From the IMG/VR virus record IMGVR_UViG_3300032234_000388, positions 1 through 64,000 of that record: a stretch of DNA of 64,000 nt, one strand, 5' to 3'. Within the stretch, counting starts at the first letter, position 1. Every line of letters begins with the position of its first letter. Below are positions 1 through 64,000 of the stretch, piece after piece. The translations under genes and the position numbers were made by a program. The DNA comes from a virus. Taxonomy: Duplodnaviria > Caudoviricetes. Under the pieces are notes generated by a model. That model ran no database searches. It had not been told where the DNA came from and worked only from the letters and a program-made list of their open reading frames with translations.

Positions 1-68
1 TCCATATTGCGCACTTCAGCCAGCTCATTTAATTCCTGTAGTATTGATCTTGTTCTAAGTTTCATCAT
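1..68 (-). CDS. hypothetical protein, N-terminal part (runs off window)
   Basis: ATG ATG AAA CTT AGA... = MMKLRTRSILQELNELAEVRNM; TAAATA motif at 86-91 (minus) upstream. Confidence 0.6.
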   Translation of the reverse strand, partial: MMKLRTRSILQELNELAEVRNM

Positions 69-170
69 TATTCCAGTTGATACTATATTTAACTCAAATT
101 AAAACTATTGTACAGTAAATTTGTCTTTAGGTCAAACAAGCCGCATTATGTGCAGATGCAGCATGTTCGG

Positions 171-178
171 TATAAATA
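171..178 (+). promoter_or_regulatory. T4-late-type promoter TATAAATA
   Basis: Exact T4 gp55 consensus; followed by a leader hairpin (tagaaac-catga-gtttcta) and AAGGAG RBS. Confidence 0.6.
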
Positions 179-234
179 CTTATTAGTAGAAACCATGAGT
201 TTCTATCAGCAGTATCACTCACAAGGAGATATAA

Positions 235-354
235 ATGAAAGCAGTTTTTAAAGGTATTTGGGATTTTTTCATTGCAACAGCAGAAGCAAGACACGCAGCA
301 GAACTAGCCCGTAATGGCAAGTATCGCGAAGCTCAGGAATATGTTCAAAGGTAA
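235..354 (+). CDS. small hypothetical protein, 39 aa (not in ORF track)
   Basis: AAGGAG RBS; MKAVFKGIWDFFIATAEARHAAELARNGKYREAQEYVQR. Confidence 0.65.
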   Translation: MKAVFKGIWDFFIATAEARHAAELARNGKYREAQEYVQR

Positions 355-565
355 TGCACTTTTAGAATTCAAAGAGGTCCCCTATGTAGTTTGGGGGCCT
401 TGGCAAAACCATTGGGGCTACATTACCACTGTGGCGCAATTCGATGAAGATGATATTATACTAAAAAGTATTACTCCTAGCAGACGTAAGATTGTGCATA
501 GATTTACAGATTGGGAAGACTGTCAGCAGGTAATAGAGTTGATAGAACAAGACAGGAGATTTTAA
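314..565 (+). CDS. hypothetical protein (start may be 341)
   Basis: ORF in a co-oriented string; stop overlaps the next ATG. Confidence 0.45.
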   Translation: MASIAKLRNMFKGNALLEFKEVPYVVWGPWQNHWGYITTVAQFDEDDIILKSITPSRRKIVHRFTDWEDCQQVIELIEQDRRF

Positions 566-648
566 TGACACACACATATTGGTGGCCCGTAACGGACGAA
601 GAATGGGAATGGCAAAATGCACCCGTGAAAAGCTCACAAAACAGTTGA
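565..648 (+). CDS. 27-aa Trp-rich peptide (not in ORF track)
   Basis: AGGAG RBS at 554-558; MTHTYWWPVTDEEWEWQNAPVKSSQNS. Confidence 0.5.
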   Translation: MTHTYWWPVTDEEWEWQNAPVKSSQNS

Positions 649-701
649 TTAATTTTAAAAAGATATATATACTAACACAAACACACACAAAGGAGAAGTA
701 A

Positions 702-905
702 ATGTTTACACCAGACGCACTTATCGACAGCGTACAAAACGCTAAGAAACAAGTTGTAAGTACATTCGTACAAGACGCAACAATCAAAGCAGGTCTAATT
801 GAAATCATCGAAGCACAAACAGAGTTTGCTAAAACTTTGGCTAAAAATGCTTTGACATTCAGTCAGCTTGCAGTACAGAGTTTGCCATTAGGCCAACAGA
901 AGTAA
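702..905 (+). CDS. small amphipathic helical protein (possibly phasin-like)
   Basis: AC-rich leader plus AAGGAG RBS; Ala/Gln/Thr-rich helical sequence. Confidence 0.55.
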   Translation: MFTPDALIDSVQNAKKQVVSTFVQDATIKAGLIEIIEAQTEFAKTLAKNALTFSQLAVQSLPLGQQK

Positions 906-941
906 AAGTAAAGACATACACATACACACAAGGAGAAAACT

Positions 942-1208
942 ATGTCAGATTTAACACCAAAACTACCAGAAGTAAAATTCAACAAGAACGGCTACGAAAT
1001 CCGTTCAGACATCTTAGGAATGGCTAAGAGTCTAGTACAAGACGACTTCCATGCCAAATTCCAAGGTTGGGAAATGACTGCTACTCGCGATGAGAAGACT
1101 GGTCAAATTATTAACACAGTTAGCATGCCAGAGTTCCCAGGACTTGATAAAGTTCTAGAAACTGCGGAAAAAATGTATGCATTTGTTAACACAGGTGCAA
1201 AGAAGTAA
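942..1208 (+). CDS. hypothetical protein
   Basis: AC-rich leader plus AAGGAG RBS; followed by a terminator. Confidence 0.75.
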   Translation: MSDLTPKLPEVKFNKNGYEIRSDILGMAKSLVQDDFHAKFQGWEMTATRDEKTGQIINTVSMPEFPGLDKVLETAEKMYAFVNTGAKK

Positions 1209-1225
1209 TTTAAACTACTTCAAAC

Positions 1226-1250
1226 AAAAAGCACCCTAGGGTGCTTTTTT
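1226..1250. terminator. bidirectional intrinsic terminator
   Basis: aaaaa-gcaccc-ta-gggtgc-ttttt between convergent genes. Confidence 0.8.
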
Positions 1251-1954
1251 TACGTTCTAAGTTTTGCAACTCTAAAAAATTCAAATAGTTTAAACCACAT
1301 CCAGCCAATGTCAAATTCAAACCAACGACGGCTTAGTTTAGGATTAGCAGGATCGAGGTGATGGTTGTTGTGTAGTTCTTCACCACCAATTAAGATACCC
1401 CAAGGCATTACATTATGACTGTGATCTTTGGTTTCGCCGTTGCGATAACCCCACCAGTGTCCAACTCCGTTGATAAAACCAGCAGCCCAAAACGGAATCC
1501 ATATCATTTGAACACCCCACACTAAGAATCCCCATGGCCCAAATAATAACAAGTCTATAACTAACATTACAAGAATGCCAAGGCGATGGTGGGGTGTATA
1601 AAGTTTGCGTTCAATCCAATCTTTAGGAGTACCTGCTCCGTATTTTATAATCATATGAGCGTCGCTGCCTGCTCGATTATAAAATTTAACTCCGCCAAAG
1701 ACTAGTTGCCAAATTCCAAATACGTGTGGGCTATGTGGATCACCTTCAACATCAGTGTTTTGATGATGTTTACGATGAATGGCTACCCATTGTTTGGTGG
1801 TCATGCCAGTGGTCAGCCATAACCATAACCGCATAAAATGACTGAGTACAGGGTGAAACTCAATTCCCCTATGTGCTTGATTTCTGTGTAGATATAATGT
1901 CACACAGACTATTGTGATGTGCGTCATCACTAACGTTGCAATTATAATTTCCAT
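1250..1954 (-). CDS. membrane fatty-acid (acyl-CoA delta-9 type) desaturase
   Basis: Three His boxes HRNQAH, HRKHH, HNNHH; GDPHSP and FEFDIGW motifs; hydrophobic segments. Confidence 0.92.
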   Translation of the reverse strand: MEIIIATLVMTHITIVCVTLYLHRNQAHRGIEFHPVLSHFMRLWLWLTTGMTTKQWVAIHRKHHQNTDVEGDPHSPHVFGIWQLVFGGVKFYNRAGSDAHMIIKYGAGTPKDWIERKLYTPHHRLGILVMLVIDLLLFGPWGFLVWGVQMIWIPFWAAGFINGVGHWWGYRNGETKDHSHNVMPWGILIGGEELHNNHHLDPANPKLSRRWFEFDIGWMWFKLFEFFRVAKLRT

Positions 1955-1981
1955 CTTGTATTTATGGCATTGCAGCAGGTA

Positions 1982-2010
1982 TTGACAAAACTATTAACTG
2001 AGTATATAAT
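1982..2010 (+). promoter_or_regulatory. sigma70 promoter (ATG at +7, leaderless)
   Basis: TTGACA-17-TATAAT. Confidence 0.85.
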
Positions 2011-2016
2011 ACAAGT

Positions 2017-2598
2017 ATGAAAAAAATCATTTTAACAGATGCCGATGGTGTAATTTTAGATTGGGAATATGCTTTCTCAGTTTGGATGGAACAACACGGA
2101 TTTAAAACTGTAGAAGACAGCCAGTTCAAATACGACATTGGTAAACGATATGGCATTGAAAAAGATCAGGCCAAAAAACTAATCAAAATGTTTAACGAAT
2201 CAGCGCATATGGGATTCCTTCCTCCCCTGCGTGATGCTATGTTTTATGTAAAAAGACTACACGAAGAACATGGTTATACTTTTCATTGTATAACTTCTAT
2301 GAGCTCGGATGAAAATGCACAAGAATTACGCAAAATGAATCTGCGTAAACTGTTTGGCGAGACTGCTTTTACTAAGTTTATCATTCTAGAAACTGGAGCA
2401 GACAAAGACGAAGTTTTAGAAAAATACCGTGATAAAGGTTATTGGTGGATTGAAGATAAAATTACCAATGCCGAAGCAGGACACAATGTAGGACTAAAAT
2501 CCTTAATTATGGAACACGGCCATAACATGGACTACGAACACCCCGAAATTCCTAGAGTACGAAATTGGAAAGATATCTACGATAGAATCGTAGGCTAA
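2017..2598 (+). CDS. HAD-superfamily phosphatase/nucleotidase (T4 gp30.2-like)
   Basis: Motif I ILTDADGVILDW; motif IV WIEDK. Confidence 0.75.
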   Translation: MKKIILTDADGVILDWEYAFSVWMEQHGFKTVEDSQFKYDIGKRYGIEKDQAKKLIKMFNESAHMGFLPPLRDAMFYVKRLHEEHGYTFHCITSMSSDENAQELRKMNLRKLFGETAFTKFIILETGADKDEVLEKYRDKGYWWIEDKITNAEAGHNVGLKSLIMEHGHNMDYEHPEIPRVRNWKDIYDRIVG

Positions 2599-2602
2599 AT
2601 AC

Positions 2603-2692
2603 TCTTGGGGAGTAGCCATCCTGAAAGGGATTTACAAATCGTCAATACGGTAGCAATACCCGGTTTGTAAACAAAGCGGCAAGACCATAACT
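2603..2692 (+). ncRNA. yybP-ykoY (Mn2+) riboswitch
   Basis: GGGGAGTAGCC...CGTCAATAC...GGCAAGACC core; stems atcc/ggat, tttacaaa/tttgtaaa, ggta/tacc; directly 5' of the RBS of a TerC/Alx gene. Confidence 0.88.
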
Positions 2693-2703
2693 AGGAGATA
2701 GGT

Positions 2704-3657
2704 ATGGAAATGTTGTTATCGGCGGCTGTACTGCCTTGGATTGCGTTCTTCGTAATCGTTATTGCGCTCATGGCATTCGACTTGGGCGTTCTCAATAAAA
2801 CAGATCATGAAATTGGCATAAAGGAAAGCCTGTGGTTAAGTGCTTTCTATATTGCTGTGGCCCTGCTGTTTGGCCTAGGTGTCTGGTGGATGCGTGGAGC
2901 AGAAGATGCTCTACTCTACTACACAGGATTCTTAGTTGAGAAATCATTAAGCATAGACAATGTATTTGTGTTTGCACTGATTTTCACATTCTTAGGAATA
3001 CCTAGAATATATCAATATCGTGTTTTAGTCTGGGGTATCTTAATGGCTCTTGTGCTACGTGCTGTGTTCATCGGATTCGGTGCCGCAGTGGTATCAGAAT
3101 GGCAATGGGTACTTTGGTTCTTTGGAGCCTTCTTAATCATCACCGGGGTCAAGATGTTATGGGCCAAAGACGATGATGGTCCAGATTTTGAGAATAACGC
3201 ATTGTATAAATGGATGCAAAGTAAAATGAATCTAAGCAAAGAATACAGAGGTCACGACTTCTGGTTCATAGAGAATGGAGTAAGATGGTTTACTCCGTTG
3301 TTTGTTGCACTAGTGTTGATCAACTTTGCCGACATCATCTTTGCTGTGGATAGTGTACCTGCTATCCTAGCTATTACGCAAGACCCGTTTATAGTCTATA
3401 CATCAAACATCTTTGCTATTTTGGGACTACGAGCTTTGTATTTTGCTCTAGCTGCCATGATACATAGATTCCACTATCTCAAATATGCTCTAGCATTAAT
3501 CTTAGTATTGATTGGTGTCAAGATCGTATTAATGATGATCGGTATTAAATTGCCTGCACTGCTAACCCTAGGTCTAACCTTTGGTTTACTGGCAGGTGGA
3601 GTTGGTTATAGCTTATGGAAAACTAAGGAGGACAATCATGAGAAAGCCGCTTTATAA
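2704..3657 (+). CDS. alx: TerC/Alx family metal-homeostasis membrane protein
   Basis: EKSLSIDNVFVF, DIIFAVDSVPAI and SNIFAILGLRALYF motifs; multiple TM segments. Confidence 0.92.
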   Translation: MEMLLSAAVLPWIAFFVIVIALMAFDLGVLNKTDHEIGIKESLWLSAFYIAVALLFGLGVWWMRGAEDALLYYTGFLVEKSLSIDNVFVFALIFTFLGIPRIYQYRVLVWGILMALVLRAVFIGFGAAVVSEWQWVLWFFGAFLIITGVKMLWAKDDDGPDFENNALYKWMQSKMNLSKEYRGHDFWFIENGVRWFTPLFVALVLINFADIIFAVDSVPAILAITQDPFIVYTSNIFAILGLRALYFALAAMIHRFHYLKYALALILVLIGVKIVLMMIGIKLPALLTLGLTFGLLAGGVGYSLWKTKEDNHEKAAL

Positions 3658-3733
3658 TATTACAAAAACTGATCTTTGGGTCAGAGGAGTGTTTGTGGCA
3701 GTAGCAGTAGCATTAGTTATTGCACACGAATAA
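3638..3733 (+). CDS. 31-aa single-TM peptide (not in ORF track)
   Basis: AAGGAGG RBS; MRKPLYNITKTDLWVRGVFVAVAVALVIAHE. Confidence 0.5.
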   Translation: MRKPLYNITKTDLWVRGVFVAVAVALVIAHE

Positions 3734-3756
3734 AAAAGCCCCGAAAGGGGCTTTTT
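3732..3756. terminator. bidirectional intrinsic terminator
   Basis: aaaaaa-gcccc-gaaa-ggggc-ttttt. Confidence 0.88.
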
Positions 3757-3797
3757 GCTGGGCACGAGTTCCAGCTACACTCTATAGACGTGTACGA

Positions 3798-4805
3798 TTA
3801 TTTGATTTGATTCCAAACTCTCAATCTAATTTGATTTGTTAGATCATTAGGCAATGGCACATAATCTAATTCTAGTGCTGCCTGCTTGCCATTTCTAAAA
3901 GCCCAATCGAAGAACTTGAGTGCTTCTTGACTTTGTTTTTGATCTTTAGGATCTTTGTACATAAGGATAAAGCTAGCTGTACTTACAGGCCATACATTAT
4001 CTCCACGTTGATCAACAATGCTCAATCCCATGCCCGGTACACTAAACCAATCAGCACCTGCGGCTGCGGCGGCAAATGTAGTGTCATCTGGATGTACCCA
4101 CTTGCCTGATTTATTTTGCAACTGTAGATAGACTAAATTGTTTTTCTTAACGTAGGCAAATTCTACATAGCCTATTGAACCCTTTACACGAGCTACGTTA
4201 GCAGCAACACCTTCGTTGCCTTTACCTCCCATTGCTGTAGCCGGTAGCCACTTAACTGCCGGGCCTTTACCTACCTTATCTGCCCATTCTTTAGATACTG
4301 TGGAAAGATAATCAGTCCAGTTGAATGTTGTGCCTGAGCCATCTGCACGATGAACTACAGTAATTGGTTGATCTGGTAACTTCTTGCCTGGATTCAATGC
4401 AGTAATTTTAGGGTCATTCCACTTGGTAATCGTACCCATAAACACTTCTGCCATTACCGGCCCTGTAATGCGTAGCTCGCCTGGTTTAAATCCCTGTAGA
4501 TTAACGATAGGAACTGTGCCGCCAATAATTGCTGGAAACTGTACCAGACCATCTTTGTCTAGATCTTCACCTTTCATAGGAGCATCAGTGGCTCCAAATA
4601 TGACTGTCTTAGCTCGAATTTGACGGATGCCGCCTGAACTTCCAATTGATTGATAGTTAAGTCCCACACCTGTGGCCTTTTTATAATCTTCGGCCCATTT
4701 AGCATAGATCGGATATGGAAATGTTGCGCCTGCTCCTGTGATGTCTGCTGCTTGTGCTGTAACAGCAATGCTCATTGCCGCCAGTAGTGTCAGTAATTTT
4801 TTCAC
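3798..4805 (-). CDS. pstS: phosphate ABC transporter substrate-binding protein
   Basis: Signal peptide; GAGATFPYP, YQSIGSSGG and HRADGSGTT motifs; GTG start at 4805 follows AAGGAG. Confidence 0.95.
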   Translation of the reverse strand: MKKLLTLLAAMSIAVTAQAADITGAGATFPYPIYAKWAEDYKKATGVGLNYQSIGSSGGIRQIRAKTVIFGATDAPMKGEDLDKDGLVQFPAIIGGTVPIVNLQGFKPGELRITGPVMAEVFMGTITKWNDPKITALNPGKKLPDQPITVVHRADGSGTTFNWTDYLSTVSKEWADKVGKGPAVKWLPATAMGGKGNEGVAANVARVKGSIGYVEFAYVKKNNLVYLQLQNKSGKWVHPDDTTFAAAAAGADWFSVPGMGLSIVDQRGDNVWPVSTASFILMYKDPKDQKQSQEALKFFDWAFRNGKQAALELDYVPLPNDLTNQIRLRVWNQIK

Positions 4806-4855
4806 TGTAATCTCCTTGTGTGTTAAGTGAATGTGCTCATGCACAAAAATACTTA

Positions 4856-4906
4856 GTTACAAAGAGATTACAAAATGATTACTGTAATATTAAAGTTTTA
4901 TTACAA
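4856..4906 (-). promoter_or_regulatory. pho-box-like array (five 7-mers at 11-bp period)
   Basis: Minus strand: TTGTAAT-CTTTAAT-CAGTAAT-TTGTAAT-TTGTAAC, each separated by 4 nt, upstream of pstS. Confidence 0.75.
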
Positions 4907-4911
4907 AGAAA

Positions 4912-5012
4912 ATGCTCACTTTAAGAATGCCTTCCGGGGCACGACTCCCAAACATTCTAGACCAGCAGCCGGTCCACACTAGTAACGCATAACGTCCTAA
5001 GGTAGTGTGTTC
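4912..5012 (-). ncRNA. candidate structured RNA
   Basis: Stems cacacta/tagtgtg, gaccgg/ctggtc and agaatgttt/aggcattct enclosing ggg-agtcgtgc-ccc. Confidence 0.45.
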
Positions 5013-5013
5013 T

Positions 5014-6126
5014 TTACGCCTGAACCTTTTCTATTGTATAGTCAGCTTCAGTTGAATCTGGATATCGTGTTGTTAGTTTAGTAATAATGTCTTGACGGCT
5101 TTCACCTTCAATACGAGCAGTACGACCAGTGGCGTTCTGTGTCACATTATAAGTGCCTGGACCATCGTTAGGATCCTGTTCTGCTTCTGGCTCCGGTTCA
5201 TCGCTGGATGCATAGCTCAATGGAAATCTACGTTTGATATCGGCAATTTCTTTAGGAATGTCGTATCCGTCACGCATGAGTTCTGTTGAACTGGCTTTAA
5301 TGTCTGCAGCATTGGCTTCGAGTCCAGCTACTAGTTTTTTCATTAGTCCCGGAAACAGTTCTGCAAACTTTTCATCTGAACGCACAGTTTGATTACCGTT
5401 ATTAATTTGATTAGTTGCTGCGTGTATCTGCCACTTGCCGTTGACATCGTCCATATTCTGCTTGTCAATCACACTGATGATTACACCGTCTTCAGCATAA
5501 CGTTTAAACCATGTGAGTCCTGCGCTGGATCCTGTACAAAAACTTGCAGGGAAACCATTTGAATTGTTGAAAGTATAGCAGCTACCATAGTTAAATGGCA
5601 CAACTGCTTGATAACGCTCGTCATCATAGATGGTAATTTCTTTCTTTTCTTTCTTGTGCTTTTCAATTACTTCAGCATCTTTGATCTTGCGTAGCTCTTC
5701 ACGATATGCTCTATCGTTGACAATGGCCTGTATTTGACGCAGATTCTTAAACTTGTTAAAGTCTTGATGTTTCTCTGCAAGTTTACCACGGAGGCTTAGA
5801 GCTTTCCATGCACCTAGTGCATCACCACCTTCACCGTTGATGTCTTCAAAGTCAACTATACCGTTCATGTACATGCGAGTCAACCACTCATCAAACTTGC
5901 CGTCTGCTGATACATCACCGTAGTCTGTGCTACGTAGTGAAGCGTCTAGTATATCGCTCCACAACTTTAGTATATCTTCGTCTGTGGGTTTTGGTCCTAG
6001 TGCGGCTACTTTGCCTTTGGGCAATGTACCATCGTGACGCATGGCAATGCCCAGCATCTTCATGGTCTTGGGATCTTTGATCTTAGCCGCTACGTTGGCT
6101 TCTTGTATAATATGTTCTAGTCTCAT
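5014..6126 (-). CDS. hypothetical protein, probable virion/head-internal protein
   Basis: 370 aa; N-terminus MRLEHIIQE resembles a capsid-targeting propeptide. Confidence 0.6.
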   Translation of the reverse strand: MRLEHIIQEANVAAKIKDPKTMKMLGIAMRHDGTLPKGKVAALGPKPTDEDILKLWSDILDASLRSTDYGDVSADGKFDEWLTRMYMNGIVDFEDINGEGGDALGAWKALSLRGKLAEKHQDFNKFKNLRQIQAIVNDRAYREELRKIKDAEVIEKHKKEKKEITIYDDERYQAVVPFNYGSCYTFNNSNGFPASFCTGSSAGLTWFKRYAEDGVIISVIDKQNMDDVNGKWQIHAATNQINNGNQTVRSDEKFAELFPGLMKKLVAGLEANAADIKASSTELMRDGYDIPKEIADIKRRFPLSYASSDEPEPEAEQDPNDGPGTYNVTQNATGRTARIEGESRQDIITKLTTRYPDSTEADYTIEKVQA

Positions 6127-7004
6127 CCTGAAATCAAAGCCCTTTTAAAGAAAGCAAGCACAGTACCTAATTTAGCAGTATCGCCTTCAGTGATATCTTT
6201 TAACAACTGTTGAGGTCCTTCTGATCTAGACGATGCATAAGTACGACCATAACTTCTGTTGATGTCACCGGTCTGTTCTGGATAGTAGTGTGCAGCCGCC
6301 ATTAGTACTGCTGTTTGTACAGCACTTCTAAGAAAGTCTGGAGCATCTTCAAGCGTGCCGGTTTCCATAGCTTCTGCACTGTTCTGCAGTCTGCCAACGT
6401 ATTCTAATTTCTTAGTGGCTTTTTCAAAAGCATCATTCTTAATCTGATTGGCTATGTGGCCCTTAATGTCAGCAATGGCTGCTGTGATTGCTCTGTTCCA
6501 TAAAGGCTTAAACTTTTTAATCAATGTGTCATTGCTGACCTGTGCAGTACTTGCGCCAGCTTGTTGTGACTGACGAGTTTTTTGTTTGTCTGAGACCGCG
6601 GTAGAATTTGAACCTACATAAAACTTTTGCAGTTTACCAATTTCGCCTTTGAGGAAGTCTATAACATTGCCGCCGCGACCGTCGTTCATGCTGCGAGTTT
6701 CACCACCTGAACTAGCCACTGCTGTATAATCTCCAGTGTTGCCGCCTGATGCTTTGATTGCTCCTGTGCCCTTATCGCCTTGGATAATAACCCAAGCACC
6801 TCTCCAGTTGCCTTTCAAATCACTCCAAGATATTTTATCTATCTGCTTGTAATTCTGATCGTGTGCTAACTTCATATCTTTGTGTAGCTTTTTAATTACT
6901 TCAGCTCCACCAGGATTGTTCTGTATTAGTGATAAAGAAGTACTAGCTTCATCTAGCACACTCTCACACATCTGTGCAAACAGTTTAAAGGATTCAGGAC
7001 TCAT
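6123..7004 (-). CDS. hypothetical protein (probable start MSPESF at 7004)
   Basis: Long ORF coupled to both neighbours. Confidence 0.7.
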   Translation of the reverse strand: MSPESFKLFAQMCESVLDEASTSLSLIQNNPGGAEVIKKLHKDMKLAHDQNYKQIDKISWSDLKGNWRGAWVIIQGDKGTGAIKASGGNTGDYTAVASSGGETRSMNDGRGGNVIDFLKGEIGKLQKFYVGSNSTAVSDKQKTRQSQQAGASTAQVSNDTLIKKFKPLWNRAITAAIADIKGHIANQIKNDAFEKATKKLEYVGRLQNSAEAMETGTLEDAPDFLRSAVQTAVLMAAAHYYPEQTGDINRSYGRTYASSRSEGPQQLLKDITEGDTAKLGTVLAFFKRALISG

Positions 7005-7005
7005 A

Positions 7006-7440
7006 TTAGTTACACCAGCTTTGTTTAGCTTCGCCGTAGTATTCACGGGCAAATCCGTTGGCAATTAGTTGACTACGTAAGCTCTGTCCGTTTAGAATGA
7101 TGTCGCCCAAGACACGCCCACCAAACTTATCCCATCCATAAAGGACCACTTGTCTTTGCTGACTGGCTGCAACAAGATTTTTGGTGAAAACTGATGCTGC
7201 TTCTCCTCGTTGCTTTTCTGAATCGCATTGTCCACGAAATCCTTTTTCGGGTGTGTCGACTCCGTAGATACGTACAGCAAGTTCTGGCTTAAGGGGCTGT
7301 GGGAGAAAGGGAGCAGCGATTACAATAGTATCGCCATCACTCACTCTTAGAATTTGTGCGTCATACATAACGCCCTTAGGTTGTTTTTGTGCAAATGCTA
7401 GCGTAGGTACAACCAGCAATAATAATAGTAGTTTTTTCAT
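7006..7440 (-). CDS. exported SNase/thermonuclease-family nuclease
   Basis: Signal peptide; DGDT, RIYGVDTPE and DKFGGRVL motifs. Confidence 0.88.
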   Translation of the reverse strand: MKKLLLLLLVVPTLAFAQKQPKGVMYDAQILRVSDGDTIVIAAPFLPQPLKPELAVRIYGVDTPEKGFRGQCDSEKQRGEAASVFTKNLVAASQQRQVVLYGWDKFGGRVLGDIILNGQSLRSQLIANGFAREYYGEAKQSWCN

Positions 7441-7461
7441 ATCTGTTCCAATGTTTTATAT

Positions 7462-8082
7462 TTATACTGCTTTTTCAGTATATTCACATTTCTTCCAACC
7501 CAACAGATATTCAGCCTTCCAGTCGTTCTGTGCAAAGCCTTTGAGTTGCTGCCATTGATCACGCTGTGCCCAAACACGGATCGCAGCATCTTGCCAGTCA
7601 GTGTGGCGGATAGCATATTCTATCATGAACATGCGATTTTTAAAGTGATCGTAATCGTTGCTGTCAAACTCTATGTGTAGTACTTCAAAGGTTGTATCAG
7701 TATCAGACACTGCGTCTAGAGCAAAATCAAACCCCCATTTGGCACGGGTACGCAGTAGATAGTCTGCTGTGGGTACTGTAGATTTTATCTGCTCTAGCTG
7801 CTGTCGAGCTTGACCATTATATGTGCAACGACACAGAAAAATTGCATGATCTAATATCAAGCCTAGATCATCTCGTTCTAAACGGAACCACGGTTGTTGC
7901 CAGCAACGATGATTGAGTATGGGATCGTTGATAGGATAATTCATAGCAGCGTAAAACTTCTGTTCTGCTTGATTAAGTTCAAATCCGTCTTTGTCGTAAT
8001 ATTGAAAATCTACGGGCTCAAGATCTGCGGGTTCGGTACAGACAGGATTAGATATTAGTTTTATGTTTTGTCTAGCAAACAT
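7462..8082 (-). CDS. hypothetical protein
   Basis: 206-aa ORF in operon. Confidence 0.7.
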   Translation of the reverse strand: MFARQNIKLISNPVCTEPADLEPVDFQYYDKDGFELNQAEQKFYAAMNYPINDPILNHRCWQQPWFRLERDDLGLILDHAIFLCRCTYNGQARQQLEQIKSTVPTADYLLRTRAKWGFDFALDAVSDTDTTFEVLHIEFDSNDYDHFKNRMFMIEYAIRHTDWQDAAIRVWAQRDQWQQLKGFAQNDWKAEYLLGWKKCEYTEKAV

Positions 8083-8084
8083 GA

Positions 8085-8243
8085 TTAGTCTATCTGTTTA
8101 GTCTCTTGTTGACATTCATAACATCGGCATTCTGTGCAGTCGCAGCCATCAGTCATACAACTAATGCCACAATGTTTGCCGCAGGCACAATCACAACCTA
8201 AACTGGTGTAGGGCTTGTAGGTGCCCTCTTGTTCATGTGTCAT
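8085..8243 (-). CDS. Cys-rich metallothionein-like peptide, 52 aa (not in ORF track)
   Basis: AAGGAGCGAGCG RBS; MTHEQEGTYKPYTSLGCDCACGKHCGISCMTDGCDCTECRCYECQQETKQID (10 Cys). Confidence 0.75.
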   Translation of the reverse strand: MTHEQEGTYKPYTSLGCDCACGKHCGISCMTDGCDCTECRCYECQQETKQID

Positions 8244-8267
8244 CGCTCGCTCCTTTGTGATATTTGT

Positions 8268-8666
8268 TTAGTCGTGCATGCCAAAGTTGCCCGACATACG
8301 CACTTGTTCTATATCATTGTTTTCAGCATACTTGTCCACATACAGCGCCAGTTTGAAATCTAATATAGTTAATCCTTTAACATCGAAGGTTGATGTTTTA
8401 ACTGTGACTTCTGCTACATCTTGTGTGACTTCAGCAAAGTGATCCATCTTTTCTGACAGCTTGTTTACAAATTCCACAAACTCCAGTGCATGTCTATGAT
8501 CTTTGGCCACGTACTTGGCCTGTAGAGTACGATGATCTAACATTTCCCAATCAGGCAAGTACTGTGACTTTAGATCGTTAAGGTCATCGTTCTTGGGCAC
8601 AAAGTCTTCTATGTCCTTGCTGCGGAACTTGCCTTCTACTATGTCAATAAGTTCTCTAATGTTCAT
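8268..8666 (-). CDS. pterin-4-alpha-carbinolamine dehydratase-like protein
   Basis: PDW...FVNKLSEKMDHFAEV...TFDVKGLTILDFKLA matches the PCD pattern (canonical HHP and THD degenerate). Confidence 0.7.
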   Translation of the reverse strand: MNIRELIDIVEGKFRSKDIEDFVPKNDDLNDLKSQYLPDWEMLDHRTLQAKYVAKDHRHALEFVEFVNKLSEKMDHFAEVTQDVAEVTVKTSTFDVKGLTILDFKLALYVDKYAENNDIEQVRMSGNFGMHD

Positions 8667-9085
8667 TCTGTTCTGTCCTTGTCATCGATAGCACCACCAG
8701 TGACCCAAGCTGTACAAGATCGGGTGCCTGCACATTTGAAATGTAGGAAGTTACAATAGCCTAGGTCTGACTTGTGTATTGTGGCCATTCCGTCTACTGC
8801 TTTCTCATCACCCTTGATACCGTCTTCAATACACTTCCACATCTTGTCTGAAACATCAAAAGCTGCACAGTTGCCACACAGCATTGTCTTGGCAGTCTTT
8901 TCTGTGATGTTCCAACGATCAGCAGCGTCCTTCCAGTATGATTCTGGTGCTTCGGGATTGGCAGGACCGTAGTGGTATTCGTCTATGGCTTTCTGACGAT
9001 TCTTTAGATTAACATCGATGTCGTAGGTAGCGATGGGACAGCCCTTGTTGGCTGCTTCTACTATGTTAATATATTTTCTATACAT
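8663..9085 (-). CDS. Cys-rich hypothetical protein
   Basis: CGNCAAF...GYC...CAGTRSCTAW; HiPIP-like Cys spacing. Confidence 0.7.
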   Translation of the reverse strand: MYRKYINIVEAANKGCPIATYDIDVNLKNRQKAIDEYHYGPANPEAPESYWKDAADRWNITEKTAKTMLCGNCAAFDVSDKMWKCIEDGIKGDEKAVDGMATIHKSDLGYCNFLHFKCAGTRSCTAWVTGGAIDDKDRTE

Positions 9086-9096
9086 TATAAACTTTA

Positions 9097-10590
9097 TTAC
9101 TCGTAAACTGCCGAAGCATAGATGTTGGCAGTGTCGCCGTCGAGACTGTAGTAGGTGATTACTGCTGTGGTTTGTGGAGAAACAGTAAACGTTCCAGCAC
9201 TGGTGGTATTCAATGCGGCTATGCCGGAAGTAATAACGTCAGTGTCTGCGCCGGACGTATTAGTGGCAATAAGTGTAATTACTCTACCAGCAACAATATT
9301 ACTAAATGCCACAGTAAAATCAGTTGTAAATGTGCATCTAACAATATCGTCTGTGGTCACATTAAGTGTTAGTGTAGTTCCACCAACTGCTCCTGCATTT
9401 CTAATAGAGTGCGTGACTAATCCAGTATAGTTAGTAGCGGTTATGTTGTTAGTAACTGCTAGACTGCCCAATGTACCTACACTGGTCAAACTACTTGTGA
9501 CCACTGTGGCATTCAGTGTTGTGCCAGTCAGTGTACCTGCTGCCGCTGTGACTGTGATGTCGGCACTGCCGTTGAAACTTACACCGTTAATATTACGAGC
9601 AGTAGTTAGTGTTGCGGCTGAACTTGCTGTACTAGCATTACCAGTTACATTGCCTGTTAGTACCTTGCCTGATTCAAGAGCGATACCTGTGCTGTCCACT
9701 GTGGCCACTTTGGCCAATGTAGTAGAGTTTAGGGGTGTAGCCCATAGTTCAATAGCACCGCCTTGGTTGGTCAGTGTTTGATTGCCTCGGGCCACATAGA
9801 CAATACGCTGATTGGCTGTGCCTGGAATGTCAGTGCCGTTGTGTGCTGTGCCGCTGAGACGCATAATCTCTTCATTGGCTAATACTGCTGAAGGGCTTGC
9901 CGCGGTGTTGTTGTATCTGCGAGCAACAAAGGCCGCAAAGGCATTTTGTGCATCATTGTATATTCTAGATGGTACGCCAGGCGAGCCGGCAATACCTGTG
10001 ATGTGAAGCATAACTCCAGGGTTAACTGGTGCCTGGAATACTCCGTCTAGTCCGCCAATAATATTCAATGCACCTTCTGCTGAGTCTGCTCCAGGCACTA
10101 ACATTCGTATCTGTCCATCGCCTTTTACAGTGAAGATCGGGGGGACTGAAATGGCTCCTTCTACATCTCCGTCAGTTTTGTATACGTTAAACTCGCCAAT
10201 GACATCAATACTGCCTGTGCCGTTAGATACCAAATACAAATCTTCGTTGGCATTAATTGTAGATAGAACAGCGTAGTCATCCCCTGCTTGTGGGTGGCCT
10301 ACTGGATAAGTTTCCGTAGTAGAAGCAAGGTCGCCAAAACTAAAGTCTAAGCCTTCACTATCAATAATAATTTGACCGCTACCGTTTAGCACAACGCCAG
10401 GGCCTAGTTTAATACCACCAAGTTGTGTAGTGGAAGCAACGGGATAGCTTATTAGACTACCGCCAGGAGTGACACCGTCGCTGATACGCAGAGCTCCGGT
10501 GTCCTCGTCATAGAATAAAGTGCCTGCGGTACCAACATAGGTACCAACAGCATACGACATCTGCCCTGTTCGAAACTTTCTAATAGCCAT
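9097..10590 (-). CDS. tail-fibre/structural protein
   Basis: G/T/A-rich; ASTTQLGGIKLG and TARNINGVSFNGSADIT fibre repeats. Confidence 0.75.
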   Translation of the reverse strand: MAIRKFRTGQMSYAVGTYVGTAGTLFYDEDTGALRISDGVTPGGSLISYPVASTTQLGGIKLGPGVVLNGSGQIIIDSEGLDFSFGDLASTTETYPVGHPQAGDDYAVLSTINANEDLYLVSNGTGSIDVIGEFNVYKTDGDVEGAISVPPIFTVKGDGQIRMLVPGADSAEGALNIIGGLDGVFQAPVNPGVMLHITGIAGSPGVPSRIYNDAQNAFAAFVARRYNNTAASPSAVLANEEIMRLSGTAHNGTDIPGTANQRIVYVARGNQTLTNQGGAIELWATPLNSTTLAKVATVDSTGIALESGKVLTGNVTGNASTASSAATLTTARNINGVSFNGSADITVTAAAGTLTGTTLNATVVTSSLTSVGTLGSLAVTNNITATNYTGLVTHSIRNAGAVGGTTLTLNVTTDDIVRCTFTTDFTVAFSNIVAGRVITLIATNTSGADTDVITSGIAALNTTSAGTFTVSPQTTAVITYYSLDGDTANIYASAVYE

Positions 10591-10602
10591 TACCGCTCCT
10601 GG

Positions 10603-10899
10603 TTAGTTGATATCGTTTTCGTCGCCTGCAGTAACGATGCCAGCCATTTTACGCATACGGCCTAGGTCATCGCCTTGTTCGGGTTGATCATTGTTGCCAT
10701 AAGTGTTATCAACACCGGCTACCTTTTTCAACAGTTCGTGTTTCTGTTGTAAAGGTGGTACCATCAATGGCTCATCGCTGAGTTCTGGCTCCGGTGCCTG
10801 TACTGGCTTTAGGTGCGAGTTAGTAGCACCACCTTGCGGATCATCACCTTGTTGATCTAATAAGTCTGCAATGTCTCGCATAATGTCTGATAATTTCAT
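10603..10899 (-). CDS. hypothetical virion-associated protein
   Basis: MKLSDI N-terminus; LGRMRKMAGI motif. Confidence 0.6.
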   Translation of the reverse strand: MKLSDIMRDIADLLDQQGDDPQGGATNSHLKPVQAPEPELSDEPLMVPPLQQKHELLKKVAGVDNTYGNNDQPEQGDDLGRMRKMAGIVTAGDENDIN

Positions 10900-10951
10900 T
10901 GTTTTCTCTCTTTAAATATTATAATCCAAATCTTGCTTTTTCACGCATAAA

Positions 10952-12295
10952 TTAGGGCCAAGTTGCCACTATGGCGTTGTACTCATTTAACACAGCAGTA
11001 GCATCTAATGCTGTTCCTTGAATTTTGGCTGAATAGTAAATGCCGCCTTTGGCATCATTTACTGATCCTATTGCACCGCTGTTAGCGTGTCTAGCACCAA
11101 TATAAAGATAGTTATTTGGAATAGTAGTTGGGCTTCCTGTTAGTGTTCCAGAGTTGATTAGTGTTCCGTTGATATAGAACGCTACATTTAATCCGTCTAC
11201 AACACTGGTGTAGACTCTTCTCCCCATCGAAGTAATTGATGGTGTCACTGACGTAAGGGTTCTAGTTTGTAAGATGCCTAATTGTGCCGATGTGGTTCCA
11301 ACCCAATACATTATATAACCATCATTGAAACTATAGCGTTCATTACCCCATAATACTACCCACGGAGCACCAGCTGTATCTAAGTTAGCATCAACTGTAA
11401 TTGTAAATGTTGTACTTTGTAAGTTCCGTGCTAAATTTACATATGATCCCGATGGTAGGTTAACACCTGTTCCTGCCACAGAATATGATCCTGTTGGAAC
11501 AAAGGAGTAATTTACTCCATACCAATTAACTGGTAATCCTGCTGGTGTTAAACTAGTATCGTTAATCGTTATTGAACCACTTGTGGCTACAACTGTGCCT
11601 GATGTTGATGTTGTTCTAATTTGTACAGTAAATGTTTGACTACCTTCAGTTATATTATCAGCCGTCGGAGTCACTGTAAATGATCCAGCGTTACTTGTAA
11701 TAATAAATGAACCTGATGTTGCTGAAAAGTCAGAGTTATTGCTAGTACCGTTGTTCACAGTCCAATACAATGTTGTACTGTTTGCCACACCAGCAGTGGT
11801 AACATCAAATACTAGTCCGCTTCCTTCGTTTATTGATCCTGCTCTTGGAGCAACAGAATAACTTACTGCTATCCATGGTCTACCTTCGACTAGTCCGTCT
11901 GAGTTGGCGTTTTCATCTGGATCAACAACATTTCCATTGTAGAGATTAGGTAGTTGTGTAATATCGTAGGTTGCTCTAGCATTTCCATCTGCTGCACGAG
12001 CAGCAGCAGCGATTTCTAATTTTTGTATTTGACGATCTTGTTTAGTACCAACTTGCTTAGTTGTGCAAAGGATAGTATCACCGTCGACAATTCCCATGGC
12101 TGTTAATGTTGTAGAACTGTCACCGTAAGTAATATCATTAATAGAAGGATCGTTTAATTTGCTGATAGAATAATAATCAGTAGGCAATCCTTCGTCTGTG
12201 GCAATAGCAGCAATAAGTTGATCAATAGTAATAGTTAAATTAACTGTTACAGTATCTTTAACTCCAGTAAGTCCCCAATAGTTTATAGTTGCCAT
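10952..12295 (-). CDS. structural protein with Calx-beta/Ig-like and LamG-like domains
   Basis: SINEG...DF...SGS...ADNITEGSQTF...TINDTS; C-terminal FYINGTL...LYIGAR. Confidence 0.7.
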   Translation of the reverse strand: MATINYWGLTGVKDTVTVNLTITIDQLIAAIATDEGLPTDYYSISKLNDPSINDITYGDSSTTLTAMGIVDGDTILCTTKQVGTKQDRQIQKLEIAAAARAADGNARATYDITQLPNLYNGNVVDPDENANSDGLVEGRPWIAVSYSVAPRAGSINEGSGLVFDVTTAGVANSTTLYWTVNNGTSNNSDFSATSGSFIITSNAGSFTVTPTADNITEGSQTFTVQIRTTSTSGTVVATSGSITINDTSLTPAGLPVNWYGVNYSFVPTGSYSVAGTGVNLPSGSYVNLARNLQSTTFTITVDANLDTAGAPWVVLWGNERYSFNDGYIMYWVGTTSAQLGILQTRTLTSVTPSITSMGRRVYTSVVDGLNVAFYINGTLINSGTLTGSPTTIPNNYLYIGARHANSGAIGSVNDAKGGIYYSAKIQGTALDATAVLNEYNAIVATWP

Positions 12296-12522
12296 TATAG
12301 CCCACCTAGTTTGCGAATGCGATCAAGCTCAGCATTATCGCCACCCTGCTGTTTCATAAATGCCACAATAGCGTCGTAGTCGGCCATTGTAGCAACATCT
12401 TCCTGACTTAACTTGATCACAGCTTCTGCTAAATCGTGTAGATCTGCATCTTGTTTAACGTCCTCGCGAGCAAGCTCAAGCAAGCGTATAAACAGTGGCA
12501 CATCTAATTTAACTATATCCAT
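12295..12522 (-). CDS. hypothetical protein
   Basis: C-terminal ELDRIRKLGGL; TAAATA upstream. Confidence 0.7.
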   Translation of the reverse strand: MDIVKLDVPLFIRLLELAREDVKQDADLHDLAEAVIKLSQEDVATMADYDAIVAFMKQQGGDNAELDRIRKLGGL

Positions 12523-12561
12523 TCGTCGAAATCCTTAGTCTAATATTTATGTAAATACAGA

Positions 12562-13773
12562 ATGATAGATAAGAAACCCTTTAACACACTGCTTAAAACA
12601 CTCAAAGACAACGGCAAATACCGTGTGTTTAACGATATTATACGAGAAGCAGGGGATTTCCCTAATGCCATGTGGTACGGCCCGTACAATATCAAAAACA
12701 TTGTAAACTGGTGTAGCAACGATTATCTTGGTATGGGTCAGCATAAAGTTGTGTTAGACGCTATGCACACAGCCTTAGATCACACAGGGTCAGGTTCTGG
12801 CGGTACTCGCAACATTGGCGGTACCAGTCACTATCACGTAGCTCTCGAACACGAGTTGGCCCTACTACATAACAAAGCTCGAGCATTGTTATTTTCGTCA
12901 GCTTATGTGGCCAACGAGTGGACCCTAATAGCATTATCTAAGATCATTCCAAACATACATTTTGTTTCGGACAGTGAAAATCATAACAGTCTAGTTGTGG
13001 GTATGATCCACAGCCGGGCTCCTAAGACAGTGTTTAGACATAACGATCTAAATCACTTAGAAGATATTCTAACATCTGTACAGCTCACAGGCAATGTGCC
13101 CTGTATAGTATTTGAGTCAGTCTACTCAATGGATGGCGATGTAGGGCATATCAAAGAGATCTGTGACCTAGCTGATAAGTATGGTGCCATTACATATATC
13201 GATGAAGTACATGCGGTAGGACTCTATGGTCCCCACGGTGGTGGGAAAGTTGAAGAGCTTGGGCTACAATCCCGTATTGACATAGTCAATGGTACATTAG
13301 GGAAAGCCTATGGAGTCCAAGGTGGCTATATTGCTGCCGATGCAGAAGTAATCGATGCCATCCGTTCAGTGGCCGCAGGCTTTATCTTTACAACTTCGAT
13401 GAGCCCTGTGAGTTGTGCAGGTGCGCTGGCTGCGGTAAAGTATTTGAAGGATCATCCTGAGCTACGTGATAAACATCAAGAGCGAGCTCGTAAGCTCAAA
13501 CATAGATTAGCTGTAGCTGGATTGCCTGCCATGGAATGTTCGACTACTCATATTGTGCCTATTCTAGTAGGTGAAGCCAAACGCTGTAAGGCTATCAGTG
13601 ACGAACTGTTAAATGAACATAATATCTACATACAGCCTATCAATTCACCTACCGTTGCAGTAGGCACGGAGCGGTTGCGTATTGCACCTACTCCGTTTCA
13701 CGATGATGGTATGATTGAAGATTTAATTACTGCGCTGAAGCAGAGTTTTGAGTGTCACCCGGAGCAAGCCTAA
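12562..13773 (+). CDS. hemA: 5-aminolevulinate synthase (PLP-dependent)
   Basis: [54 protein letters not shown]. Confidence 0.93.
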
Positions 13774-14110
13774 AACGATCTTCAACTTGGTCTGAAGTTC
13801 CAACTTCAAAAATAATCGAGTTGGCCACTAATGCCTCCACTTGATGAGGCCCTAACTGTCCAAAGTCTGCGGTCTGTCCTTCACTGAGCTCACTCTGTTT
13901 CATTTCGCCCGTGGCTACATCAATATAACTGATTTTAAACTTACCGGCGTTAACGAACCAACTCTTGGCTTTTTCTTTGTGAAACACCAAACTGGTCTTT
14001 GCACCCGCTCGATCAAACACCAATAGCTTACCGCAGTATTTGTCGTTGTTGGCAAATACCAATTCAAATCCCCATCCCTTATCTACCTTGCCTAGTGTTT
14101 GTAATGTCAT
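13727..14110 (-). CDS. cupin-fold protein
   Basis: KGWGFE...YCGKLL...SLVFHKEK...FEVGT. Confidence 0.7.
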
Positions 14111-14727
14111 TATGGCCTCTTATCGATAATTTTATCAGCAAGCCCGTACTCCACTGCTTCTTCTGCTGATAGGAATGTGTCGAACTTCATAGTTTCAAAC
14201 AGTTCCTCATAGGTCTTGCCTGCAGTATTGTGTCGCACATACAACTGTGTTAGTCGTTCATTAACTCTTTTTGATTCTTCAAATGAACGCTTGGCATCTT
14301 CAAACTGTAGATCCTGTACGTGAACTGATCCACTAGTACCACGTGTGCCCGAACTCACACGATGAATCATTGTACGTGCTTCTGGTAGCACAAAGCGTTT
14401 GCCTTTGGCACCTGCCTGTGACAAGAAGCTGCCCATTGAACAGGCCTGTCCCATAACATAGGTAGCCACATCGCATTTGATAAACTGCATGGTATCATAG
14501 ATAGCCAATCCTGCTGTGACTGCGCCTCCTGGACTATTAATAAACAGGCTAATATCCTTGTCTGGATTCTCTGATTCTAAGAACAGTAATTGGGCAACAA
14601 TACTGTTAGACATCATATCCTCTACCGGACCGTTAAGCATAATTACACGCTCTCTTAGTAAACGACTGTAGATGTCATAGGCCCGTTCGCCTTTACTTGT
14701 AGATTCTACTACCATTGGTACTAACAT
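14110..14727 (-). CDS. clpP: ClpP protease proteolytic subunit
   Basis: [35 protein letters not shown]. Confidence 0.95.
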
Positions 14728-14830
14728 ATGATTCCTTTATTGTGATAACTCTAATAGTTTATACGAAAAAAGATTGATTTGCAAGATATCTGAGTATATA
14801 ATTGTTAAATATTGCAGCTGATTATTTCCA

Positions 14831-15340
14831 ATGTCAACACTATTATTAAATGCAGACATGCAACCTCTTAGCCTATTACCGCTATCTACAGTAGATTGGC
14901 AGGAGGCCATACGCTACATGGTTTTGGACAAAGCTACTGTGTTAGAATGGCATGACAATTGGATTGTTCGTTCAGCACGTTGGGAAACCCGTGTGCCTGC
15001 TGTGATCATGCTCAAAGATTACCAAAAGCCCAAAGCCACTATTCGTATGAGCAAACGCAACATATTCTTGCGTGATGAGTACACTTGCCAATATTGCGGC
15101 TGCGAAGTCACAGAGCCTCATGCCACACTGGATCACGTAATACCACAGAGCCTAGGTGGCAAGACCACTTGGGAAAACAGTACCACCGCTTGTAAGCCCT
15201 GCAATTATCGCAAGGCAGCATCAACTAAAATGAAACCCAAACGAACTCCTCACAAGCCTCACTTTTGGGAGCTAGTAGACAAACGTCGCAAACGTGGCTT
15301 TCATAATGGGCATCCTAGCTGGGCCGACTATTTGGGCTAG
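14831..15340 (+). CDS. HNH endonuclease
   Basis: RDEYTCQYCG...TLDHVIP...GG...WEN...CKPCN. Confidence 0.9.
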   Translation: MSTLLLNADMQPLSLLPLSTVDWQEAIRYMVLDKATVLEWHDNWIVRSARWETRVPAVIMLKDYQKPKATIRMSKRNIFLRDEYTCQYCGCEVTEPHATLDHVIPQSLGGKTTWENSTTACKPCNYRKAASTKMKPKRTPHKPHFWELVDKRRKRGFHNGHPSWADYLG

Positions 15341-15341
15341 G

Positions 15342-15371
15342 TTGACATTGTGGTACAATTCGTAATATAAT
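15342..15371 (+). promoter_or_regulatory. sigma70 promoter
   Basis: TTGACA-18-TATAAT. Confidence 0.65.
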
Positions 15372-15400
15372 AACAGCTAGAACAGATAGCCAAGGATTAT

Positions 15401-16138
15401 ATGTCTAAAAAAATTATTGTGGAATCTAAAAACGGAGCTGACAACGTTGACAAAAGTCGACGGGCAACCAATATCTCAAATCTCGATGAGGATAAGGTGC
15501 AATGGCAGAAAATCGTCAACGGTGATACTAAGAGTAAAGTGATTCCTACCATTAAAAGCCGATTAGAAAAAAACTATGAGTATTACGGTTTTAAAAATAA
15601 AGAAGACATTGATTTCAAAGCAGTACAACGTATGGCTAAGAAATATCTTGAAGCAGACAAGGATCTCCAAATTGATTACTGTCGCGACAGTACTCGACAA
15701 AGTATCGATGAAAGTGTTCAGACGGCTACTCTTAGAAAATACGTTAACGACTCTTTTGAAAATATTTCTAATGGCAAGGAAGTTCCATTCAATGGTAAGA
15801 TTGTTTCAAAAAAAGAAGCAGTAGGTCTTAATGGCAAACAAATTAAAGCTCGCAGTGTTGATGCAGTTGGTGAGATTTCAAACCGTAAGGTAAAGATCTT
15901 TCAAAAGTATTCAAAGGTCGCAGGCAGTGGGCAGTCACATCAAACCTTAGAAACACAAAATTGGCTAGAAGAATGTTTTAAAATCAAAGATAAAACTATT
16001 TTGTTTGTTGCACAACTAGACGGCGGAGAAGCAGAAAGTCATATCCCAGAACTGCGAGAATTGATAGGCAATCAAAAAAATATTTTTGTTGGCAACAGTG
16101 AACAAGTAATTGACTGGTTAAACTCTACAAATAAATAA
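15401..16138 (+). CDS. putative PD-(D/E)xK-type restriction endonuclease
   Basis: RSVD...FQKYS..AGSGQSHQ pattern; AT-rich; adjacent to a DNA methyltransferase. Confidence 0.45.
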   Translation: MSKKIIVESKNGADNVDKSRRATNISNLDEDKVQWQKIVNGDTKSKVIPTIKSRLEKNYEYYGFKNKEDIDFKAVQRMAKKYLEADKDLQIDYCRDSTRQSIDESVQTATLRKYVNDSFENISNGKEVPFNGKIVSKKEAVGLNGKQIKARSVDAVGEISNRKVKIFQKYSKVAGSGQSHQTLETQNWLEECFKIKDKTILFVAQLDGGEAESHIPELRELIGNQKNIFVGNSEQVIDWLNSTNK

Positions 16139-16195
16139 ACACACTATCGATTTTGCTGAAAATGCCGCGATAGTATTAACTGAAAAAGGTACACT

Positions 16196-17227
16196 ATGAA
16201 CTATGAATTACATCTATACGACTGTGTAGACTGGATGAACTCTCAAGCAGAGAAGTCTATACCCTGCATTATCACATCCCCGCCTTACAATCTCGATATC
16301 AAATACGGCAAGTACGCTGACGATCTGCCTCGCGAAAGTTATTTAAAATGGCTACACGATGTGGCTGTGGCTATGAAACGAGTTTTAGCCGACGACGGAC
16401 ATCTGTTCTTAAACGTTGGGTATTCTAATATAGACCCTTGGGTAGCTATGGATGTGGCACAGGTGTTCCGGCAAGTATTTGTCCTGCAAAACAACATCAC
16501 GTGGGTCAAACACATTGCAGTAAACGATCAAGGGTATGGCCAATACAAACCTATTTCCAGCGACAGATTTTCCAGTGCTACTACCGAATCAATTTTTCAT
16601 TTTACCAAAGACGGTACTGTCAAGGTTGACAGACTAGCAATTGGACAAAGAAACAAAGCAGAAGGATATAAGTACCCTGAACTGTACAGCGAAAGTAGAC
16701 ATGTGGCAACACATCGACGAAAAGCTGCTAGGCGTCTAGGGTTTGTTAATTGGATGGATATCAAAGACAAGGGCACTGCTGAGCAGCTTCTAGAATTTGA
16801 AACTACTCTTGCAGAACTGCTAAAGAAAAATCCATATGATCCAGACAAAAAGAAGTGTATCGGAAATGCATGGTTCATTCCATACACACCAACTTCTAAA
16901 CTGGCAAAAGAAATGGGTGCTGAAAACGATACAGGGACCCGTGATGGCAGCAGAGGCGGACATCCTGCAACCTTTCCAGAAACGCTGCCCGAAATGTGCA
17001 TTAAGTTCAGCGGAATTCCACAGGGCAGCAAAGTCTATGACCCATTTATTGGAACAGGAACCACAGTGCTGGCAGCTGTCAAGAATGGAATGTACGGTAT
17101 CGGTACAGACATTGACTCTGAGTACCTTGCATTCTGCCATCGTAGGTTAGATAACACATTGAATCCAAAGTCAACCAAAGCTGCCCAACCCAAAATAACC
17201 AATATTGTGGACAGTTTGTTTGATTGA
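16196..17227 (+). CDS. beta-class N4-C/N6-A DNA methyltransferase
   Basis: Motif IV TSPPY near the N-terminus; HPATFP and motif I DPFIGTGT near the C-terminus. Confidence 0.92.
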   Translation: MNYELHLYDCVDWMNSQAEKSIPCIITSPPYNLDIKYGKYADDLPRESYLKWLHDVAVAMKRVLADDGHLFLNVGYSNIDPWVAMDVAQVFRQVFVLQNNITWVKHIAVNDQGYGQYKPISSDRFSSATTESIFHFTKDGTVKVDRLAIGQRNKAEGYKYPELYSESRHVATHRRKAARRLGFVNWMDIKDKGTAEQLLEFETTLAELLKKNPYDPDKKKCIGNAWFIPYTPTSKLAKEMGAENDTGTRDGSRGGHPATFPETLPEMCIKFSGIPQGSKVYDPFIGTGTTVLAAVKNGMYGIGTDIDSEYLAFCHRRLDNTLNPKSTKAAQPKITNIVDSLFD

Positions 17228-17252
17228 CAAGTTGCTCAAATGATGTTATAAT
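17224..17252 (+). promoter_or_regulatory. sigma70 promoter
   Basis: TTGACA-17-TATAAT. Confidence 0.85.
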
Positions 17253-17282
17253 ATATACATATTAAACAGTTAGGAGCAGATC

Positions 17283-18608
17283 TTGCGTACACAGCCAGAA
17301 GTTATTATACAGCGTCTTGAAGCAGACAATTCTAGATTAGCCAAAGAAGCCATTCTCAAAGAAGCAATGGAAGAAGGCCTAGATGAGTTCTTTGAAGGAC
17401 TGGCTATGGCCCTAGACAAGCTCTACACCTTTGGTGTCAAGCAAGTTCCAGTTAAAGAAGAAGCGGCCGGTCAAGGACTGAGTTGGACTAACTTCAAACA
17501 GTTAGCTGAAAGTCTACGACGTCGTGAGCTCACAGGGCATAGTGCTCGCGATGCTATCAAACTAGCTATGGATGTGGCCACACAGACACAATGGAACGAC
17601 TTTTACCGTAGAATCCTAATCAAAGACATGCGAGCTGGCTTCGGTGAAAAGAGTGTGAACTCTGTAGCAAAGAAAGCTAAGAAGCCCCAGTATGCTGTGC
17701 CTGTGTTTGAGTGTATGCTAGCGCACGATTCTGCTAATCACGAAGCCAAACTCACAGGCAGTAAAATTCTACAGCCCAAACTAGATGGTGTTCGTGCTAT
17801 CACTGTGGTAGACTATGAAGCCAAGACAGTGACCATGTACACACGCAACGGTAAAGTCTTAGAAAACTTTGGGCATATCACAGGGTATCTAGAAGGCTTT
17901 ATAGAAGAGTTCGGCAGATCGTACATTTTGGACGGAGAAGTAGTTAGTCGTTCATTCCAAGATCTAATGAAGCAGGTACATCGCAAAGACAATGTGCAGG
18001 CCACAGATGCTAGACTGTGCTTGTTTGATATTGTACCCCTAGTAGAGTTCAAAGCAGGCCGGAGTGTTATGGCACAGAAACGTCGTAGTGCTTTCCTCAA
18101 GAACTTTGAGAACATATTCAACGATTCGGGCTTTATTGAAATCATTCCGCAGATTGAAGTTAATCTAGACGAGTTTATGGGTGAGATTGAGTACAAAGAC
18201 TACAATAAAAAAGCAGTAGAACAAGGCTTTGAAGGCATTATGATCAAAGATCCTAACTCACTGTACGAATGCAAGCGTACCACATCTTGGATGAAGAGCA
18301 AGCCCTTTATTGAAGTCAGCCTCACAGTCACAGCAGTAGAAGAAGGTACAGGGCGTAATAAAGATAAACTAGGTGCATTGGTAGTTGAAGGAACAGATGA
18401 TGGCAAATATATTGTGGTCAACGTTGGGTCTGGGTTTAGCGATGAACAGCGCAGTGAGTTCTGGGCAGCAAAAGATACACTCATTGGTCAGGTGGTGGAA
18501 GTCCGTGCGGATGCAGCGACTAGGAGCCAAGATAGTGAGGACACGTATTCACTCCGCTTTCCACGCTTCCTTAGATTCCGCGGCTTTAGCAAAGGTGAAA
18601 AGATCTAA
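17283..18608 (+). CDS. ATP-dependent DNA ligase
   Basis: KLDGVR (motif I), LDGE, FDI, EGIMIK, WMKSK, SLRFPRF. Confidence 0.95.
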   Translation: MRTQPEVIIQRLEADNSRLAKEAILKEAMEEGLDEFFEGLAMALDKLYTFGVKQVPVKEEAAGQGLSWTNFKQLAESLRRRELTGHSARDAIKLAMDVATQTQWNDFYRRILIKDMRAGFGEKSVNSVAKKAKKPQYAVPVFECMLAHDSANHEAKLTGSKILQPKLDGVRAITVVDYEAKTVTMYTRNGKVLENFGHITGYLEGFIEEFGRSYILDGEVVSRSFQDLMKQVHRKDNVQATDARLCLFDIVPLVEFKAGRSVMAQKRRSAFLKNFENIFNDSGFIEIIPQIEVNLDEFMGEIEYKDYNKKAVEQGFEGIMIKDPNSLYECKRTTSWMKSKPFIEVSLTVTAVEEGTGRNKDKLGALVVEGTDDGKYIVVNVGSGFSDEQRSEFWAAKDTLIGQVVEVRADAATRSQDSEDTYSLRFPRFLRFRGFSKGEKI

Positions 18609-18609
18609 A

Positions 18610-18849
18610 ATGGATAGAACAGCAATCAAAGACCTACTCTATGGCGGCATTGTAGAACTGATGCGTAATCGTCATTACTATTATAACTCAGGGGTCAACA
18701 GCACCTACAACAGCTGGACTGATGAGGGCAAGGCTGCCCTAGCAGAATACATGACCCTAGTGGCGGGCAAGATGTGGGAAGCAGAGCAGGTAGAGCTCGA
18801 TAGTCGTGCCCGAGATCTAGTGGTAAAAGAACTTAAATCTAAGAGTTAA
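18610..18849 (+). CDS. hypothetical protein (start MDRTAIK)
   Basis: ATG 1 nt after the ligase stop. Confidence 0.65.
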   Translation: MDRTAIKDLLYGGIVELMRNRHYYYNSGVNSTYNSWTDEGKAALAEYMTLVAGKMWEAEQVELDSRARDLVVKELKSKS

Positions 18850-19409
18850 AGCCAGCTGTCCACAGCCTGATGGCTGCTTAATGTGGTAGCGTTGGTCCAT
18901 AGGTCTTCTATGGGCTGTTCAAACAACCACTCGGGCCCTAGGTTATGGGCCACCAACCAAGAATGTTCTTTACGCCAGGGTGCCTTGCCTGCCAGCTCAC
19001 CCAGCAGTTGATCACGCTGCCACGAGCAGTAGCCGTACATGATACGAAAATGCTGGGGGTAGTCTCCGTCTGCGATATGTTGGAACATGCCCATGTTTGA
19101 AGTCATTGACCATTGATCGTCTATGCTCACAGTGACCCCCTCTATTGACCACTCTGCAGAATGCAGCATCCAAATGGTGGTAGGGCTCATGGGCCCACCC
19201 CAATATAGGGGAAAGTTCAGTTCACAGTCTAGATCGAGATCTACTTCTTTGATTAGGTCTTGTAGGGTATGATGGCTTTCACGATTGACGCACAGAGCAA
19301 AGCTGCCCTGATCGTGATGATGGGTCAACATCAATACACAGTCTTTAAAACGATGGTCTGGTAATCCAGGGGGTGCAATGAGTAGATCAGTGTCCTGGGG
19401 TATGACCAT
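18846..19409 (-). CDS. yqgE: YqgE/AlgH (DUF179) family protein
   Basis: LLIAPP..D..F...V, YWGGP, GYCSW...QL..EL....WL. Confidence 0.85.
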   Translation of the reverse strand: MVIPQDTDLLIAPPGLPDHRFKDCVLMLTHHHDQGSFALCVNRESHHTLQDLIKEVDLDLDCELNFPLYWGGPMSPTTIWMLHSAEWSIEGVTVSIDDQWSMTSNMGMFQHIADGDYPQHFRIMYGYCSWQRDQLLGELAGKAPWRKEHSWLVAHNLGPEWLFEQPIEDLWTNATTLSSHQAVDSWL

Positions 19410-19412
19410 GTG

Positions 19413-19901
19413 TTAGCTCCAGTCTGGTAAAGGGCCCCCATACTTCTTGCCCTTGATCTTCTTGCCACGTACTCGAACACGCTCTGAGCCCACCTTGTGA
19501 CTCTTACCCCCATCACGGCTGCGATAGCCCTGACTTTTACAACTGCTCAATTGGCTAGCACCCAGGGCTGAGTCTGGCTTACCGCTTTGGCACAGCGCAC
19601 GGCTAGCTGGCTCTTCTGAGACTGTTTCATCATCTGAGCTGACGCCATACATAAGATCGTCATTTAGGGGAAAGTCTAGATCTACGAAACGCTCGGGCAA
19701 CTCTGCTGAGTCAATGATATAGTCCAGTTCTTCTAGGGTTGGGTGCTCTTTCATCAGCACTTTGGCCGCTTCATCGTGAGCATCTGCATTGGACCAAATG
19801 TCAATGTCATAGTGTTCTTTGTACAGTGTGGCCACTGCATCCATGACCTTTTTATAGTCACAGGTAAAGATGTTTTCTTGTAGGATTTCTTGTATTCTCA
19901 T
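19413..19901 (-). CDS. hypothetical protein with acidic N-domain and basic C-tail
   Basis: MRIQEILQE N-terminus; Lys/Arg-rich tail after VSEE. Confidence 0.65.
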   Translation of the reverse strand: MRIQEILQENIFTCDYKKVMDAVATLYKEHYDIDIWSNADAHDEAAKVLMKEHPTLEELDYIIDSAELPERFVDLDFPLNDDLMYGVSSDDETVSEEPASRALCQSGKPDSALGASQLSSCKSQGYRSRDGGKSHKVGSERVRVRGKKIKGKKYGGPLPDWS

Positions 19902-20131
19902 GCCAGTTTGGCTCCAATCATTATGCAGCTCACCAATAGATTCTTAACTTCTTGATCATCCGCACACTCGTTTAAGCGATCTGAACGTATTAGATCCTGC
20001 ATAAGCTCTTGATACTCTGATTCCGATATCTGACCCTGAGCTAATTGATCAGTGATAGTCAAGGCAAATTGAGCACGTTCTTCTGCCCAGGGTCTGCCAC
20101 AAGCAGCTAGCCATTGTAGTTGTTCACGCAT
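19898..20131 (-). CDS. hypothetical protein
   Basis: Coupled to both neighbours. Confidence 0.65.
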   Translation of the reverse strand: MREQLQWLAACGRPWAEERAQFALTITDQLAQGQISESEYQELMQDLIRSDRLNECADDQEVKNLLVSCIMIGAKLA

Positions 20132-20521
20132 TTACCATCTCCCTAGTATGCCCTTAGCGGCACGAGCTGTTTGTTGCTCTAGTATCTTTTTCTTTATGTT
20201 GCAATAGCCCACAGTGCCCTGCCCATCTAGACTACGCTTGTACCAATCTTCAGTGGTCTCTTGTATGGGCTTGACCAATTGAATAACATCACGCTGTAGA
20301 CTACCCTTGCTTTGACTATACAGTTCAAACCAACGTAGCTGATCACGCAGTTGTGTAGCCTGTGGTAATTGAGGACGATCACAGTCTATGCGATCTACTG
20401 TAAGACGTACATCAGTGATCTTCTTAGATTGATTATCGTCCCAGAACGACGGGATCCAGTTTTGTACACTGGCACAACCTGATAGTAAAACCACACTGGC
20501 AATTAATAATATTCTTTTCAT
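20132..20521 (-). CDS. lipoprotein
   Basis: Lipobox LLSGC; TAAATA 6 nt upstream of the ATG. Confidence 0.75.
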   Translation of the reverse strand: MKRILLIASVVLLSGCASVQNWIPSFWDDNQSKKITDVRLTVDRIDCDRPQLPQATQLRDQLRWFELYSQSKGSLQRDVIQLVKPIQETTEDWYKRSLDGQGTVGYCNIKKKILEQQTARAAKGILGRW

Positions 20522-20666
20522 ATAGTATATTTACACAGGACTGATCAGTTTAGGGGAAATTCCCATTCGTCCAATTTAGGCGGCGCATGATTCACGAAGC
20601 AGCTCGAAGAGCTGCGCGAAGCGCAAAATTTTTTAAGGGGTAGCCAAGAATAAACTACTCTGTTAA

Positions 20667-20885
20667 TTATATGTAAGAATCAGCTGTGCGTAGCTGTAAT
20701 CCCGAATCCATGAGCGCAACTTGTGTGATGATTCGGTCAGGTACATAGAAGTCTAGGATGCCCATGGCGCCTGCATGTACATGACCTCCTGATCTCTGTA
20801 CCACAGCCCAAAGACGTTCTGGATCTACACTACAGTAATATGGATCGTATCTCACACAGTGTAGTGTGATCAGAGATTTTAACAC
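20667..20885 (-). CDS. hypothetical protein (GTG start)
   Basis: GGAGCGAACT-GTG leader, same spacing as at 23301-23311. Confidence 0.6.
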   Translation of the reverse strand: MLKSLITLHCVRYDPYYCSVDPERLWAVVQRSGGHVHAGAMGILDFYVPDRIITQVALMDSGLQLRTADSYI

Positions 20886-20938
20886 AGTTCGCTCCCGGGT
20901 TATATTAATACTTATATCAGGTATGCAAATTCTGCATA

Positions 20939-21121
20939 GTGGCCAAGTCACAGTTAAATATTCTTATGAAAAGACTCGTACATGCTCTATGGATATTAAC
21001 AATGATCACGCTAGTATACTGTCTAGTGGGTTGTGCCAATATACAAAGTACAGTAGATAATGGTATAGGTGGGATACCCGGACAGCGCATACACGTTAGC
21101 ACTACAGTGTATAGATGGTAG
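20939..21121 (+). CDS. small putative lipoprotein
   Basis: MKRL-hydrophobic stretch-LVGC. Confidence 0.45.
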   Translation: MAKSQLNILMKRLVHALWILTMITLVYCLVGCANIQSTVDNGIGGIPGQRIHVSTTVYRW

Positions 21122-21158
21122 ACTAAGAACGCTGCGCGAGCCAAGAGAATAATACACT

Positions 21159-21407
21159 ATGCAAAAGACTGTATACTATCTAGTACATCGAGACACTAAT
21201 GAAAGACTTAGATATTATAGTAGCCTTGCTGGCGCAAGGATAGCCCAACGCTCGCGTAATGCTCGCTTGGGCTTTGTTCTGCGTATAGAAAGAGTAGAGC
21301 TAGGGGACAATTGGGAAGTAGAACAGTGCCTAGTAGATGGCTGCATAGTGGAAGCCACATACTGTATAGTAGAAGGTACTATAGACTACAGTGACGTATT
21401 GGAATGA
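21159..21407 (+). CDS. hypothetical protein
   Basis: 82-aa ORF. Confidence 0.55.
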   Translation: MQKTVYYLVHRDTNERLRYYSSLAGARIAQRSRNARLGFVLRIERVELGDNWEVEQCLVDGCIVEATYCIVEGTIDYSDVLE

Positions 21408-21980
21408 TTTACTGAGCTGAGAACTCCATGCACATTGAGGTCTAAGCAGAGTAGACTTTTACTGTAGAGAAAAGTTAGCTATAGTGTGGAAATGTATGAA
21501 AAAGTGTGATTTACTGAGCCTAGCCAAAAAGGAAACCAGCATACAGGCCCCGCTGCGCTGGTTGTGCGTATATATAAAATATATATTTGTGTAGAATTGT
21601 GTGAAAAAGTGTAGAATTGTGTGAATTTTTATAATGCCTCATAGTCCACGGTAGAGAAATTCTAATAACCCTATGTTCTTGTACAGTAATCTAACGATTC
21701 TGAACCGTTTTCTACCATTTACCATCCTGAATCCAGCGTGTACTACTGTCTAAACCACTCTTATACAGTGGCCCCGCTGCGTGTGATATTGGTTCTAGTG
21801 TGAGTTATACAGTGTGTGCCAGTAGCTGTCTAACACTGTCTACGCTTATGTGTAGTCTACGGCTGACCTGAACAAGATCATGACAGCGTTCCCAACATTC
21901 TCTTACACTGTAGTATAAAGGTCTGTGCATATAGTATATAACGCCTGTACTGAGCAAATAGTTTACATAGGCCCCGCTGC
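21408..21980. repeat. non-coding repeat zone
   Basis: GGCCCCGCTGC x3 (21546, 21770, 21970); GTGTAGAATTGTGTGAA x2; TTTACTGAGC x2. Confidence 0.7.
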
Positions 21981-22047
21981 TTGTGGTTGACATCGTACCA
22001 ATTTGACTGTATAATATACACATGTTTAGTAGTTCTTAGAGAGAATC

Positions 22048-22341
22048 ATGACCCTACCAGATGAACGATATCGTGCTATCCAAATGGCTGAACAGCTATT
22101 AACGGACCTCTGTGATCCCAAATTGACTCCCAGGATTCCCAGCACTGTACGGGCCAGGGCCATGACTGCGCTGCGTCACTATCCCGGAAGTTATGATCTC
22201 GCACAGCTAGAAGCGGCGGCCCCTCATGTCTTACAGCAGCGTATGGAACCCCTGCACAAAATGGTTCTACAGTATTCAAACGAGGATCTACGTGTGGACC
22301 ATGACGCAGATCTAGAGCTGAGGCAGGGCTATAGAGAATAA
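22048..22341 (+). CDS. hypothetical protein
   Basis: MTLPDERYRA...ALRHYP. Confidence 0.7.
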   Translation: MTLPDERYRAIQMAEQLLTDLCDPKLTPRIPSTVRARAMTALRHYPGSYDLAQLEAAAPHVLQQRMEPLHKMVLQYSNEDLRVDHDADLELRQGYRE

Positions 22342-22355
22342 GCAGCATAGTATAC

Positions 22356-22432
22356 GGGCCGTTAGCTCAGTTGGTTAGAGCAGAGGACTCATAATCCTTT
22401 GGTCGTAGGTTCAAGTCCTACACGGCCCACCA
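22356..22432 (+). tRNA. tRNA-Ile2 (CAU, lysidine type); elongator Met not excluded
   Basis: Full cloverleaf, G1-C72, anticodon CAT, GGTTCAAGTCC, encoded CCA; D and anticodon arms resemble E. coli ileX. Confidence 0.9.
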
Positions 22433-22719
22433 ACAACAAACGTTAGCTGCAGCAGCAGGGCAGCGTGAAAGGCGCACAATGAGCACAGTATTCGTACACA
22501 GTGTTAACAGCAGTAGGGCAGCAGCATGCATGAGATCAGTGCTGCGCTAGCGGCCTATCTGCGGTGGCGGCGGGGTCTATGGCCCCTGGAACGGTGGGCT
22601 GCGGATGCTGCAGCAGGGATCACAGTGCTGGCCATCCTGGTGTGGGTGACTAAACCCTAGCGAGCTCAGGGTCATTCATTTTGGTTGACATTTTGGCATG
22701 CCTATGCTATAATGTTAAC

Positions 22720-23058
22720 ATGAACTTAGAAAAGCCCACTCGTAAAAAGCGCACAGACCGTACTCATATCATCTATGAGCTACGTGTTAACGGTGCTAGC
22801 TACATTGGCGTCACAGCCAAAACAGAGAGCACTATTAATAAGAGTGTACTTGCTAGGGCAGCCAAGCACTACTACAGAGCCCAAAAGGAAGCTAAGAATT
22901 GGGCACTTTGTACAGCATTGCGTTCGCTCGCGAGCAAGAACGACATCGAAGTACTAGTACATGAAACACTGCGCGGGAAAGCTGAAGCACATAAGCGCGA
23001 GCGTGAGCTTATTCGGCTGTTCAATCCAGAGTTAAACACAGACAAGAGAGGAATGTAA
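22720..23058 (+). CDS. GIY-YIG-like nuclease-domain protein (leaderless start)
   Basis: IIYEL...SYIGVT...R...E..LI...PELN. Confidence 0.65.
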   Translation: MNLEKPTRKKRTDRTHIIYELRVNGASYIGVTAKTESTINKSVLARAAKHYYRAQKEAKNWALCTALRSLASKNDIEVLVHETLRGKAEAHKRERELIRLFNPELNTDKRGM

Positions 23059-23255
23059 TGGGTACACCTTTATATATGGACTTAGGGGATGCATGCGAAC
23101 TGGTACAGCAGTACGCTGAGCTACACACCAACAACGATGTCCTGGCTGCCCTTAAGGACATGCAGCTCTGCTACGATGATCTTGACAAAGAAGACAAAGT
23201 AGCGTATAATATGTTTATGGATGCAGGACGTAAGATGTTTGAACCCAAGCAGTAA
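23058..23255 (+). CDS. hypothetical protein
   Basis: TAATG coupling. Confidence 0.65.
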   Translation: MGTPLYMDLGDACELVQQYAELHTNNDVLAALKDMQLCYDDLDKEDKVAYNMFMDAGRKMFEPKQ

Positions 23256-23310
23256 CGTGGCGGGGGCCAACGAGAGAGCCCCCACAAATTCAACAACATA
23301 GGAGCGAACT

Positions 23311-23673
23311 ATGCAGCGACATTACGACACACTGTTAGAAGAACAACGTGGGCCCTTTACGGTTATCGTAGACAAAACTTGGGAAGATCTACACCCCAAC
23401 GATTGCTTTGACGAAAGCATTACAGACATCAAAGACATATGCGCTAAGATCGATCGCTGTGAGCTAGATTGGTTTATGCTGCGTGTACGTGTCTTGTTCG
23501 AGGGTCATGAGTTAGCTGCAGAACACGTGGGGGGCTTCCTCTACGAAGATGCACGTGAAGTACTACGTGATGGCACAGCAGAGGACATGATCAGCTGCGC
23601 AACTGAGCAGGCCAAGGAAGCAGCAGCAACACTGTTCCACAAATTACAGCGTCTAGATGAGGTCATGGGATGA
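23311..23673 (+). CDS. hypothetical early protein
   Basis: GGAGCGAA RBS. Confidence 0.75.
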   Translation: MQRHYDTLLEEQRGPFTVIVDKTWEDLHPNDCFDESITDIKDICAKIDRCELDWFMLRVRVLFEGHELAAEHVGGFLYEDAREVLRDGTAEDMISCATEQAKEAAATLFHKLQRLDEVMG

Positions 23674-23870
23674 AAGACTACGCAATGTTTAGCCCACGTG
23701 GCAACGAACTAGTCCACGGGGTGGTCACAGCAGCACAGCGTGAGGGCTGGGATTGGGACAAGACACAGCGGCACTTGCAGCTTCTAGCCCGAGCCCACCC
23801 TACAGCAGCATCAGAGGCCATGGACACAGCAGTGCGGGAAGAGGTATGGGCTGCCCTAAACAGGGGTTGA
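23670..23870 (+). CDS. hypothetical early protein
   Basis: ATGA coupling. Confidence 0.7.
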   Translation: MKDYAMFSPRGNELVHGVVTAAQREGWDWDKTQRHLQLLARAHPTAASEAMDTAVREEVWAALNRG

Positions 23871-23926
23871 CAACTAGCCCAAAAGGTGTTATACTAGCAC
23901 TTACACTAACAACATAGGAGCGAGCT

Positions 23927-24346
23927 ATGGGTACAAGAAGCAGAGTTGGCATCATGCACGGTGACGTGCTCAAATCAGTGTACTGTCACTATGACGGCTA
24001 TCTTAGCTGCACAGGGCAGATCCTGCAGCAGCACTACGATTCAGTCAAGACCAATGCACTGGTTGCACGTGGAGACAACAGTGGCATCCGCGAAGAACTA
24101 GACGATATGAACTTCTATGCAGATCGTGGCGAAGAGAACGTGAGCTGGCAAGTGGCACACAGCCTAGAAGAACTCATCGAGCAGACACACAACTGTGGGG
24201 GTGAGTATTACTACGTGATGAAGGACGGGGTATGGTATGCGGGTGCCGTATATGCCACAACTGGGTTGATTAAAGAACAGCTGGTACCCCTCATAGATGC
24301 GCTAGCGGACATACTGATCGAAGAGGGTATGGCAGCTGCTGAATAA
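23927..24346 (+). CDS. phage protein with MGTRS...YCHYDGY motif
   Basis: Own promoter and GGAGCGAG RBS. Confidence 0.8.
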   Translation: MGTRSRVGIMHGDVLKSVYCHYDGYLSCTGQILQQHYDSVKTNALVARGDNSGIREELDDMNFYADRGEENVSWQVAHSLEELIEQTHNCGGEYYYVMKDGVWYAGAVYATTGLIKEQLVPLIDALADILIEEGMAAAE

Positions 24347-24436
24347 CCCTGCAGCCCCTAGGGTTATTACTAGGGGTTGACAAGGGTGCCGTTTGGTAGT
24401 ATACTAGAGGTATTGTAATTAATTAGGAGCGAAGAT

Positions 24437-25510
24437 ATGCCAGCAATTGTAGAAGTTAGCGAAGGTACTTACAAGATTCGCGGAGCAGACACTAGCATGA
24501 GTGGCTTCCGTTTTGAGCTTGTAGAGGGTTTCAAAGAGGGTGCCTCTGGGGGCTATGTGACTGTAGCAGGTGGCACAGTACAGCCTAAGAACTCGGGTAT
24601 TCCAGATCGCAACATCAAGATCAAGTGCGAGTCAGCACAGAGCTACATGATTGTGTCAGGTGAAGTGCCAGCAACACCAGCAGGAGATAAGAGTTTGGAA
24701 CAGATCAAGGTGTCAGATGCAGTTGTTGCTAGCGAGACAGACGAAGAGATCGTAGAACGACTACGCCAGCGTTTCGAAGTGCTCAAAGACATGACCAAAG
24801 CAGTCAAAGAAGGCAATGTGCGTGCTATGATTGTCACAGGCCCTCCGGGTGTGGGCAAGAGCTTCGGTGTTGATGAAGTGCTGAGCAAGGACGACTTGTT
24901 CAATGCCCTAGGACAACGCAAGCCCAAGTACGAGATCGTCAAGGGTGCTATGAGTGCCATTGGCCTGTATACTAAGCTCTATCAGTACAGTGAGAAGGGC
25001 AATGTTATCGTGTTCGATGACTGTGACAGCGTTCTTTTGGACGACCTGAGCTTGAACATTCTTAAGGCTGCTCTTGATAGCTCTAAGAAGCGTACTATTT
25101 CGTGGAACACTGACAGCCGTATCCTGCGTAATGAGGGTGTACCTGATAAGTTTGAGTTCCGTGCAGGAGCCATCTTTATTACTAACATCAAGTTCGAGAA
25201 TGTACGATCTAAGAAGTTGCAGGATCACTTGGCTGCTCTTGAGAGTCGTTGCCACTACATTGATCTCCAAATGGACACAGATCGCGAGAAGTGCCTGCGT
25301 ATCAAGCAGATCGTACAGGACGGCATGCTGGACTCATACGAGTTTGAGGATGTACAACGCGATGAGGTAGTGGACTTCGTTATGGAGAATCGCAACCGTA
25401 TGCGTGAGTTGAGCTTGCGTACTGTACTGAAGATCGCAGACTTGCGTAAGAGCTTTACCACTAACTGGAAGGCCATGGCTGAAGTCACTGTTATGAAGCG
25501 AGGTGTGTAA
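24437..25510 (+). CDS. AAA-type P-loop ATPase
   Basis: Walker A GPPGVGKS, Walker B IVFDDCD, sensor FITN, ALESR. Confidence 0.85.
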   Translation: MPAIVEVSEGTYKIRGADTSMSGFRFELVEGFKEGASGGYVTVAGGTVQPKNSGIPDRNIKIKCESAQSYMIVSGEVPATPAGDKSLEQIKVSDAVVASETDEEIVERLRQRFEVLKDMTKAVKEGNVRAMIVTGPPGVGKSFGVDEVLSKDDLFNALGQRKPKYEIVKGAMSAIGLYTKLYQYSEKGNVIVFDDCDSVLLDDLSLNILKAALDSSKKRTISWNTDSRILRNEGVPDKFEFRAGAIFITNIKFENVRSKKLQDHLAALESRCHYIDLQMDTDREKCLRIKQIVQDGMLDSYEFEDVQRDEVVDFVMENRNRMRELSLRTVLKIADLRKSFTTNWKAMAEVTVMKRGV

Positions 25511-25767
25511 TGGGTGCTTGTACATACCTAGGCCCCGAGTACGATAGCCGTACTTGGGATTACACTCAGAGTGCCACACCCTACTGTGGGTGTGCTACAC
25601 TAGAGGGCAAGAGCTACTGTTCAGATCACTACTACAAGGTCTACAAGAAGGGCAGTTCTAACCTAAAGAACAACACAAAGGCCATTGAGAAAGAAATCGC
25701 GGACATCGAACTCAAACGATTGATCGCACAGCAGGAAGCAGATGAGGGAGAACTTGCTAATGTTTAA
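25510..25767 (+). CDS. Zn-binding protein resembling the GcrA C-terminal domain
   Basis: CTYLG...YCG...GKSYCSDH. Confidence 0.5.
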   Translation: MGACTYLGPEYDSRTWDYTQSATPYCGCATLEGKSYCSDHYYKVYKKGSSNLKNNTKAIEKEIADIELKRLIAQQEADEGELANV

Positions 25768-25963
25768 GAATACATTCATTGTTTTGGTAGTAGCGGCACT
25801 GTTGATCGTGCTGGTAGTAGCAGGACCCTTGTTGGTCTTATGGTCATGGAACACTCTGTTTGGGGCTCTGTACGCTATACCCTACACAGTTTGGACGTGG
25901 TTGGCCGTGTTGATCATTGGGGTGTTTATCCGTGGCAACGTAAAGATTACCAAAAAAGACTAA
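25760..25963 (+). CDS. small 2-TM membrane protein
   Basis: GGGAG RBS; two hydrophobic segments. Confidence 0.7.
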   Translation: MFKNTFIVLVVAALLIVLVVAGPLLVLWSWNTLFGALYAIPYTVWTWLAVLIIGVFIRGNVKITKKD

Positions 25964-26063
25964 AACGGTAAGGTTGATGTTGACCATAAAGTTAGATTGT
26001 TGTAAACTAGTATCACGCTGAAGAAAAGTAATCAGCTTTTATTAACTAATAGGAAATACAAAC

Positions 26064-26336
26064 ATGAAACGTATTAACAAAGACACTAAGACTTTTAAGA
26101 TTTTCAACGCATTGTACAACGGTGCTAAGTTGACTGCCAGCCAAGCTGAGAAGCAGTTTGGTGTAAAGAACTTGAGCGCAGAAGTTAGCCGCATCAAGCA
26201 GAATGGCTATGCAGTGTACGCTCGTACACGCAAAGCTGGCAACGGTGTGACTGTTCGTGAATACGAAATGGGTCAGCCATCACGTGAGATCGTAGCTCTA
26301 GGCTACAAAGCCAAAGCATTGGGCATCACTCTTTAA
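26064..26336 (+). CDS. winged-HTH DNA-binding protein
   Basis: LTASQAEKQFGVKNLSAEVSRIKQNGY HTH pattern followed by a beta-wing. Confidence 0.65.
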   Translation: MKRINKDTKTFKIFNALYNGAKLTASQAEKQFGVKNLSAEVSRIKQNGYAVYARTRKAGNGVTVREYEMGQPSREIVALGYKAKALGITL

Positions 26337-26381
26337 TAGCAGTTTCAAACCTATACCGATTCGCTCCCGGGGCGGGTTTGA

Positions 26382-26410
26382 GGAAGGTCGCAAAAGCGGC
26401 CTTTCTTTTT
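26382..26410 (+). terminator. intrinsic terminator
   Basis: ggaaggtcgc-aaaa-gcggcctttc-ttttt. Confidence 0.8.
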
Positions 26411-26513
26411 GACCTAGGTGTTGCGAAAAAGCCACAGACCCCGGCACTCCCGTGGTTGACAAATCGGATAAATGATAGTATACTAGCCGTATAGTTAGAA
26501 CTTAGGAGCGAGT

Positions 26514-27137
26514 ATGTTTACAGCAGATCATGTGTGGGGCCTAGCAGTTGCAGCCGATCGTATAAACGGGGGCTATGTCAAAGCTGACATCTACGCTGAG
26601 AACCTCGATGTAGTCCAAAAGCAGGCCAACAAGACCATGGTCAAGGGCTGGCTGCGTAATGGTCAGAACCCCGCAACAGCAGCAGACGTTGAACGTGGCC
26701 GTGAGGTTCGCAACTACTTCAACGGCTACTTGCTCAAGCAGATCGCGGGCAAGATCAACGACTTCGAAGCCACCGCGCTGCGTATAGCACAGATGGATGA
26801 GTTCAGCAGCAAGAACCTGTTAGAGTTCTCTGTGGTATCATGCTTGCCATCAGTGATGCTGCGTGATCAAAGCCGTAAGGAGCTTAAGAACGCGATCTCC
26901 AGCTCCACACAACTGCAGGCCGAGGTGGGGGACAAGATCACGGGCGAAATCGAAGTGTTCAAATGCGACTACAATCAGACCTACGATAAGTTTATCGTCC
27001 AGGCTCGTTTGGGCGATTCTTACGTGAGCTTCTGGTTCGGCAGTCGACTAGAAGGTGCCGTGACCATTCGAGCAAAGGTAAAAGAACAGCGTGGCGATAA
27101 TACAACAGCCCTAAACTTTGTGAAAATCATCGGTTGA
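26514..27137 (+). CDS. hypothetical protein, possible C-terminal OB-fold
   Basis: Own promoter and GGAGCGAG RBS. Confidence 0.75.
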   Translation: MFTADHVWGLAVAADRINGGYVKADIYAENLDVVQKQANKTMVKGWLRNGQNPATAADVERGREVRNYFNGYLLKQIAGKINDFEATALRIAQMDEFSSKNLLEFSVVSCLPSVMLRDQSRKELKNAISSSTQLQAEVGDKITGEIEVFKCDYNQTYDKFIVQARLGDSYVSFWFGSRLEGAVTIRAKVKEQRGDNTTALNFVKIIG

Positions 27138-27212
27138 CATTTAGCCCAATTGGTGCTATACTATTAACACTGAGAGAGCAGTTATATTAATCGTACTAAA
27201 GTGAGGTCTTAA

Positions 27213-28298
27213 ATGAGTAAAACTACAGATATCAGCGTTCGCCAAGTTGGTCCTAAGAGCGCCAAGCGAAGCATCAACCGTGCTATCAAGATGCGTCGTC
27301 CAGTGTTCCTTTGGGGCCCTCCAGGCATTGGCAAGTCAGACATCGTTAAGCAGATCGGCGATGACGCTGGTCGTGAAGTAATTGACGTTCGCCTAGCACT
27401 TTGGGAACCCACAGACATCAAGGGTATTCCTTATTACAATGCAGACATGGGCACTATGACATGGGCTCCTCCTGCAGAACTTCCTACTAACGCAGACTCT
27501 AAAGCAATCATCTTCCTTGATGAGTTGAACTCTGCACCCCCAGCAGTACAGGCCGCTGCCTATCAGTTGATCCTTAACCGTCGAGTAGGCACATACAAAT
27601 TGCCCGAGGGTGTAGACATTGTAGCGGCTGGTAATCGCGACGGTGACCGTGGTGTGACTTATCGTATGCCTGCTCCGTTGGCTAACCGCTTCGTTCATTT
27701 GGAAGCCAAAGTGGACTTTGATGACTGGCAGGATTGGGCTACCCTTAACAAGGTGCACCCAGAGGTTGTAGGTTATGTGGGCTTTGCCAAGCAGGACTTG
27801 TATGACTACGATCCTAAGAGCTCTAGCAAGGCATTTGCAACTCCTCGTTCATGGAGTTTCGTATCAGACTTGTTGGGTGATGATGACTGCGATACAGACA
27901 CATTACACAACTTGATCGCGGGTGCCGTAGGTGATGGCCTTGCAACTAAGTTCATGGCTCACCGTAAGGTAGCAGGTCGTATGCCTAAGGCAGCAGACAT
28001 CCTTGATGGCAAGGTTAGCACACTCGAGATCAAAGAAGTGTCAGCGATGTATTCTTTGACTGTATCCTTGTGCTATGAGTTGAAAGATCGTGCAGAGAAG
28101 AAGACTGCCAAGTGGGATGATATGGCAGATAAGTTCTTCCGCTATATGATGGATAACTTCCCTACAGAGTTGGTAGTGATGGGTGCAAAGACAGCCCTTA
28201 CCAACTATGACTTGCCGTTGGACGCTACGAAGATGAAGAGCTTTGACGAGTTCCATAAACGCTTCGGCAAGTATGTTCTCAGTGCTATGGAGAATTAA
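27213..28298 (+). CDS. MoxR-like AAA+ ATPase
   Basis: GPPGIGKS, FLDELN, AAGN, PLANRF, TPRSW. Confidence 0.92.
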   Translation: MSKTTDISVRQVGPKSAKRSINRAIKMRRPVFLWGPPGIGKSDIVKQIGDDAGREVIDVRLALWEPTDIKGIPYYNADMGTMTWAPPAELPTNADSKAIIFLDELNSAPPAVQAAAYQLILNRRVGTYKLPEGVDIVAAGNRDGDRGVTYRMPAPLANRFVHLEAKVDFDDWQDWATLNKVHPEVVGYVGFAKQDLYDYDPKSSSKAFATPRSWSFVSDLLGDDDCDTDTLHNLIAGAVGDGLATKFMAHRKVAGRMPKAADILDGKVSTLEIKEVSAMYSLTVSLCYELKDRAEKKTAKWDDMADKFFRYMMDNFPTELVVMGAKTALTNYDLPLDATKMKSFDEFHKRFGKYVLSAMEN

Positions 28299-28414
28299 GA
28301 CCTCTACCATAGCAAGGGTGGGCAAGTATATCAGGCTTGGCCCACCCAACCTATTAGGGGTTGACAGATTGTCCAAAAGGTGCTATAATATACATATACT
28401 AAGGAGAGCGAGCA

Positions 28415-29611
28415 ATGGACCCAATTATTGACAAACTAACTACTGCCAGAGTAGGCCTGCTCCTTAAAGCACCATTCTTTGGCAACATGGCAACTCGTAT
28501 GCGTTTGATCGACGCTAGTGACTGGTGTCCTACAGCGGCAACTAATGGCCGTGACTTTATGTATAATAAAGACTTTGTCACTAAACTATCTGTTAAGAAA
28601 CTAGAGTTCCTATTCGCACACGAGATCTGCCATGCGGTGTTTGATCACTTTGGCCGTGTTGGTAGCCGTGATCGTATGCTGTCTAACATCGCACAGGACT
28701 ACGCTGTCAATCAGATCCTTGTAGACGAACGCATTGGCGAGAAGATCACTGAAGTGCAGATCTGCTACGATTCAAAGTATCGTGGTAAGGCCTGGGAAGA
28801 GATCTACGATGAGCTCTACGAGAAAGCAGAGAAGATCTCAATGCCTGAGCTTCTAAAGCAACTGGGTGACTTACTTGATGAGCATTTGAAAGAAGAAGGC
28901 CCGGGTGAGGGTGATCAGAACGGTGAAGGCAAGGGCAAGCCTAGTATCAGCAAAGAGGACGCACAGAAGATCCGCGATGAGATCAAAGAAGCAATGATCC
29001 AGAGTGCCGCGGCCGCAGGTGCTGGTAAGGTACCCGCAGGTATCCAGCGTATGATCAAGGACTTGACTGAGCCTAAGATGAACTGGCGTGAGCTGGTGCG
29101 TATGAACATTCAGAGCATCGTGCGTAATGACTATTCATTCAGCAGACCCAGCCGTAAGGGCCAGATGAGTGGTGCTATCCTCCCAGGTATGAAGCAAGAC
29201 GAAACTATTGATGTGGCCATTGGTATCGATATGTCGGGCAGTATTGGGCAAGAAGATGCAACTGTATTCCTTTCAGAAGTCAAAGGTATCATGGATCAGT
29301 ATCAGGACTTTGCCATTGACATCTGGTGCTTTGATACATCCATTTACAATCATCAGCGTATCACACACGACAACGATCAGGACTTGCTAGACTATGAGCC
29401 TGAGGGTGGCGGTGGCACAGACTTTATGGCCAATTGGGAGTTTATGAAAGAGCAGGGCATACAGCCTAAGAAGTTCATTATGTTCACAGACGGCTACCCA
29501 TGTGGTGAGTGGGGTGACGAGAACTACTGTGATACCCTGTTCATTGTCAAAGGCAATAAGGACTGTGAAGCACCGTTCGGCCAGACAGTGATCTACGAAA
29601 AAGAAGCATAA
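28415..29611 (+). CDS. metallopeptidase-like + vWA domain protein (DUF2201 type)
   Basis: TAATNG, HEICH; MIDAS DMSGS...GGGGTDF...FTDG. Confidence 0.88.
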   Translation: MDPIIDKLTTARVGLLLKAPFFGNMATRMRLIDASDWCPTAATNGRDFMYNKDFVTKLSVKKLEFLFAHEICHAVFDHFGRVGSRDRMLSNIAQDYAVNQILVDERIGEKITEVQICYDSKYRGKAWEEIYDELYEKAEKISMPELLKQLGDLLDEHLKEEGPGEGDQNGEGKGKPSISKEDAQKIRDEIKEAMIQSAAAAGAGKVPAGIQRMIKDLTEPKMNWRELVRMNIQSIVRNDYSFSRPSRKGQMSGAILPGMKQDETIDVAIGIDMSGSIGQEDATVFLSEVKGIMDQYQDFAIDIWCFDTSIYNHQRITHDNDQDLLDYEPEGGGGTDFMANWEFMKEQGIQPKKFIMFTDGYPCGEWGDENYCDTLFIVKGNKDCEAPFGQTVIYEKEA

Positions 29612-29832
29612 GAGCTACGGGCGGATGATGGCAGTCCTAGGGAACATCCTTAATGCAGAGACAACTCAAACGCGGGCCAACTCTGCGCCCACCTATTTGA
29701 AGAGTGCCGGCGGGTGTGGCTTTTTTACAACAGACCCCGCTGCTACACGCATGCGTGCATCTAGGTAGATGGTTGACAAAAGAACAAATTGGTGCTATAC
29801 TGTTTATAACTTAACAAAGTAAGGAGCGGAAG

Positions 29833-29970
29833 ATGGAATTACTTATAGCATTCGTAGCAGGACTTGTGGTAATGGATGTATTGTGGGCTTGGCGTTTGGG
29901 CATTCCGCAGGCTATGTATTATCGTTTTAAACATCGCAATGACCCTAAATCTAACTTCGAGCAGGAGTAA
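29833..29970 (+). CDS. 45-aa membrane peptide (not in ORF track)
   Basis: GGAGCGGA RBS; MELLIAFVAGLVVMDVLWAW... Confidence 0.65.
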   Translation: MELLIAFVAGLVVMDVLWAWRLGIPQAMYYRFKHRNDPKSNFEQE

Positions 29971-29972
29971 TC

Positions 29973-30101
29973 ATGCTTAAAATTATTGTAGCATTCGCAG
30001 CAGGGATGTTCGTGGCAACTGTGGGAGTGTCTGGTGTTGCCAACGCAGTAGACAAGGCTGTAGGCAAGACACAAGAAGTTATGAAGGAGACTGTTAAGTG
30101 A
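29973..30101 (+). CDS. 42-aa membrane peptide (not in ORF track)
   Basis: AGGAG RBS; MLKIIVAFAAGMFVATVGVSG... Confidence 0.65.
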   Translation: MLKIIVAFAAGMFVATVGVSGVANAVDKAVGKTQEVMKETVK

Positions 30102-30241
30102 GCTACAGACCTACATACGAAGATCCAGAGTATTACGACGATGCAGAATCTAACGAAGGCGATTGGCAGGAAATGCCCTCTGAACAAGAAGTCAACGAGA
30201 TGGCAGACTCTTATAGCCCTTATGTCACGGTGAACTCATGA
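30098..30241 (+). CDS. 47-aa acidic peptide (not in ORF track)
   Basis: AAGGAG RBS; GTGA and ATGA coupling. Confidence 0.6.
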   Translation: MSYRPTYEDPEYYDDAESNEGDWQEMPSEQEVNEMADSYSPYVTVNS

Positions 30242-30534
30242 GCAGACTAGAATACTATTCACGCCCTTGGGTAGCGTTCGATGCGGATAACAAAGAGCAC
30301 AGACGCTATTACGCAGAGTTCCTAAAGTTTAACACCTGGGGACGTTGCCCTGTAAGGTTCCTAGTCACAGACGAACACGGCATGGATCTGCCTACGATGA
30401 TTCGCAACAAGCTCTGCGAATACTACGTGGCACAGGAGTTCAAGCGGGAGAAGCTGGAGAAGAGGAATCACCCTAAGCATCGTAAGGTTATTGGGTTGAC
30501 AAATGGCGGCAAAGGTGTTATACTAGAGGTATAG
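30238..30534 (+). CDS. hypothetical protein
   Basis: Coupled ORF. Confidence 0.7.
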   Translation: MSRLEYYSRPWVAFDADNKEHRRYYAEFLKFNTWGRCPVRFLVTDEHGMDLPTMIRNKLCEYYVAQEFKREKLEKRNHPKHRKVIGLTNGGKGVILEV

Positions 30535-30554
30535 TAAACAATTTGGAGCGAAAG

Positions 30555-30821
30555 ATGTACTTACAAATCCTATCCGAAGACGAACAACAGACTGTGGTGC
30601 GTGCCTTACGTGGCCCACAGTTTGATCGCAAACGCCACGGTGGCCTATACGATCGTGGATCAGCAGACTCATACTATGGCCGCCCACGTGATCCGCATTG
30701 GTATCCTGAGGGCAGCTACGAAGGCGAGCCAGTGGAGTCCTTGACCCCTGCAGAGATCGAAGAGTACTTGGCAGGCTACGATTACAACGAACAGTACGGC
30801 CACAAGAAAGACTACTCCTAA
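30555..30821 (+). CDS. hypothetical protein (HGGLYDRGSADSYYGR motif)
   Basis: ATG at 30555 follows GGAGCGAA. Confidence 0.75.
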   Translation: MYLQILSEDEQQTVVRALRGPQFDRKRHGGLYDRGSADSYYGRPRDPHWYPEGSYEGEPVESLTPAEIEEYLAGYDYNEQYGHKKDYS

Positions 30822-31156
30822 TGGAAGCCCTTAGAGAGACAACTGATTGGGCAGTGCCTGGTCACACCTATCTGCTAGATGGTACAACACTTGTTGCCTA
30901 CATCAAGAAGGGTGAAACCGAGCCTTTCTACTTCAGCAAAGGCATCAAAGGGTTTGACAAGCGAGGCCGTAAGTTTGTACCCGCAGACAAGAGTCTCTTT
31001 GAGCAGTCCGCTAGCACGAACTTGATCGAAGTGCAGGGAAGCAAGGGTGCCGTCTACTATGTAGATCCTGAATTGCATTCATGTACCTGTCCGGGGTTCA
31101 CGTTCCGAGGAAAATGCAAACACACAGACGTTTTGGTTGACAATTTGGTTGTTTGA
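30821..31156 (+). CDS. SWIM zinc-finger protein
   Basis: GSKG..Y.V...CTCPGF..RGKCKH. Confidence 0.8.
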   Translation: MEALRETTDWAVPGHTYLLDGTTLVAYIKKGETEPFYFSKGIKGFDKRGRKFVPADKSLFEQSASTNLIEVQGSKGAVYYVDPELHSCTCPGFTFRGKCKHTDVLVDNLVV

Positions 31157-31201
31157 TGTTATACTATTAACACTAAGAGATTAACTAGAAGGAGCGAACA
31201 A

Positions 31202-31387
31202 ATGGTACAACTCGAAGACATCCGTGAAGGCAGCATCGTAATCGTCCGTGGGGACTTTGGTCAAGGCCGTCCACGTGAAGTGGTTGTAGAAGCTGTCGAG
31301 GCCGATATCAAGAACGGCCGCCCAGGGATCGATTACGCAGGCAGTTGGGCCTACCTCACCCAGGTTGATCGCGTGGTGAGCTACTGA
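31202..31387 (+). CDS. small SH3-like hypothetical protein
   Basis: GGAGCGAA RBS. Confidence 0.7.
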   Translation: MVQLEDIREGSIVIVRGDFGQGRPREVVVEAVEADIKNGRPGIDYAGSWAYLTQVDRVVSY

Positions 31388-31605
31388 TGAAGAAGTACAC
31401 CTACTGGCGCAACTCTATCGTGGCAGAGTTCTACGAAGTAGTGGCAGAGAACGAAGAACAGGCCTATCAGCAGCTCATGGATGGGTGCCACGATCCGGTT
31501 CATACAGAGTTTGTAGACTGGGCCACAGGTACCTACGAGATCGAAGACGTTGAAGAACTAGACCCTTTATATCGTATGGTTAAAGACTATGACAGACAGG
31601 TTTGA
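31387..31605 (+). CDS. acidic hypothetical protein
   Basis: TGATG coupling. Confidence 0.7.
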   Translation: MKKYTYWRNSIVAEFYEVVAENEEQAYQQLMDGCHDPVHTEFVDWATGTYEIEDVEELDPLYRMVKDYDRQV

Positions 31606-31858
31606 TAAGTTTGTTTGGTTTGTGCTCAGAGAAGAGGACAAGCAACTCCTAGCCCAGTATCGCAGTCCCAGCAATGAGACCAGCTTGTTTAAACAGATCC
31701 CTATAGAACACGTGGATCGAGTTAAGAAACTGGTTAGGCAACTAGGGCTGAATCCCAGGATAGTCTACCGTGGACCCCGTACACATCAGATCGATCCCAG
31801 CTTTACCCGTAAGGTAGATGCCCAAAGATTTACAGTTTATCATCGTGATTTTGGTTGA
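31589..31858 (+). CDS. hypothetical protein
   Basis: RIVYRGPR motif. Confidence 0.65.
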   Translation: MTDRFDKFVWFVLREEDKQLLAQYRSPSNETSLFKQIPIEHVDRVKKLVRQLGLNPRIVYRGPRTHQIDPSFTRKVDAQRFTVYHRDFG

Positions 31859-31910
31859 CATTTTGAGCAATTGATGTTATACTATTAACACTGAGAGATT
31901 AGGAGCGAAG

Positions 31911-32054
31911 ATGAAATACACAGTGATAACAAAGCAGGGCAAGATCAAGCAGTTCTATATCGAATCAGTGGCACAGATGTATGTGAACCTAAAAGGCGGT
32001 GTTGTTTTTACGCAACAAATTTTGGTTGACAATCCTGTCCAAACTGTAGTATAA
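31911..32054 (+). CDS. 47-aa hypothetical protein (not in ORF track)
   Basis: Own promoter and GGAGCGAA RBS; MKYTVITKQGKIKQFYIESVAQMY... Confidence 0.7.
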   Translation: MKYTVITKQGKIKQFYIESVAQMYVNLKGGVVFTQQILVDNPVQTVV

Positions 32055-32079
32055 TATACACATACTAAGGAGAGCGACG

Positions 32080-32280
32080 ATGTATGATATTGTGACTAAC
32101 CCGATTCCTAAAACAGGATTCTTTGCTACCCCTGAATCATATCAGGATTTGATGGACTACTTGGATCGGTTCAACGGTTCAGAGAAAGCCCTGGCAATGA
32201 CTATTGCTTGTATGAGTCTTAACCTAGCACACAAACTGGTTGAAGACAACATTCTTAACAAAGAAGTATTCGGACAATAA
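32080..32280 (+). CDS. hypothetical protein
   Basis: Own promoter and GGAGAGCGAC RBS. Confidence 0.7.
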   Translation: MYDIVTNPIPKTGFFATPESYQDLMDYLDRFNGSEKALAMTIACMSLNLAHKLVEDNILNKEVFGQ

Positions 32281-32289
32281 GGAGCCTGT

Positions 32290-32916
32290 ATGCCAAATTG
32301 GTGTTCAAACAACCTAGTTCTAACACACGAAGATCCAGCAATGATCAAGCGTGCCTATGATGCACTTGAGCGTGGCGAGTTCCTTAGTGAGTTCATTCCA
32401 GTTCCTGAGCAACTTAAGATTGTTGCTGGCATGGTCAGTGATGAAGCAGAGCAGGCTAAGTTAGAAGCAGACACTGCTCGCAACTTAGAAGAGTTGGGCT
32501 ACGGCAACTGGTATGACTTCTGCGTAGGTGAGTGGGGAACCAAATGGGACTGCGGTGAGCAGGGCAACAGCGATATCCACCCAGGCGGTCGGATGCTACA
32601 CACATTCTTTGAATCAGCGTGGAGCCCTCCGGTTAATGCCTACGAGAAGTTAGTGGACATGGGTTTTGGTGTAGAAGCCATGTATTACGAAGGTGGTATG
32701 GCCTATGCTGGCACATGGAGCAACGGCAACGACGACTACATTGATCTCAGCGAGTTGGGTGCAGACGATATCGAGCGTGACTACCCTGAAATCGACGAGT
32801 GCTTTGGTATCTCAGAGTGCATGCGTGAGTATGAAGCAGACAACCAAGAAGAATTGTCAGAGTGGCTCAAAGACGGTGTTGAGCAGAACAAGAAACTGGG
32901 GTTGATCGCACAATGA
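32290..32916 (+). CDS. DUF1281/YubB-like ferredoxin-fold protein
   Basis: MPNWCSN...WYDFC..EWGTKWD...FESAWSPP...YYEGG. Confidence 0.8.
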   Translation: MPNWCSNNLVLTHEDPAMIKRAYDALERGEFLSEFIPVPEQLKIVAGMVSDEAEQAKLEADTARNLEELGYGNWYDFCVGEWGTKWDCGEQGNSDIHPGGRMLHTFFESAWSPPVNAYEKLVDMGFGVEAMYYEGGMAYAGTWSNGNDDYIDLSELGADDIERDYPEIDECFGISECMREYEADNQEELSEWLKDGVEQNKKLGLIAQ

Positions 32917-33089
32917 GAGAGATGAAGTTCCAATTTACAGTGATCTGCGCCGGCGAAGGCCGGGCAGATGACACACTGGTCGAATCCATGATTGATTTGG
33001 CCATGCAGGATCTGGTCTATGACGACGAGTTTGTCGCCGCCCTAGACGAGAAAGAAGCAGTGACCATTCAGGTGTCTAGAATTGGATAA
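32913..33089 (+). CDS. 58-aa acidic protein (not in ORF track)
   Basis: ATGA coupling. Confidence 0.6.
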   Translation: MREMKFQFTVICAGEGRADDTLVESMIDLAMQDLVYDDEFVAALDEKEAVTIQVSRIG

Positions 33090-33182
33090 TTGAATGGTTG
33101 ACTGTTTGGGCTAGCTATGTTATAATAGTAGCTCGAGTAGTAGTAACTTAACTTTAACACACACAGAAGGAAGTAGACTAAA

Positions 33183-33485
33183 ATGGCAACAGCAAAGAAA
33201 TTCGCAGTAGCAGGTGTTTCAACTCTAGCAGGTAAGACTAAGATTCGTTTCGCCAACGATACAATGCGCATCAAGATCTTGGCTAAAAACGGACACACAA
33301 ACGTTGAGTTGGTCAGCCTCCCACACGAGATGACCAAGGGTGAGATCGCAGCACACTTGACCAGCATTGGTTTTGGCTCAGGATCTCCAGCTGTACAAGC
33401 AGCTATTAGCTATATAGCTAAGAAGAATCCAGCTCCAGAAGCTGTGAAGACTCCTGCCGTGAAGGCAGCAGCAGTTACTGCCTAA
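33183..33485 (+). CDS. small basic Ala/Lys-rich protein
   Basis: Own promoter, AGGAAG RBS; KIRFAND..RIKILAKNGH. Confidence 0.8.
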   Translation: MATAKKFAVAGVSTLAGKTKIRFANDTMRIKILAKNGHTNVELVSLPHEMTKGEIAAHLTSIGFGSGSPAVQAAISYIAKKNPAPEAVKTPAVKAAAVTA

Positions 33486-33520
33486 ACCGATTCGCTCCCG
33501 GGATTGGCAGTTTGTGGTAC

Positions 33521-33550
33521 ACCCAGGCCCTAAAAAGCCTGGGTTTTTTT
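33521..33550 (+). terminator. intrinsic terminator
   Basis: acccaggc-cctaaaaa-gcctgggt-tttttt. Confidence 0.8.
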
Positions 33551-33632
33551 GTGGCTCTAATACAACACCGTTTGGATTGCATTTTGGACAAAGTTGTGTT
33601 ATACTAACAGTATTAACACATAGGAGCTAACA

Positions 33633-33860
33633 ATGCTAAACACAACACATAAACGAGTTACACTAATAAAAGAAGTTATGTGGAACGAGCAAATGGACGG
33701 CAACGAACTGTTTGATGCTGTACTTAAGGACGAAGCTGGGGAAGTGCGTGTTATGCGTTGCTGTGAGTGCTTTGACATAGACTTTTTTATGCAGCATGAG
33801 TGGGACGACTGCATTACACTAGAGGAATACGTTGTAGAATACATTGACAACTGGAAATAA
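33633..33860 (+). CDS. acidic hypothetical protein (TC/CC-free island gene 1)
   Basis: Own promoter and GGAGCTAA RBS; no Pro or Ser. Confidence 0.75.
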   Translation: MLNTTHKRVTLIKEVMWNEQMDGNELFDAVLKDEAGEVRVMRCCECFDIDFFMQHEWDDCITLEEYVVEYIDNWK

Positions 33861-33870
33861 GGAGCGGACT

Positions 33871-34161
33871 ATGCTAACAACAACAACACAATTACGTGAA
33901 ATTATTAGAGAAGTGCTAGCGGACGTTGGCGGCGCAGCTTGGACTACTTGGACTGACAGAAGAGCACACGAACGCAAACAACGAACTAACATGCGCTATG
34001 TAGTGTTTAAAATTGACAGAGTTGGCAGAGACGGAGACATAGGCTGTGTTGAGGCACGTGTTAACGTGTTGTTGCGTATACGCGGATTTAGCAACAGAGT
34101 GCGTGTTACTAGCAATTATAAATTTGGCGGCTACTTACGTGCTAATGCACAATTAGGTTGA
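33871..34161 (+). CDS. basic hypothetical protein (TC/CC-free island gene 2)
   Basis: GGAGCGGACT-ATG; no Pro. Confidence 0.75.
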   Translation: MLTTTTQLREIIREVLADVGGAAWTTWTDRRAHERKQRTNMRYVVFKIDRVGRDGDIGCVEARVNVLLRIRGFSNRVRVTSNYKFGGYLRANAQLG

Positions 34162-34217
34162 CATTTTGGACAATGTGTGCTATAATGTACACATAAACTA
34201 AGCAACTAGGAGCGAAA

Positions 34218-34457
34218 ATGAATAAAATTAAAATTGTAGACACAGTGGATAACAGGTACTTTGTTAGTGCTACAACTAGCGGAAGTACTAGCGACATTTA
34301 CTTAACAGATGGCACTACAACTGTTAAGCTAGAGGACTGTTTAATTTGGGACAGTGAGCTGTTTGAGGACGCGGAGTTTTACGACGTTGTTAAACACTGT
34401 AAAGCTAACGGCGGAGTAGGAGTAGACAGCTACGAGGGCTGGAGCATTGTTGCATAA
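34218..34457 (+). CDS. acidic hypothetical protein (TC/CC-free island gene 3)
   Basis: Own promoter and GGAGCGAA RBS; no Pro; all Ser encoded by AGY. Confidence 0.75.
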   Translation: MNKIKIVDTVDNRYFVSATTSGSTSDIYLTDGTTTVKLEDCLIWDSELFEDAEFYDVVKHCKANGGVGVDSYEGWSIVA

Positions 34458-34539
34458 AGCGGTTGACAAATTGGACAAAAGGTGTTATACTACACATGTA
34501 GTACAAATTAACTAACTTCGGAAAAGAAAGAAAGAACAT

Positions 34540-34764
34540 ATGAACAAATACCAAAAGGCCGCAGCCCTAGACCTCGTCAAAATTACGGGCATCGTAGTAG
34601 CAGTCAGCATCACAATGAACATACTGGCCCTGTACTTCACAGTGGCACAGATCCTAATTGGACTAGGTCTAATCCTAATGACCTACACGGGCTACAACCT
34701 GTTCCAACTGCGTGTGGATCAGTTACGAACCCTGGACGAGATCCGCGAGCGTCAGAGTAAATAA
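34540..34764 (+). CDS. small 2-TM membrane protein
   Basis: Own promoter; two hydrophobic segments. Confidence 0.7.
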   Translation: MNKYQKAAALDLVKITGIVVAVSITMNILALYFTVAQILIGLGLILMTYTGYNLFQLRVDQLRTLDEIRERQSK

Positions 34765-34768
34765 TACT

Positions 34769-35164
34769 ATGGAACTATTGATCGCTACGCTAATAGCATT
34801 TGCCGCAGGTTGGTACGCGGGCAGCTGGATAACCACACACCTGTTGGCCTTGAGCTTCCGACAGATCCTCCAGGATTTGGGGGTAAAGAACTCACAACTG
34901 CGTGCTTTGGCGGAGGATGTGGGCATAGAACTCCCAGCTGTGAACGAGAGCACTGAATCCGGGGATCAGCTAACACCCCTAGAGATAGTCCTGGAGCAGC
35001 ATCAGGGCGTGCTCTATGCTTACCGCAAGGACAACCAACAGTTCCTAGGCCAGGGCACAGATCGTGAGGGCCTGATCGATAGTATATCAAAGCGTATGAC
35101 GGATGTACGTCTAATCATAGATTCTGCAGACGGCGCTGATCTGTTGCAAAAACGCAACACATAA
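34769..35164 (+). CDS. membrane-anchored hypothetical protein
   Basis: TAAATA 5 nt before the ATG; N-terminal TM. Confidence 0.7.
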   Translation: MELLIATLIAFAAGWYAGSWITTHLLALSFRQILQDLGVKNSQLRALAEDVGIELPAVNESTESGDQLTPLEIVLEQHQGVLYAYRKDNQQFLGQGTDREGLIDSISKRMTDVRLIIDSADGADLLQKRNT

Positions 35165-35204
35165 ATCGGTTGACATTTTGGCTGTTTCTGTGTATAATGT
35201 ACAC

Positions 35205-35438
35205 ATGAACACACAAAAGCTAAACGAACTAATTCAATGGACGGGCACAGTATTTGTGCTCTGTATGTACGCTGCAATGAACCTAGCACCCACAAACACA
35301 ACACTGATACAACTGTTGGGACTGTTGGGTGCAGCCAGCTTCTTTGCATGGACTGTGCGTGTTCGGAACCGTCCGCAGCAGTTGATTAATGTAGTGGCTA
35401 TTGTGTTATGCGTAGTAGGACTAGCAAAGGGACTATAA
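35205..35438 (+). CDS. small 3-TM membrane protein (leaderless start)
   Basis: ATG 7 nt after TATAAT. Confidence 0.7.
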   Translation: MNTQKLNELIQWTGTVFVLCMYAAMNLAPTNTTLIQLLGLLGAASFFAWTVRVRNRPQQLINVVAIVLCVVGLAKGL

Positions 35439-35443
35439 GAACT

Positions 35444-35677
35444 ATGATTACTATTAGTGGACTAACACCCAAACAAAAGGCCCTGCTCACAGTCATGTGG
35501 GACATAGACAGTGTAGAACGAGTACAGGAGTTCATCCGTACACTGCCTGCAGCTGATGCACGTGATGCACACAGTCTACTGCAGATGGCCATATGGGAAT
35601 CAATTGAACAACAGGAAGGACTAGAAGAGTATGAGCAATTGGCTAAAGATTGTATTAGTCGTACTAGCAGTAAGTAG
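35444..35677 (+). CDS. hypothetical protein
   Basis: MITISGLTPKQKALL... Confidence 0.65.
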   Translation: MITISGLTPKQKALLTVMWDIDSVERVQEFIRTLPAADARDAHSLLQMAIWESIEQQEGLEEYEQLAKDCISRTSSK

Positions 35678-35843
35678 TACAGCAGGCTGTAGCATTCTGC
35701 AGCAGGATCGTAGGGATGCGCCCTGGGACCCTAAGGGCAGCCGCACACTGTTGGATCAGATACCCAATGAAGATGGCGCTGCACTCAAGAGGTGTTGTGG
35801 CCATTTGAGACAGTGTTCTGCACACCAGACGCCGAGGTGTTGA
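35631..35843 (+). CDS. small putative lipoprotein
   Basis: Signal peptide ending STAGC. Confidence 0.6.
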   Translation: MSNWLKIVLVVLAVSSTAGCSILQQDRRDAPWDPKGSRTLLDQIPNEDGAALKRCCGHLRQCSAHQTPRC

Positions 35844-36179
35844 GGTCGGTCGGTGGACCATCAGGTGGTGGTGGGGTGGCTGGGGCTATATGTTAGTAGC
35901 TGCTAACTTAGCTAGTAGTGGTAGCAAATCACCACCTTGAAATGAAAAGTACTCCACCCTAATTTTTTTGCGCTCTAATTTTTAGGCCTCTAGGACCCAT
36001 TTGGGCTACATATTAATCTATGCAAATTCCCACACAGTATCCCACTCTAGATTTCATTGACATTATCATTCTACTAGAACTCATACAAAATCGCCTTGCC
36101 CTCACTGTTTTTCAATTGTAAAAAAACTGCGCGGCCATTTTTTATTCTAGCTAGACCCATTTGGGCAATATATAATACT

Positions 36180-36362
36180 ATGAACGATCTCTACAACGAA
36201 ACCATTGAACGTCACGGTAAGACCTATCGCTACGACCCAGATCATGACTGCTACTATGCTGTACACTGTGATCGATCACCATGGGATCAATGGGGCTGGA
36301 TTGTTGTGATACTGGTGTTGAGCGCAATTGCTTTATACTTTGAATTTAGCCCTATTAGATAG
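36180..36362 (+). CDS. small membrane protein
   Basis: MNDLYNE...C-terminal TM. Confidence 0.55.
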   Translation: MNDLYNETIERHGKTYRYDPDHDCYYAVHCDRSPWDQWGWIVVILVLSAIALYFEFSPIR

Positions 36363-36393
36363 TCAATTGGCTCTAGGCTAGTAAATACTGGAT

Positions 36394-36618
36394 ATGCTTA
36401 TAGTATATCTAGAGCCATTTCAACAGCGTCAATATCAGTTGATACAAAGCTGGGGCACACACGTTCGTGCATGGCCTAGATCATGGTCGCAGCAGGATTT
36501 ATATAACGCAGCCATTCCCACTGATTGGTGGCTGTTGTTCAGCACTGCGCAGTACGCTGATCTATGGTTATTACAGTATCCAGAACAAAGTAGAATTATA
36601 CGCACACTGTTTGATTGA
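36394..36618 (+). CDS. hypothetical protein
   Basis: TAAATA 6 nt before the ATG. Confidence 0.55.
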   Translation: MLIVYLEPFQQRQYQLIQSWGTHVRAWPRSWSQQDLYNAAIPTDWWLLFSTAQYADLWLLQYPEQSRIIRTLFD

Positions 36619-36799
36619 GTTTCGGGATCACTGTACACGCACCGTAGATCAAAGATCCGGGGCCACTACGAGATCTACTGTTTCTGCGCTACCGCTGCGC
36701 TGCTTCGCAGCTTACTTCGTAATTACGCAAAAAAATTTTTGCGCTGTCGCTTCGCTATCATAAATTAGCCACAGCTTGAAATCTGCTCTTAAATACCCC

Positions 36800-37408
36800 A
36801 TGAGTCAAATCACGCCCTTGTTCAGTATGCCCATGTACACAGATCTAATGGATCTTGCACACTGTCCTGATCACGCACAAACACAGTTTACAGAATTTTG
36901 GGATCTCAGCCAAAGTGCCAATAATCACATACTAGATCATGAATCGTGGAGGCCCTTGCGTGATCAAATCAACAGATGTCTCAGCGAGTTCTTTCACACC
37001 TATCTGTCTGCAGTAGAGGGTGTAGAGCTGACCATCACACAAAGCTGGATCAATCGCTATCTGCAGGGGCAGGCACAGCCCAGACACTTTCACTCGAATT
37101 CTGTGTTTTCGGGTGTGGTCATGCTGTGTGATCATCCTTCTAGTATTGAGTTTTATAGTCCGCATCGCAGCAATCATCGCTGGGATGTTCACACACTCAA
37201 TCTGTGGAACAGTCACAGTTGGCGCATGCCCTGTGAGCGAGGACTGCTGATCATCACGCCCAGTGTGCTGGATCATCAAACACAGATCAACCAAAGTGAG
37301 CAGGTTCGATGGAGTTTGGCCTTTGACACTGAGATCACTGGGGACACACAATGGGTAAGGCAGATCTCCGAAACTGTGCAGGGCCTGGCCAGATTCGGCC
37401 AGCGTTAA
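36800..37408 (+). CDS. putative 2OG-Fe(II) oxygenase (TIGR02466-like)
   Basis: SWIN...HFHSNSVFSGV...PSVLDH...RWSLAF. Confidence 0.78.
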   Translation: MSQITPLFSMPMYTDLMDLAHCPDHAQTQFTEFWDLSQSANNHILDHESWRPLRDQINRCLSEFFHTYLSAVEGVELTITQSWINRYLQGQAQPRHFHSNSVFSGVVMLCDHPSSIEFYSPHRSNHRWDVHTLNLWNSHSWRMPCERGLLIITPSVLDHQTQINQSEQVRWSLAFDTEITGDTQWVRQISETVQGLARFGQR

Positions 37409-37430
37409 AATGTGCGCAGTTAAATATCTC

Positions 37431-37526
37431 ATGCCTAGACTACTAGTATTATTCATGAGCCTTGTTGCTCTTACCCTTCCTCTAATGGCCCTTGCGGCCC
37501 TAACCATGATTGGTGCGCTACTATGA
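37431..37526 (+). CDS. 31-aa hydrophobic peptide (not in ORF track)
   Basis: TAAATA-4nt-ATG; MPRLLVLFMSLVALTLPLMALAALTMIGALL; ATGA-coupled to the antiporter. Confidence 0.55.
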   Translation: MPRLLVLFMSLVALTLPLMALAALTMIGALL

Positions 37527-38692
37527 TCACAACATTTTTTATTATTGCTGCCATGGTGTTGGTGCCATGGATTGTATGGCGAATTCTACGACTAGAATCT
37601 TGGATGCCCTTGCCCATGTTTCAAATATTCTGCGGCATACTGGTTGGACCTTCAGCATTTGGAGCCTATCATCCGGAACTGTTTACTCAGCTGTTCACTC
37701 AGCCTGTTAGAGCCAGTTTAGATACCATACAGACTCTGGCCATCATTGTGTTTGCATTTATGGCTGGATTGGAATTGAAACCTCGTGAAGTATTGGCCAC
37801 AGAAGGCAAGGGCATTTGGCTCAAGGCCTTTCAAGTTATAGTTCTGCCTATTGCACTAGCTGCGGTGTGTTTCTATGCATTTTTTGATTCAGGAGTGTGG
37901 CATGATCCTCGTGCAGGAGTAGTACAGTTTGCTTGGGCAATGGGTGTGGCCACTTGTATAACTGCACTGCCCATGTTGGTTATAGCTTCAAAGAGCGTGG
38001 GCATCTATGGCACTGATCTATATCGCAGACTCCTAGCCTTGGTGACCTTTGACGATCTTATCCTGTGGTTGACCATAGGTTTGATCATAGCCTTTGGCAA
38101 AACCATGATGCTGGCATCCCTATTCTTTGCAGCCACTGCACTGGTATATTGGCTGTATCCTAGACTTATGGATTGGTTAGGTGAAAGCTCTTGGCCCACA
38201 CTCACAGTGGCTTTGGTCTTTACTTGGGCAGCGTTTAGCCATTGGGCTGGACTACATTGGTTATTGGGCGGATTCCTAGCTGGTATGATCATACCTCGAC
38301 ACACCACAGCTTGGTTGGGCGGCATGGCTGAACATCAGATGTATTGGCTAATGCCTGTGTTCTTTATCTGGACCGGACTCAAAGTACAGTGGTCTAGTCC
38401 GTTGGCTGTGATCATTGGCGCTGCCGTTGGCATGTACCTAATTGCTGTGATCACCAAGTTTGTGGGCGTTTGGCTAGCCTATAGATCCGAGGGCATGCGC
38501 ATGGTCATGTTCAAAACAGCTCTGCTGCAAAACAAAGGTCTGATGGAAATATTCCTAGCCACAGTGTTGCTCAAAGCACAGATTATCACAGGTGACATGT
38601 TTGCTGCAGTTGTGATCATGAGCTTGATCAGCACAGGATCTGCAGTGCCGTTGGCTCGGTTGTTCGACATTAAACAGCACAAAACTGTATAA
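37523..38692 (+). CDS. cation:proton antiporter (CPA2 family)
   Basis: GILVGPS, FMAGLEL, ITALP, TFDD, PVFF, NKGLMEI; ~12 TM. Confidence 0.85.
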   Translation: MITTFFIIAAMVLVPWIVWRILRLESWMPLPMFQIFCGILVGPSAFGAYHPELFTQLFTQPVRASLDTIQTLAIIVFAFMAGLELKPREVLATEGKGIWLKAFQVIVLPIALAAVCFYAFFDSGVWHDPRAGVVQFAWAMGVATCITALPMLVIASKSVGIYGTDLYRRLLALVTFDDLILWLTIGLIIAFGKTMMLASLFFAATALVYWLYPRLMDWLGESSWPTLTVALVFTWAAFSHWAGLHWLLGGFLAGMIIPRHTTAWLGGMAEHQMYWLMPVFFIWTGLKVQWSSPLAVIIGAAVGMYLIAVITKFVGVWLAYRSEGMRMVMFKTALLQNKGLMEIFLATVLLKAQIITGDMFAAVVIMSLISTGSAVPLARLFDIKQHKTV

Positions 38693-38700
38693 ATATTATC

Positions 38701-38913
38701 ATGGAACAACAATATCTTATATCTAAAGCTCGTAACACAATCACAGGACAGACTGTTAAGAATCAGGATCTAACAGGCGCTAGATTTTTGTTGACACAGC
38801 GATTTTTATGTCAGGAAGTTGCTGATCAATTGGCAGCCAAAATGACTGAACGAACAGGCGACACGTGGGTGGGTTACTGCGAAGCCTATACTCCCTCGCA
38901 GCGTCGAGTCTAA
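38701..38913 (+). CDS. hypothetical protein
   Basis: TATAAATA 5 nt before the ATG. Confidence 0.7.
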   Translation: MEQQYLISKARNTITGQTVKNQDLTGARFLLTQRFLCQEVADQLAAKMTERTGDTWVGYCEAYTPSQRRV

Positions 38914-39348
38914 TTACTTGTACAGGTAGTTTACAGTGTCAGGATTTTCTCTATAGGTTTCTGCACCGTTTTTATGGTGGAATCTACGAGCCATTTCGGT
39001 TTTAGGACTGAGCGTGACATAGGTTTCTACTTCAGGGTGTTGTCGTTTGATTTCAGCCTGAGCTTGCTCAATTAGGGTACGACCCGCTCCTGCAGCATAA
39101 CTCCATATTGTATAAAAAACCGCTGTATTGGTATGCACCGCAGCTTCGGCTAGGTCGCCCACTGCTGCCGGAATTCCATCCAAAAATTTCACGCAGGTCA
39201 CTGCCAAAGGTTGATCGTTGTCGTCTTTGAGCACATATATTTCTGAGTTTTTGTTAACTCGAAATTCAGGTGGCAGTTCCGGACGAACAGGATCGTCCTT
39301 GATAAGATTGAGTAGGTTGTCTGATAGATCTCTAATTATGTGTAGCAT
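38914..39348 (-). CDS. GNAT-fold protein resembling the malonyl-CoA decarboxylase C-domain
   Basis: TAVFYTIWS...GAGRTLI...VTLSP. Confidence 0.55.
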   Translation of the reverse strand: MLHIIRDLSDNLLNLIKDDPVRPELPPEFRVNKNSEIYVLKDDNDQPLAVTCVKFLDGIPAAVGDLAEAAVHTNTAVFYTIWSYAAGAGRTLIEQAQAEIKRQHPEVETYVTLSPKTEMARRFHHKNGAETYRENPDTVNYLYK

Positions 39349-39482
39349 GTCGTGTCCCAGGTTGGTATAATATGCGTATTTATTAATAGACCAAAAAAAT
39401 CCTATTTTTGGCTCAGCTTGTCATTGACCGAGTAAATATTTTACTGTATAATGTACTAATAATCAACTTCAAGGAGTTCAAA

Positions 39483-40157
39483 ATGTTTGCAACAAGTACA
39501 ATCCGATCTGCGTCAGAAATCAATTCTGCCATGGGTCGTGTTTATGGTCACATGAGTGTGGCTGTGGTAATCAGCATGCTGGCCAGTCTGCTGGTAGCCA
39601 GTTCACCTGCGCTAATGGCTGTGTTGTTTGGCACTGGGCTTAAATGGGTCGTAATGTTTGCTCCATTGATTGCCATATTGGGTATGAGCTTGGGATATGA
39701 GCGTATGAGCAAGAACACCATACAGATTCTACTGTACGGGTTCGCAGTACTGATGGGATTGAGTTTTGCCACTATCTTTGTGGTCTATCAAATTGGTTCA
39801 ATAGTCACTGCATTTATGGGTGCTGCTGTGCTGTTTGGCACACTGAGCTTTTATGGTTATTTTACCAAGAAAGATCTAAGTTCGTGGGGAACATTCCTGT
39901 TGGTAGGTTTAATTGCTCTGATCATTACCAGCATTGTTAATATCTTTATTGGCAGTTCTGTATTGGCCATGACGCTGTCAGCAATTGCTATTATTATATT
40001 CTTGGGTTTGACTGCCTATGACACACAGCGTATTCGCGAATTGGTCACGTATGAAAATGACGGCAAAGCAGAAGTCATGGGCGCACTGAGCCTATACTTG
40101 AACTTTATCAACATCTTCCTCAGTTTGCTACAGTTGTTTGGTAATAGAAACGACTAA
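39483..40157 (+). CDS. Bax inhibitor-1/YccA family membrane protein
   Basis: 7 TM; AYDTQRI, ALSLYLNFINIF; TTGACC-17-TATAAT promoter and AAGGAG RBS. Confidence 0.9.
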   Translation: MFATSTIRSASEINSAMGRVYGHMSVAVVISMLASLLVASSPALMAVLFGTGLKWVVMFAPLIAILGMSLGYERMSKNTIQILLYGFAVLMGLSFATIFVVYQIGSIVTAFMGAAVLFGTLSFYGYFTKKDLSSWGTFLLVGLIALIITSIVNIFIGSSVLAMTLSAIAIIIFLGLTAYDTQRIRELVTYENDGKAEVMGALSLYLNFINIFLSLLQLFGNRND

Positions 40158-40867
40158 TTTAAAACGTTAGTCTGTTGTTCTAAAGAGAGCTCGGCATCTT
40201 CCAGCTCTCTTATTTTTTCTGTGATTTGATCAATAAGACCTAGGTTTCGAAGTATTTTGAAAACTAGGTTTTCTACTGACCACTCACCCGCACGAGCCAG
40301 TCCAGCTTTGCGCATCTGTGTAATTTTGTCTTTGACTGTGCGCAGTTTGTCTAGATCTTTACTTAATAACGCCTGCTCAATTTGAGCTAGCACTGCATCT
40401 TTTTTAGCTTCTATAGCAGCATCATCTAGTGTGGGTTTAACTTTCTTGGGTTCAACTAGCCACTTGCCTTGAATCAGACTGTATACCCCTGTTGAGTGAT
40501 GCGGTTCGTCTTCGCCTTGCACATAACACTCTACAGGCAAACCTCGAATAGTGATTGTATGCTGTTCTGCCCACAAGGCCTTTTTAGCTGTGAACAGTTC
40601 ACGTTGTTCGTCTGTAGGAGTTCCGGGAATGATCAGATGCAGGTCTAGATCTGAGTATTCAGTCCAGGTATAGTTGGCATTGGATCCAGTGATTGTGTGA
40701 TCTATCACATCGATGTCAATGCCAATAAATTCTTGAAAAGCCTTGGCTATATCTTCTAGTTTGGCAGCAACTTCAATGTCTAGAGTATCATCGTTCCAAA
40801 TTTTAGGATTTAGACGACGATTTACTGTTACTATATCAGCGGATTCGTTTAATTCTCTTAGACGCAT
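40154..40867 (-). CDS. Pol-beta-superfamily nucleotidyltransferase
   Basis: ITGSNANY...SDLDLH...VECY. Confidence 0.8.
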   Translation of the reverse strand: MRLRELNESADIVTVNRRLNPKIWNDDTLDIEVAAKLEDIAKAFQEFIGIDIDVIDHTITGSNANYTWTEYSDLDLHLIIPGTPTDEQRELFTAKKALWAEQHTITIRGLPVECYVQGEDEPHHSTGVYSLIQGKWLVEPKKVKPTLDDAAIEAKKDAVLAQIEQALLSKDLDKLRTVKDKITQMRKAGLARAGEWSVENLVFKILRNLGLIDQITEKIRELEDAELSLEQQTNVLN

Positions 40868-40870
40868 GCA

Positions 40871-41125
40871 TTATTTAGCCCACATTAGGCTGTACAAGCT
40901 GGCCAATTTATCTGAGTAAATTTCTGCAACTACATAGGTATACGGATCACTGGGTTTTTGTTCTACAACCATTTGACATTCTCTAGAGTCTTGGCTCTTT
41001 AACCATTGTATGTGATCAATTCCGGCCTGCCGATGTACAGCTGGCCAATCTATGTATATGTTGCCCGTACCGTCTGATTCTGGATCAAAGTACCGAGCTA
41101 GTTCAAAACGATGCGTCTTCATCAC
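40871..41125 (-). CDS. hypothetical protein
   Basis: Coupled to the helicase. Confidence 0.6.
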   Translation of the reverse strand: MMKTHRFELARYFDPESDGTGNIYIDWPAVHRQAGIDHIQWLKSQDSRECQMVVEQKPSDPYTYVVAEIYSDKLASLYSLMWAK

Positions 41126-42524
41126 TGCTCATGTTGTTTAAAATTTCACGCAATTTAGTGCTTTCGACCTGTGCTCTAACCTTGCCTACTGATGCACCCT
41201 CTGTGGGCTCTTCACGCTGTATTTCAGTCTTGCGTTTGATGCTGTCAATAATACTAGAAGTACCACGATTACCGCCACTAGTACTTTCTTGTTCGTCTTC
41301 TGGTAAGTCGCTGATCTTAAGGCTTTCTAGATTAAACTCTAGATCTACTTTCATACCCACACCACTTGATGAACGAGTTTTCATTAACTGTATTTGATAA
41401 CGTCCACGTTCACGCATGGCTCGACTTGTAAAGATACCGAATACGTTATCCGCAGTTTGAATCTTAGATAGGCCACCTGAAATATGACTGTGATCAAACT
41501 CAACTTCTTCAACCGCACCACGATTCAACTGTGCCGCAGTGACTAGTACACAATTCTTTTCTACTGCTAGATTACGCAGTTCTTCTGACACATATTTGTC
41601 TTTGATAAACAAATCTGCTGGACTAATCTTCTTGCTAACAGGCATTAGTAAGTCTAAATAGTCTACTAAGAGAATATCTACTTTCTTACCTACTTTGATT
41701 TCATACTCTTTTAAGTATGCTCTTAGATCATTAGCAGTCTTGCCCGATGGCATATATTTGACCTGCAGCATACCTGACTTCTTGCCAATCATCTTAACTT
41801 TCATTTCAACGTCGTCAAGATCTCTAAAAATCTCTTTAGTTGATATTCCAGTAAGCATACTATCAATACGCATCGATACTAGTGCTTCTGAAAGTTCTAA
41901 TGTTAGATAGACAACATTAAGTCCCTGAAGTGCCCAATTGACTCCCAAGTTAGCAAGAAATAAAGATTTACCTGCCCCGGATCCACCTGCAAAAATATTA
42001 AGTTCTCCACGATTCATTCCTCCAAATAGTCTACGATCCATGCTAGGCCATCCTGTACTAATCTGGCCATTCTTATCTTTGATGCCTAACAATCGACCAC
42101 GAGGATCAGCAAAGTAGTCTGTGCCCATATCACGAGCAAGTCCTATCTGTACTGCTTCTTTGATCATAACTTCCACAGCACCGTAGTCGCTTTTTTCTAG
42201 TAGATCTGCTGAACTAATAATTGCACGTTCTAATGCTTTATGACGAGTAAACGATTCAAACTCGTCCATGAACCATTGCATGTGACCATCTTTTAAATCT
42301 TCTGGGCGTCTAAGTTCTGTGCGACAGCTGGCATTGACCATTTCATAGTCTGGCAACACATTATAGTTTTTTGCATACTCGTTCATAAACTCTGCAGCAT
42401 CCTGCAGTTTACGTTCAAATAGCGTGTGATCAAAAATACCTTGACAGCGGACAAACACTTCTGCATCTGCCAGCATGATTTCAAGATATAATTTTTGTAC
42501 TTCGAATCCGTAATCTTTTATCAT
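41103..42524 (-). CDS. replicative DnaB/gp41-like helicase
   Basis: GGSGAGKS, TLELSE, VDYLDL, AAQLNR, KTR. Confidence 0.93.
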   Translation of the reverse strand: MIKDYGFEVQKLYLEIMLADAEVFVRCQGIFDHTLFERKLQDAAEFMNEYAKNYNVLPDYEMVNASCRTELRRPEDLKDGHMQWFMDEFESFTRHKALERAIISSADLLEKSDYGAVEVMIKEAVQIGLARDMGTDYFADPRGRLLGIKDKNGQISTGWPSMDRRLFGGMNRGELNIFAGGSGAGKSLFLANLGVNWALQGLNVVYLTLELSEALVSMRIDSMLTGISTKEIFRDLDDVEMKVKMIGKKSGMLQVKYMPSGKTANDLRAYLKEYEIKVGKKVDILLVDYLDLLMPVSKKISPADLFIKDKYVSEELRNLAVEKNCVLVTAAQLNRGAVEEVEFDHSHISGGLSKIQTADNVFGIFTSRAMRERGRYQIQLMKTRSSSGVGMKVDLEFNLESLKISDLPEDEQESTSGGNRGTSSIIDSIKRKTEIQREEPTEGASVGKVRAQVESTKLREILNNMSSDEDASF

Positions 42525-42541
42525 ATTAACTATTATACACT

Positions 42542-44011
42542 CTAATTAAACACAGGTAAACCATGTAGTTGACTCCAGGTCCTAGCATCGGCATGATCAT
42601 TGATCATCGGTTGCCCTTTGATATTCAAACTGGTATTCAACAGCATAGGACAGCCCGTAGCTTCGTACCATAACTCTAATAATTCTCTAAATTGCGGATT
42701 ATCGGATTTACTGACCGTTTGTACACGGCTGGTTCCGTCGGTATGTACGATGGCCGAATAAGACTCAGATTCCAAACAAGGCGCAATAAATTGCATGTAA
42801 GCTGTTGATTTTGTTGGCATTTTAAAGTACTGATTTGCAAATTCTTCTAATATTGCAGGGGCAAAGGGTCTAAACTGCTCTCGGTGCTTTATATTGTTAA
42901 TTGCGACCTTTATTTCCGGACCACGCGGATCTGCTATCAAACTGCGGTTTCCTAAGGCTCTAGGACCAAACTCTGCAGGACCGCGAGCAAGTCCGCACAT
43001 TTTGTGTTCGAGCAGATGAGCAACAATTTCTTTATTGCTAGCCTTATAGCCCATATCATATCCTAGATACGGGCCTTGCCAATCTATATGCGTTTTCTTA
43101 TGAGCAAGTACTGCACCAATTGCACTGCCGCTATCTCCGGGTGCCGGCATTATCCAAACACGATCGAAGTATTTGTAGGCAATAGGGTTAGCGGCACAGT
43201 TTAGAGCACATCCTCCCATAAACACTAGATTTCTACTTGAGCTGGTTCTAACGGCCTGCTGTAAGACTCGCTCAAATGCCATCTCGTATACAGCTTGTGT
43301 AGCTGCTGCTATATCGTACAAATCTTGCTGTGTTGTTAATTCAGGACGCCACCAATTACATCCTCGATGTAAATTTTGTTTAATCCTGTAAACATGTTCA
43401 TAATCATCATTAGGAAAACTAACAAAATCATTTAATAGGTCTCTGATAAATCTATTAGGGTTTCCTAGTGCTGCCATGCCCATTAAGATATATTCTTCTT
43501 CGTTGGGCTTTAAGCCGCAGCGTTGTGTCATTGCACTATAAAACAATCCTAAACTGTTTGGATATTCTAGAATGTATCGTTTGTGTAGGTTAGTGCCAAC
43601 AGCATCCCACTGTGTTAGACATTCAAATTCGCCAATGGCATCGATTACTAGTACACAGGCATCTTCAAACCCGCTAGTGTAATAACCTGCGGCTGCGTGT
43701 GTTTGGTGATGTCCAAAAGTTTTAATCGGTGTTCGAATATTAAACTTTCTAAGATAATCTTTTACATTATTATTCTGCCATCCTTGCCCGGCAGTTAACT
43801 GCCTTAGAGTTTTTAACCAAGGACGTTCGTACCAGCAAACTAATTCAGGTTTACCAAATGTTCGAGCATGTTCTATTAATTCATAACTGAGATCTGGATC
43901 GTTCTTAAGTTTACTAAACCGTTCTGATTCGCTGGCAAATACTAATTTGTCATTGTCAAACACGGCCAAGGCAGCATTATGGCTGGCTGCAGATATTCCC
44001 CAGGTAATCAT
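42542..44011 (-). CDS. carbamoyltransferase (NodU/CmcH family)
   Basis: HHQTHAA, DAIGE, GGCALN, EFGPRALGNRS, FRPFAP, LLNTSLN. Confidence 0.93.
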   Translation of the reverse strand: MITWGISAASHNAALAVFDNDKLVFASESERFSKLKNDPDLSYELIEHARTFGKPELVCWYERPWLKTLRQLTAGQGWQNNNVKDYLRKFNIRTPIKTFGHHQTHAAAGYYTSGFEDACVLVIDAIGEFECLTQWDAVGTNLHKRYILEYPNSLGLFYSAMTQRCGLKPNEEEYILMGMAALGNPNRFIRDLLNDFVSFPNDDYEHVYRIKQNLHRGCNWWRPELTTQQDLYDIAAATQAVYEMAFERVLQQAVRTSSSRNLVFMGGCALNCAANPIAYKYFDRVWIMPAPGDSGSAIGAVLAHKKTHIDWQGPYLGYDMGYKASNKEIVAHLLEHKMCGLARGPAEFGPRALGNRSLIADPRGPEIKVAINNIKHREQFRPFAPAILEEFANQYFKMPTKSTAYMQFIAPCLESESYSAIVHTDGTSRVQTVSKSDNPQFRELLELWYEATGCPMLLNTSLNIKGQPMINDHADARTWSQLHGLPVFN

Positions 44012-44124
44012 TTGTAAATGAACGGATCCCGTTTCCTAAGTTCTGCAATTCGTTTTTTTAATTTTTTGTAATCACGGTACCGTTGTATCGGACTATATAA
44101 AAAATTAAATATTTTCTTTAGCAT
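44008..44124 (-). CDS. 38-aa peptide ending DPFIYK (not in ORF track)
   Basis: Overlaps the primase stop; ATGA-coupled to the carbamoyltransferase. Confidence 0.65.
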   Translation of the reverse strand: MLKKIFNFLYSPIQRYRDYKKLKKRIAELRKRDPFIYK

Positions 44125-45130
44125 ATTCTAATCTCTGTAATTTGTGTTCCTGCTGTTTCTTTGCCATGTTAATTTTAATACTGCCGTGTTGTGCAGTCTG
44201 AATAGCATCAACAATGACAAATAATTTACCATATCTTTGCACAGCATCGGCAACATCTTTAACATCGTCTTCCCACGTAGGCATTGCCACAGCCCAGCCT
44301 AATTCTGCTGCACGATCAAACAGCACCAGTCCTGCACTATCTTGATCAGGTATTACAATAATTTCGCTGCCTAGACTATTAATTATTCGACTTTGCTGAT
44401 CTGCAACTTCGTTAGTGAGTAGAGCCATTCCGCCTATAGCTAATGCATCTAATGGACCTTCACAGACGAACACATATTTTTGTTCTTCTTTCTGTGCATC
44501 AACATTGAATACAAAATGCGGATGTTGATCTGATAGATATTTTGGTTTTCCGTCTGTAATTTTTCTGGCGGTATTACCTACAATGCGTCCTTGATAGAAG
44601 AACGGTATGATCACTCTTTGCTCGTAGCCTGAATTAGGACTCCAATAGAAATTGCCGTCTAAGGGATTATAACCTCTATTGTAAACATATTCTAATACAG
44701 GAACAATTTCTGCAGGCATGTCTGCGCCAAACTCTGCCCACTCTTTTAATGACAAAGATCCTTCTGGCAATGGCTTGTCTGTAAAGTCTATCTTAGGCTG
44801 TTGTTGCTCTGGCTTATATTCGGGTCCTTCGGTTTTAAGACTTTCGAATATCATTGTTTTGATATCGTCTTCGTTAGCGCCTAACCAGCGACTAAGTGTT
44901 TTCATCTTTTCACCAAACGGTGAGCCAGGCTGCCATCCTGTAGAAAATTTGCAATTAAAACAGTTGAAGACTATGCCATCGCCGTCAAACCGAATGCCGC
45001 CACGTTTACGAGTATCCGGACTATGCCCGCGATGCCCGCAACATGGTGCATTAAAACTAGTCCAACCACTGGGGCTCGATTTAGCTCGCGGAGGGAGTAG
45101 TGTTCGAAATTTGTCTACGACTAAAGTCAT
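44105..45130 (-). CDS. DNA primase (gp61-like, Zn finger + Toprim)
   Basis: CC...CFNC, PKYL, CEGPLDA, PDQDSAG, KDVAD; leaderless sigma70 promoter 45137-45165. Confidence 0.9.
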   Translation of the reverse strand: MTLVVDKFRTLLPPRAKSSPSGWTSFNAPCCGHRGHSPDTRKRGGIRFDGDGIVFNCFNCKFSTGWQPGSPFGEKMKTLSRWLGANEDDIKTMIFESLKTEGPEYKPEQQQPKIDFTDKPLPEGSLSLKEWAEFGADMPAEIVPVLEYVYNRGYNPLDGNFYWSPNSGYEQRVIIPFFYQGRIVGNTARKITDGKPKYLSDQHPHFVFNVDAQKEEQKYVFVCEGPLDALAIGGMALLTNEVADQQSRIINSLGSEIIVIPDQDSAGLVLFDRAAELGWAVAMPTWEDDVKDVADAVQRYGKLFVIVDAIQTAQHGSIKINMAKKQQEHKLQRLEYAKENI

Positions 45131-45142
45131 AGCACAAGTATA

Positions 45143-46216
45143 CTATCTGTACAACACCTTGTCAAGAGATCCAACAACAATATTGGTGTCAGCCAAAACA
45201 AATGTTTTTACCCCATTATAGGATAATCCTGTCCAATTAACTCCAGTAATACCGCCGATGTCGTTTACAGCTGATACTGTGATAGTTAAATCGTTAGTGA
45301 CTAATTCTCCGCCTAATTTATTACCTGGAATTAGAATAGTATTGCCAATTTCGTAGCCTTTACCAGCGTTTCCAACGGACACATTATAATTTAACAGCAT
45401 GGTCTGAGCAATAGTAAATGTAGCAGTAGAAGAGCTCTGTGTCGGTAAATGTTTGATTCTAAACCAGTTGTATTTGCCGGTAATATTTTTATATCGCTGT
45501 GTAGTAAGATCAACGGTAGAAATGTCAACCCATTTATATGGGGTAGCTCCCTGTTCATCTAAGCTGCCTTGGATGGTCACAGTTCCGCGATAGTTTGTAG
45601 AGTAAAATTGAAATGTGTGCAGTCCGCCTGCACTGTTAAAGGTTGGCTTAGCATCAACAATACTGCTGATGTAAATTTTTGGATCTTCGCTGCCTGCAGT
45701 AAAGGGATTTATATATTCAAACTTATCAATAGACACACTAGGTGTAACTTCACCTAGAACATCACCTAGAACTTCAATAGTTCCAAGAGTGTCGTACTGG
45801 CTGTCCATATACATAGCAATTCTAGAAGTTACACGATAATCTGTAGAATCAACAGTTTCTCTAACTTCTTTGATAATACTATAGTCGTAAAATCCAGGAT
45901 CGATATCTAACATTTCATACTCTGTTAGAATAACCGTGACCTTGCCTGTGGCTAGATCCATAGATGAAAAATCTTTCTGAAAAACTAAATCTTTTGTTTC
46001 TCTAGTAATGAGATTAAATACCAAAGTAGAACCAGTTATGTTGCTGGCTTTTTGATCACTGTTACGAACCTGAACATCAATGCGATTATCAACACTGCGA
46101 TATATTTTTAAATTTCGATTGTACACTCTACGATACCTCTCTGTCGTCCAGGAATCTAACGGGTTTGTAAACACGTCTAACTTATTTGAATATAAATAAA
46201 CAGGATTAAATTGCAT
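45143..46216 (-). CDS. probable structural protein
   Basis: Beta-rich; TAAATA upstream. Confidence 0.6.
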   Translation of the reverse strand: MQFNPVYLYSNKLDVFTNPLDSWTTERYRRVYNRNLKIYRSVDNRIDVQVRNSDQKASNITGSTLVFNLITRETKDLVFQKDFSSMDLATGKVTVILTEYEMLDIDPGFYDYSIIKEVRETVDSTDYRVTSRIAMYMDSQYDTLGTIEVLGDVLGEVTPSVSIDKFEYINPFTAGSEDPKIYISSIVDAKPTFNSAGGLHTFQFYSTNYRGTVTIQGSLDEQGATPYKWVDISTVDLTTQRYKNITGKYNWFRIKHLPTQSSSTATFTIAQTMLLNYNVSVGNAGKGYEIGNTILIPGNKLGGELVTNDLTITVSAVNDIGGITGVNWTGLSYNGVKTFVLADTNIVVGSLDKVLYR

Positions 46217-46247
46217 ACATTAGAATACCTTTAGCATTATTTATCGA

Positions 46248-46619
46248 ATGAGAATAACAGAAAACCTACAAGAAAATTTTCCATTTATCAGCGTTATAAA
46301 TCACGTTAATCAAGAATACGTGGGCATAATCATCAACCAAGATGCTCAAGTTACCAGCGTATATGATTATGCAGCTATACGCACTGATGAAGAAAAAGCA
46401 AGATTTTTAGAACTCGGCGAAGTATGGTGGTGGGAATCAAACCGTCAAATACCTATTAACATTTTTTTACTTAAAGAAATTGTTGAATTTCGATATGCTA
46501 TTAGAAACTTTAGCACCAAAGACGTAAAAGTATTGTTAGGCCCGTGTACCAGTTTAAATGATATTATTGTAAAACGAATCAAGCGTAAGTCAATTACACT
46601 CGTTAGAAAAACTAGTTAA
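46248..46619 (+). CDS. hypothetical protein
   Basis: WWWESNRQIPINIFL motif. Confidence 0.7.
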   Translation: MRITENLQENFPFISVINHVNQEYVGIIINQDAQVTSVYDYAAIRTDEEKARFLELGEVWWWESNRQIPINIFLLKEIVEFRYAIRNFSTKDVKVLLGPCTSLNDIIVKRIKRKSITLVRKTS

Positions 46620-47194
46620 CTATATTCATAACTAAGCTGTTCACAGATTAAATTCATCTGAACAACAATGGCCACAGCGTAAGCAGTTGCGTGGCTTTTC
46701 TTAAAGAAGTATTCTTCATTTTCGGGTTTCTTCCAAACCTCGTTTAACACAGTGTTCCAATCTTTTCCAATCAAATAACGCTTGGCGGGCCTGATCATAG
46801 CCAACACCGCAGCCAACTGCTCGATCGTAGTTGGCTTCATCTTTCTCAGAATCTCTCCGTGTCCGTTCACATGAAACAATAGACTGCTGAAGCTGTCGTC
46901 CTCTAGTAGATCCCATAGTGGTTCCTTGTTCATTAACTCCGTAAGATGTGTTTCGTCTCGAACACCCTTATAGATTCCAACATTTAAAAAATCTATTTTG
47001 AAATATCCTTGCTCTTCTGCTTCGTCGTAAGGTATTGCACACAAGTTGTTTATAGCACTCACCGGTACTTCATGAAGATACACTCCTGTGTTATGTTTGA
47101 CTAGTTTGTTATCTTCTAGACGACTAGCTTTAACATGTTTGAATAATGTTAGAGCTTGTTCTCTATCTAGAAAGTCTATGTCAATATCAGGCAT
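46616..47194 (-). CDS. miniature DNA polymerase III alpha (DnaE)-like catalytic core
   Basis: PDIDIDF, KHNTGV, FKIDFL, AMIRP, YFFKKSHATAY. Confidence 0.85.
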   Translation of the reverse strand: MPDIDIDFLDREQALTLFKHVKASRLEDNKLVKHNTGVYLHEVPVSAINNLCAIPYDEAEEQGYFKIDFLNVGIYKGVRDETHLTELMNKEPLWDLLEDDSFSSLLFHVNGHGEILRKMKPTTIEQLAAVLAMIRPAKRYLIGKDWNTVLNEVWKKPENEEYFFKKSHATAYAVAIVVQMNLICEQLSYEYS

Positions 47195-47393
47195 TTTTGA
47201 TCTCTGGAGGGGCCCAAGTAGCATAATCAATTTTTTTCCATTGATTTATTCCTGGAGTGGTATACGGAGTATATATTTCGCCGGTTTCGCGATCCACTAG
47301 CAGCCATTTCTCTACACACTTAGTAGTTATGGTTAGTGTCTGAGGTTTAACAAGTTCAGGCACTATCGTTCCGTCGATTAATGTTCTAGTCAT
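47187..47393 (-). CDS. hypothetical protein
   Basis: TKCVEKWLLVDRETGEIY. Confidence 0.65.
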   Translation of the reverse strand: MTRTLIDGTIVPELVKPQTLTITTKCVEKWLLVDRETGEIYTPYTTPGINQWKKIDYATWAPPEIKNA

Positions 47394-47620
47394 TATTGTA
47401 ATCTCGTAGTTTCAAAAAGCAGTAAGGGCAGAGTTTCTGCTAAAAATTCTGCATATTCTTCAGCGTCTTCTGAGGATTCGAATCCTGTAAACTTTACATA
47501 AACTGTTGGTTCCTCGTCCGATGATGTCATTACTTCGATATCAATGTCGTCACGAGAAATAAATTCTTCGTTATCGGCTAATTCTTCTTCTACAATTTCT
47601 ATTTCTGGTCTTTTTGGCAT
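47393..47620 (-). CDS. acidic hypothetical protein
   Basis: Coupled ORF. Confidence 0.7.
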   Translation of the reverse strand: MPKRPEIEIVEEELADNEEFISRDDIDIEVMTSSDEEPTVYVKFTGFESSEDAEEYAEFLAETLPLLLFETTRLQ

Positions 47621-48303
47621 TACATTATCCTCGCCTCTTTAACAACATCTTTGATTAGTTCCACATCTGCAGGCAGAGATTTAAATCTACGAATCCAAAA
47701 TTGAGGATCTACAATAGGCCCTACAATTTCTAATTGTTCGTCATTCATACGTTGCAACAGTTCTTTGCCCGACTTGGTATTTAATATTAACCACGGGCTT
47801 ACAAGACCCTCTTTGATATCGTGCGTAGCACGGTTAAGATTAACATATTGAAAATAATGTTCCCAAGGAGCAGAATTAGAGTCTGCCCATTCCATCATTG
47901 TTTTAATTGTACGTTGTATAGCACCGTCGGCTGGTTCTATTTTAATCAACTCTTTAATGTATGAGTCGTACAATTCATCACGGCACCAATGATCTAACTT
48001 TATTCCGCTTTTAATCACATAGTCAATAAATCGTTCTGGATAGATAGGAGCAGTATTGATCATAAAACTGCCAAATTTAACAAAGGCAGTATAGTAAGGA
48101 CTAGATGCAAATTCTTCAAAAGTTTTAGCTGTCTTGCCTTTTTGTGTAAGCTCGTAGAATCGCTGATAGGTTAGCAGTCCGGCCTGTACGTGACGCTCAT
48201 CTCGGCCAAGGTGTCGACGTTTTTGCTCGCAGACATGCACAACTAAAGTTTTTTCTTTAGCAAAAAGTTTACCGCAATGCTCACACTTATAACTTAAGTC
48301 CAT
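47620..48303 (-). CDS. zinc-finger protein
   Basis: YKCEHCGKLF...H.C at the N-terminus. Confidence 0.7.
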   Translation of the reverse strand: MDLSYKCEHCGKLFAKEKTLVVHVCEQKRRHLGRDERHVQAGLLTYQRFYELTQKGKTAKTFEEFASSPYYTAFVKFGSFMINTAPIYPERFIDYVIKSGIKLDHWCRDELYDSYIKELIKIEPADGAIQRTIKTMMEWADSNSAPWEHYFQYVNLNRATHDIKEGLVSPWLILNTKSGKELLQRMNDEQLEIVGPIVDPQFWIRRFKSLPADVELIKDVVKEARIM

Positions 48304-48766
48304 TGATCGCTTTTTTGTCCCAGCCAAGATCTTCGCAGTATTGTTTGATTTCTTTGTCTGTGCTAATTGCTGCAAGTGTTGCAATGTCGCTCCTTTTCAT
48401 ATTTGGAAATAGTTCTGCTAGAAGTTCTTCTTTCTTGTTCTTTTCACGCTTCAGAGGCAACCACTCGTGAAACTGAGTCTTTTTGCTTTCATGACTACAC
48501 ATGCATAAAGTCTGCCATTGCAGTTTGGGATGTTTGGCAATGTCATTCCAGTGTTTGTTGTAAAACTCATTGACTGTTAACAGATAGTGTTCTTGTAGTT
48601 CTCTGTTATTAGTTTTAACATTGCTGATATATCGATTAAGAGTCCATAAGTCGCCCTTAATCTCTTTTCGGCCATCTTCTGAAGCAGCATCCCACAGTTC
48701 TTTCAATCCCATGTCAACTGCTGGAATCATATCTTTAAAAAGGTCTACGTGTTTATTTTTGCCCAT
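48287..48766 (-). CDS. hypothetical protein, possibly clamp-loader small-subunit (gp62)-like
   Basis: NRYIS...VNE...HPKLQW...FHEWL pattern. Confidence 0.5.
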   Translation of the reverse strand: MGKNKHVDLFKDMIPAVDMGLKELWDAASEDGRKEIKGDLWTLNRYISNVKTNNRELQEHYLLTVNEFYNKHWNDIAKHPKLQWQTLCMCSHESKKTQFHEWLPLKREKNKKEELLAELFPNMKRSDIATLAAISTDKEIKQYCEDLGWDKKAINGLKL

Positions 48767-49013
48767 TATCTTTACTCAGTTCATATAGTATTTTAACACG
48801 ATCTATAGCATCTTGCAAGACTTTATTTTCCTTTGCTGCTTCGACCACATCTGTCCAAAATTGACTTTGTTGTTCAACATAATCTTTTTGTTGTTTAATA
48901 AAAGTTCTACCAATTTCAAACCTTTCAGAATGTGATGCTCCGAATTCTCGAGCATAAGTAATACCGTCTACATGTTCGTAGATATAAGTAGCACCCGGTT
49001 TAAGTGATCCCAT
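48753..49013 (-). CDS. hypothetical protein
   Basis: Coupled ORF. Confidence 0.7.
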   Translation of the reverse strand: MGSLKPGATYIYEHVDGITYAREFGASHSERFEIGRTFIKQQKDYVEQQSQFWTDVVEAAKENKVLQDAIDRVKILYELSKDNGQK

Positions 49014-49021
49014 GTTGATAA

Positions 49022-49708
49022 CTATAGCAGTTCGGGATTTCCAGTTAAGGATAATGCTGATATATTTTTAAAGTATGCAGGATGCAATCTAACAACGGTA
49101 GGAGAAATTACTTGAATATCAACTAGTGCATCGCCAATTTGGTTATCAGCCGGAACAAATCCGTTTATTGAAATCCAATCAATTAATTTTTTAGCAGCAT
49201 GAGGTTTGATAATATATCCATATGCTCCTCGCATATAATTGCCTGTTTGATTTTTTTCTAAAAATTTAGCTGTTGGATTATTATACTTATTGATTGATAT
49301 TTTAGAACCTGCTTGATTTTCAATGCAATGATTATACTCACTAGAGAACGGATCTAAATTATCTAACTTTAATACATCTTGAAATTGTTCTAAGACATTA
49401 TCGGGCAATCTGTTAATAAAATAACCATCATGTTCTAAAATAACATAGGGAACATTTTCGTCGGCACATTTTTTCCAAAGATAATAATGACTTAAAAAAC
49501 AACCAAACACGCCTGCTCTTCCTTTTTTAAATTTATATTTGGGTTGAATTTTTAATCGAGCTAAGTGTTGTTGATAATCAAGACCATTTATTGCATCAAA
49601 ATATTCCACGTGAATATTTAAAGTTTTTGCTTGCTCAACACATTCAGCAGCATATTTTTCTGAAATAGGATTATTTTTTAATCTTATTATATAGGTTTTC
49701 ATGTACAA
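49022..49708 (-). CDS. glycosyltransferase family 25
   Basis: FDAING, GCFLSHY.LW, ILEHDG, GYIIKP.AA. Confidence 0.85.
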   Translation of the reverse strand: MYMKTYIIRLKNNPISEKYAAECVEQAKTLNIHVEYFDAINGLDYQQHLARLKIQPKYKFKKGRAGVFGCFLSHYYLWKKCADENVPYVILEHDGYFINRLPDNVLEQFQDVLKLDNLDPFSSEYNHCIENQAGSKISINKYNNPTAKFLEKNQTGNYMRGAYGYIIKPHAAKKLIDWISINGFVPADNQIGDALVDIQVISPTVVRLHPAYFKNISALSLTGNPELL

Positions 49709-49868
49709 ATTCCTTATCTAAGTCGTGTAGTGTTTCTACAAATTTATAGTTTAAACTTTTTAATAGCTGTTTGGTTTTTAGATTAAATTTTTCAGCCTGC
49801 TCGACACATTCTTTTGCAATTTTACAAGAATGATCGTTATCTCTTAATCTAATAATAAATGATTTCAT
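49671..49868 (-). pseudogene. chimeric remnant (GT25-like N-terminus joined to an unrelated tail)
   Basis: MKSFIIRL...ECVEQAEKFNL mirrors the neighbouring GT25 start, then diverges; only 65 aa. Confidence 0.5.
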
Positions 49869-50212
49869 AGAAATCCTTGATCTCTTACAACATTCCATGC
49901 AATAGCTGTTTGTAGGCCACCCGGTTTAGGATCATTAACTACGATTCGTTCACCTAGCGGTAGATCAAATATTGCGTGATTGTATCGAAGACCGTTGTCT
50001 TTTAAAATCTTTAGACTCGATTCTTTATACTCTTCCGACCTACCTGTAGTAATTATAATATAATCGCCTGTTGGTATTGAGTCCCATAATTCTTTCACTC
50101 CAGGCAACAACTCATCATTATTAGTTAGATAACCGTTGTGTTTTAGTATTGTACCGTCGAGATCAATAAACCAAGTATGACCTAGATTTTCAGAAAGATT
50201 AAAAGGTATCAT
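49865..50212 (-). CDS. HAD-family phosphatase
   Basis: FIDLDGT, TTGR, VND. Confidence 0.8.
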   Translation of the reverse strand: MIPFNLSENLGHTWFIDLDGTILKHNGYLTNNDELLPGVKELWDSIPTGDYIIITTGRSEEYKESSLKILKDNGLRYNHAIFDLPLGERIVVNDPKPGGLQTAIAWNVVRDQGFL

Positions 50213-51726
50213 GCTTTTTTTAATCCTTGTTCCAGATAATATAATCCGAGATAAAAACTTCCAATGACACTATCGATGTCATCCTTAGCGTATCCACTCA
50301 ATGCCAACCAAATAAGTCCGTGTAATATTTCAATCTTGGCAACATCTTGCCCAAAGAAATCTGCAAATATTTCATGGCCAACATTTGTAAATGTAGATTC
50401 TTCCATCAAAATTTCCACAGTTTCGCTGTCTACATGTAGTTTGAATTTTCTACGATTAAATGTATCATACCCACCGATTGCTGAATAATACACTTTTGCA
50501 AAGTCATACATAGGATCGCCCCATATGCCGGGCTTGGCAAAATATCCACGAGGATCAATAAACCATGCTCGAAGATTTTTGTCTATAAGACTATTACTGA
50601 ATGTAGGATCTCCATGTATAGGAGTGAAGTATGATGGTTTAATAAGAGAATAAATTAAATCCATACTATTACTATCGTGGAATATATTTTTACATTTTGT
50701 TCCGTTGATTGTAATAGCTTTCTGATCAAAGTTAGGGATAATACCAGAAACACTTTCTACTCTAGTAATTGTTTTTGTAATATATGTTTCTTTGACATCT
50801 TCTTCGACTACAGCCTGTGTACCGAGATCGTGTAATGATACTAGTGCATCTAAGTAGTCTGCCAGAACTGCACGTTTTTCACGCTCGGTGAGATCATTCA
50901 TTTGATAGGCATGTTGACCCTGAATACGTTCCATTACATACGGCTCGGTAGCAATTATTTTTGGAATTCTTCTGAAGCCTAATTCACTAGCACTCTTGTA
51001 CCACGCTTGTTCTTTGTCTATTAAGTGTGCGTAGTTAGGATCGATGGCCCGTTTTTCTACAGTATTTTCTAATATCTTAACTTCATTAAAGAATCTACTA
51101 AAACCTGCACGATCGTTTTGAGTTTCAATTGTTGCAAAATCGCCAAGCTCTTCTAGGTCATTACACACCGCAGTTTCAAAGATAGGAACATTGCGGCTAA
51201 ACCATTTAACAAATTCTCCACTAGCCGGCGGCTCTGGAAAATATTCAGCTCTACTTGCATAAAAGATTCCTGGTATTCCATTCGGGCCTGGTTGCTCGTA
51301 TAGTTTGCCGTCATTACCTTGAGTCCATCTACAGGTAAATGCGTTAGAAATGAACACCAATGGAACATTTTCTTTAATTACAATGTCAGGCATAGTTCCA
51401 ATAATTAAATCACTCCACATAATCATTAATTCCGAATCGGCAGGTACAGCCTTAAGGGCTTGTGCAATCCCACTGCAAGTACCTTTTTCTTTGGTCTGTG
51501 TTAGTGTAAATTTAATACCGGGAGGATTAACCTGAAGATATTTTTCAAGTTGATCAAAAGCGTAGTCGCCTATGATGTGAAAATGTGCATTTGGAAATCT
51601 ATCAAACAAATGATACAGAAGAGGCTTGCCCCTAACACTAACTAGGCATTTAGGTTTATTCCAAGTATGGTGGCGTAGCCTACTACCGCGGCCGCCTGCC
51701 TGGACTATAATGTGCAGTTGGGTCAT
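50209..51726 (-). CDS. sugar nucleotidyltransferase fused to a choline-kinase/APH-like phosphotransferase
   Basis: AGGRGSRL...KPKCL; HGDPTFSN, FIDPRG, GDPMYD. Confidence 0.85.
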   Translation of the reverse strand: MTQLHIIVQAGGRGSRLRHHTWNKPKCLVSVRGKPLLYHLFDRFPNAHFHIIGDYAFDQLEKYLQVNPPGIKFTLTQTKEKGTCSGIAQALKAVPADSELMIMWSDLIIGTMPDIVIKENVPLVFISNAFTCRWTQGNDGKLYEQPGPNGIPGIFYASRAEYFPEPPASGEFVKWFSRNVPIFETAVCNDLEELGDFATIETQNDRAGFSRFFNEVKILENTVEKRAIDPNYAHLIDKEQAWYKSASELGFRRIPKIIATEPYVMERIQGQHAYQMNDLTEREKRAVLADYLDALVSLHDLGTQAVVEEDVKETYITKTITRVESVSGIIPNFDQKAITINGTKCKNIFHDSNSMDLIYSLIKPSYFTPIHGDPTFSNSLIDKNLRAWFIDPRGYFAKPGIWGDPMYDFAKVYYSAIGGYDTFNRRKFKLHVDSETVEILMEESTFTNVGHEIFADFFGQDVAKIEILHGLIWLALSGYAKDDIDSVIGSFYLGLYYLEQGLKKA

Positions 51727-52316
51727 ACTATTTTTTTAAAATGAATATCTGCTTCTTTATTCCATTGGTCAGGAACAACAGTGTATTCGAAATTATGGGT
51801 TGTCAACCATGTGCATATGGATTCTACGTCATTAATGGTATTTTTGTAAAGAGCAATGTTATAGGCAGCCTCACATCTACCTTCCTGTACTATTGAAATA
51901 TAATCACCTAAACTTTTTAATACATTAAAATCATTACCTTGAGCATCAATCCAAAGATAATCAATCTTCGTAATATTTTTATTTTTTATAAGTGTATCAA
52001 GTCTCATACATTGCACATTAACACTTCCTTCCCATTCCCATGTCGCATTCTTTAAGTCCGGCCAAGATTCTTTTAAATCATCTGAAAACTCATGTAAAGA
52101 AGATACACCCGCTGATATATTAAATTTTTTATCTGTTTCATCTAAGTCCACGGCTGCTGCTATTATGTGAACATTTTTATTTTGATTAAAGATTTTATTT
52201 AATCGTTTAACATATGCAGGATTTGGTTCAAATACAAAGACAATATTATCTGGGTCAGTAGTCCACTGTACTGTATCGGTTCCCTTGTGTCCACCAACTT
52301 CTACGATAGTTTTCAT
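51723..52316 (-). CDS. FkbM family methyltransferase
   Basis: VEVGGHKG, FEPNP, RLD, IDAQGND. Confidence 0.85.
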   Translation of the reverse strand: MKTIVEVGGHKGTDTVQWTTDPDNIVFVFEPNPAYVKRLNKIFNQNKNVHIIAAAVDLDETDKKFNISAGVSSLHEFSDDLKESWPDLKNATWEWEGSVNVQCMRLDTLIKNKNITKIDYLWIDAQGNDFNVLKSLGDYISIVQEGRCEAAYNIALYKNTINDVESICTWLTTHNFEYTVVPDQWNKEADIHFKKIV

Positions 52317-52987
52317 TTTAATTTCTCCATATCTGTAGCAAATGAAGTGTGTAAGTATTCTTCGTAGGCTTTTGCATCACGTTTTTTTGAATTGTCTACA
52401 TCAATACTAACAGCATCGGCAACACCATTTTCTCTAGTATAATGTAGATGTTGAATTTTTACATCATCAAATCTATATACAGATCCTAGATGATTAGACA
52501 TATCTCTCCAAAAGTCGTCGGCATACATACATCGTAAAGTGGGCGGAACCATATATCCTAATCGCTTAACAATACTAGAATCCATTACAGGAAAATAAAT
52601 CCGACCCTTCTTGTTAATCATATCGTTGCCGTAGACAATCGCATTTTTTCCTAATTCCTGCATTTTTGAAATAAATCTTTCTTCGTAATTAGCAGTATGA
52701 AAAATGCAATCGTCTTCATTAAATGCTAGATATTTGTATTGATCAACATACCGCATGGCAACAGAATTAAGAATAGCAAGGAAAGACGATCCCGGTATCT
52801 TAGGATTTTTTTCCCATATAACTGTAGAAAATTTTTCAATTAGATGATCGCAACTATGGTCGTCATCATCTAATGCAATTAACATATCTGATAGACCACC
52901 AGTAGTAGCTACCCAAGAATTTAAAAATCTTTCTAATTTTTCAGGTCTATTTCTAGAAGGAACTATCCAGAGAATTTTTTCTTTCAT
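52313..52987 (-). CDS. GT-A (GT2-like) glycosyltransferase
   Basis: IVPSRNRP, DDDD, NEDD, YADD, IQHLH. Confidence 0.8.
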   Translation of the reverse strand: MKEKILWIVPSRNRPEKLERFLNSWVATTGGLSDMLIALDDDDHSCDHLIEKFSTVIWEKNPKIPGSSFLAILNSVAMRYVDQYKYLAFNEDDCIFHTANYEERFISKMQELGKNAIVYGNDMINKKGRIYFPVMDSSIVKRLGYMVPPTLRCMYADDFWRDMSNHLGSVYRFDDVKIQHLHYTRENGVADAVSIDVDNSKKRDAKAYEEYLHTSFATDMEKLK

Positions 52988-53328
52988 TTTGTGAAACCTA
53001 CAGTTTCCCTAGCAATATCGTCATGATCGAATTCTGCCCAGTACAATTCAAATGCGATGCAATCAGTAACAGCTTCAAATTGATGATATTCGCCGGGAGC
53101 AACCTTGGTATATTGTCCAGGCTTTAACAATGTTTCATCAACTAGATCATAGTTATTCTTCCATACACGAATAATCATTTCTCCTGATTCAACAAAGAAT
53201 CCATTCCATTTAAATTTATGTTTATGTTTAGAGCAAACTCCGCCTGCCTTGGCTTCGATGCGATGAAATTCTAACACCCCGTTGGCTTCTAATAATTCTG
53301 TTTGACCCCATACTTTACCAGCTTTCAT
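52984..53328 (-). CDS. cupin protein
   Basis: CSKHKH...NGFFVESG...PGEYHQF. Confidence 0.8.
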   Translation of the reverse strand: MKAGKVWGQTELLEANGVLEFHRIEAKAGGVCSKHKHKFKWNGFFVESGEMIIRVWKNNYDLVDETLLKPGQYTKVAPGEYHQFEAVTDCIAFELYWAEFDHDDIARETVGFTK

Positions 53329-53561
53329 AATTTTCCTTTAATTGCTGCTAACAAATACTCTTCTTTTGTTAGCCATTTGTATTCAAATACAGGTGTACCA
53401 GGACCTGTAATTGTTCTTGTTCCTTTGTAAGCATATTTTAACCAAATATACTTTTTACTTATCTCGCACTGTCTTGGCCATATAATAAATTTATATTCCC
53501 AAATTGACCGACTCCATCGATAGTCGCCGTTAACTTTGCCCACATAACTGTGCCCCATCAT
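53325..53561 (-). CDS. hypothetical protein
   Basis: Coupled ORF. Confidence 0.6.
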   Translation of the reverse strand: MMGHSYVGKVNGDYRWSRSIWEYKFIIWPRQCEISKKYIWLKYAYKGTRTITGPGTPVFEYKWLTKEEYLLAAIKGKL

Positions 53562-54064
53562 ACCACTTTATGCATCTGTAAAATTTCGCTCTGTCTGCTA
53601 ACTTCTTTAACAAAATATGCGCATGGTGGATTATCCCCGTCGTGTAAGGGAACAGTTAGTAGCTGACCATTTTTCATCTTAGGAAAATACCAACGCACAT
53701 CTTGAAAAATGTTTACAATTTCAATAGGCATAAATTCTGCTTTAAATCCTTTAATTGGATTAAAAACAAATGCGTCGAAGCCTCGTTCATTAATTGATGT
53801 TAATGGCAGCACTTCAGGATCTAATCCACATTCTTTATCTCCTACCACCATGCACCAATCCAAAGGCATCTGTACTTCGTAGCCGCCAATGTTCAGCAAA
53901 ATGGCAGGACTGTTAAAAGATTCTAAAAAGATCAAAGGCATAAAGAAAAAGTCTGGATCATTAGGATTACTGTTATCTAATACTGAAAATCTTGTATCTT
54001 CATCTACTTCATCTGGCAGCTCGTTTAGATCAAAAGCTGTGTTGTTTAGTGTTAAAATTCTCAT
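53558..54064 (-). CDS. hypothetical protein
   Basis: Coupled to the helicase. Confidence 0.75.
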   Translation of the reverse strand: MRILTLNNTAFDLNELPDEVDEDTRFSVLDNSNPNDPDFFFMPLIFLESFNSPAILLNIGGYEVQMPLDWCMVVGDKECGLDPEVLPLTSINERGFDAFVFNPIKGFKAEFMPIEIVNIFQDVRWYFPKMKNGQLLTVPLHDGDNPPCAYFVKEVSRQSEILQMHKVV

Positions 54065-55515
54065 ATGTTTACCTTGGTTATTGTGAAAGGATATTTTGCA
54101 TCCTTGTAAAATTTCTTGCGTTCTGTGAGATGACGTTTAGCATACTTGCATGCTGACGTAATGTCCCATATCTCTACATGATCTTTATCTTCAGCTTTTC
54201 TAATACCGCGACCAATGCTTTGAATGACACGGACGAACGATTTTCCCGGTTCAATGAGTACAAGATTAAAAATTCTAGGAATATTGATACCGACAGCAGC
54301 AACACCATAGGTAGCAATAATAATCTTGCCATCGCTAGTTTTAATTTCATCATATTCCTCTTTTCTATCATCCAGTTTCATTCCGCCACTGACAAACACA
54401 GCATCCGGTATTAAATCCATAAGTTTATTACCAGTGTCAATTCTATTGATTAACACCAGTGTGTTGCCAGTTAAACTGACTTGTTTAATCTGTTTGCTAA
54501 TCCAGTCTAGTCTATTAGGATCAGTGACTAAGAAACTGTATTCGTCTTGATAACTTCGAAATACCTGTACATCGTTAGTTTGTAGTACATTAATTTGCAA
54601 GTTTGCTAACACACCTTTTTCTTGTAGGTCGTGTGCAGATACCTGATTAATTACCGGACCTATACTAGCTAGTATGCCTTGAAACTCCCATGCTTCTTTA
54701 GGCACAGTACCAGTTAGTCCCCAACGAATAGGACAGTTCTTAAAGTTTTGTGTTAATAGTTTTGTCAGCACTTCTGCTTTGGCCTGATGAACCTCGTCGA
54801 TAATAATTGCATTAACACCTTCACAAAATTCAGCTAATGAAAGGCTATCTTCGTCGTAGCTTTTTTTATCTAGGACGTTAAGACTCTGCCAAGTACATAT
54901 AGTGTGTGTTTTGTTTAATTCTTTTCGATCACCAAAGTATACACCAACATCTAATCCTAAGTTGACATAGTCCTCTTCTGTTTGAACTACTAGACTTTTG
55001 TTAGGAACAATGACCATAGTACGTCCATATGGTTCGCACAAGGATGAAAGAGTCGCTGTGGTAATTGTTTTACCTGCTCCTGTGGCTACTTCTTGTAGAC
55101 TTTGCGGATTTTCTAAAAACTTGTTTACTACATCATACTGATAGTCACGCAATATAATAGGATCACCTGCATTAGGATGTCCTTTAGGCCAAGTCTTGCC
55201 TTGGTCAGCCCAGTAATTTTCTGTCACAGGCGTAAATTTAATATCTTGCGGCTGACGTAAGTCTTCTACTTCTATCTCGTAGCCGCTTTCGGTTATAATA
55301 GGTAATATAATATCGAGGTGAGCAAGATAACCTGTGCCACCAATGCTAAAATATGTTTTTGTGCCATCCCATCTTCCTAGTTTATATGCGGGCATATGAC
55401 GAGCGTAAGGCAAATCAAACTTTAATTTGTTGACTATTTTTCTTCGTGTTTCTACACTTAGGCCTTCTACCTTAATGTTTACTTCGTCTTTAATTGTAAG
55501 TTTACAGCTCGACAA
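54061..55515 (-). CDS. uvsW: UvsW-like SF2 DNA helicase
   Basis: LRDYQ, ATGAGKT, DEVH, GLTGT, QSIGRGIR; WDGT N-domain. Confidence 0.9.
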   Translation of the reverse strand: MSSCKLTIKDEVNIKVEGLSVETRRKIVNKLKFDLPYARHMPAYKLGRWDGTKTYFSIGGTGYLAHLDIILPIITESGYEIEVEDLRQPQDIKFTPVTENYWADQGKTWPKGHPNAGDPIILRDYQYDVVNKFLENPQSLQEVATGAGKTITTATLSSLCEPYGRTMVIVPNKSLVVQTEEDYVNLGLDVGVYFGDRKELNKTHTICTWQSLNVLDKKSYDEDSLSLAEFCEGVNAIIIDEVHQAKAEVLTKLLTQNFKNCPIRWGLTGTVPKEAWEFQGILASIGPVINQVSAHDLQEKGVLANLQINVLQTNDVQVFRSYQDEYSFLVTDPNRLDWISKQIKQVSLTGNTLVLINRIDTGNKLMDLIPDAVFVSGGMKLDDRKEEYDEIKTSDGKIIIATYGVAAVGINIPRIFNLVLIEPGKSFVRVIQSIGRGIRKAEDKDHVEIWDITSACKYAKRHLTERKKFYKDAKYPFTITKVNI

Positions 55516-56689
55516 TTTGTTGTCCTCTTTGTTCTGACGGCTTAATATCCCCTAGATAAATCACACAAGGATGGCTTTCAAACCAGTCTTTGGTTATCTG
55601 ACTTGTAGGCGGATACAAGTTATTAGTCACTAACATTTTAACATCTTCTGTGTGTTTAAACAACCACTTAGCCGGCTTATATTCGAATATTAAAATTTTT
55701 CCATCTTCAACCTTGCCGCCTACACCGTTGCTCTTTATCCAACCGTTAATTCCAGTATCAGCATTTTTTAATTCTCTAAAACATACTCGGATATCACTTC
55801 TAGATACCCCAGCAAGATCGGCATCTCTAACAAAATAATCTAACCACGAAAGCGTGTTGCCTGTTCGGTCCAACACTACTACTAGCTTGCCTGTGATTGA
55901 ATTGTACAAAGAAAATAGTTCTTTATTAGTTTTAATCCAAAATGAATTTGAAGTACTAGCAGCAATAGTTTCTACAATATTTGTTGGCTGTCCTTGATAC
56001 AAATACCCCATGCTTTTCGCCAACAATAAATTATCTCCGTAGCTGCCAACAGCTTTTTTATTCCAAAAAGTTTCAGCATCTTCTGTAGCGTTGTTGAGAA
56101 CGACTGTGTCGTTTACTGCGGTAGAAAACGGCAAAACTTGTTCAGCATTTTGCCAAATTTCTTCAACATCGCTAAGAGCAATCATAAAAGTATCGTCAAT
56201 TTCAAAATTATGTTTTTGTGCAAACTCATAAAGCTGCACAAGATTAAAATCATACAGACTTAAACACCTAACCTTTTTTTCTGTATTCCAGAATGATGTT
56301 GTATGATGGTCAAGACCGCCATGAATTTCACTGTCAAACTCTTTTTTTAGCTGATATGGAAATTTTAGGCAAACCCAAACCTGACCTTTGTCGTCTTTGT
56401 CTACATAAATTCTCTTTGACAGGTCTAAGACTCTAAACGGTTGTCTCCACTGTACAACAGACAACGTATTGGCATAATCCAACCCTGCCATTGCGGCAAT
56501 GGTTTTGTATTTTTCCAGTAATTTTAAGAGAAAATTTGCCTGATTTTGAGTCAGCGGCTCGCCGTTAATTATTTTGAGATAAAAACTTTCCATAGGAGAA
56601 AGATCTTGCTGTTGGCAAGGTAAATTCTCTTTGTGATATAGTTCATAGAAAGATTCAAATAGATCTTCTGCGAATACCGATGTTAACAT
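55502..56689 (-). CDS. hypothetical protein (leaderless start)
   Basis: TTGACA-17-TATACT at 56724-56696, ATG at +7. Confidence 0.75.
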   Translation of the reverse strand: MLTSVFAEDLFESFYELYHKENLPCQQQDLSPMESFYLKIINGEPLTQNQANFLLKLLEKYKTIAAMAGLDYANTLSVVQWRQPFRVLDLSKRIYVDKDDKGQVWVCLKFPYQLKKEFDSEIHGGLDHHTTSFWNTEKKVRCLSLYDFNLVQLYEFAQKHNFEIDDTFMIALSDVEEIWQNAEQVLPFSTAVNDTVVLNNATEDAETFWNKKAVGSYGDNLLLAKSMGYLYQGQPTNIVETIAASTSNSFWIKTNKELFSLYNSITGKLVVVLDRTGNTLSWLDYFVRDADLAGVSRSDIRVCFRELKNADTGINGWIKSNGVGGKVEDGKILIFEYKPAKWLFKHTEDVKMLVTNNLYPPTSQITKDWFESHPCVIYLGDIKPSEQRGQQIVEL

Positions 56690-56720
56690 TTAAACAGTAT
56701 ACTGTCTAAAAATATGGTTG

Positions 56721-57566
56721 TCAACTGATTTTTTTGACTATTTCTGGTAAGAGTCTTTGAAGGGGAATACCTTGTGCAATTTCTTTAACTGTCCACTCTG
56801 TATGACAAAGTTTTAAGAACCATTCTTCTCTGTCAGGTAGTTGAGGATTATCTAAATTTTTCCAATTTGTTGACATCGGCGCTGCTAAACTTGACGAATC
56901 ACATAAAATTGGTATGCCCTGAATAGCAGCTTGTACTGCAGGCCCACTGTTATAGTTAATCACACAATGATATCCATATAGAATATTAAAATCGTCATAA
57001 GTGTTTGGTACACGTTGAGGACGTTCAAACAAAATACCCGGCATTTTAAATGGAAAGGAGGATCGAGGATGGGGTCTAACAATGATTCTTCGGTGGGTAT
57101 GTTGTTTTATTTTGGCTATAGTCTCTTCGCACCACGTTTTCATCAACGGCATACCCTCCCACTGCAGACTATCCTGGTGTTGACAGGCAATTAGTATTTC
57201 GCCTCTACGATGAGTTGGGATAGATTTTAATTTTACATCTAAAACAGATGGTCGATTATTGTCGAGTTCGGTGCTATTGCCAAATATTCCCTGATTGTTG
57301 ATATGATTCAAAGAAATGCGCCACGTTTCACCTCTTTTGAGATTGCCTACTTCGATAATGATTACAGGCTTGTTGAGATTTTTGCATTCATAATAGATTT
57401 GCTGGTTAGCTTTCATTCGGCCAGCCCACAATACTGACCAAATCACAACAACATCCTCGTTGTCTGTGACACTTTCGTGTCCAAGAGCTTGAAGTCCTCG
57501 CTCGAAGGCATCAAAAACTGGTACACTGTTTAACGCACCGTGTTCGCGATATAATCTGAAGCGCAT
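56721..57566 (-). CDS. GT-B capsule-synthesis (KpsC/S-like) paralog
   Basis: CQ...D, VRPHP, NSGPAVQAAIQGIP, W...L...EWT..EI. Confidence 0.65.
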   Translation of the reverse strand: MRFRLYREHGALNSVPVFDAFERGLQALGHESVTDNEDVVVIWSVLWAGRMKANQQIYYECKNLNKPVIIIEVGNLKRGETWRISLNHINNQGIFGNSTELDNNRPSVLDVKLKSIPTHRRGEILIACQHQDSLQWEGMPLMKTWCEETIAKIKQHTHRRIIVRPHPRSSFPFKMPGILFERPQRVPNTYDDFNILYGYHCVINYNSGPAVQAAIQGIPILCDSSSLAAPMSTNWKNLDNPQLPDREEWFLKLCHTEWTVKEIAQGIPLQRLLPEIVKKIS

Positions 57567-57593
57567 AAAGTCCTATAAATAACTGAGTATTTA

Positions 57594-57998
57594 ATGATTA
57601 TGAACAAATTCCAAAAAAGATTACGTAAACTTAATAAAAATCAGGGCAATGCCGTGGTCATAGGTACTGCTTTCGGCAATCTTGAAAATATTTTAGAAAT
57701 TTACAACACTGTGTTTGTAATTGATGAGAATTTTTCAACTGTAAAGGCGAAAAATCTGGTCTATAAAGAAAATTTCGATAATTTAAACGCAATCACAGAA
57801 GTCAACGCAATATTTTTTGATTTATCTCGGATTGATCGGTTCGAAATGGTCAAAGAGTTTTGGCAAAGAAACAATTCAAAGGTAATTATCGAAGGAGATG
57901 AACCAATTGGTCGAGAATTTTCTAAGCCTTTGTATGATACCGGGTGGGGATGTACTAGTAAACAGGGATTGTTCCATGTATGGGAAAAATTAAAATGA
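57594..57998 (+). CDS. hypothetical protein
   Basis: TATAAATA upstream. Confidence 0.65.
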   Translation: MIMNKFQKRLRKLNKNQGNAVVIGTAFGNLENILEIYNTVFVIDENFSTVKAKNLVYKENFDNLNAITEVNAIFFDLSRIDRFEMVKEFWQRNNSKVIIEGDEPIGREFSKPLYDTGWGCTSKQGLFHVWEKLK

Positions 57999-58831
57999 AA
58001 ATTGCGGTAGTCACAACATTTCACGAAAAGGGTCTACAAGAATATGGCCAAAGAATGATTGAAACATTCTGTACTAACTGGCCTGCAGAAGTAAAATTAC
58101 ACATTTATCCAGAAATGTGTAATCCTGCAATTAAAGATCACAATCATGTGACACTAAAACGGCTTGAAGAAATTCCAGAGTTAATGGCATTTAAAAATCG
58201 TTGGAAAGATGTGCCAAAAGCCAACGGAGATGTTAGTGCTGATCCTATTAGAAGTCGAAGAAAAGATTCAGGAAAAGGATTCAAGTGGCATGCTATTCGA
58301 TTCGCACACAAAGTCTATGCAATATTTGACTGTGCTCGAGAAACTGATGCAGATTTTTTAATATGGATGGATGCAGACACCATTTGCCACAGTCCTATCA
58401 CTATGCAAGATCTATATAAAATGATTCCTTCGGATTCTGAACTGTGTTATTTAGGAAGAAAAGGAAAATATTCGGAGTGCGGACTGTATGCTATGAATTT
58501 ACGTAGTGCTAATGTGCAGGCTTTCTTAAAAGAATTTCAAAGATACTATGATCAAGCAGAACAAGGAATTTTTCAATTAGCTGAATGGCATGACAGTTTT
58601 GTTTTTGATGCAGTGAGAGTAAAATTTCCACAGATGAAACAACTAGACTGGGCGGCACACCTACACGACTTGCGTCCAGCACCGGGCATGAGTTCTGGAG
58701 AAGGCCATCCATTAATTAATAGTCAATGGGGTGCTTGGCTGGATCATCTCAAAGGCGGTAGAAAGAAATTAGGTCGTAGTAAACGTGAAGACTTAAAAGT
58801 TCAAAGAACAGAAGCATATTGGCAGAGGTAA
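57995..58831 (+). CDS. GT-A glycosyltransferase-like protein
   Basis: RFAHKV, WMDAD, ECG, WHDS, DHLKG. Confidence 0.75.
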   Translation: MKIAVVTTFHEKGLQEYGQRMIETFCTNWPAEVKLHIYPEMCNPAIKDHNHVTLKRLEEIPELMAFKNRWKDVPKANGDVSADPIRSRRKDSGKGFKWHAIRFAHKVYAIFDCARETDADFLIWMDADTICHSPITMQDLYKMIPSDSELCYLGRKGKYSECGLYAMNLRSANVQAFLKEFQRYYDQAEQGIFQLAEWHDSFVFDAVRVKFPQMKQLDWAAHLHDLRPAPGMSSGEGHPLINSQWGAWLDHLKGGRKKLGRSKREDLKVQRTEAYWQR

Positions 58832-58834
58832 TCC

Positions 58835-59611
58835 ATGTATAATTTTTTGTGTGTGGGAGGCGACAAATACGGATGTCTTCAATTTACTGAAGGCAGTAAT
58901 GGAAAAATTGTCACGGTAGATGAAGCACTAGAGTCTGATACATCTATTCCGCTGTGCTGGGCTGGTTCATATAAAGAACTCTTGTATCATCATTGTCTGG
59001 AGAAAAAGAGAATATTTTATAATTTAGATACAGGATACTTTGGAAATACAAAAAGAAAAGACATTATTAGAGTAAGTATTAATGGTTTTCAAAACTGTGA
59101 TCCTATAAAACCAAGGCCTAATGATCGTTGGACCAATTTAAATATTTCAACTGTTTCTATATCAAGAGGTTCGTCAATAGTTGTGGTTCCGCCTGATCCA
59201 AAAAAAATGAAAGCATTAAGACTTGGCACAGAAGATGAGTGGGTGAGTGCGACAATATCCGACATTAAAAAGTATACCGATAGGCCGATACGTGTTAGAT
59301 ATAGACCTTTAAGCAGAAGCGATAGGATGGGGAGCGATTCATTTTTAAATTATATCAACGATACTTGGTGTGTTATTGGACATTCGTCTAACGCCCTATT
59401 AGAAGCAGCAATGGTTGATATCCCTGTTATTAGTTTAGGACATTCTTCCACTAAAAGTCTTTACACAACTTCACTGAGTGATATAGAATTAATTACCCCT
59501 GCAGATCAAGAATTAAAACAGGCCTGGTTAAATCATCTATCGTATTGTCAATTTACTAAAGATGAATTAGCATCTGGTGTGGCCTGGAATTTACTTTTAA
59601 CCGAATCGTGA
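58835..59611 (+). CDS. GT-B capsule-synthesis-like paralog
   Basis: DTGYF, YTDRPI, SSNALLEA...IP, YCQFT.DEL.SG. Confidence 0.65.
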   Translation: MYNFLCVGGDKYGCLQFTEGSNGKIVTVDEALESDTSIPLCWAGSYKELLYHHCLEKKRIFYNLDTGYFGNTKRKDIIRVSINGFQNCDPIKPRPNDRWTNLNISTVSISRGSSIVVVPPDPKKMKALRLGTEDEWVSATISDIKKYTDRPIRVRYRPLSRSDRMGSDSFLNYINDTWCVIGHSSNALLEAAMVDIPVISLGHSSTKSLYTTSLSDIELITPADQELKQAWLNHLSYCQFTKDELASGVAWNLLLTES

Positions 59612-60304
59612 TGCATACGGTCCTGGCCCAAGATACCTACCAAACTGTTTAGAATCCGCAGGCTTGTTATGCCCAGATTTTGGAGCCCATAAAAATACTC
59701 TTTTACTTTTGGTAAAAATAGTTTCATAGTTTAGATTTTGCATAAATTCGCAACAGACATCTATGTCTTGATTTACTTCAAATATAACCCACGGCTGTTG
59801 TTGTTTGATAAGTTGTTCAGCTCCTCGCAACACTTCTAGTTCCCAACCTTGAACATCAATTTTTATAAGATCAACATTAGTCAGCTGCTCATCATCTAAT
59901 CGAACCACTGGGACTGTATATGCAGATTTAACTCCTGGTCTACATAGCTTGCCGTCACCGCAGTTTTTTCCGGCCTGATGAAAATCGGCCTCACCTTGAA
60001 AGTCAGCTACTGCTTTAGTTCTAATTTCAATACCGTCTGCTACATTGGCCTGCAAACATTCAATATTTTGTTTAGATGGCTCATAACCAATAATCTTTGA
60101 AAATTTTCCAATCATAGGAAAACACCATATGCCAACGTTTGCTCCTACATCAATAAAAGTTCTTTTATTAGGTAAATGTTCTAAAATTTGTTCTCGATAT
60201 TTTCCTTCATACGAAGGAGCAGATTTATCACTGTCATTTTCTAATACTCTAGTTATTTTTTGGTCGTCGTCGGGAACATACCACCCGTTGTGCATTAATT
60301 TCAT
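59597..60304 (-). CDS. FkbM family methyltransferase
   Basis: IDVGANVG, YEP, RLDD, KIDVQGWE. Confidence 0.9.
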   Translation of the reverse strand: MKLMHNGWYVPDDDQKITRVLENDSDKSAPSYEGKYREQILEHLPNKRTFIDVGANVGIWCFPMIGKFSKIIGYEPSKQNIECLQANVADGIEIRTKAVADFQGEADFHQAGKNCGDGKLCRPGVKSAYTVPVVRLDDEQLTNVDLIKIDVQGWELEVLRGAEQLIKQQQPWVIFEVNQDIDVCCEFMQNLNYETIFTKSKRVFLWAPKSGHNKPADSKQFGRYLGPGPYASRFG

Positions 60305-61224
60305 ATATACCTTTTAAAAAACTGCCAAGCGGCGCTTGACTTTAACTCATCAAAATTCCAATGACACATTGACAATCTTTCTATCCATGTCTGCCTATCG
60401 ATCATCACTGGGTCTTCTATTCTACTTATATCAGTGTTAGCCACCGCAAAACTTTGGCTGCACTGAGGTTGGGGATCTGTAAGAAACGCAGGAATTCCTT
60501 CTATAATACTGGCCACACTAGGACTACTATTATAGACCACAGTAGCCCAGGCATTTTGTAAATCTTCTCTAAGATCAGCTTTAGTACTAAGTGATACTGA
60601 TTTGTGATTTATTTTGAGATAACCGCCAATTTTTTTATCTCCAGGGTGTGCTCTAACTACAATTGGACGCTTGCTATATTTTCTTATCTCTAAAATGGTT
60701 GAATTCATCCATTGTATTACATCTAATCCTCGCATGCTCCAACCGCCATTTCTCTGCAGGCAAATTAAAATATGATTACCTTGGGTTCTCCAAGGTTTCA
60801 ACTCTATTCCCAAATCTCTACTAATTTGTCGCCAACGATTAGGATCTATGTCCTGATCAAAATAAAATCCTGTGGTAGGAAATACTCCGTCAAAACTATA
60901 TCTTAGATAATGTAGAGGGTTTAACTTATTTGAGTACAAAAATAAACTACTATCTACTATTAAAGATCTACGTTGATTTTGTTTTTGTAATGCTACTGCA
61001 TTTTGTCGTAGTTGTAGATGCGGCGCAGACTTTCCATGCTCATGTACAAATCCTTGTATTAATGCTACATCACAGGGTAGAGCATTGAGGCCTCGATGAG
61101 CAATAGCAGAATCTCCTGCCGCAATAACGCCTTGGCAAAAATAATCTAAAATTTGAGGTTTTTCTAAGTTTCGATTATTAGGAGGAATTCCGGCATAATA
61201 GGCCACTGCAGTTAATTTAGACAT
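60301..61224 (-). CDS. GT-B capsule-synthesis-like paralog
   Basis: CLQR, VRAHP, NSSPSVASIIEGIP. Confidence 0.65.
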   Translation of the reverse strand: MSKLTAVAYYAGIPPNNRNLEKPQILDYFCQGVIAAGDSAIAHRGLNALPCDVALIQGFVHEHGKSAPHLQLRQNAVALQKQNQRRSLIVDSSLFLYSNKLNPLHYLRYSFDGVFPTTGFYFDQDIDPNRWRQISRDLGIELKPWRTQGNHILICLQRNGGWSMRGLDVIQWMNSTILEIRKYSKRPIVVRAHPGDKKIGGYLKINHKSVSLSTKADLREDLQNAWATVVYNSSPSVASIIEGIPAFLTDPQPQCSQSFAVANTDISRIEDPVMIDRQTWIERLSMCHWNFDELKSSAAWQFFKRYI

Positions 61225-62314
61225 TGTGATATTTCCTAATAATGTCTAACGCGGTACCGTCTACTAGTTCGTCATAGGTAAACTGACAGTAACTAAGCCA
61301 GGCTAACCAGTCGCCCACCGGGCCATAATACAAATCATTAATTTGTGAAAGACTATTTCTAGTGACTGAGTTGCTAACATGTTTATCGAGAGTGATTGCA
61401 GGAATTCCGGCCCATATAGATTCTACAGCACTGTTAGAATTAATACTAATAGTGCAGTAATAATCGCCGTCGATTAGAGTTTGATAAAGGCTAGTTCTAG
61501 TCTTCTTGTTAATTTTTGATCGTACTTCAACAGGTCTGTCTGTATATTTTTTTAATTCGTTTATAACCTGCTCAGTCCAAGATTTTGCATCTACGTGCAT
61601 GATACTAGCAGCAAAGGGTCCAGGCTCAACAATTAATATTTTTTTGCCATCATTGCGCCAAGGCCTTGGAAAATTTGTGAAGTTTTTTAATCTATCTGCG
61701 GGAGCCACGAAAGGTGCATTAAAGTGTAAGTGATTTCGAGTAAGTCTATGCCACTTTTTATTAGACTCAATAAAATTAGTATATCCGCTGTCTATAAACC
61801 AAAAAGGAAAATTATTATCAATTTTATTAACTATAATATTTTCATTGCCTACTGTATTTCTTAAAAGACAGTCTTCTTGAACATTATTAAAATGTTTTCG
61901 TCGTACTAACTCTCCGTTAGGATCCAAATTTAGTCCTACAGACTTAATAAATCCAACTACTTTACTTTCTTTGTAAAAATCAATTACTGTCTGTTCTCCT
62001 AACTTGTTTAAAAAATAGTTAGTGTGATCGTTAATATTTGTATAATAATTTTTTCTATACAGACTAATAACTTCGTTAACTTCTTTAACGTATGTTTCTA
62101 AATCTTTTCGAATTGCTACATGAAGTTTTTCTTTGAACTTTAATTTAAATTTGGGAATATTAAGACCGCCTTCGCGTCCTTTTTTTTCTAGTATCCAATT
62201 AATAATAGGTTCTAAGTATGTATTTTTTATCTCTACAGAACTAACTTCATTGCGCACATCTATTAGACTGGTTAGATAATTAGCTATTTCCTTATCGTTA
62301 AGTAGAAGTTTCAT
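61217..62314 (-). CDS. GT-B capsule-synthesis-like paralog
   Basis: DSGY, YTDRP, NSNSAVESIWAGIP, YCQFTYDEL. Confidence 0.65.
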   Translation of the reverse strand: MKLLLNDKEIANYLTSLIDVRNEVSSVEIKNTYLEPIINWILEKKGREGGLNIPKFKLKFKEKLHVAIRKDLETYVKEVNEVISLYRKNYYTNINDHTNYFLNKLGEQTVIDFYKESKVVGFIKSVGLNLDPNGELVRRKHFNNVQEDCLLRNTVGNENIIVNKIDNNFPFWFIDSGYTNFIESNKKWHRLTRNHLHFNAPFVAPADRLKNFTNFPRPWRNDGKKILIVEPGPFAASIMHVDAKSWTEQVINELKKYTDRPVEVRSKINKKTRTSLYQTLIDGDYYCTISINSNSAVESIWAGIPAITLDKHVSNSVTRNSLSQINDLYYGPVGDWLAWLSYCQFTYDELVDGTALDIIRKYHNV

Positions 62315-63057
62315 TGATTAAGTAATCTCCATGCAGTGCCGTTGGCTATTTCTTCACCGGTAAATTGTCCGTATGCCAAAGCAGCACAGTGCTGCGCAAC
62401 CAATGCAGAATCTGGATACCAGGGTGTAGAGATCTTTGAAAGATCGGTCAACGCCAGTGGAGACGCTGCACACGGCACAGTCACAAACGCCGGGACTCCG
62501 TAGGCAATAGATTCCATGGCAGCAATACTATTAAACGCTACGGTAGCAAATATTCCTGTATCCAATACATCGTATATACTGTTTGTGTGTCTAGCGGATC
62601 TTGACCCCTTATGCTTTATAATAACTGGCATATCTGTATATTTTTTAATTTCTGCTGTTGTTGTGTCCAACCATTGCTGCATATCGTATCCAAAATAATG
62701 GCAAGATTTAGGATTAGATACTACTAACAGAATCTTATCCCCTCCTGTTTTCCACCCAGGCCAGCGCAATCTTTTATCGCCTTTAACTAATGCTTCCCAC
62801 CTATCTGCCGGCTTTGATTGTATTATAGATTTTTGTAATTCGTTTTTAACTACTCTATGATAAATTTTTCGGCCACCGGGATTTCCTTCACTGACAAAAT
62901 TTCCAAAATACCCAGTATCCATGTAATAAAAATCTTCACCCCTGTTAATGCAAGCGTGAATATGTTTTCTACTGGTGATTCCTCTAAAAATAGGAGGGGC
63001 GTCCCCTGGTATAGTTTTACGAAAAATACCTTCCCATGAGCAATCTTCATCTTGCAT
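62311..63057 (-). CDS. GT-B capsule-synthesis-like paralog
   Basis: DTGYFG, NSIAAMESIAYGVP, YGQFTGEEI. Confidence 0.65.
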   Translation of the reverse strand: MQDEDCSWEGIFRKTIPGDAPPIFRGITSRKHIHACINRGEDFYYMDTGYFGNFVSEGNPGGRKIYHRVVKNELQKSIIQSKPADRWEALVKGDKRLRWPGWKTGGDKILLVVSNPKSCHYFGYDMQQWLDTTTAEIKKYTDMPVIIKHKGSRSARHTNSIYDVLDTGIFATVAFNSIAAMESIAYGVPAFVTVPCAASPLALTDLSKISTPWYPDSALVAQHCAALAYGQFTGEEIANGTAWRLLNQ

Positions 63058-63844
63058 TTAATAAAATCTCCATGGCTTTGCCATTGCGTAATTCACTATT
63101 ATGAAACTGTCCGTACGACAGGTGACAGCCCCATGCATATAATTTATCCGAGTCTGGATAATAGGGTTCGTTAATTTTTGATAAATCCTGTAGACTTACA
63201 GGACTAGCAGCATTTGATGGAGCTAAAGTAAATGCTGGAATTCCATGAAATATTGATTCTGTGGCTGCTACACTGTTAAATGTCACTAATGCAAACACAT
63301 CATCGTCCAGTGCTTGTTGCAGAGTATCGTGTACAGTTCTATCTATTCGTTTGGCCGCACGATCTCTTATTTCTACGGGTCGATCTGTGTATTTTTTAAT
63401 TTCGTTCACTGTGTAGTCTAACCAAATGTCAAGATCGTATCCGTAAAATCTCATAGGTTTTTCGTCGGGTTTGGCTATAAGAATTTTTCTTCCGTTTTTC
63501 TTCCAAGGCTGAAATTGTTTTTTAAAATTTTTAAATCGATCATCTTTTCTAGGAATTATTTCGCCGTGCTGTAGATCATTTTTTACAATTCGATGCCAAA
63601 ATTTCCACCCGTTAGGATTTGTTGAAGTTCTTTCATTACCAAAATAACCAGTATCTACATAATAGAAATCTCTTTGATCTTCCCAACATTTATGAATAAT
63701 TTTCTTTTTAAGTATTCCTCTCATTACAATAGGATCTGTGCTGGAGTCGTAGACAAAGTTTTCAGTGTTAGTAATTTTGCCTTTAGAGCCGGCAGCCAAC
63801 ATATTGATATACTCGTCTTGTCCGTCTTTACTTAGGAAGATCAT
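63047..63844 (-). CDS. GT-B capsule-synthesis-like paralog (start MIFLSK)
   Basis: DTGYFG, YTDRP, NSVAATESIFHGIP, YGQF. Confidence 0.65.
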   Translation of the reverse strand: MIFLSKDGQDEYINMLAAGSKGKITNTENFVYDSSTDPIVMRGILKKKIIHKCWEDQRDFYYVDTGYFGNERTSTNPNGWKFWHRIVKNDLQHGEIIPRKDDRFKNFKKQFQPWKKNGRKILIAKPDEKPMRFYGYDLDIWLDYTVNEIKKYTDRPVEIRDRAAKRIDRTVHDTLQQALDDDVFALVTFNSVAATESIFHGIPAFTLAPSNAASPVSLQDLSKINEPYYPDSDKLYAWGCHLSYGQFHNSELRNGKAMEILLNAR

Positions 63845-64000
63845 GTTGTAGACAATATTCTGTGTAGATTCGTTCACGATGCCATTCATCACCCATTGGA
63901 GTCGTGGCAAATTCATGAAAGCTAGGAGTACCTAACGTGTAGTGTAATAATTTAGCATCAAGATTAGTACCAAACTCATCAGGCAACCAATTCCATTCAA
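63828..64000 (-). CDS. GT8-like glycosyltransferase, C-terminal part
   Basis: EWNWLPDE...AKLLHYTLGTP...W. Confidence 0.7.
   Translation of the reverse strand, partial: EWNWLPDEFGTNLDAKLLHYTLGTPSFHEFATTPMGDEWHRERIYTEYCLQHDLPK

Follow-up and report, generated by a model that had tools for sequence, protein, structure and literature searches.

In bacteriophage T4, a class of early genes is silenced by two proteins, the endoribonuclease RegB, which recognizes GGAG in early Shine–Dalgarno (SD) sequences, and the translational repressor RegA. Three RNA systems bear comparison with the elements reported here. The Cuckoo RNAs of alphaproteobacteria have two to four adjacent hairpins with CCUCCUCCC in their loops (PMC4615179); OppZ and CarZ of Vibrio cholerae are autoregulatory 3′-UTR-derived sRNAs that pair with their own transcript and inhibit its translation (PMC7398697); and in the icaR mRNA of Staphylococcus aureus initiation complexes are kept from forming by a C-rich 3′-UTR motif that pairs with the SD region (PMC3868564). 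Anti-SD and 3′-UTR sRNAs are already known, and the phage system described below is a variant of these.

The DNA derives from an uncultured giant T4-like phage (Gp23 capsid protein match, E 1.6e-98), and the window analyzed is the first 64,000 nt of the 198,723-base IMG/VR record IMGVR_UViG_3300032234_000388. Two of its genes are followed by hairpins that present the same 9-nt loop (referred to hereafter as the anti-tag):

24437–25510, + strand: ATPase gene, a homologue of T4 NrdC.10 (phrog_1250), with its operon promoter at 24377–24405
26064–26336, + strand: first carrier gene, encoding a 90-aa winged-helix (wHTH) protein (Pfam HTH_39, phrog_4973)
26345–26381, + strand: anti-tag hairpin 1, located in the wHTH gene's 3′ UTR, loop AUUCGCUCC; folded as RNA, outer stem 26345–26352/26374–26381, inner CCG/CGG 26356–26358/26368–26370, 9-nt loop 26359–26367
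26382–26410, + strand: intrinsic terminator 1, directly 3′ of hairpin 1, with a 10-bp GC-rich stem, AAAA loop and T5 run
33183–33485, + strand: second carrier gene, encoding a 100-aa conserved protein of unknown fold
33477–33511, + strand: anti-tag hairpin 2, after gene 33183–33485, loop AUUCGCUCC; folded as RNA, outer stem 33477–33482/33506–33511, inner stem 33487–33489/33499–33501, 9-nt loop 33490–33498
33521–33551, + strand: intrinsic terminator 2, 3′ of hairpin 2, with an 8-bp stem and T7 run

The shared part of the two hairpins is a 17-mer, ACCGATTCGCTCCCGGG, lying on the + strand at 26355–26371 and 33486–33502 and beginning 19 nt and 1 nt, respectively, past the preceding stop codon. No third match exists in the window at up to three mismatches (0.05 expected), and across the whole record the core of the 17-mer is present only in the same two copies. 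The outer stems differ in sequence, and the 5′ arm of that of hairpin 2 overlaps the final codons and TAA stop of its carrier gene. Neither anti-tag hairpin of the window qualifies as an intrinsic terminator itself, there being no T-run directly 3′ (separate terminators come next); both copies sit between stop codon and intrinsic terminator, the placement of a 3′-UTR-derived sRNA.

The partner of the loop is GGAGCGA(A/G), referred to hereafter as the tag, which forms the ribosome-binding site (RBS) of 10 promoter-proximal early leaders:

8246–8253, − strand: tagged leader GGAGCGAG, whose minus-strand gene lies beyond the early block
20888–20899, − strand: leader CCCGGGAGCGAA of the divergent gene 20667–20885 (GTG start)
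23301–23308, + strand: tagged leader GGAGCGAA of gene 23311–23673
23917–23924, + strand: tagged leader GGAGCGAG of gene 23927–24346, position 8 forming a G-U pair
24426–24433, + strand: tagged leader GGAGCGAA of the ATPase gene 24437–25510
26505–26512, + strand: tagged leader GGAGCGAG of gene 26514–27137, the first past hairpin 1 and its terminator
30545–30552, + strand: tagged leader GGAGCGAA, start ATG at 30555
31191–31198, + strand: tagged leader GGAGCGAA of gene 31202–31387
31902–31909, + strand: tagged leader GGAGCGAA of gene 31911–32054
34209–34216, + strand: tagged leader GGAGCGAA of gene 34218–34457

These leaders are short, CA-rich and unstructured, with the tag 2–6 nt from the start codon. 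The window contains 15 copies of GGAGCGA where 3.4 would be expected, a count reached by none of 100 shuffles, and all nine occurrences of GGAGCGAA in 198 kb fall within 20.8–34.2 kb, where six are + strand leaders, one is the − strand leader with CCCGGGAGCGAA and two are the loops read backwards. Loops complementary to the other frequent leader words (GGAGCACA, GGAGCAGA, GGAGCATG, GGAGCGCA, GGAGAGCG, GGAGCAAT and GGAGCGTA) had no hairpin-loop instances. What the earlier note had read from the letters alone holds throughout: a mismatch search recovers the 17-mer after the same two stop codons, RNA folding returns CCG/CGG-closed 9-nt loops on differing outer stems ahead of terminators, the loop is the exact complement of the extended SD at six + strand leaders, the GGAGCGAG sites said to pair via G-U are present (at 23917, 26505 and minus-strand 8246–8253), and the leader of 20667–20885 has 12 nt of complementarity, spanning the loop and its 3′ closing arm. 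When the minus strand is read, no start codon stands at RBS spacing from either element; the hairpin-bearing genes use, as claimed, other RBSs (AGGAAA for the first and AAGGAAG for the second); and counting finds GGAGCGA enriched in the window and only two copies of the 17-mer core in the whole record.

Duplexes of the loop with tagged leaders are calculated at −12.8 to −14.3 kcal/mol, versus −6.5 to −8.6 kcal/mol when a canonical 16S tail is the partner of those leaders; leaders that plainly lack the tag reach −1 to −5.5 kcal/mol. We propose that hairpins at the 3′ ends of early transcripts would display the anti-tag loop 5′-AUUCGCUCC-3′, which would pair over 8 nt with the private tag of about ten early mRNAs in a duplex predicted to be roughly twice as stable as that of the tag with the 16S tail. 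As the duplex covers the SD core, it should exclude 30S subunits from tagged leaders. Early sigma-70-type promoters drive the hairpins, whose transcripts finish in a U-tailed terminator hairpin; they should therefore build up as early transcription proceeds and act as negative feedback, or shut-off, on early-gene translation. Since tag and loop have changed together in related phages (below), it is very probable that the two base-pair and thereby hold back early protein synthesis, even though neither a transcript nor an effect has been observed. The pairing itself is well supported on comparative sequence grounds; the direction of its effect and the RNA processing are inferred, as are the meeting of the RNAs in the cell and the release of a short 3′ fragment (a ~70-nt species). 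Repression of early translation by a 3′-UTR anti-RBS RNA, acting in trans and possibly also on its own operon, is the reading we favor, and we regard it as probable with substantial doubt attached. It would resemble RegB and RegA in silencing an early mRNA class post-transcriptionally through ribosome-binding regions in a T4-type phage, and would differ in that those are proteins whereas here specificity would come from RNA–RNA complementarity. A timed early shut-off of the RegB/RegA kind is likewise an inference, without expression data; because the hairpins are made from early promoters simultaneously with their targets, the sequence by itself does not account for a timed switch. The 8-bp contact is short, which counts against the pairing model, and with the host unknown there is no chaperone to point to. 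A model of the second carrier protein (pLDDT 76.6) returned nothing below E = 1 from a Foldseek search against the PDB, leaving an RNA-chaperone role for it unsupported.

Relatives of the element were collected from IMG/VR, where the 15-mer core is found in at least 119 viral contigs; about 25 of these 119 matches, stemless and in high-GC or coding context, were set aside as chance matches, such as any 15-mer should produce in so large a collection. Ascertained through the wHTH protein (77–97% identity), 73 of 78 loci keep the 15-mer no more than 110 nt past the stop. Among 175 distinct instances, 126 have the loop unpaired and enclosed by a stem, versus 27 with shuffled flanks. The loop stays invariant amid 151 distinct flank pairs, with covariation in the outer stems as well as the closing pairs; the second closing pair covaries between CG, TA and GC (paired in 172/175) and the third takes six pair types. 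A T-run lies downstream in 118 of the 175 and an A-run upstream in 3. The element is always beside or inside intrinsic terminators (in many relatives within the loop of the terminator stem itself), and relatives carry arrays of two to three such hairpins, where the window has singles at two loci. On the hairpin's strand, 91 related loci (741 kb, ascertained by the 15-mer) contain GGAGCGA 366 times, nearly always ~20–25 nt past a TATAAT box and 2–8 nt before ATG, and three homologous loci that lack the hairpin lack the leader motif too. Loop position 1, outside the duplex, is freely A or G; the variants AUUCGCUUC and AUUCGCUCU remain tag-compatible via G-U pairs, and of the three variants that fall where the duplex forms, two are C-to-U changes by which RNA pairing is preserved in this way. 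Against the pairing model, three relatives with the loop variant ACUCGCUCC have not shifted their leaders to GGAGCGAG.

This family shares with the Cuckoo RNAs (PMC4615179) highly variable stems around a constant C-rich loop motif with the anti-SD core CUCC, as well as, in relatives of the phage, the arrays of two to three hairpins; the flank pairs and covarying closing pairs fit the description of variable stems around a constant motif. It does not share the motif CCUCCUCCC in two to four adjacent loops, since the window has single hairpins with AUUCGCUCC and only the CUCC core is common to both. The element further differs in being encoded by a phage, in its location in 3′ UTRs, often inside terminator loops, in matching a private extended RBS tag where the Cuckoo motif matches generic SDs, in the absence of an Rfam match and in the co-variation of loop and tag in clade-specific dialects.

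These dialects were found in sister clades ascertained through the neighboring ATPase (52–89% identity). Their tag/loop pairs, as RNA, are GAGGGCA/UGCCCUC, AGGAGCU/AGCUCCU, AGCGAGG/CCUCGCU, UAACGGAGUAU/AUACUCCGUUA and UGUUGAAAGGC/GCCUUUCAACA; the matched pairs among ATPase relatives, as DNA, are GAGGGCA/TGCCCTC, AGGAGCT/AGCTCCT, AGCGAGG/CCTCGCT, TAACGGAGTAT/ATACTCCGTTA, TGTTGAAAGGC/GCCTTTCAACA and AGGAGCG/CGCTCCT. Placed on the ATPase tree, each dialect keeps to its own clade, and every tag contains an SD core at RBS spacing. Because the register of the top word varies, comparing one top 7-mer per locus gave no information, and we used a longest-complement matrix with a permutation test: summed over seven clade representatives, complementarity between own leader and own 3′ UTR scores 60 against a permutation mean of 43, a score reached by the true pairing only (1/5040). 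The earlier note had taken loop and shared early-leader motif for a functional complementary pair that relatives should keep jointly, and the comparative tests support this, in the 73 of 78 loci that keep the loop, the 366 GGAGCGA leaders and the joint absence in three loci, and in the sister clades with their different, again complementary pairs. Sequence, fold, conservation, stem covariation and co-evolution of tag and loop across clades are what the analysis itself shows.

In all dialects the anti-tag lies at the 3′ end of the NrdC.10-like ATPase operon and the ATPase's own leader carries the matching tag, such that autoregulation or intramolecular 5′–3′ pairing is a live alternative or an additional mode. 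The control could be purely cis or autoregulatory for this operon, the other tagged leaders being bystanders or secondary targets, either because the 3′-UTR anti-tag pairs with the RBS of the same mRNA, as in icaR, or because a processed 3′ fragment feeds back on its own operon only, as with OppZ and CarZ. Two sister-clade loci (L349 and L335) have an 11-nt match specific to the ATPase leader alone, and sister clades carry the tag on few leaders besides it, so a regulon-wide role in trans may be derived in the present clade. In the window, no terminator intervenes between the tagged ATPase leader (24426) and hairpin 1, which closes the operon behind its last gene, the untagged wHTH gene, giving an operon transcript from 24405 to 26410 on which own-operon action and same-molecule pairing are possible; among relatives, 43 distinct sequences precede wHTH carrier genes, and 33 of them have no promoter of their own. 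Hairpin 2 is not accommodated in this manner. Its gene has its own consensus sigma-70-type promoter (33098–33126), and its transcript (33126–33551) is monocistronic with no tagged leader, so that same-molecule pairing is not possible and action there would be in trans. Homologues of the carrier genes are never tagged (0/62 for wHTH, 0/61 for the second carrier), and unless pairing in trans is under selection, it is hard to see why the full 8-nt tag persists on hundreds of leaders in other transcription units of this clade. We consider purely cis or autoregulatory control unlikely.

Hairpin 1 and the operon-specific match in sister clades resemble OppZ and CarZ (PMC7398697): on complementarity only, copy 1 and all sister clades face the ATPase leader of their own operon, and the unit of copy 2 has no tagged leader to face. 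The phage differs in that its targets include many other units, its second copy lies on an untagged mRNA and its pairing region is a structured hairpin loop; OppZ and CarZ are processed by RNase E and depend on Hfq, for which the phage counterpart is unknown, as is the host. With icaR (PMC3868564), the likeness is a C-rich 3′-UTR motif set against an SD region, and the difference is that icaR is a single-gene, intramolecular RNase III substrate, whereas about ten leaders have the phage tag in common and for one of the hairpins action in cis is ruled out.

A positive or protective outcome of real pairing, whereby the loop shields the GGAG leader from a RegB-like endonuclease or decay, or tethers mRNAs, would rest on complementarity evidence identical to that for repression, and it gains some footing from the T4-like capsid protein and from the cleavage of early SDs at GGAG by RegB in T4-type phages. 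We nevertheless judge it quite improbable, as the duplex covers the SD core itself, which would normally exclude the 30S subunit, and the unstructured leaders offer no inhibitory fold to open. Homologues of RegB (PF10715) and RegA (PF01818) gave no match in the 198.7-kb record, a weak point given that the record is only 56% complete and the controls were also silent.

Tag and anti-tag might instead be one double-stranded DNA site in two orientations, read at promoter-proximal positions and terminators by a phage DNA-binding protein such as the wHTH product, directly behind whose gene hairpin 1 lies. A site read both ways would be the same from either strand and would make the clade co-variation automatic, but a duplex site needs neither a hairpin loop nor stems that covary without sequence conservation, and in sister clades the hairpins sit behind the ATPase gene rather than a wHTH gene. 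The strand specificity (orientation fixed relative to transcription, 118 versus 3) and covarying stems argue against the orientation-independent DNA site that the earlier note had named as its refutation, and with them stand the SD core at RBS spacing in every dialect and the C-to-U loop variants (two of three), tolerated as G-U in RNA but altering a DNA site; we hold this reading very unlikely. Scarcely credible is a protein-binding or terminator-associated RNA element (a stabilizer, processing or antitermination site) with incidental leader complementarity, since, for all its constant association with intrinsic terminators and an invariant 9-nt loop resembling a protein recognition loop, chance complementarity cannot explain six or seven clades with distinct loops that each match their own leader.

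Should repression by pairing hold, a short RNA loop and a private SD extension would control an early-gene class, handled in T4 by proteins, throughout a large set of T4-like jumbo phages that are uncultured and come from fresh water. This would provide a testable explanation for four conserved and otherwise unexplained bases (CGAA) that do not pair with 16S in hundreds of early leaders, and would link the system to the conserved NrdC.10-like ATPase, whose function is unknown and whose dosage may be the ancestral target. The dialects amount to natural compensatory-mutation experiments, and would offer synthetic biology a ready set of orthogonal tag/anti-tag pairs with which to control translation. 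A further, decidedly speculative and unlikely reading is that of a private, fast-evolving addressing code, in which resident anti-tag RNA silences early genes both of its own phage and of superinfecting relatives with the same tag (RNA-based superinfection exclusion), escape driving the orthogonal dialects GGAGCGAA, GAGGGCA, AGGAGCU, AGCGAGG, UAACGGAGUAU and UGUUGAAAGGC; their clade specificity is observed, and there is no evidence on phage competition.

No cultured relative, Rfam family or paper was found for the hairpin/tag system. An Rfam 15 scan of the window passed a single match at the family gathering thresholds, a tRNA at 22356–22429, and at E ≤ 1 with relaxed filters L001, L002 and four related loci gave no match overlapping a hairpin; literature searches on the motif and on phage anti-SD sRNAs found nothing relevant. 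Megablast of 26–34 kb against cultured phages gave no match, and tblastn with the wHTH protein gave a sole match of 35%, in pelagiphage HTVC008M. Acj9 and RB3 were considered as cultured models and rejected: behind their NrdC.10 homologues come overlapping ORFs that leave no room for a 3′ UTR, and these phages therefore offer no cultured model of the system. The MoxR ATPase is 51% identical to that of PA5oct-like Pseudomonas jumbo phages, in which the architecture of the region differs.

The earlier note had described a 17-mer, ACCGATTCGCTCCCGGG, after the stop codons of two genes (the carrier genes), each copy forming a CCG/CGG-closed hairpin with a 9-nt loop (the anti-tag) ahead of an intrinsic terminator; its factual statements all proved correct on checking.

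26064–26336, + strand: first carrier gene, 90-aa winged-helix protein (HTH_39)
26345–26381, + strand: hairpin 1, containing the 17-mer at 26355–26371, 19 nt past the stop codon
33183–33485, + strand: second carrier gene, 100-aa protein of unknown function
33477–33511, + strand: hairpin 2, containing the 17-mer at 33486–33502, which begins 1 nt past the stop codon

No further copy of the 17-mer occurs in the 198,723-base record, even with mismatches allowed. RNA folding recovered the inner CCG/CGG stem and 9-nt loop (AUUCGCUCC) in both copies, joined via a small internal loop to an outer stem of 6–8 bp whose sequence, as claimed, is unlike between the copies; the terminator is in each case a separate structure 3′ of the hairpin. 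Conservation of the second carrier protein extends to at least 281 viral contigs; a beta-alpha core is predicted with confidence in its structural model (pLDDT 76.6), but without a Pfam, PHROG or PDB fold match.

The 15-nt core of the element is present in at least 119 viral contigs. Chance occurrence of a 15-mer is expected at this collection size, and approximately 25 of the matches fall in high-GC coding sequence without a stem; the remainder occupy the window's two gene contexts or lie within or ahead of terminators. Among 78 loci collected via the winged-helix protein (77–97% identity), and hence independently of the motif, 73 carry the exact 15-mer no more than 110 nt from the stop codon. 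The earlier note had held that relatives keeping the loop without the leader motif, or the reverse, would refute a pairing relationship; the three homologous loci that lack the hairpin also lack the motif. Across 175 distinct instances, the 9-nt loop is unpaired and stem-enclosed in 126 (27 when flanks are shuffled), 151 different flank pairs are used, and covariation is seen in the closing stem, where the second pair is C-G, U-A or G-C and the third is one of six types. An orientation-independent DNA site, also raised as a refuting outcome, finds little support in the same set, with a T-run downstream in 118 instances and an A-run upstream in three. Given this enclosure, flank variety, covariation and polarity, the element is, on comparative sequence evidence, a strand-specific RNA structure displaying an invariant loop. 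In many relatives the hairpin is repeated, with two or three in a tandem row; no family in Rfam 15 matches it.

The presumptive partner of the loop is the tag GGAGCGA(A/G), found in ten leaders 2–6 nt upstream of the start codon and mostly ~20 nt downstream of a −10 box. GGAGCGA is approximately four-fold over-represented in the window (15 copies versus 3.4 expected, a count reached in 0 of 100 shuffles), and the nine copies of GGAGCGAA in the 198 kb record all lie within 20.8–34.2 kb. In 91 related loci (741 kb) there are 366 copies of GGAGCGA on the hairpin's strand, nearly all of them soon after a TATAAT box and 2–8 nt upstream of an ATG, with A (250 copies) or G (40) at position 8. The carriers themselves use other ribosome-binding sites, as the earlier note had stated, and the tag is absent from the carrier's own leader in all 62 winged-helix carriers and all 61 second-carrier homologues. 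The CGAA of the tag adds no pairing with the canonical 16S tail, to which tagged leaders are predicted to bind more weakly (−6.5 to −8.6 kcal/mol) than to the loop (−12.8 to −14.3 kcal/mol), thus leaving four conserved bases unexplained unless they are otherwise read. Three further leaders resemble the tag, and one divergent leader carries it:

28403–28412, + strand: near-variant tag GGAGAGCGAG
32069–32078, + strand: near-variant tag GGAGAGCGAC
29823–29832, + strand: near-variant tag GGAGCGGAAG
20888–20899, − strand: leader CCCGGGAGCGAAC of the divergent gene 20667–20885, straight after a −10-like box

The three near-variants have intermediate predicted loop pairing (−9.8 to −12.8 kcal/mol) and, since the GGAGAGCG form recurs at two to three per locus in relatives, targets may form a graded class. 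The divergent leader is complementary to the loop plus 3′ closing arm and also occurs at two related loci (L287 and L098); its adjacency to the −10-like box would place the tag at the extreme 5′ end of the mRNA.

We propose that the loop would pair with the Shine–Dalgarno core and next four bases of tagged leaders and, because this duplex takes in the core, that the 30S subunit should be kept off them. The hairpins would themselves be made early and would finish at a terminator and its U tail, as 3′-UTR-derived regulators usually do. In the absence of expression data, it is by inference only that the effect is repression, that it is exerted in trans and that a short RNA is set free, and a protective or activating role for the tag/anti-tag pairing cannot be excluded.

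Leader words counted de novo stood out at two related loci, L280 (GAGGGC) and L267 (AGCGAGG), in which hairpins with GCCCUC or CCUCGCU loops lie immediately 3′ of a 334–346-aa ATPase with 60–64% identity to the following gene of the window:

24437–25510, + strand: AAA-type ATPase (phrog_1250), homologue of T4 nrdC.10, 30–38% identity to Acj9, RB3 and other Straboviridae

Using this ATPase as anchor we gathered 80 diverse loci, in which the loop/leader covariation proposed as a check by the earlier note was borne out, each clade having its own matched pair (a dialect).

Matched tags and anti-tags by clade (L-numbers denote loci of related IMG/VR contigs)
This phage's clade: tag GGAGCGAA, anti-tag UUCGCUCC
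L280–L286: tag (C)GAGGGCA, anti-tag UGCCCUC
L318, L330, L336, L351: tag AGGAGCU(A), anti-tag (U)AGCUCCU
L348: tag AGGAGCG, anti-tag CGCUCCU
L349: tag UAACGGAGUAU, anti-tag AUACUCCGUUA (11 nt)
L335, L341: tag UGUUGAAAGGC, anti-tag GCCUUUCAACA
L267: tag AGCGAGG, anti-tag CCUCGCU

A single locus was chosen to represent each clade, and its 28-nt ATPase leader was compared with the 133-nt 3′ region of the same locus; the longest exact complements were 8, 8, 8, 11, 11, 7 and 7, and their sum of 60 (mean 43 across all 5040 permutations) was attained by the true pairing only. The dialects are clade-specific on the ATPase tree, and such co-change would be the behaviour expected of base-pairing partners. 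The same co-variation is predicted if tag and anti-tag are one duplex DNA site facing either way, but this leaves unexplained the display of the loop on covarying stems, its fixed orientation, the ribosome-binding-site spacing in every dialect and the G-U-compatible loop variants. A protein-binding or terminator accessory element fails to explain the dialect matching. Comparative support for RNA pairing is strong; experimental support is nil.

The mode of display is not fixed across the family, as the anti-tag GCCUUUCAACA (L335:5988–6060 and L341:2057–2120) lies in an A/U-rich single-stranded stretch ahead of a terminator, with no hairpin loop; the Shine–Dalgarno core of that clade is AAAGG. 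At L333:5784–5870 both loops read UCGCUCC, yet the leaders are mostly GGAGCA(C/A) and not GGAGCGA, perhaps a dialect in transition or one in which tag and loop match only in part.

The mRNA of hairpin 2 is monocistronic; it has a consensus promoter to itself and its leader lacks the tag, and this hairpin could therefore work only in trans. Hairpin 1 ends the operon that starts at the tagged ATPase leader (24426–24433), without an intervening terminator. In all related clades the ATPase operon finishes with an anti-tag RNA, which suggests ATPase dosage as the ancestral regulated quantity. As the ATPase leader is often the sole tagged leader in more distant clades, we think that the ancestral circuit was feedback on this operon; the present clade seems to have widened it to a regulon of early genes and to have gained a second anti-tag that is free-standing.

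Among known systems, the nearest parallels to elements of this arrangement are bacterial: the Cuckoo hairpins combine variable stems with a constant C-rich anti-Shine–Dalgarno loop (PMC4615179), OppZ and CarZ are autoregulatory 3′-UTR sRNAs (PMC7398697), and icaR uses a 5′–3′ UTR interaction (PMC3868564). The closest functional counterparts are T4 RegB and RegA, homologues of which were not detected in the 198,723-base record (itself only 56% complete) by a search whose controls gave no signal either. Judged by sequence and structure alone, the phage hairpin belongs to none of these systems, differing in loop motif, phage origin, private ribosome-binding-site tag and co-evolving dialects. A literature search found no paper on the hairpin motif or on such a phage circuit.

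Among the products of the record (198,723 bases, 40% G+C, CheckV completeness 56%, the window being its first 64 kb) is a major capsid protein of the T4 Gp23 type (E 1.6e-98), and the record has a 353 kb close relative that is 98% complete, from which we infer that the source is an uncultured T4-like jumbo phage; searches against cultured phages found no close one. Seventeen promoters close to the sigma-70 consensus (11–12 of 12 matches; TTGACA-17-TATAAT/TATACT, many with a TG extension) are found on the + strand between 21987 and 35198, each preceding one to four small genes over this 13 kb stretch, an arrangement typical of an early region; the promoters are unusually dense and regular. Other genes of the window include:

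22356–22429, + strand: tRNA gene within the early block (75.5 bits)
27213–29611, + strand: MoxR-like AAA ATPase (51% identity to its counterpart in Pseudomonas jumbo phage PA5oct and relatives), adjoining a DUF2201 metallopeptidase/VWA protein
42542–44011, − strand: Nol-like carbamoyltransferase (phrog_1601, E 1.9e-96) beside a DnaB-like helicase, a probable auxiliary or DNA/sugar-modification gene

Follow-up and report, generated by a model that had tools for sequence, protein, structure and literature searches.

A gene island without TC or CC on its coding strand in the early region of a phage, and its counterparts in related uncultured giant phages

Escape by absence of the target site has been described in several settings. 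MazF spares ACA-less mRNAs, MqsR spares GCU-poor transcripts, and phages avoid restriction sites. The motifs in these cases are 3–6 nt long, their avoidance carries no amino-acid cost, and it is not limited to a single strand within a single transcription unit. Ugi, the antidote of the uracil-DNA phage PBS2, and the products of the pre-early (first-step-transfer) genes of T5 are examples of small acidic proteins made early, which have to work ahead of any host attack on unusual or incoming DNA; to our knowledge, no compositional purge has been described for either. Phage CAjan reportedly carries dPreQ0 at GA and GGC. In phage PA5oct, modified G at GA and/or GG has been inferred from restriction resistance (preprint, PMC12191111). 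The CmdTAC defence system is aimed at T4-like phages and reads a dinucleotide in their messages, CmdT ADP-ribosylating the A in GA of ssRNA, and its authors regard escape by loss of the motif as implausible (bioRxiv 10.1101/2024.02.24.581662). The primary sites of Rho bind 5′-YC (PMC12360218), Rho engages ‘up to six CC or UC dinucleotides’ (PMC13323073), and avoidance of Rho shapes coding sequences, as in the purine bias of Bacilli (Dierksheide et al. 2026, PMC13323073).

The window analysed here is a stretch of 64,000 nt, the first part of the viral record IMGVR_UViG_3300032234_000388, which is 198,723 nt long and 56% complete. From 33570 to 34518, the + strand, which is the coding (non-template) strand, contains neither TC nor CC (together YC) for 949 nt, and the template strand is without GA and GG (together GR). 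The last YC before the tract is a CC at 33568–33569, and the next is a TC at 34518–34519. Each of the 151 C residues inside follows a purine, A in 96 cases and G in 55. GA (n = 71) and GG (n = 49) occur on the coding strand at normal frequency, indicating that the avoidance is strand-specific. The lack of TC and CC leaves no TCN Ser codons and no NTC or NCC codons, and the three encoded proteins, P0001, P0002, and P0003 (75, 96, and 79 aa), have no Pro. A first-pass annotation of the window had described an island of about 950 nt with this strand specificity and with no Pro, TCN Ser codons, or NTC codons in its proteins, and our recount bears it out on each of these points.

The same annotation had proposed a scan of the whole record and a codon-resampled control, and both uphold the island. 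The next longest YC-free runs in the 198,723-nt record are 184 nt (+ strand) and 135 nt (− strand), and no other dinucleotide leaves a gap of more than 325 nt. In a simple geometric model, the expectation for 949 nt without YC is ~1e-42. When the three proteins were held fixed and synonymous codons were redrawn from the usage of the genome (20,000 draws), 28.4 ± 4.6 YC were expected, with a minimum of 12, compared with 0 observed, indicating that selection acts not on amino acids alone but on nucleotides too. The YC content of the remaining early genes in this genome is 8.4 per 100 nt, compared with 7.1–7.6 in long ORFs. Chance is rejected outright as the origin of the tract. An assembly artefact is rejected because the island is seen again in independent assemblies, and a translation-level cause is rejected because UTRs and codon junctions are equally purged. 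The folding energy of the island RNA is ordinary once corrected for GC.

The island begins after a terminator and has its own promoters, as had been noted at first pass. The intrinsic terminator (33521–33550, + strand; hairpin ACCCAGGC / GCCTGGGT followed by a T-run) closes the upstream early gene. Ahead of the island, YC is last seen within the terminator, at 33556–33557, and at the CC mentioned above. Three σ70-type promoters are found inside, all on the + strand. P1 (33577–33605; TTGCAT-N17-TATACT, with TG upstream of the −10) is the first in the island and precedes genes 1 and 2. P2 (34158–34186; TTGACA-N17-TATAAT) is internal, overlaps the end of gene 2, is YC-free, and precedes gene 3. 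P3 (34463–34491; TTGACA-N17-TATACT) lies within the YC-free tract and drives the next gene, which is unpurged. Gene 1 (33633–33860, + strand; SD AGGAGC) encodes P0001, which is acidic and Cys-rich; gene 2 (33871–34161, + strand; SD AGGAGC) encodes P0002, which is basic; and gene 3 (34218–34457, + strand), whose SD bears the tag GGAGCGAA, encodes P0003, which is acidic. Gene 4 (34540–34764, + strand) encodes a 74-aa membrane protein, has normal YC, and marks the 3′ limit of the island. A small membrane-protein gene likewise lies 3′ of the island in L013, L035, L043, and L210.

It had also been suggested that the promoter spacers of the island are recoded. The claim is weak for P1, and the internal promoters do look constrained. 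The YC-free spacer variants GAACAA and GAGCAA are found outside the island too. In L208, a relative with 95% identity, the spacer of the P1 homolog contains a TC. The internal promoters, which are read through by upstream transcripts, are YC-free, and in L016, where a promoter is repeated, TC is present in its first copy and missing from a later one. A TTGGAC element was considered as an inverted GTCCAA site and rejected, the spacer being simply variable.

The three proteins have no Pfam or PHROG match, and the island DNA has no near or distant match in cultured phages. An ortholog of P0001 is present in L208 and L209. Just two homologs of P0002, with 95% and 89% identity, were found among proteins of 52–168 aa in a collection of 5.8 billion; P0002 has no PDB sequence match, and the ESM Atlas returned nothing. 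The search with P0003 gave 32 proteins with 59–100% identity, the query included, and an alignment of 24 of this family (23 search matches and the protein of L017) contains no Pro in 1909 residues. The AF2 model of the P0003 family (pLDDT 86) has no Foldseek match in the PDB, and its best VIA Z is 3.4.

Related phages show the same avoidance, a point that the first-pass annotation had proposed to check. Among related giant phages, all uncultured, 70 distinct strict islands were identified, with 0 YC in a total of 46.8 kb. In every case the purged strand is the coding one and the genes are small and early; no genome has more than one island, and the remaining early genes are not depleted. The number of island genes is three in the window and ranges from one to about six in relatives. 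The islands start at the first σ70 promoter, the untranscribed spacer of which tolerates YC. Among the 43 islands with a detectable first promoter, the last YC is inside its spacer in 14 (the nearest 4 nt before the −10 box), in the −35 box in 3, and at most 30 nt upstream of the −35 box in 16. YC returns past the last small gene of the island. Isolated leaks fall within ORFs in 27 cases out of 34 and are intergenic in 7, which is about the intergenic share of the length, indicating equal constraint on coding and non-coding transcribed DNA. TC and CC do not differ among the leaks. The leak rate is roughly 0.06 per 100 nt, compared with about 7.5, corresponding to a depletion of about 130-fold. 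The purge is all-or-none and is kept by selection in dozens of relatives. The core of the earlier interpretation, that expression of these genes has to proceed in the presence of an activity directed at YC or at template GR, holds: the purge is conserved across the 70 islands, sets in with the transcription unit, and is of an all-or-none kind.

The cargo of the islands in relatives has no Pfam or PHROG match except for a sub-threshold match to DUF7336, and includes GMQD-motif and small-helical families. The model of the GMQD family (pLDDT 88) has no Foldseek match in the PDB and a best VIA Z of 5.3. A resemblance to the 3′cADPR-binding protein Lockin (probability 0.72, TM 0.34–0.44) is too weak for use. 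Searches of BFVD with the models returned unnamed viral proteins only, and no relatives of GMQD proteins were found in cultured phages. Low-GC GMQD matches with normal YC were rejected as a control, as they are domains within longer ORFs and not orthologous small genes. As for the host, a Na+/H+ exchanger considered as a clue has no close cellular relative, psbA was found in none of 16 related genomes or records, and a bilin reductase is present in G001–G003.

The best reading, to which we give somewhat less than an even chance, is that the island keeps a modification-free template strand for first-response genes. The island would be a slot in the early region for small accessory genes behind σ70 promoters, with the template strand, which is copied by RNA polymerase, written without 5′-GA or 5′-GG. 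The virion DNA of the clade may contain a 7-deazaguanine-type base in place of G wherever a purine follows. Modified template positions would then be roadblocks directly upon injection, either through stalling of host RNA polymerase or, more probably, because modified bases are excised or the DNA is cut at them by a defence of the host. A clean template would permit immediate transcription from the incoming genome, and the island could thereby supply first-response proteins, for counter-defence or host take-over, ahead of all else. That the DNA of this phage is modified, that the motif is GR, that a modified template blocks expression, and what roles the proteins have are points that we infer. 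This reading is supported by limits that track the transcription unit, by equal constraint on coding and non-coding transcribed DNA, and by the all-or-none nature of the purge and its strength at single sites. The context reported for CAjan and proposed for PA5oct has a purine after the modified G and, on the opposite strand, corresponds exactly to TC/CC.

Indirect support for modification comes from genes found in relatives. FolE and PTPS/QueD, both above the Pfam cut-offs, are encoded by all four complete relatives (G001–G004), with E of about 1e-40 and 1e-15, respectively. Near FolE is a QueE-like gene, whose best NCBIfam matches are five QueE models with E of 3e-15 to 2e-9, below the curated cut-offs, and G001 has a QueC-like gene with weak matches of about 26–30 bits, also below the curated cut-offs. 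Against the modification reading, these genes can also serve tRNA queuosine, the 199-kb record, which is 56% complete, contains none of FolE, QueD, QueE, and QueC, and G004 has FolE, QueD, and QueE with no island. Complete relatives resemble 7-deazaguanine systems in having FolE and QueD, with weaker QueE-like and QueC-like matches; they differ from these systems in that no DpdA was detected and that modification of the DNA of the clade is putative. The PF01702 profile finds no DpdA/TGT in G000–G004. It finds none in PA5oct either, the DNA of which is putatively modified, indicating that the test lacks sensitivity and that the missing DpdA/TGT has little weight. RegB and a C5-methyltransferase, sought as phage-encoded readers or helpers, were not found.

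In some relatives the purge covers both strands. Stretches without TC, CC, GA, and GG together are present in L117 (424 nt), L150 (423 nt), L125, and L118, and in the two that were inspected (L117 and L150) there are ORFs without D, E, G, W, and P. The GA/GG-free genes of relatives also lack a GGAG ribosome site. Among cultured phages, PA5oct is nearest when DnaB is compared (52% identity). Its genome contains improbable four-dinucleotide-free segments of 217, 149, 143, and 141 nt, and its gene gp099 is nearly YC-free. These features, together with the inference of modified G in PA5oct, support the modification reading. Against it, RefSeq gp052 of PA5oct has normal YC; this gene may or may not be the same as the anti-END1 ‘gp52’ of the preprint (PMC12191111). 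A purge of both TC/CC and GA/GG is consistent with a single motif recognised on either of the two DNA strands, and it argues for a DNA-level reader. The avoided dinucleotides, combined with the restriction resistance of PA5oct, suggest modified G at GA/GG in this phage as well. The option of GA/GG hypermodification, raised at first pass, gains indirect support from the GA/GG purge, PA5oct, and FolE/QueD with the QueE-like gene near FolE. The evidence gathered here contains nothing that links the carbamoyltransferase and glycosyltransferases cited at first pass to such a pathway. It also counts against the option that the templates of genes behind the roughly 17 remaining early promoters contain GR at a normal level and that TTGACA, with its GA, is retained in most promoters of the early region. 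We know of no instance in which 7-deazaguanines block RNA polymerase.

Rho, an option that the first-pass annotation had left out, would act on the message. A transcript without UC or CC would give the six primary sites of Rho nothing to hold, and the genes would be transcribed fully though ribosomes lag; on the assumption of a host Rho, they would form a hard-wired immediate-early class. We consider this rather unlikely. UC and CC are avoided while AC and GC are retained or even enriched, and this does match the specificity of the primary clefts of Rho. The purge begins with the transcript and covers 5′ UTRs and intercistronic RNA; the nascent RNA is without YC from +1 through the protected genes (0 YC in 949 nt), and in many relatives the boundary is in the promoter spacer. 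Single isolated YC are tolerated in ORFs, as the 27 leaks there show, and addition of Rho limits T4 transcription in vitro to immediate-early RNA (PMC2988021). The purine bias of Bacilli likewise concerns the same two dinucleotides on nascent RNA, alters the choice of codons, and sets in where the transcript does. It is, however, genome-wide and graded, whereas the purge here is absolute, spans about 1 kb, costs one amino acid, and takes in GA/GG in relatives. Rho requires several YC in about 80 nt, so that the first few should be nearly neutral, yet the depletion is all-or-none; the avoidance is neither graded and cooperative nor confined to the YC that Rho reads. Early genes with the same promoter type show no depletion at all, and Rho cannot explain the added same-strand avoidance of GA/GG in relatives and PA5oct. 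In addition, a search for Rof in five related genomes or records yielded no homolog, and the first 50 kb of T4 contain no such YC-free run.

An RNA-targeting enzyme, which we regard as distinctly unlikely, would be a host enzyme or a phage host-shutoff enzyme that hits ssRNA at pyrimidine-C; YC-free messages alone would still be translated, and they would encode its inhibitors. Candidates include an endoribonuclease (e.g. HEPN-type) and a base modifier such as an ADP-ribosyltransferase. We know of no enzyme with YC specificity. CmdT is a precedent, and cytidine ADP-ribosylation of RNA exists (PMC12945103). An antidote logic would explain the all-or-none pattern, the strong selection per site, the onset at +1, and a cargo of small acidic proteins that varies, and the lack of GGAG in GA/GG-free genes of relatives is expected for escape from a CmdT-like enzyme. 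The motif of CmdT, however, is abundant in the island (71 GA), where a different dinucleotide is eliminated, and GA/GG-free genes occur in some relatives only. Intercistronic cuts should do no harm, yet intergenic RNA is purged like coding RNA; single YC sit mid-ORF in islands; and two independent enzymes with reverse-complementary specificities would be needed by chance. The first-pass option of an RNase or a deaminase keeps a low probability for an RNA-targeting enzyme; an RNA-editing deaminase is unlikely, as NNC-to-NNU changes are silent, yet NTC and NCC codons, too, are absent.

A DNA-level agent that attacks GR or YC in ordinary bases is, in our judgement, very improbable. It could be a host nickase, a DarT-like ssDNA ADP-ribosyltransferase, or an ssDNA cytosine deaminase acting with repair, and the island would keep the transcription-relevant strand free of targets. 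Deaminases of the APOBEC and DddA types classically act in TC and CC contexts. The footprint of such a deaminase was not found: silent third-position YC is absent as well, and gene 4 is normal. A DNA agent fits the reverse-complement symmetry in relatives, and the DarT2 motifs (TNTC / TCTN) contain TC, with DarT1 targeting G in ssDNA (PMC12945103). DarT2, however, leaves the avoidance of CC unexplained, damage to the non-template strand does not halt transcription, and the remainder of the genome would stay fully exposed. Transcription-coupled mutagenesis is rejected, as gene 4, with the same promoter type, has normal YC.

Overall, the first-pass interpretation is partly supported. A dinucleotide seems too short a motif for escape by avoidance, and the phages described here purge one from about 1 kb. 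The purge costs one amino acid, yet it is kept across deep divergence, and it implies that, during the first minutes of infection, a previously undescribed reader acts strongly and site by site. What is read, on a judgement a little short of even, is a modified G in the template strand. With more reserve, the islands may be seen as a genomic ‘negative image’ of context-specific guanine hypermodification, a template free of the phage's own modification being a new strategy; our literature search found no paper on genes that avoid a modification motif on one strand. If the negative-image reading is true, modification motifs would be readable from sequence alone, and P0001–P0003 and the GMQD-motif and small-helical families would be new counter-defence proteins. 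The finding is relevant, too, to a long-standing question, namely how early transcription in T4-like phages copes with Rho, a relationship described as unresolved (PMC2988021). PA5oct, with gp099 and its four-dinucleotide-free segments, offers a cultured entry point. Whether modified-guanine roadblocks, Rho, or an RNA-targeting defence proves right, the purge would provide a sequence-only marker for the very first genes of a giant phage and a pre-sorted set of probable counter-defence proteins.

The first-pass annotation described a strand-specific stretch of the window without TC or CC (together YC). A direct count agrees: positions 33570–34518 contain 0 TC and 0 CC on the + strand, where GA and GG (together GR, the reverse complement of YC) occur at normal frequency (71 and 49, respectively). 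The 151 C residues of this island, about 150 by the earlier hand count, all follow A (96) or G (55). Similar runs were sought across the whole 198,723-nt record, and the longest outside the island are 184 nt (+ strand) and 135 nt (− strand). Gaps for every single dinucleotide other than TC and CC are at most 325 nt. In the codon-shuffled control proposed earlier, the three island proteins were held fixed and synonymous codons were resampled with the genome's own usage (20,000 draws). The expectation is 28.4 ± 4.6 YC (minimum, 12) and the observed number is 0, indicating that the purge acts on nucleotides, over and above the absence of proline and of TCN serine codons.

The record represents 56% of the ~360-kb genome of an uncultured giant phage; judged by DnaB helicase (52% identity), PA5oct-like Pseudomonas jumbo phages are the cultured phages closest to it. 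The + strand carries about 17 σ70-type early promoters (TTGACA-N17-TATAMT) at 22.0–35.2 kb, and the island falls toward the end of that early region. It is preceded by a terminator (33521–33550) and comprises, all on the + strand, promoter P1 (33577–33605), gene 1 (33633–33860; 75 aa), gene 2 (33871–34161; 96 aa), promoter P2 (34158–34186), gene 3 (34218–34457; 79 aa), and promoter P3 (34463–34491). Judging from the position of the P3 −10 box (34486–34491), the island would end ~20 nt inside the P3 transcript, which codes for a small membrane protein (gene 4) with normal YC content. The remaining early genes of this genome are undepleted (8.4 YC per 100 nt versus 7.1–7.6 in long ORFs). A hairpin immediately 5′ of the terminator (33487–33512) has the loop TTCGCTCC, complementary to GGAGCGAA, the leader tag of gene 3 (34200–34217).

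The same avoidance was looked for in related phages. IMG/VR and other assemblies were probed with one flanking gene and two protein families from relatives' islands, and contigs with close homologs of the window's own island proteins were added. The GMQD family is named for its conserved C-terminal E-Q/W-G-M-Q-D/E motif; the helical family is ~50 aa long with the C-terminus DYYVD. At a strict threshold of at least 300 nt, there are 70 distinct islands (46.8 kb in total; maximum, 1341 nt), all 70 in small early genes and on their coding strand. The purge is conserved among relatives, where selection maintains it. We found no paper that describes such islands. The cargo varies among phages (GMQD proteins, helical proteins, the family of the gene 3 product, and several orphans), and every protein is Pro-free. 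In particular, 24 aligned gene 3-family proteins, 27–90% identical to the window's, contain 0 prolines in 1909 residues. In low-GC relatives (L143, L160, L149, L137, and L122, at ~4000–4350), the GMQD domain (AGDSIWD ... YTDSGF ... FTEQGMQEDG) sits within far longer ORFs with normal YC and prolines; purged islands encode it on its own, as a protein of 107–159 aa.

Two contigs 95% identical in gene 2 (L208 and L209) carry an unrelated 55-aa gene in place of gene 3, between conserved promoters, and in contig L001 the same terminator sequence, AAAGGCCCTACTAACACTAGGGTCTTTTT, lies on either side of the island cassette (345–465 and 905–945). Together, these suggest that cassettes are exchanged through recombination at the repeated promoters and terminators. 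Among complete relatives, G001 (353 kb) has a single island and G003 has one 227-nt cassette; G004 has neither an island nor a cargo-family member. G001 also codes for a tmRNA and 32 tRNA genes (L213 4882–5318; L214 18125 to L215 6330; L228 7481–7765). G001, G002, and G003 each have a gene for a ferredoxin-dependent bilin reductase (L248 = G001:38233–38787; L249; L250) that is absent from island-less G004, and psbA was found in none of 16 related genomes or records. The radical-SAM family has 3 to 19 matches per genome in G001–G004 and G011–G014, many in tandem (e.g., G011 159–187 kb).

The limits of the purge follow transcription. A first promoter is detectable in 43 islands, of which 14 have their last YC within its spacer (the nearest 4 nt ahead of the −10 box), 3 in its −35 box, and 16 no more than 30 nt before that box. 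Island-internal promoters, which are read through by upstream transcripts, are YC-free, and a repeated promoter in contig L016 has TC in its first copy and none in a later copy. On the 3′ side, YC reappears either in a terminator stem or where the next gene begins. The constraint therefore covers transcribed sequence, from about +1 to just beyond the last small gene, and not duplex DNA generally. The claim that regulatory DNA is recoded is weak for the P1 spacer, which is YC-free in the window and carries a tolerated TC in the close relative L208; internal promoters do appear constrained.

Isolated YC steps with at least 150 nt of YC-free sequence on each side (leaks) number 34. They comprise 27 in ORFs, spread over all relative positions, and 7 in intergenic DNA, approximately its share of island length; TC and CC behave equally. 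Leaky lineages exist as well (L026, ~1 YC per 100 nt), indicating that one YC site is not lethal. Nevertheless, the ~130-fold depletion indicates that each site does carry a cost. The pressure bears on the island cargo alone and in an all-or-none manner, a pattern that fits genes needing expression when all others cannot, or need not, be expressed.

Stretches without TC, CC, GA, and GG occur in L117 (424 and 322 nt), L150 (423 nt), L125, and L118. The two contigs inspected, L117 and L150, have ORFs without D, E, G, W, or P and no GGAG ribosome site there. Because GA/GG is the reverse complement of TC/CC, both DNA strands of these stretches are cleared of one step, and the simplest reading is a DNA reader whose motif can be encountered on either strand. 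Most islands, the window's included, keep only the template strand clean.

We tentatively put forward, at somewhat less than even confidence, that a putative guanine hypermodification at 5′-GR-3′ has left its shadow in the island, where a few first-response genes would have a template strand kept free of it. A modification-free template would allow immediate transcription of these genes from a fully modified genome as it enters the cell. Modified template positions would be roadblocks, through polymerase stalling or, more plausibly, through host attack on the modified bases. Abasic sites or nicks halt transcription when they lie in the template strand and should not do so when they lie in the other. 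The putative modification would explain which strand is purged, why the purge starts at +1 and affects intergenic transcribed DNA equally, why each site has a cost, why the pattern is all-or-none, and why a two-strand variant exists. It does not explain the persistence of TTGACA, with GA inside, as −35 consensus, the transcription of ~17 other early units, or the pathway genes kept in island-less G004.

In coliphage CAjan, dPreQ0 is located at GA and GGC; the steps avoided on the template here are GA and GG. All four complete relatives encode the 7-deazaguanine biosynthesis enzymes FolE (E ~1e-40) and PTPS/QueD (E ~1e-15), and most FolE-bearing records have a QueE-like ORF no more than a few kb from that gene. 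The QueE-like ORF of G001 has five QueE models as its best NCBIfam matches (E 3e-15 to 2e-9, under curated cut-offs), and G001 has a weak QueC-like gene. A TGT/DpdA transglycosylase model (PF01702) has 0 matches in G000–G004 and also 0 in PA5oct, so its negative carries little weight. Immediately upstream of FolE in G001, near the QueE-like gene, lies a 367-aa ORF (L219 7127–8227; G001:147127–148227) without a Pfam, NCBIfam, or PADLOC match, a candidate DNA transglycosylase. For PA5oct, a preprint infers from resistance to restriction that G is modified in a GA and/or GG motif; this phage is reported to carry QueE- and PTPS-like genes and is among the targets of early-acting, modification-dependent END nucleases (PMC12191111). 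Its genome has no kb-size island. It does have four-dinucleotide-free segments of 217, 149, 143, and 141 nt, far beyond chance at ~16 target steps per 100 nt. The longest (NC_071039.1 267341–267557) consists of two tandem promoter-plus-leader units (TTGCAA-N17-TATAAT) directly 5′ of a tRNA cluster. The small PA5oct gene gp099 has 1 YC in its 213 nt and no proline.

Rather unlikely, in our estimate, is that YC-free transcripts escape Rho. Rho primary sites bind exactly 5′-YC, the avoided step (PMC12360218; PMC13323073), Bacilli coding sequences are shaped by Rho avoidance (PMC13323073), and Rho limits T4 transcription to immediate-early RNA in vitro (PMC2988021). However, Rho recognizes RNA cooperatively, which is hard to square with a 130-fold, all-or-none purge, and it gives no account of GA/GG avoidance. 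We also doubt that the island encodes antidotes to an RNA-targeting enzyme with YC specificity: we know of no such enzyme, and it would sit less easily with the purge between cistrons and with leaks in the middle of ORFs. The precedent is CmdT, which targets GA in ssRNA (bioRxiv 10.1101/2024.02.24.581662). Improbable, too, is a host agent that acts at the DNA level on unmodified GR/YC. An RNA-editing deaminase, one form of an option raised earlier, is unlikely, as NNC to NNU is silent and yet NTC and NCC codons are missing; gene 4, with its normal YC, contradicts a mutational footprint coupled to transcription.

The products of genes 1–3 (P0001–P0003) have no Pfam, PHROG, or PDB relative, and confident predicted models of the P0003 and GMQD families match no solved fold. 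P0001 is acidic and Cys-rich, P0002 is basic and a near-orphan, and P0003 is acidic with 31 other homologs. From position, size, charge, and turnover, we infer that the island proteins may be counter-defence or take-over factors.
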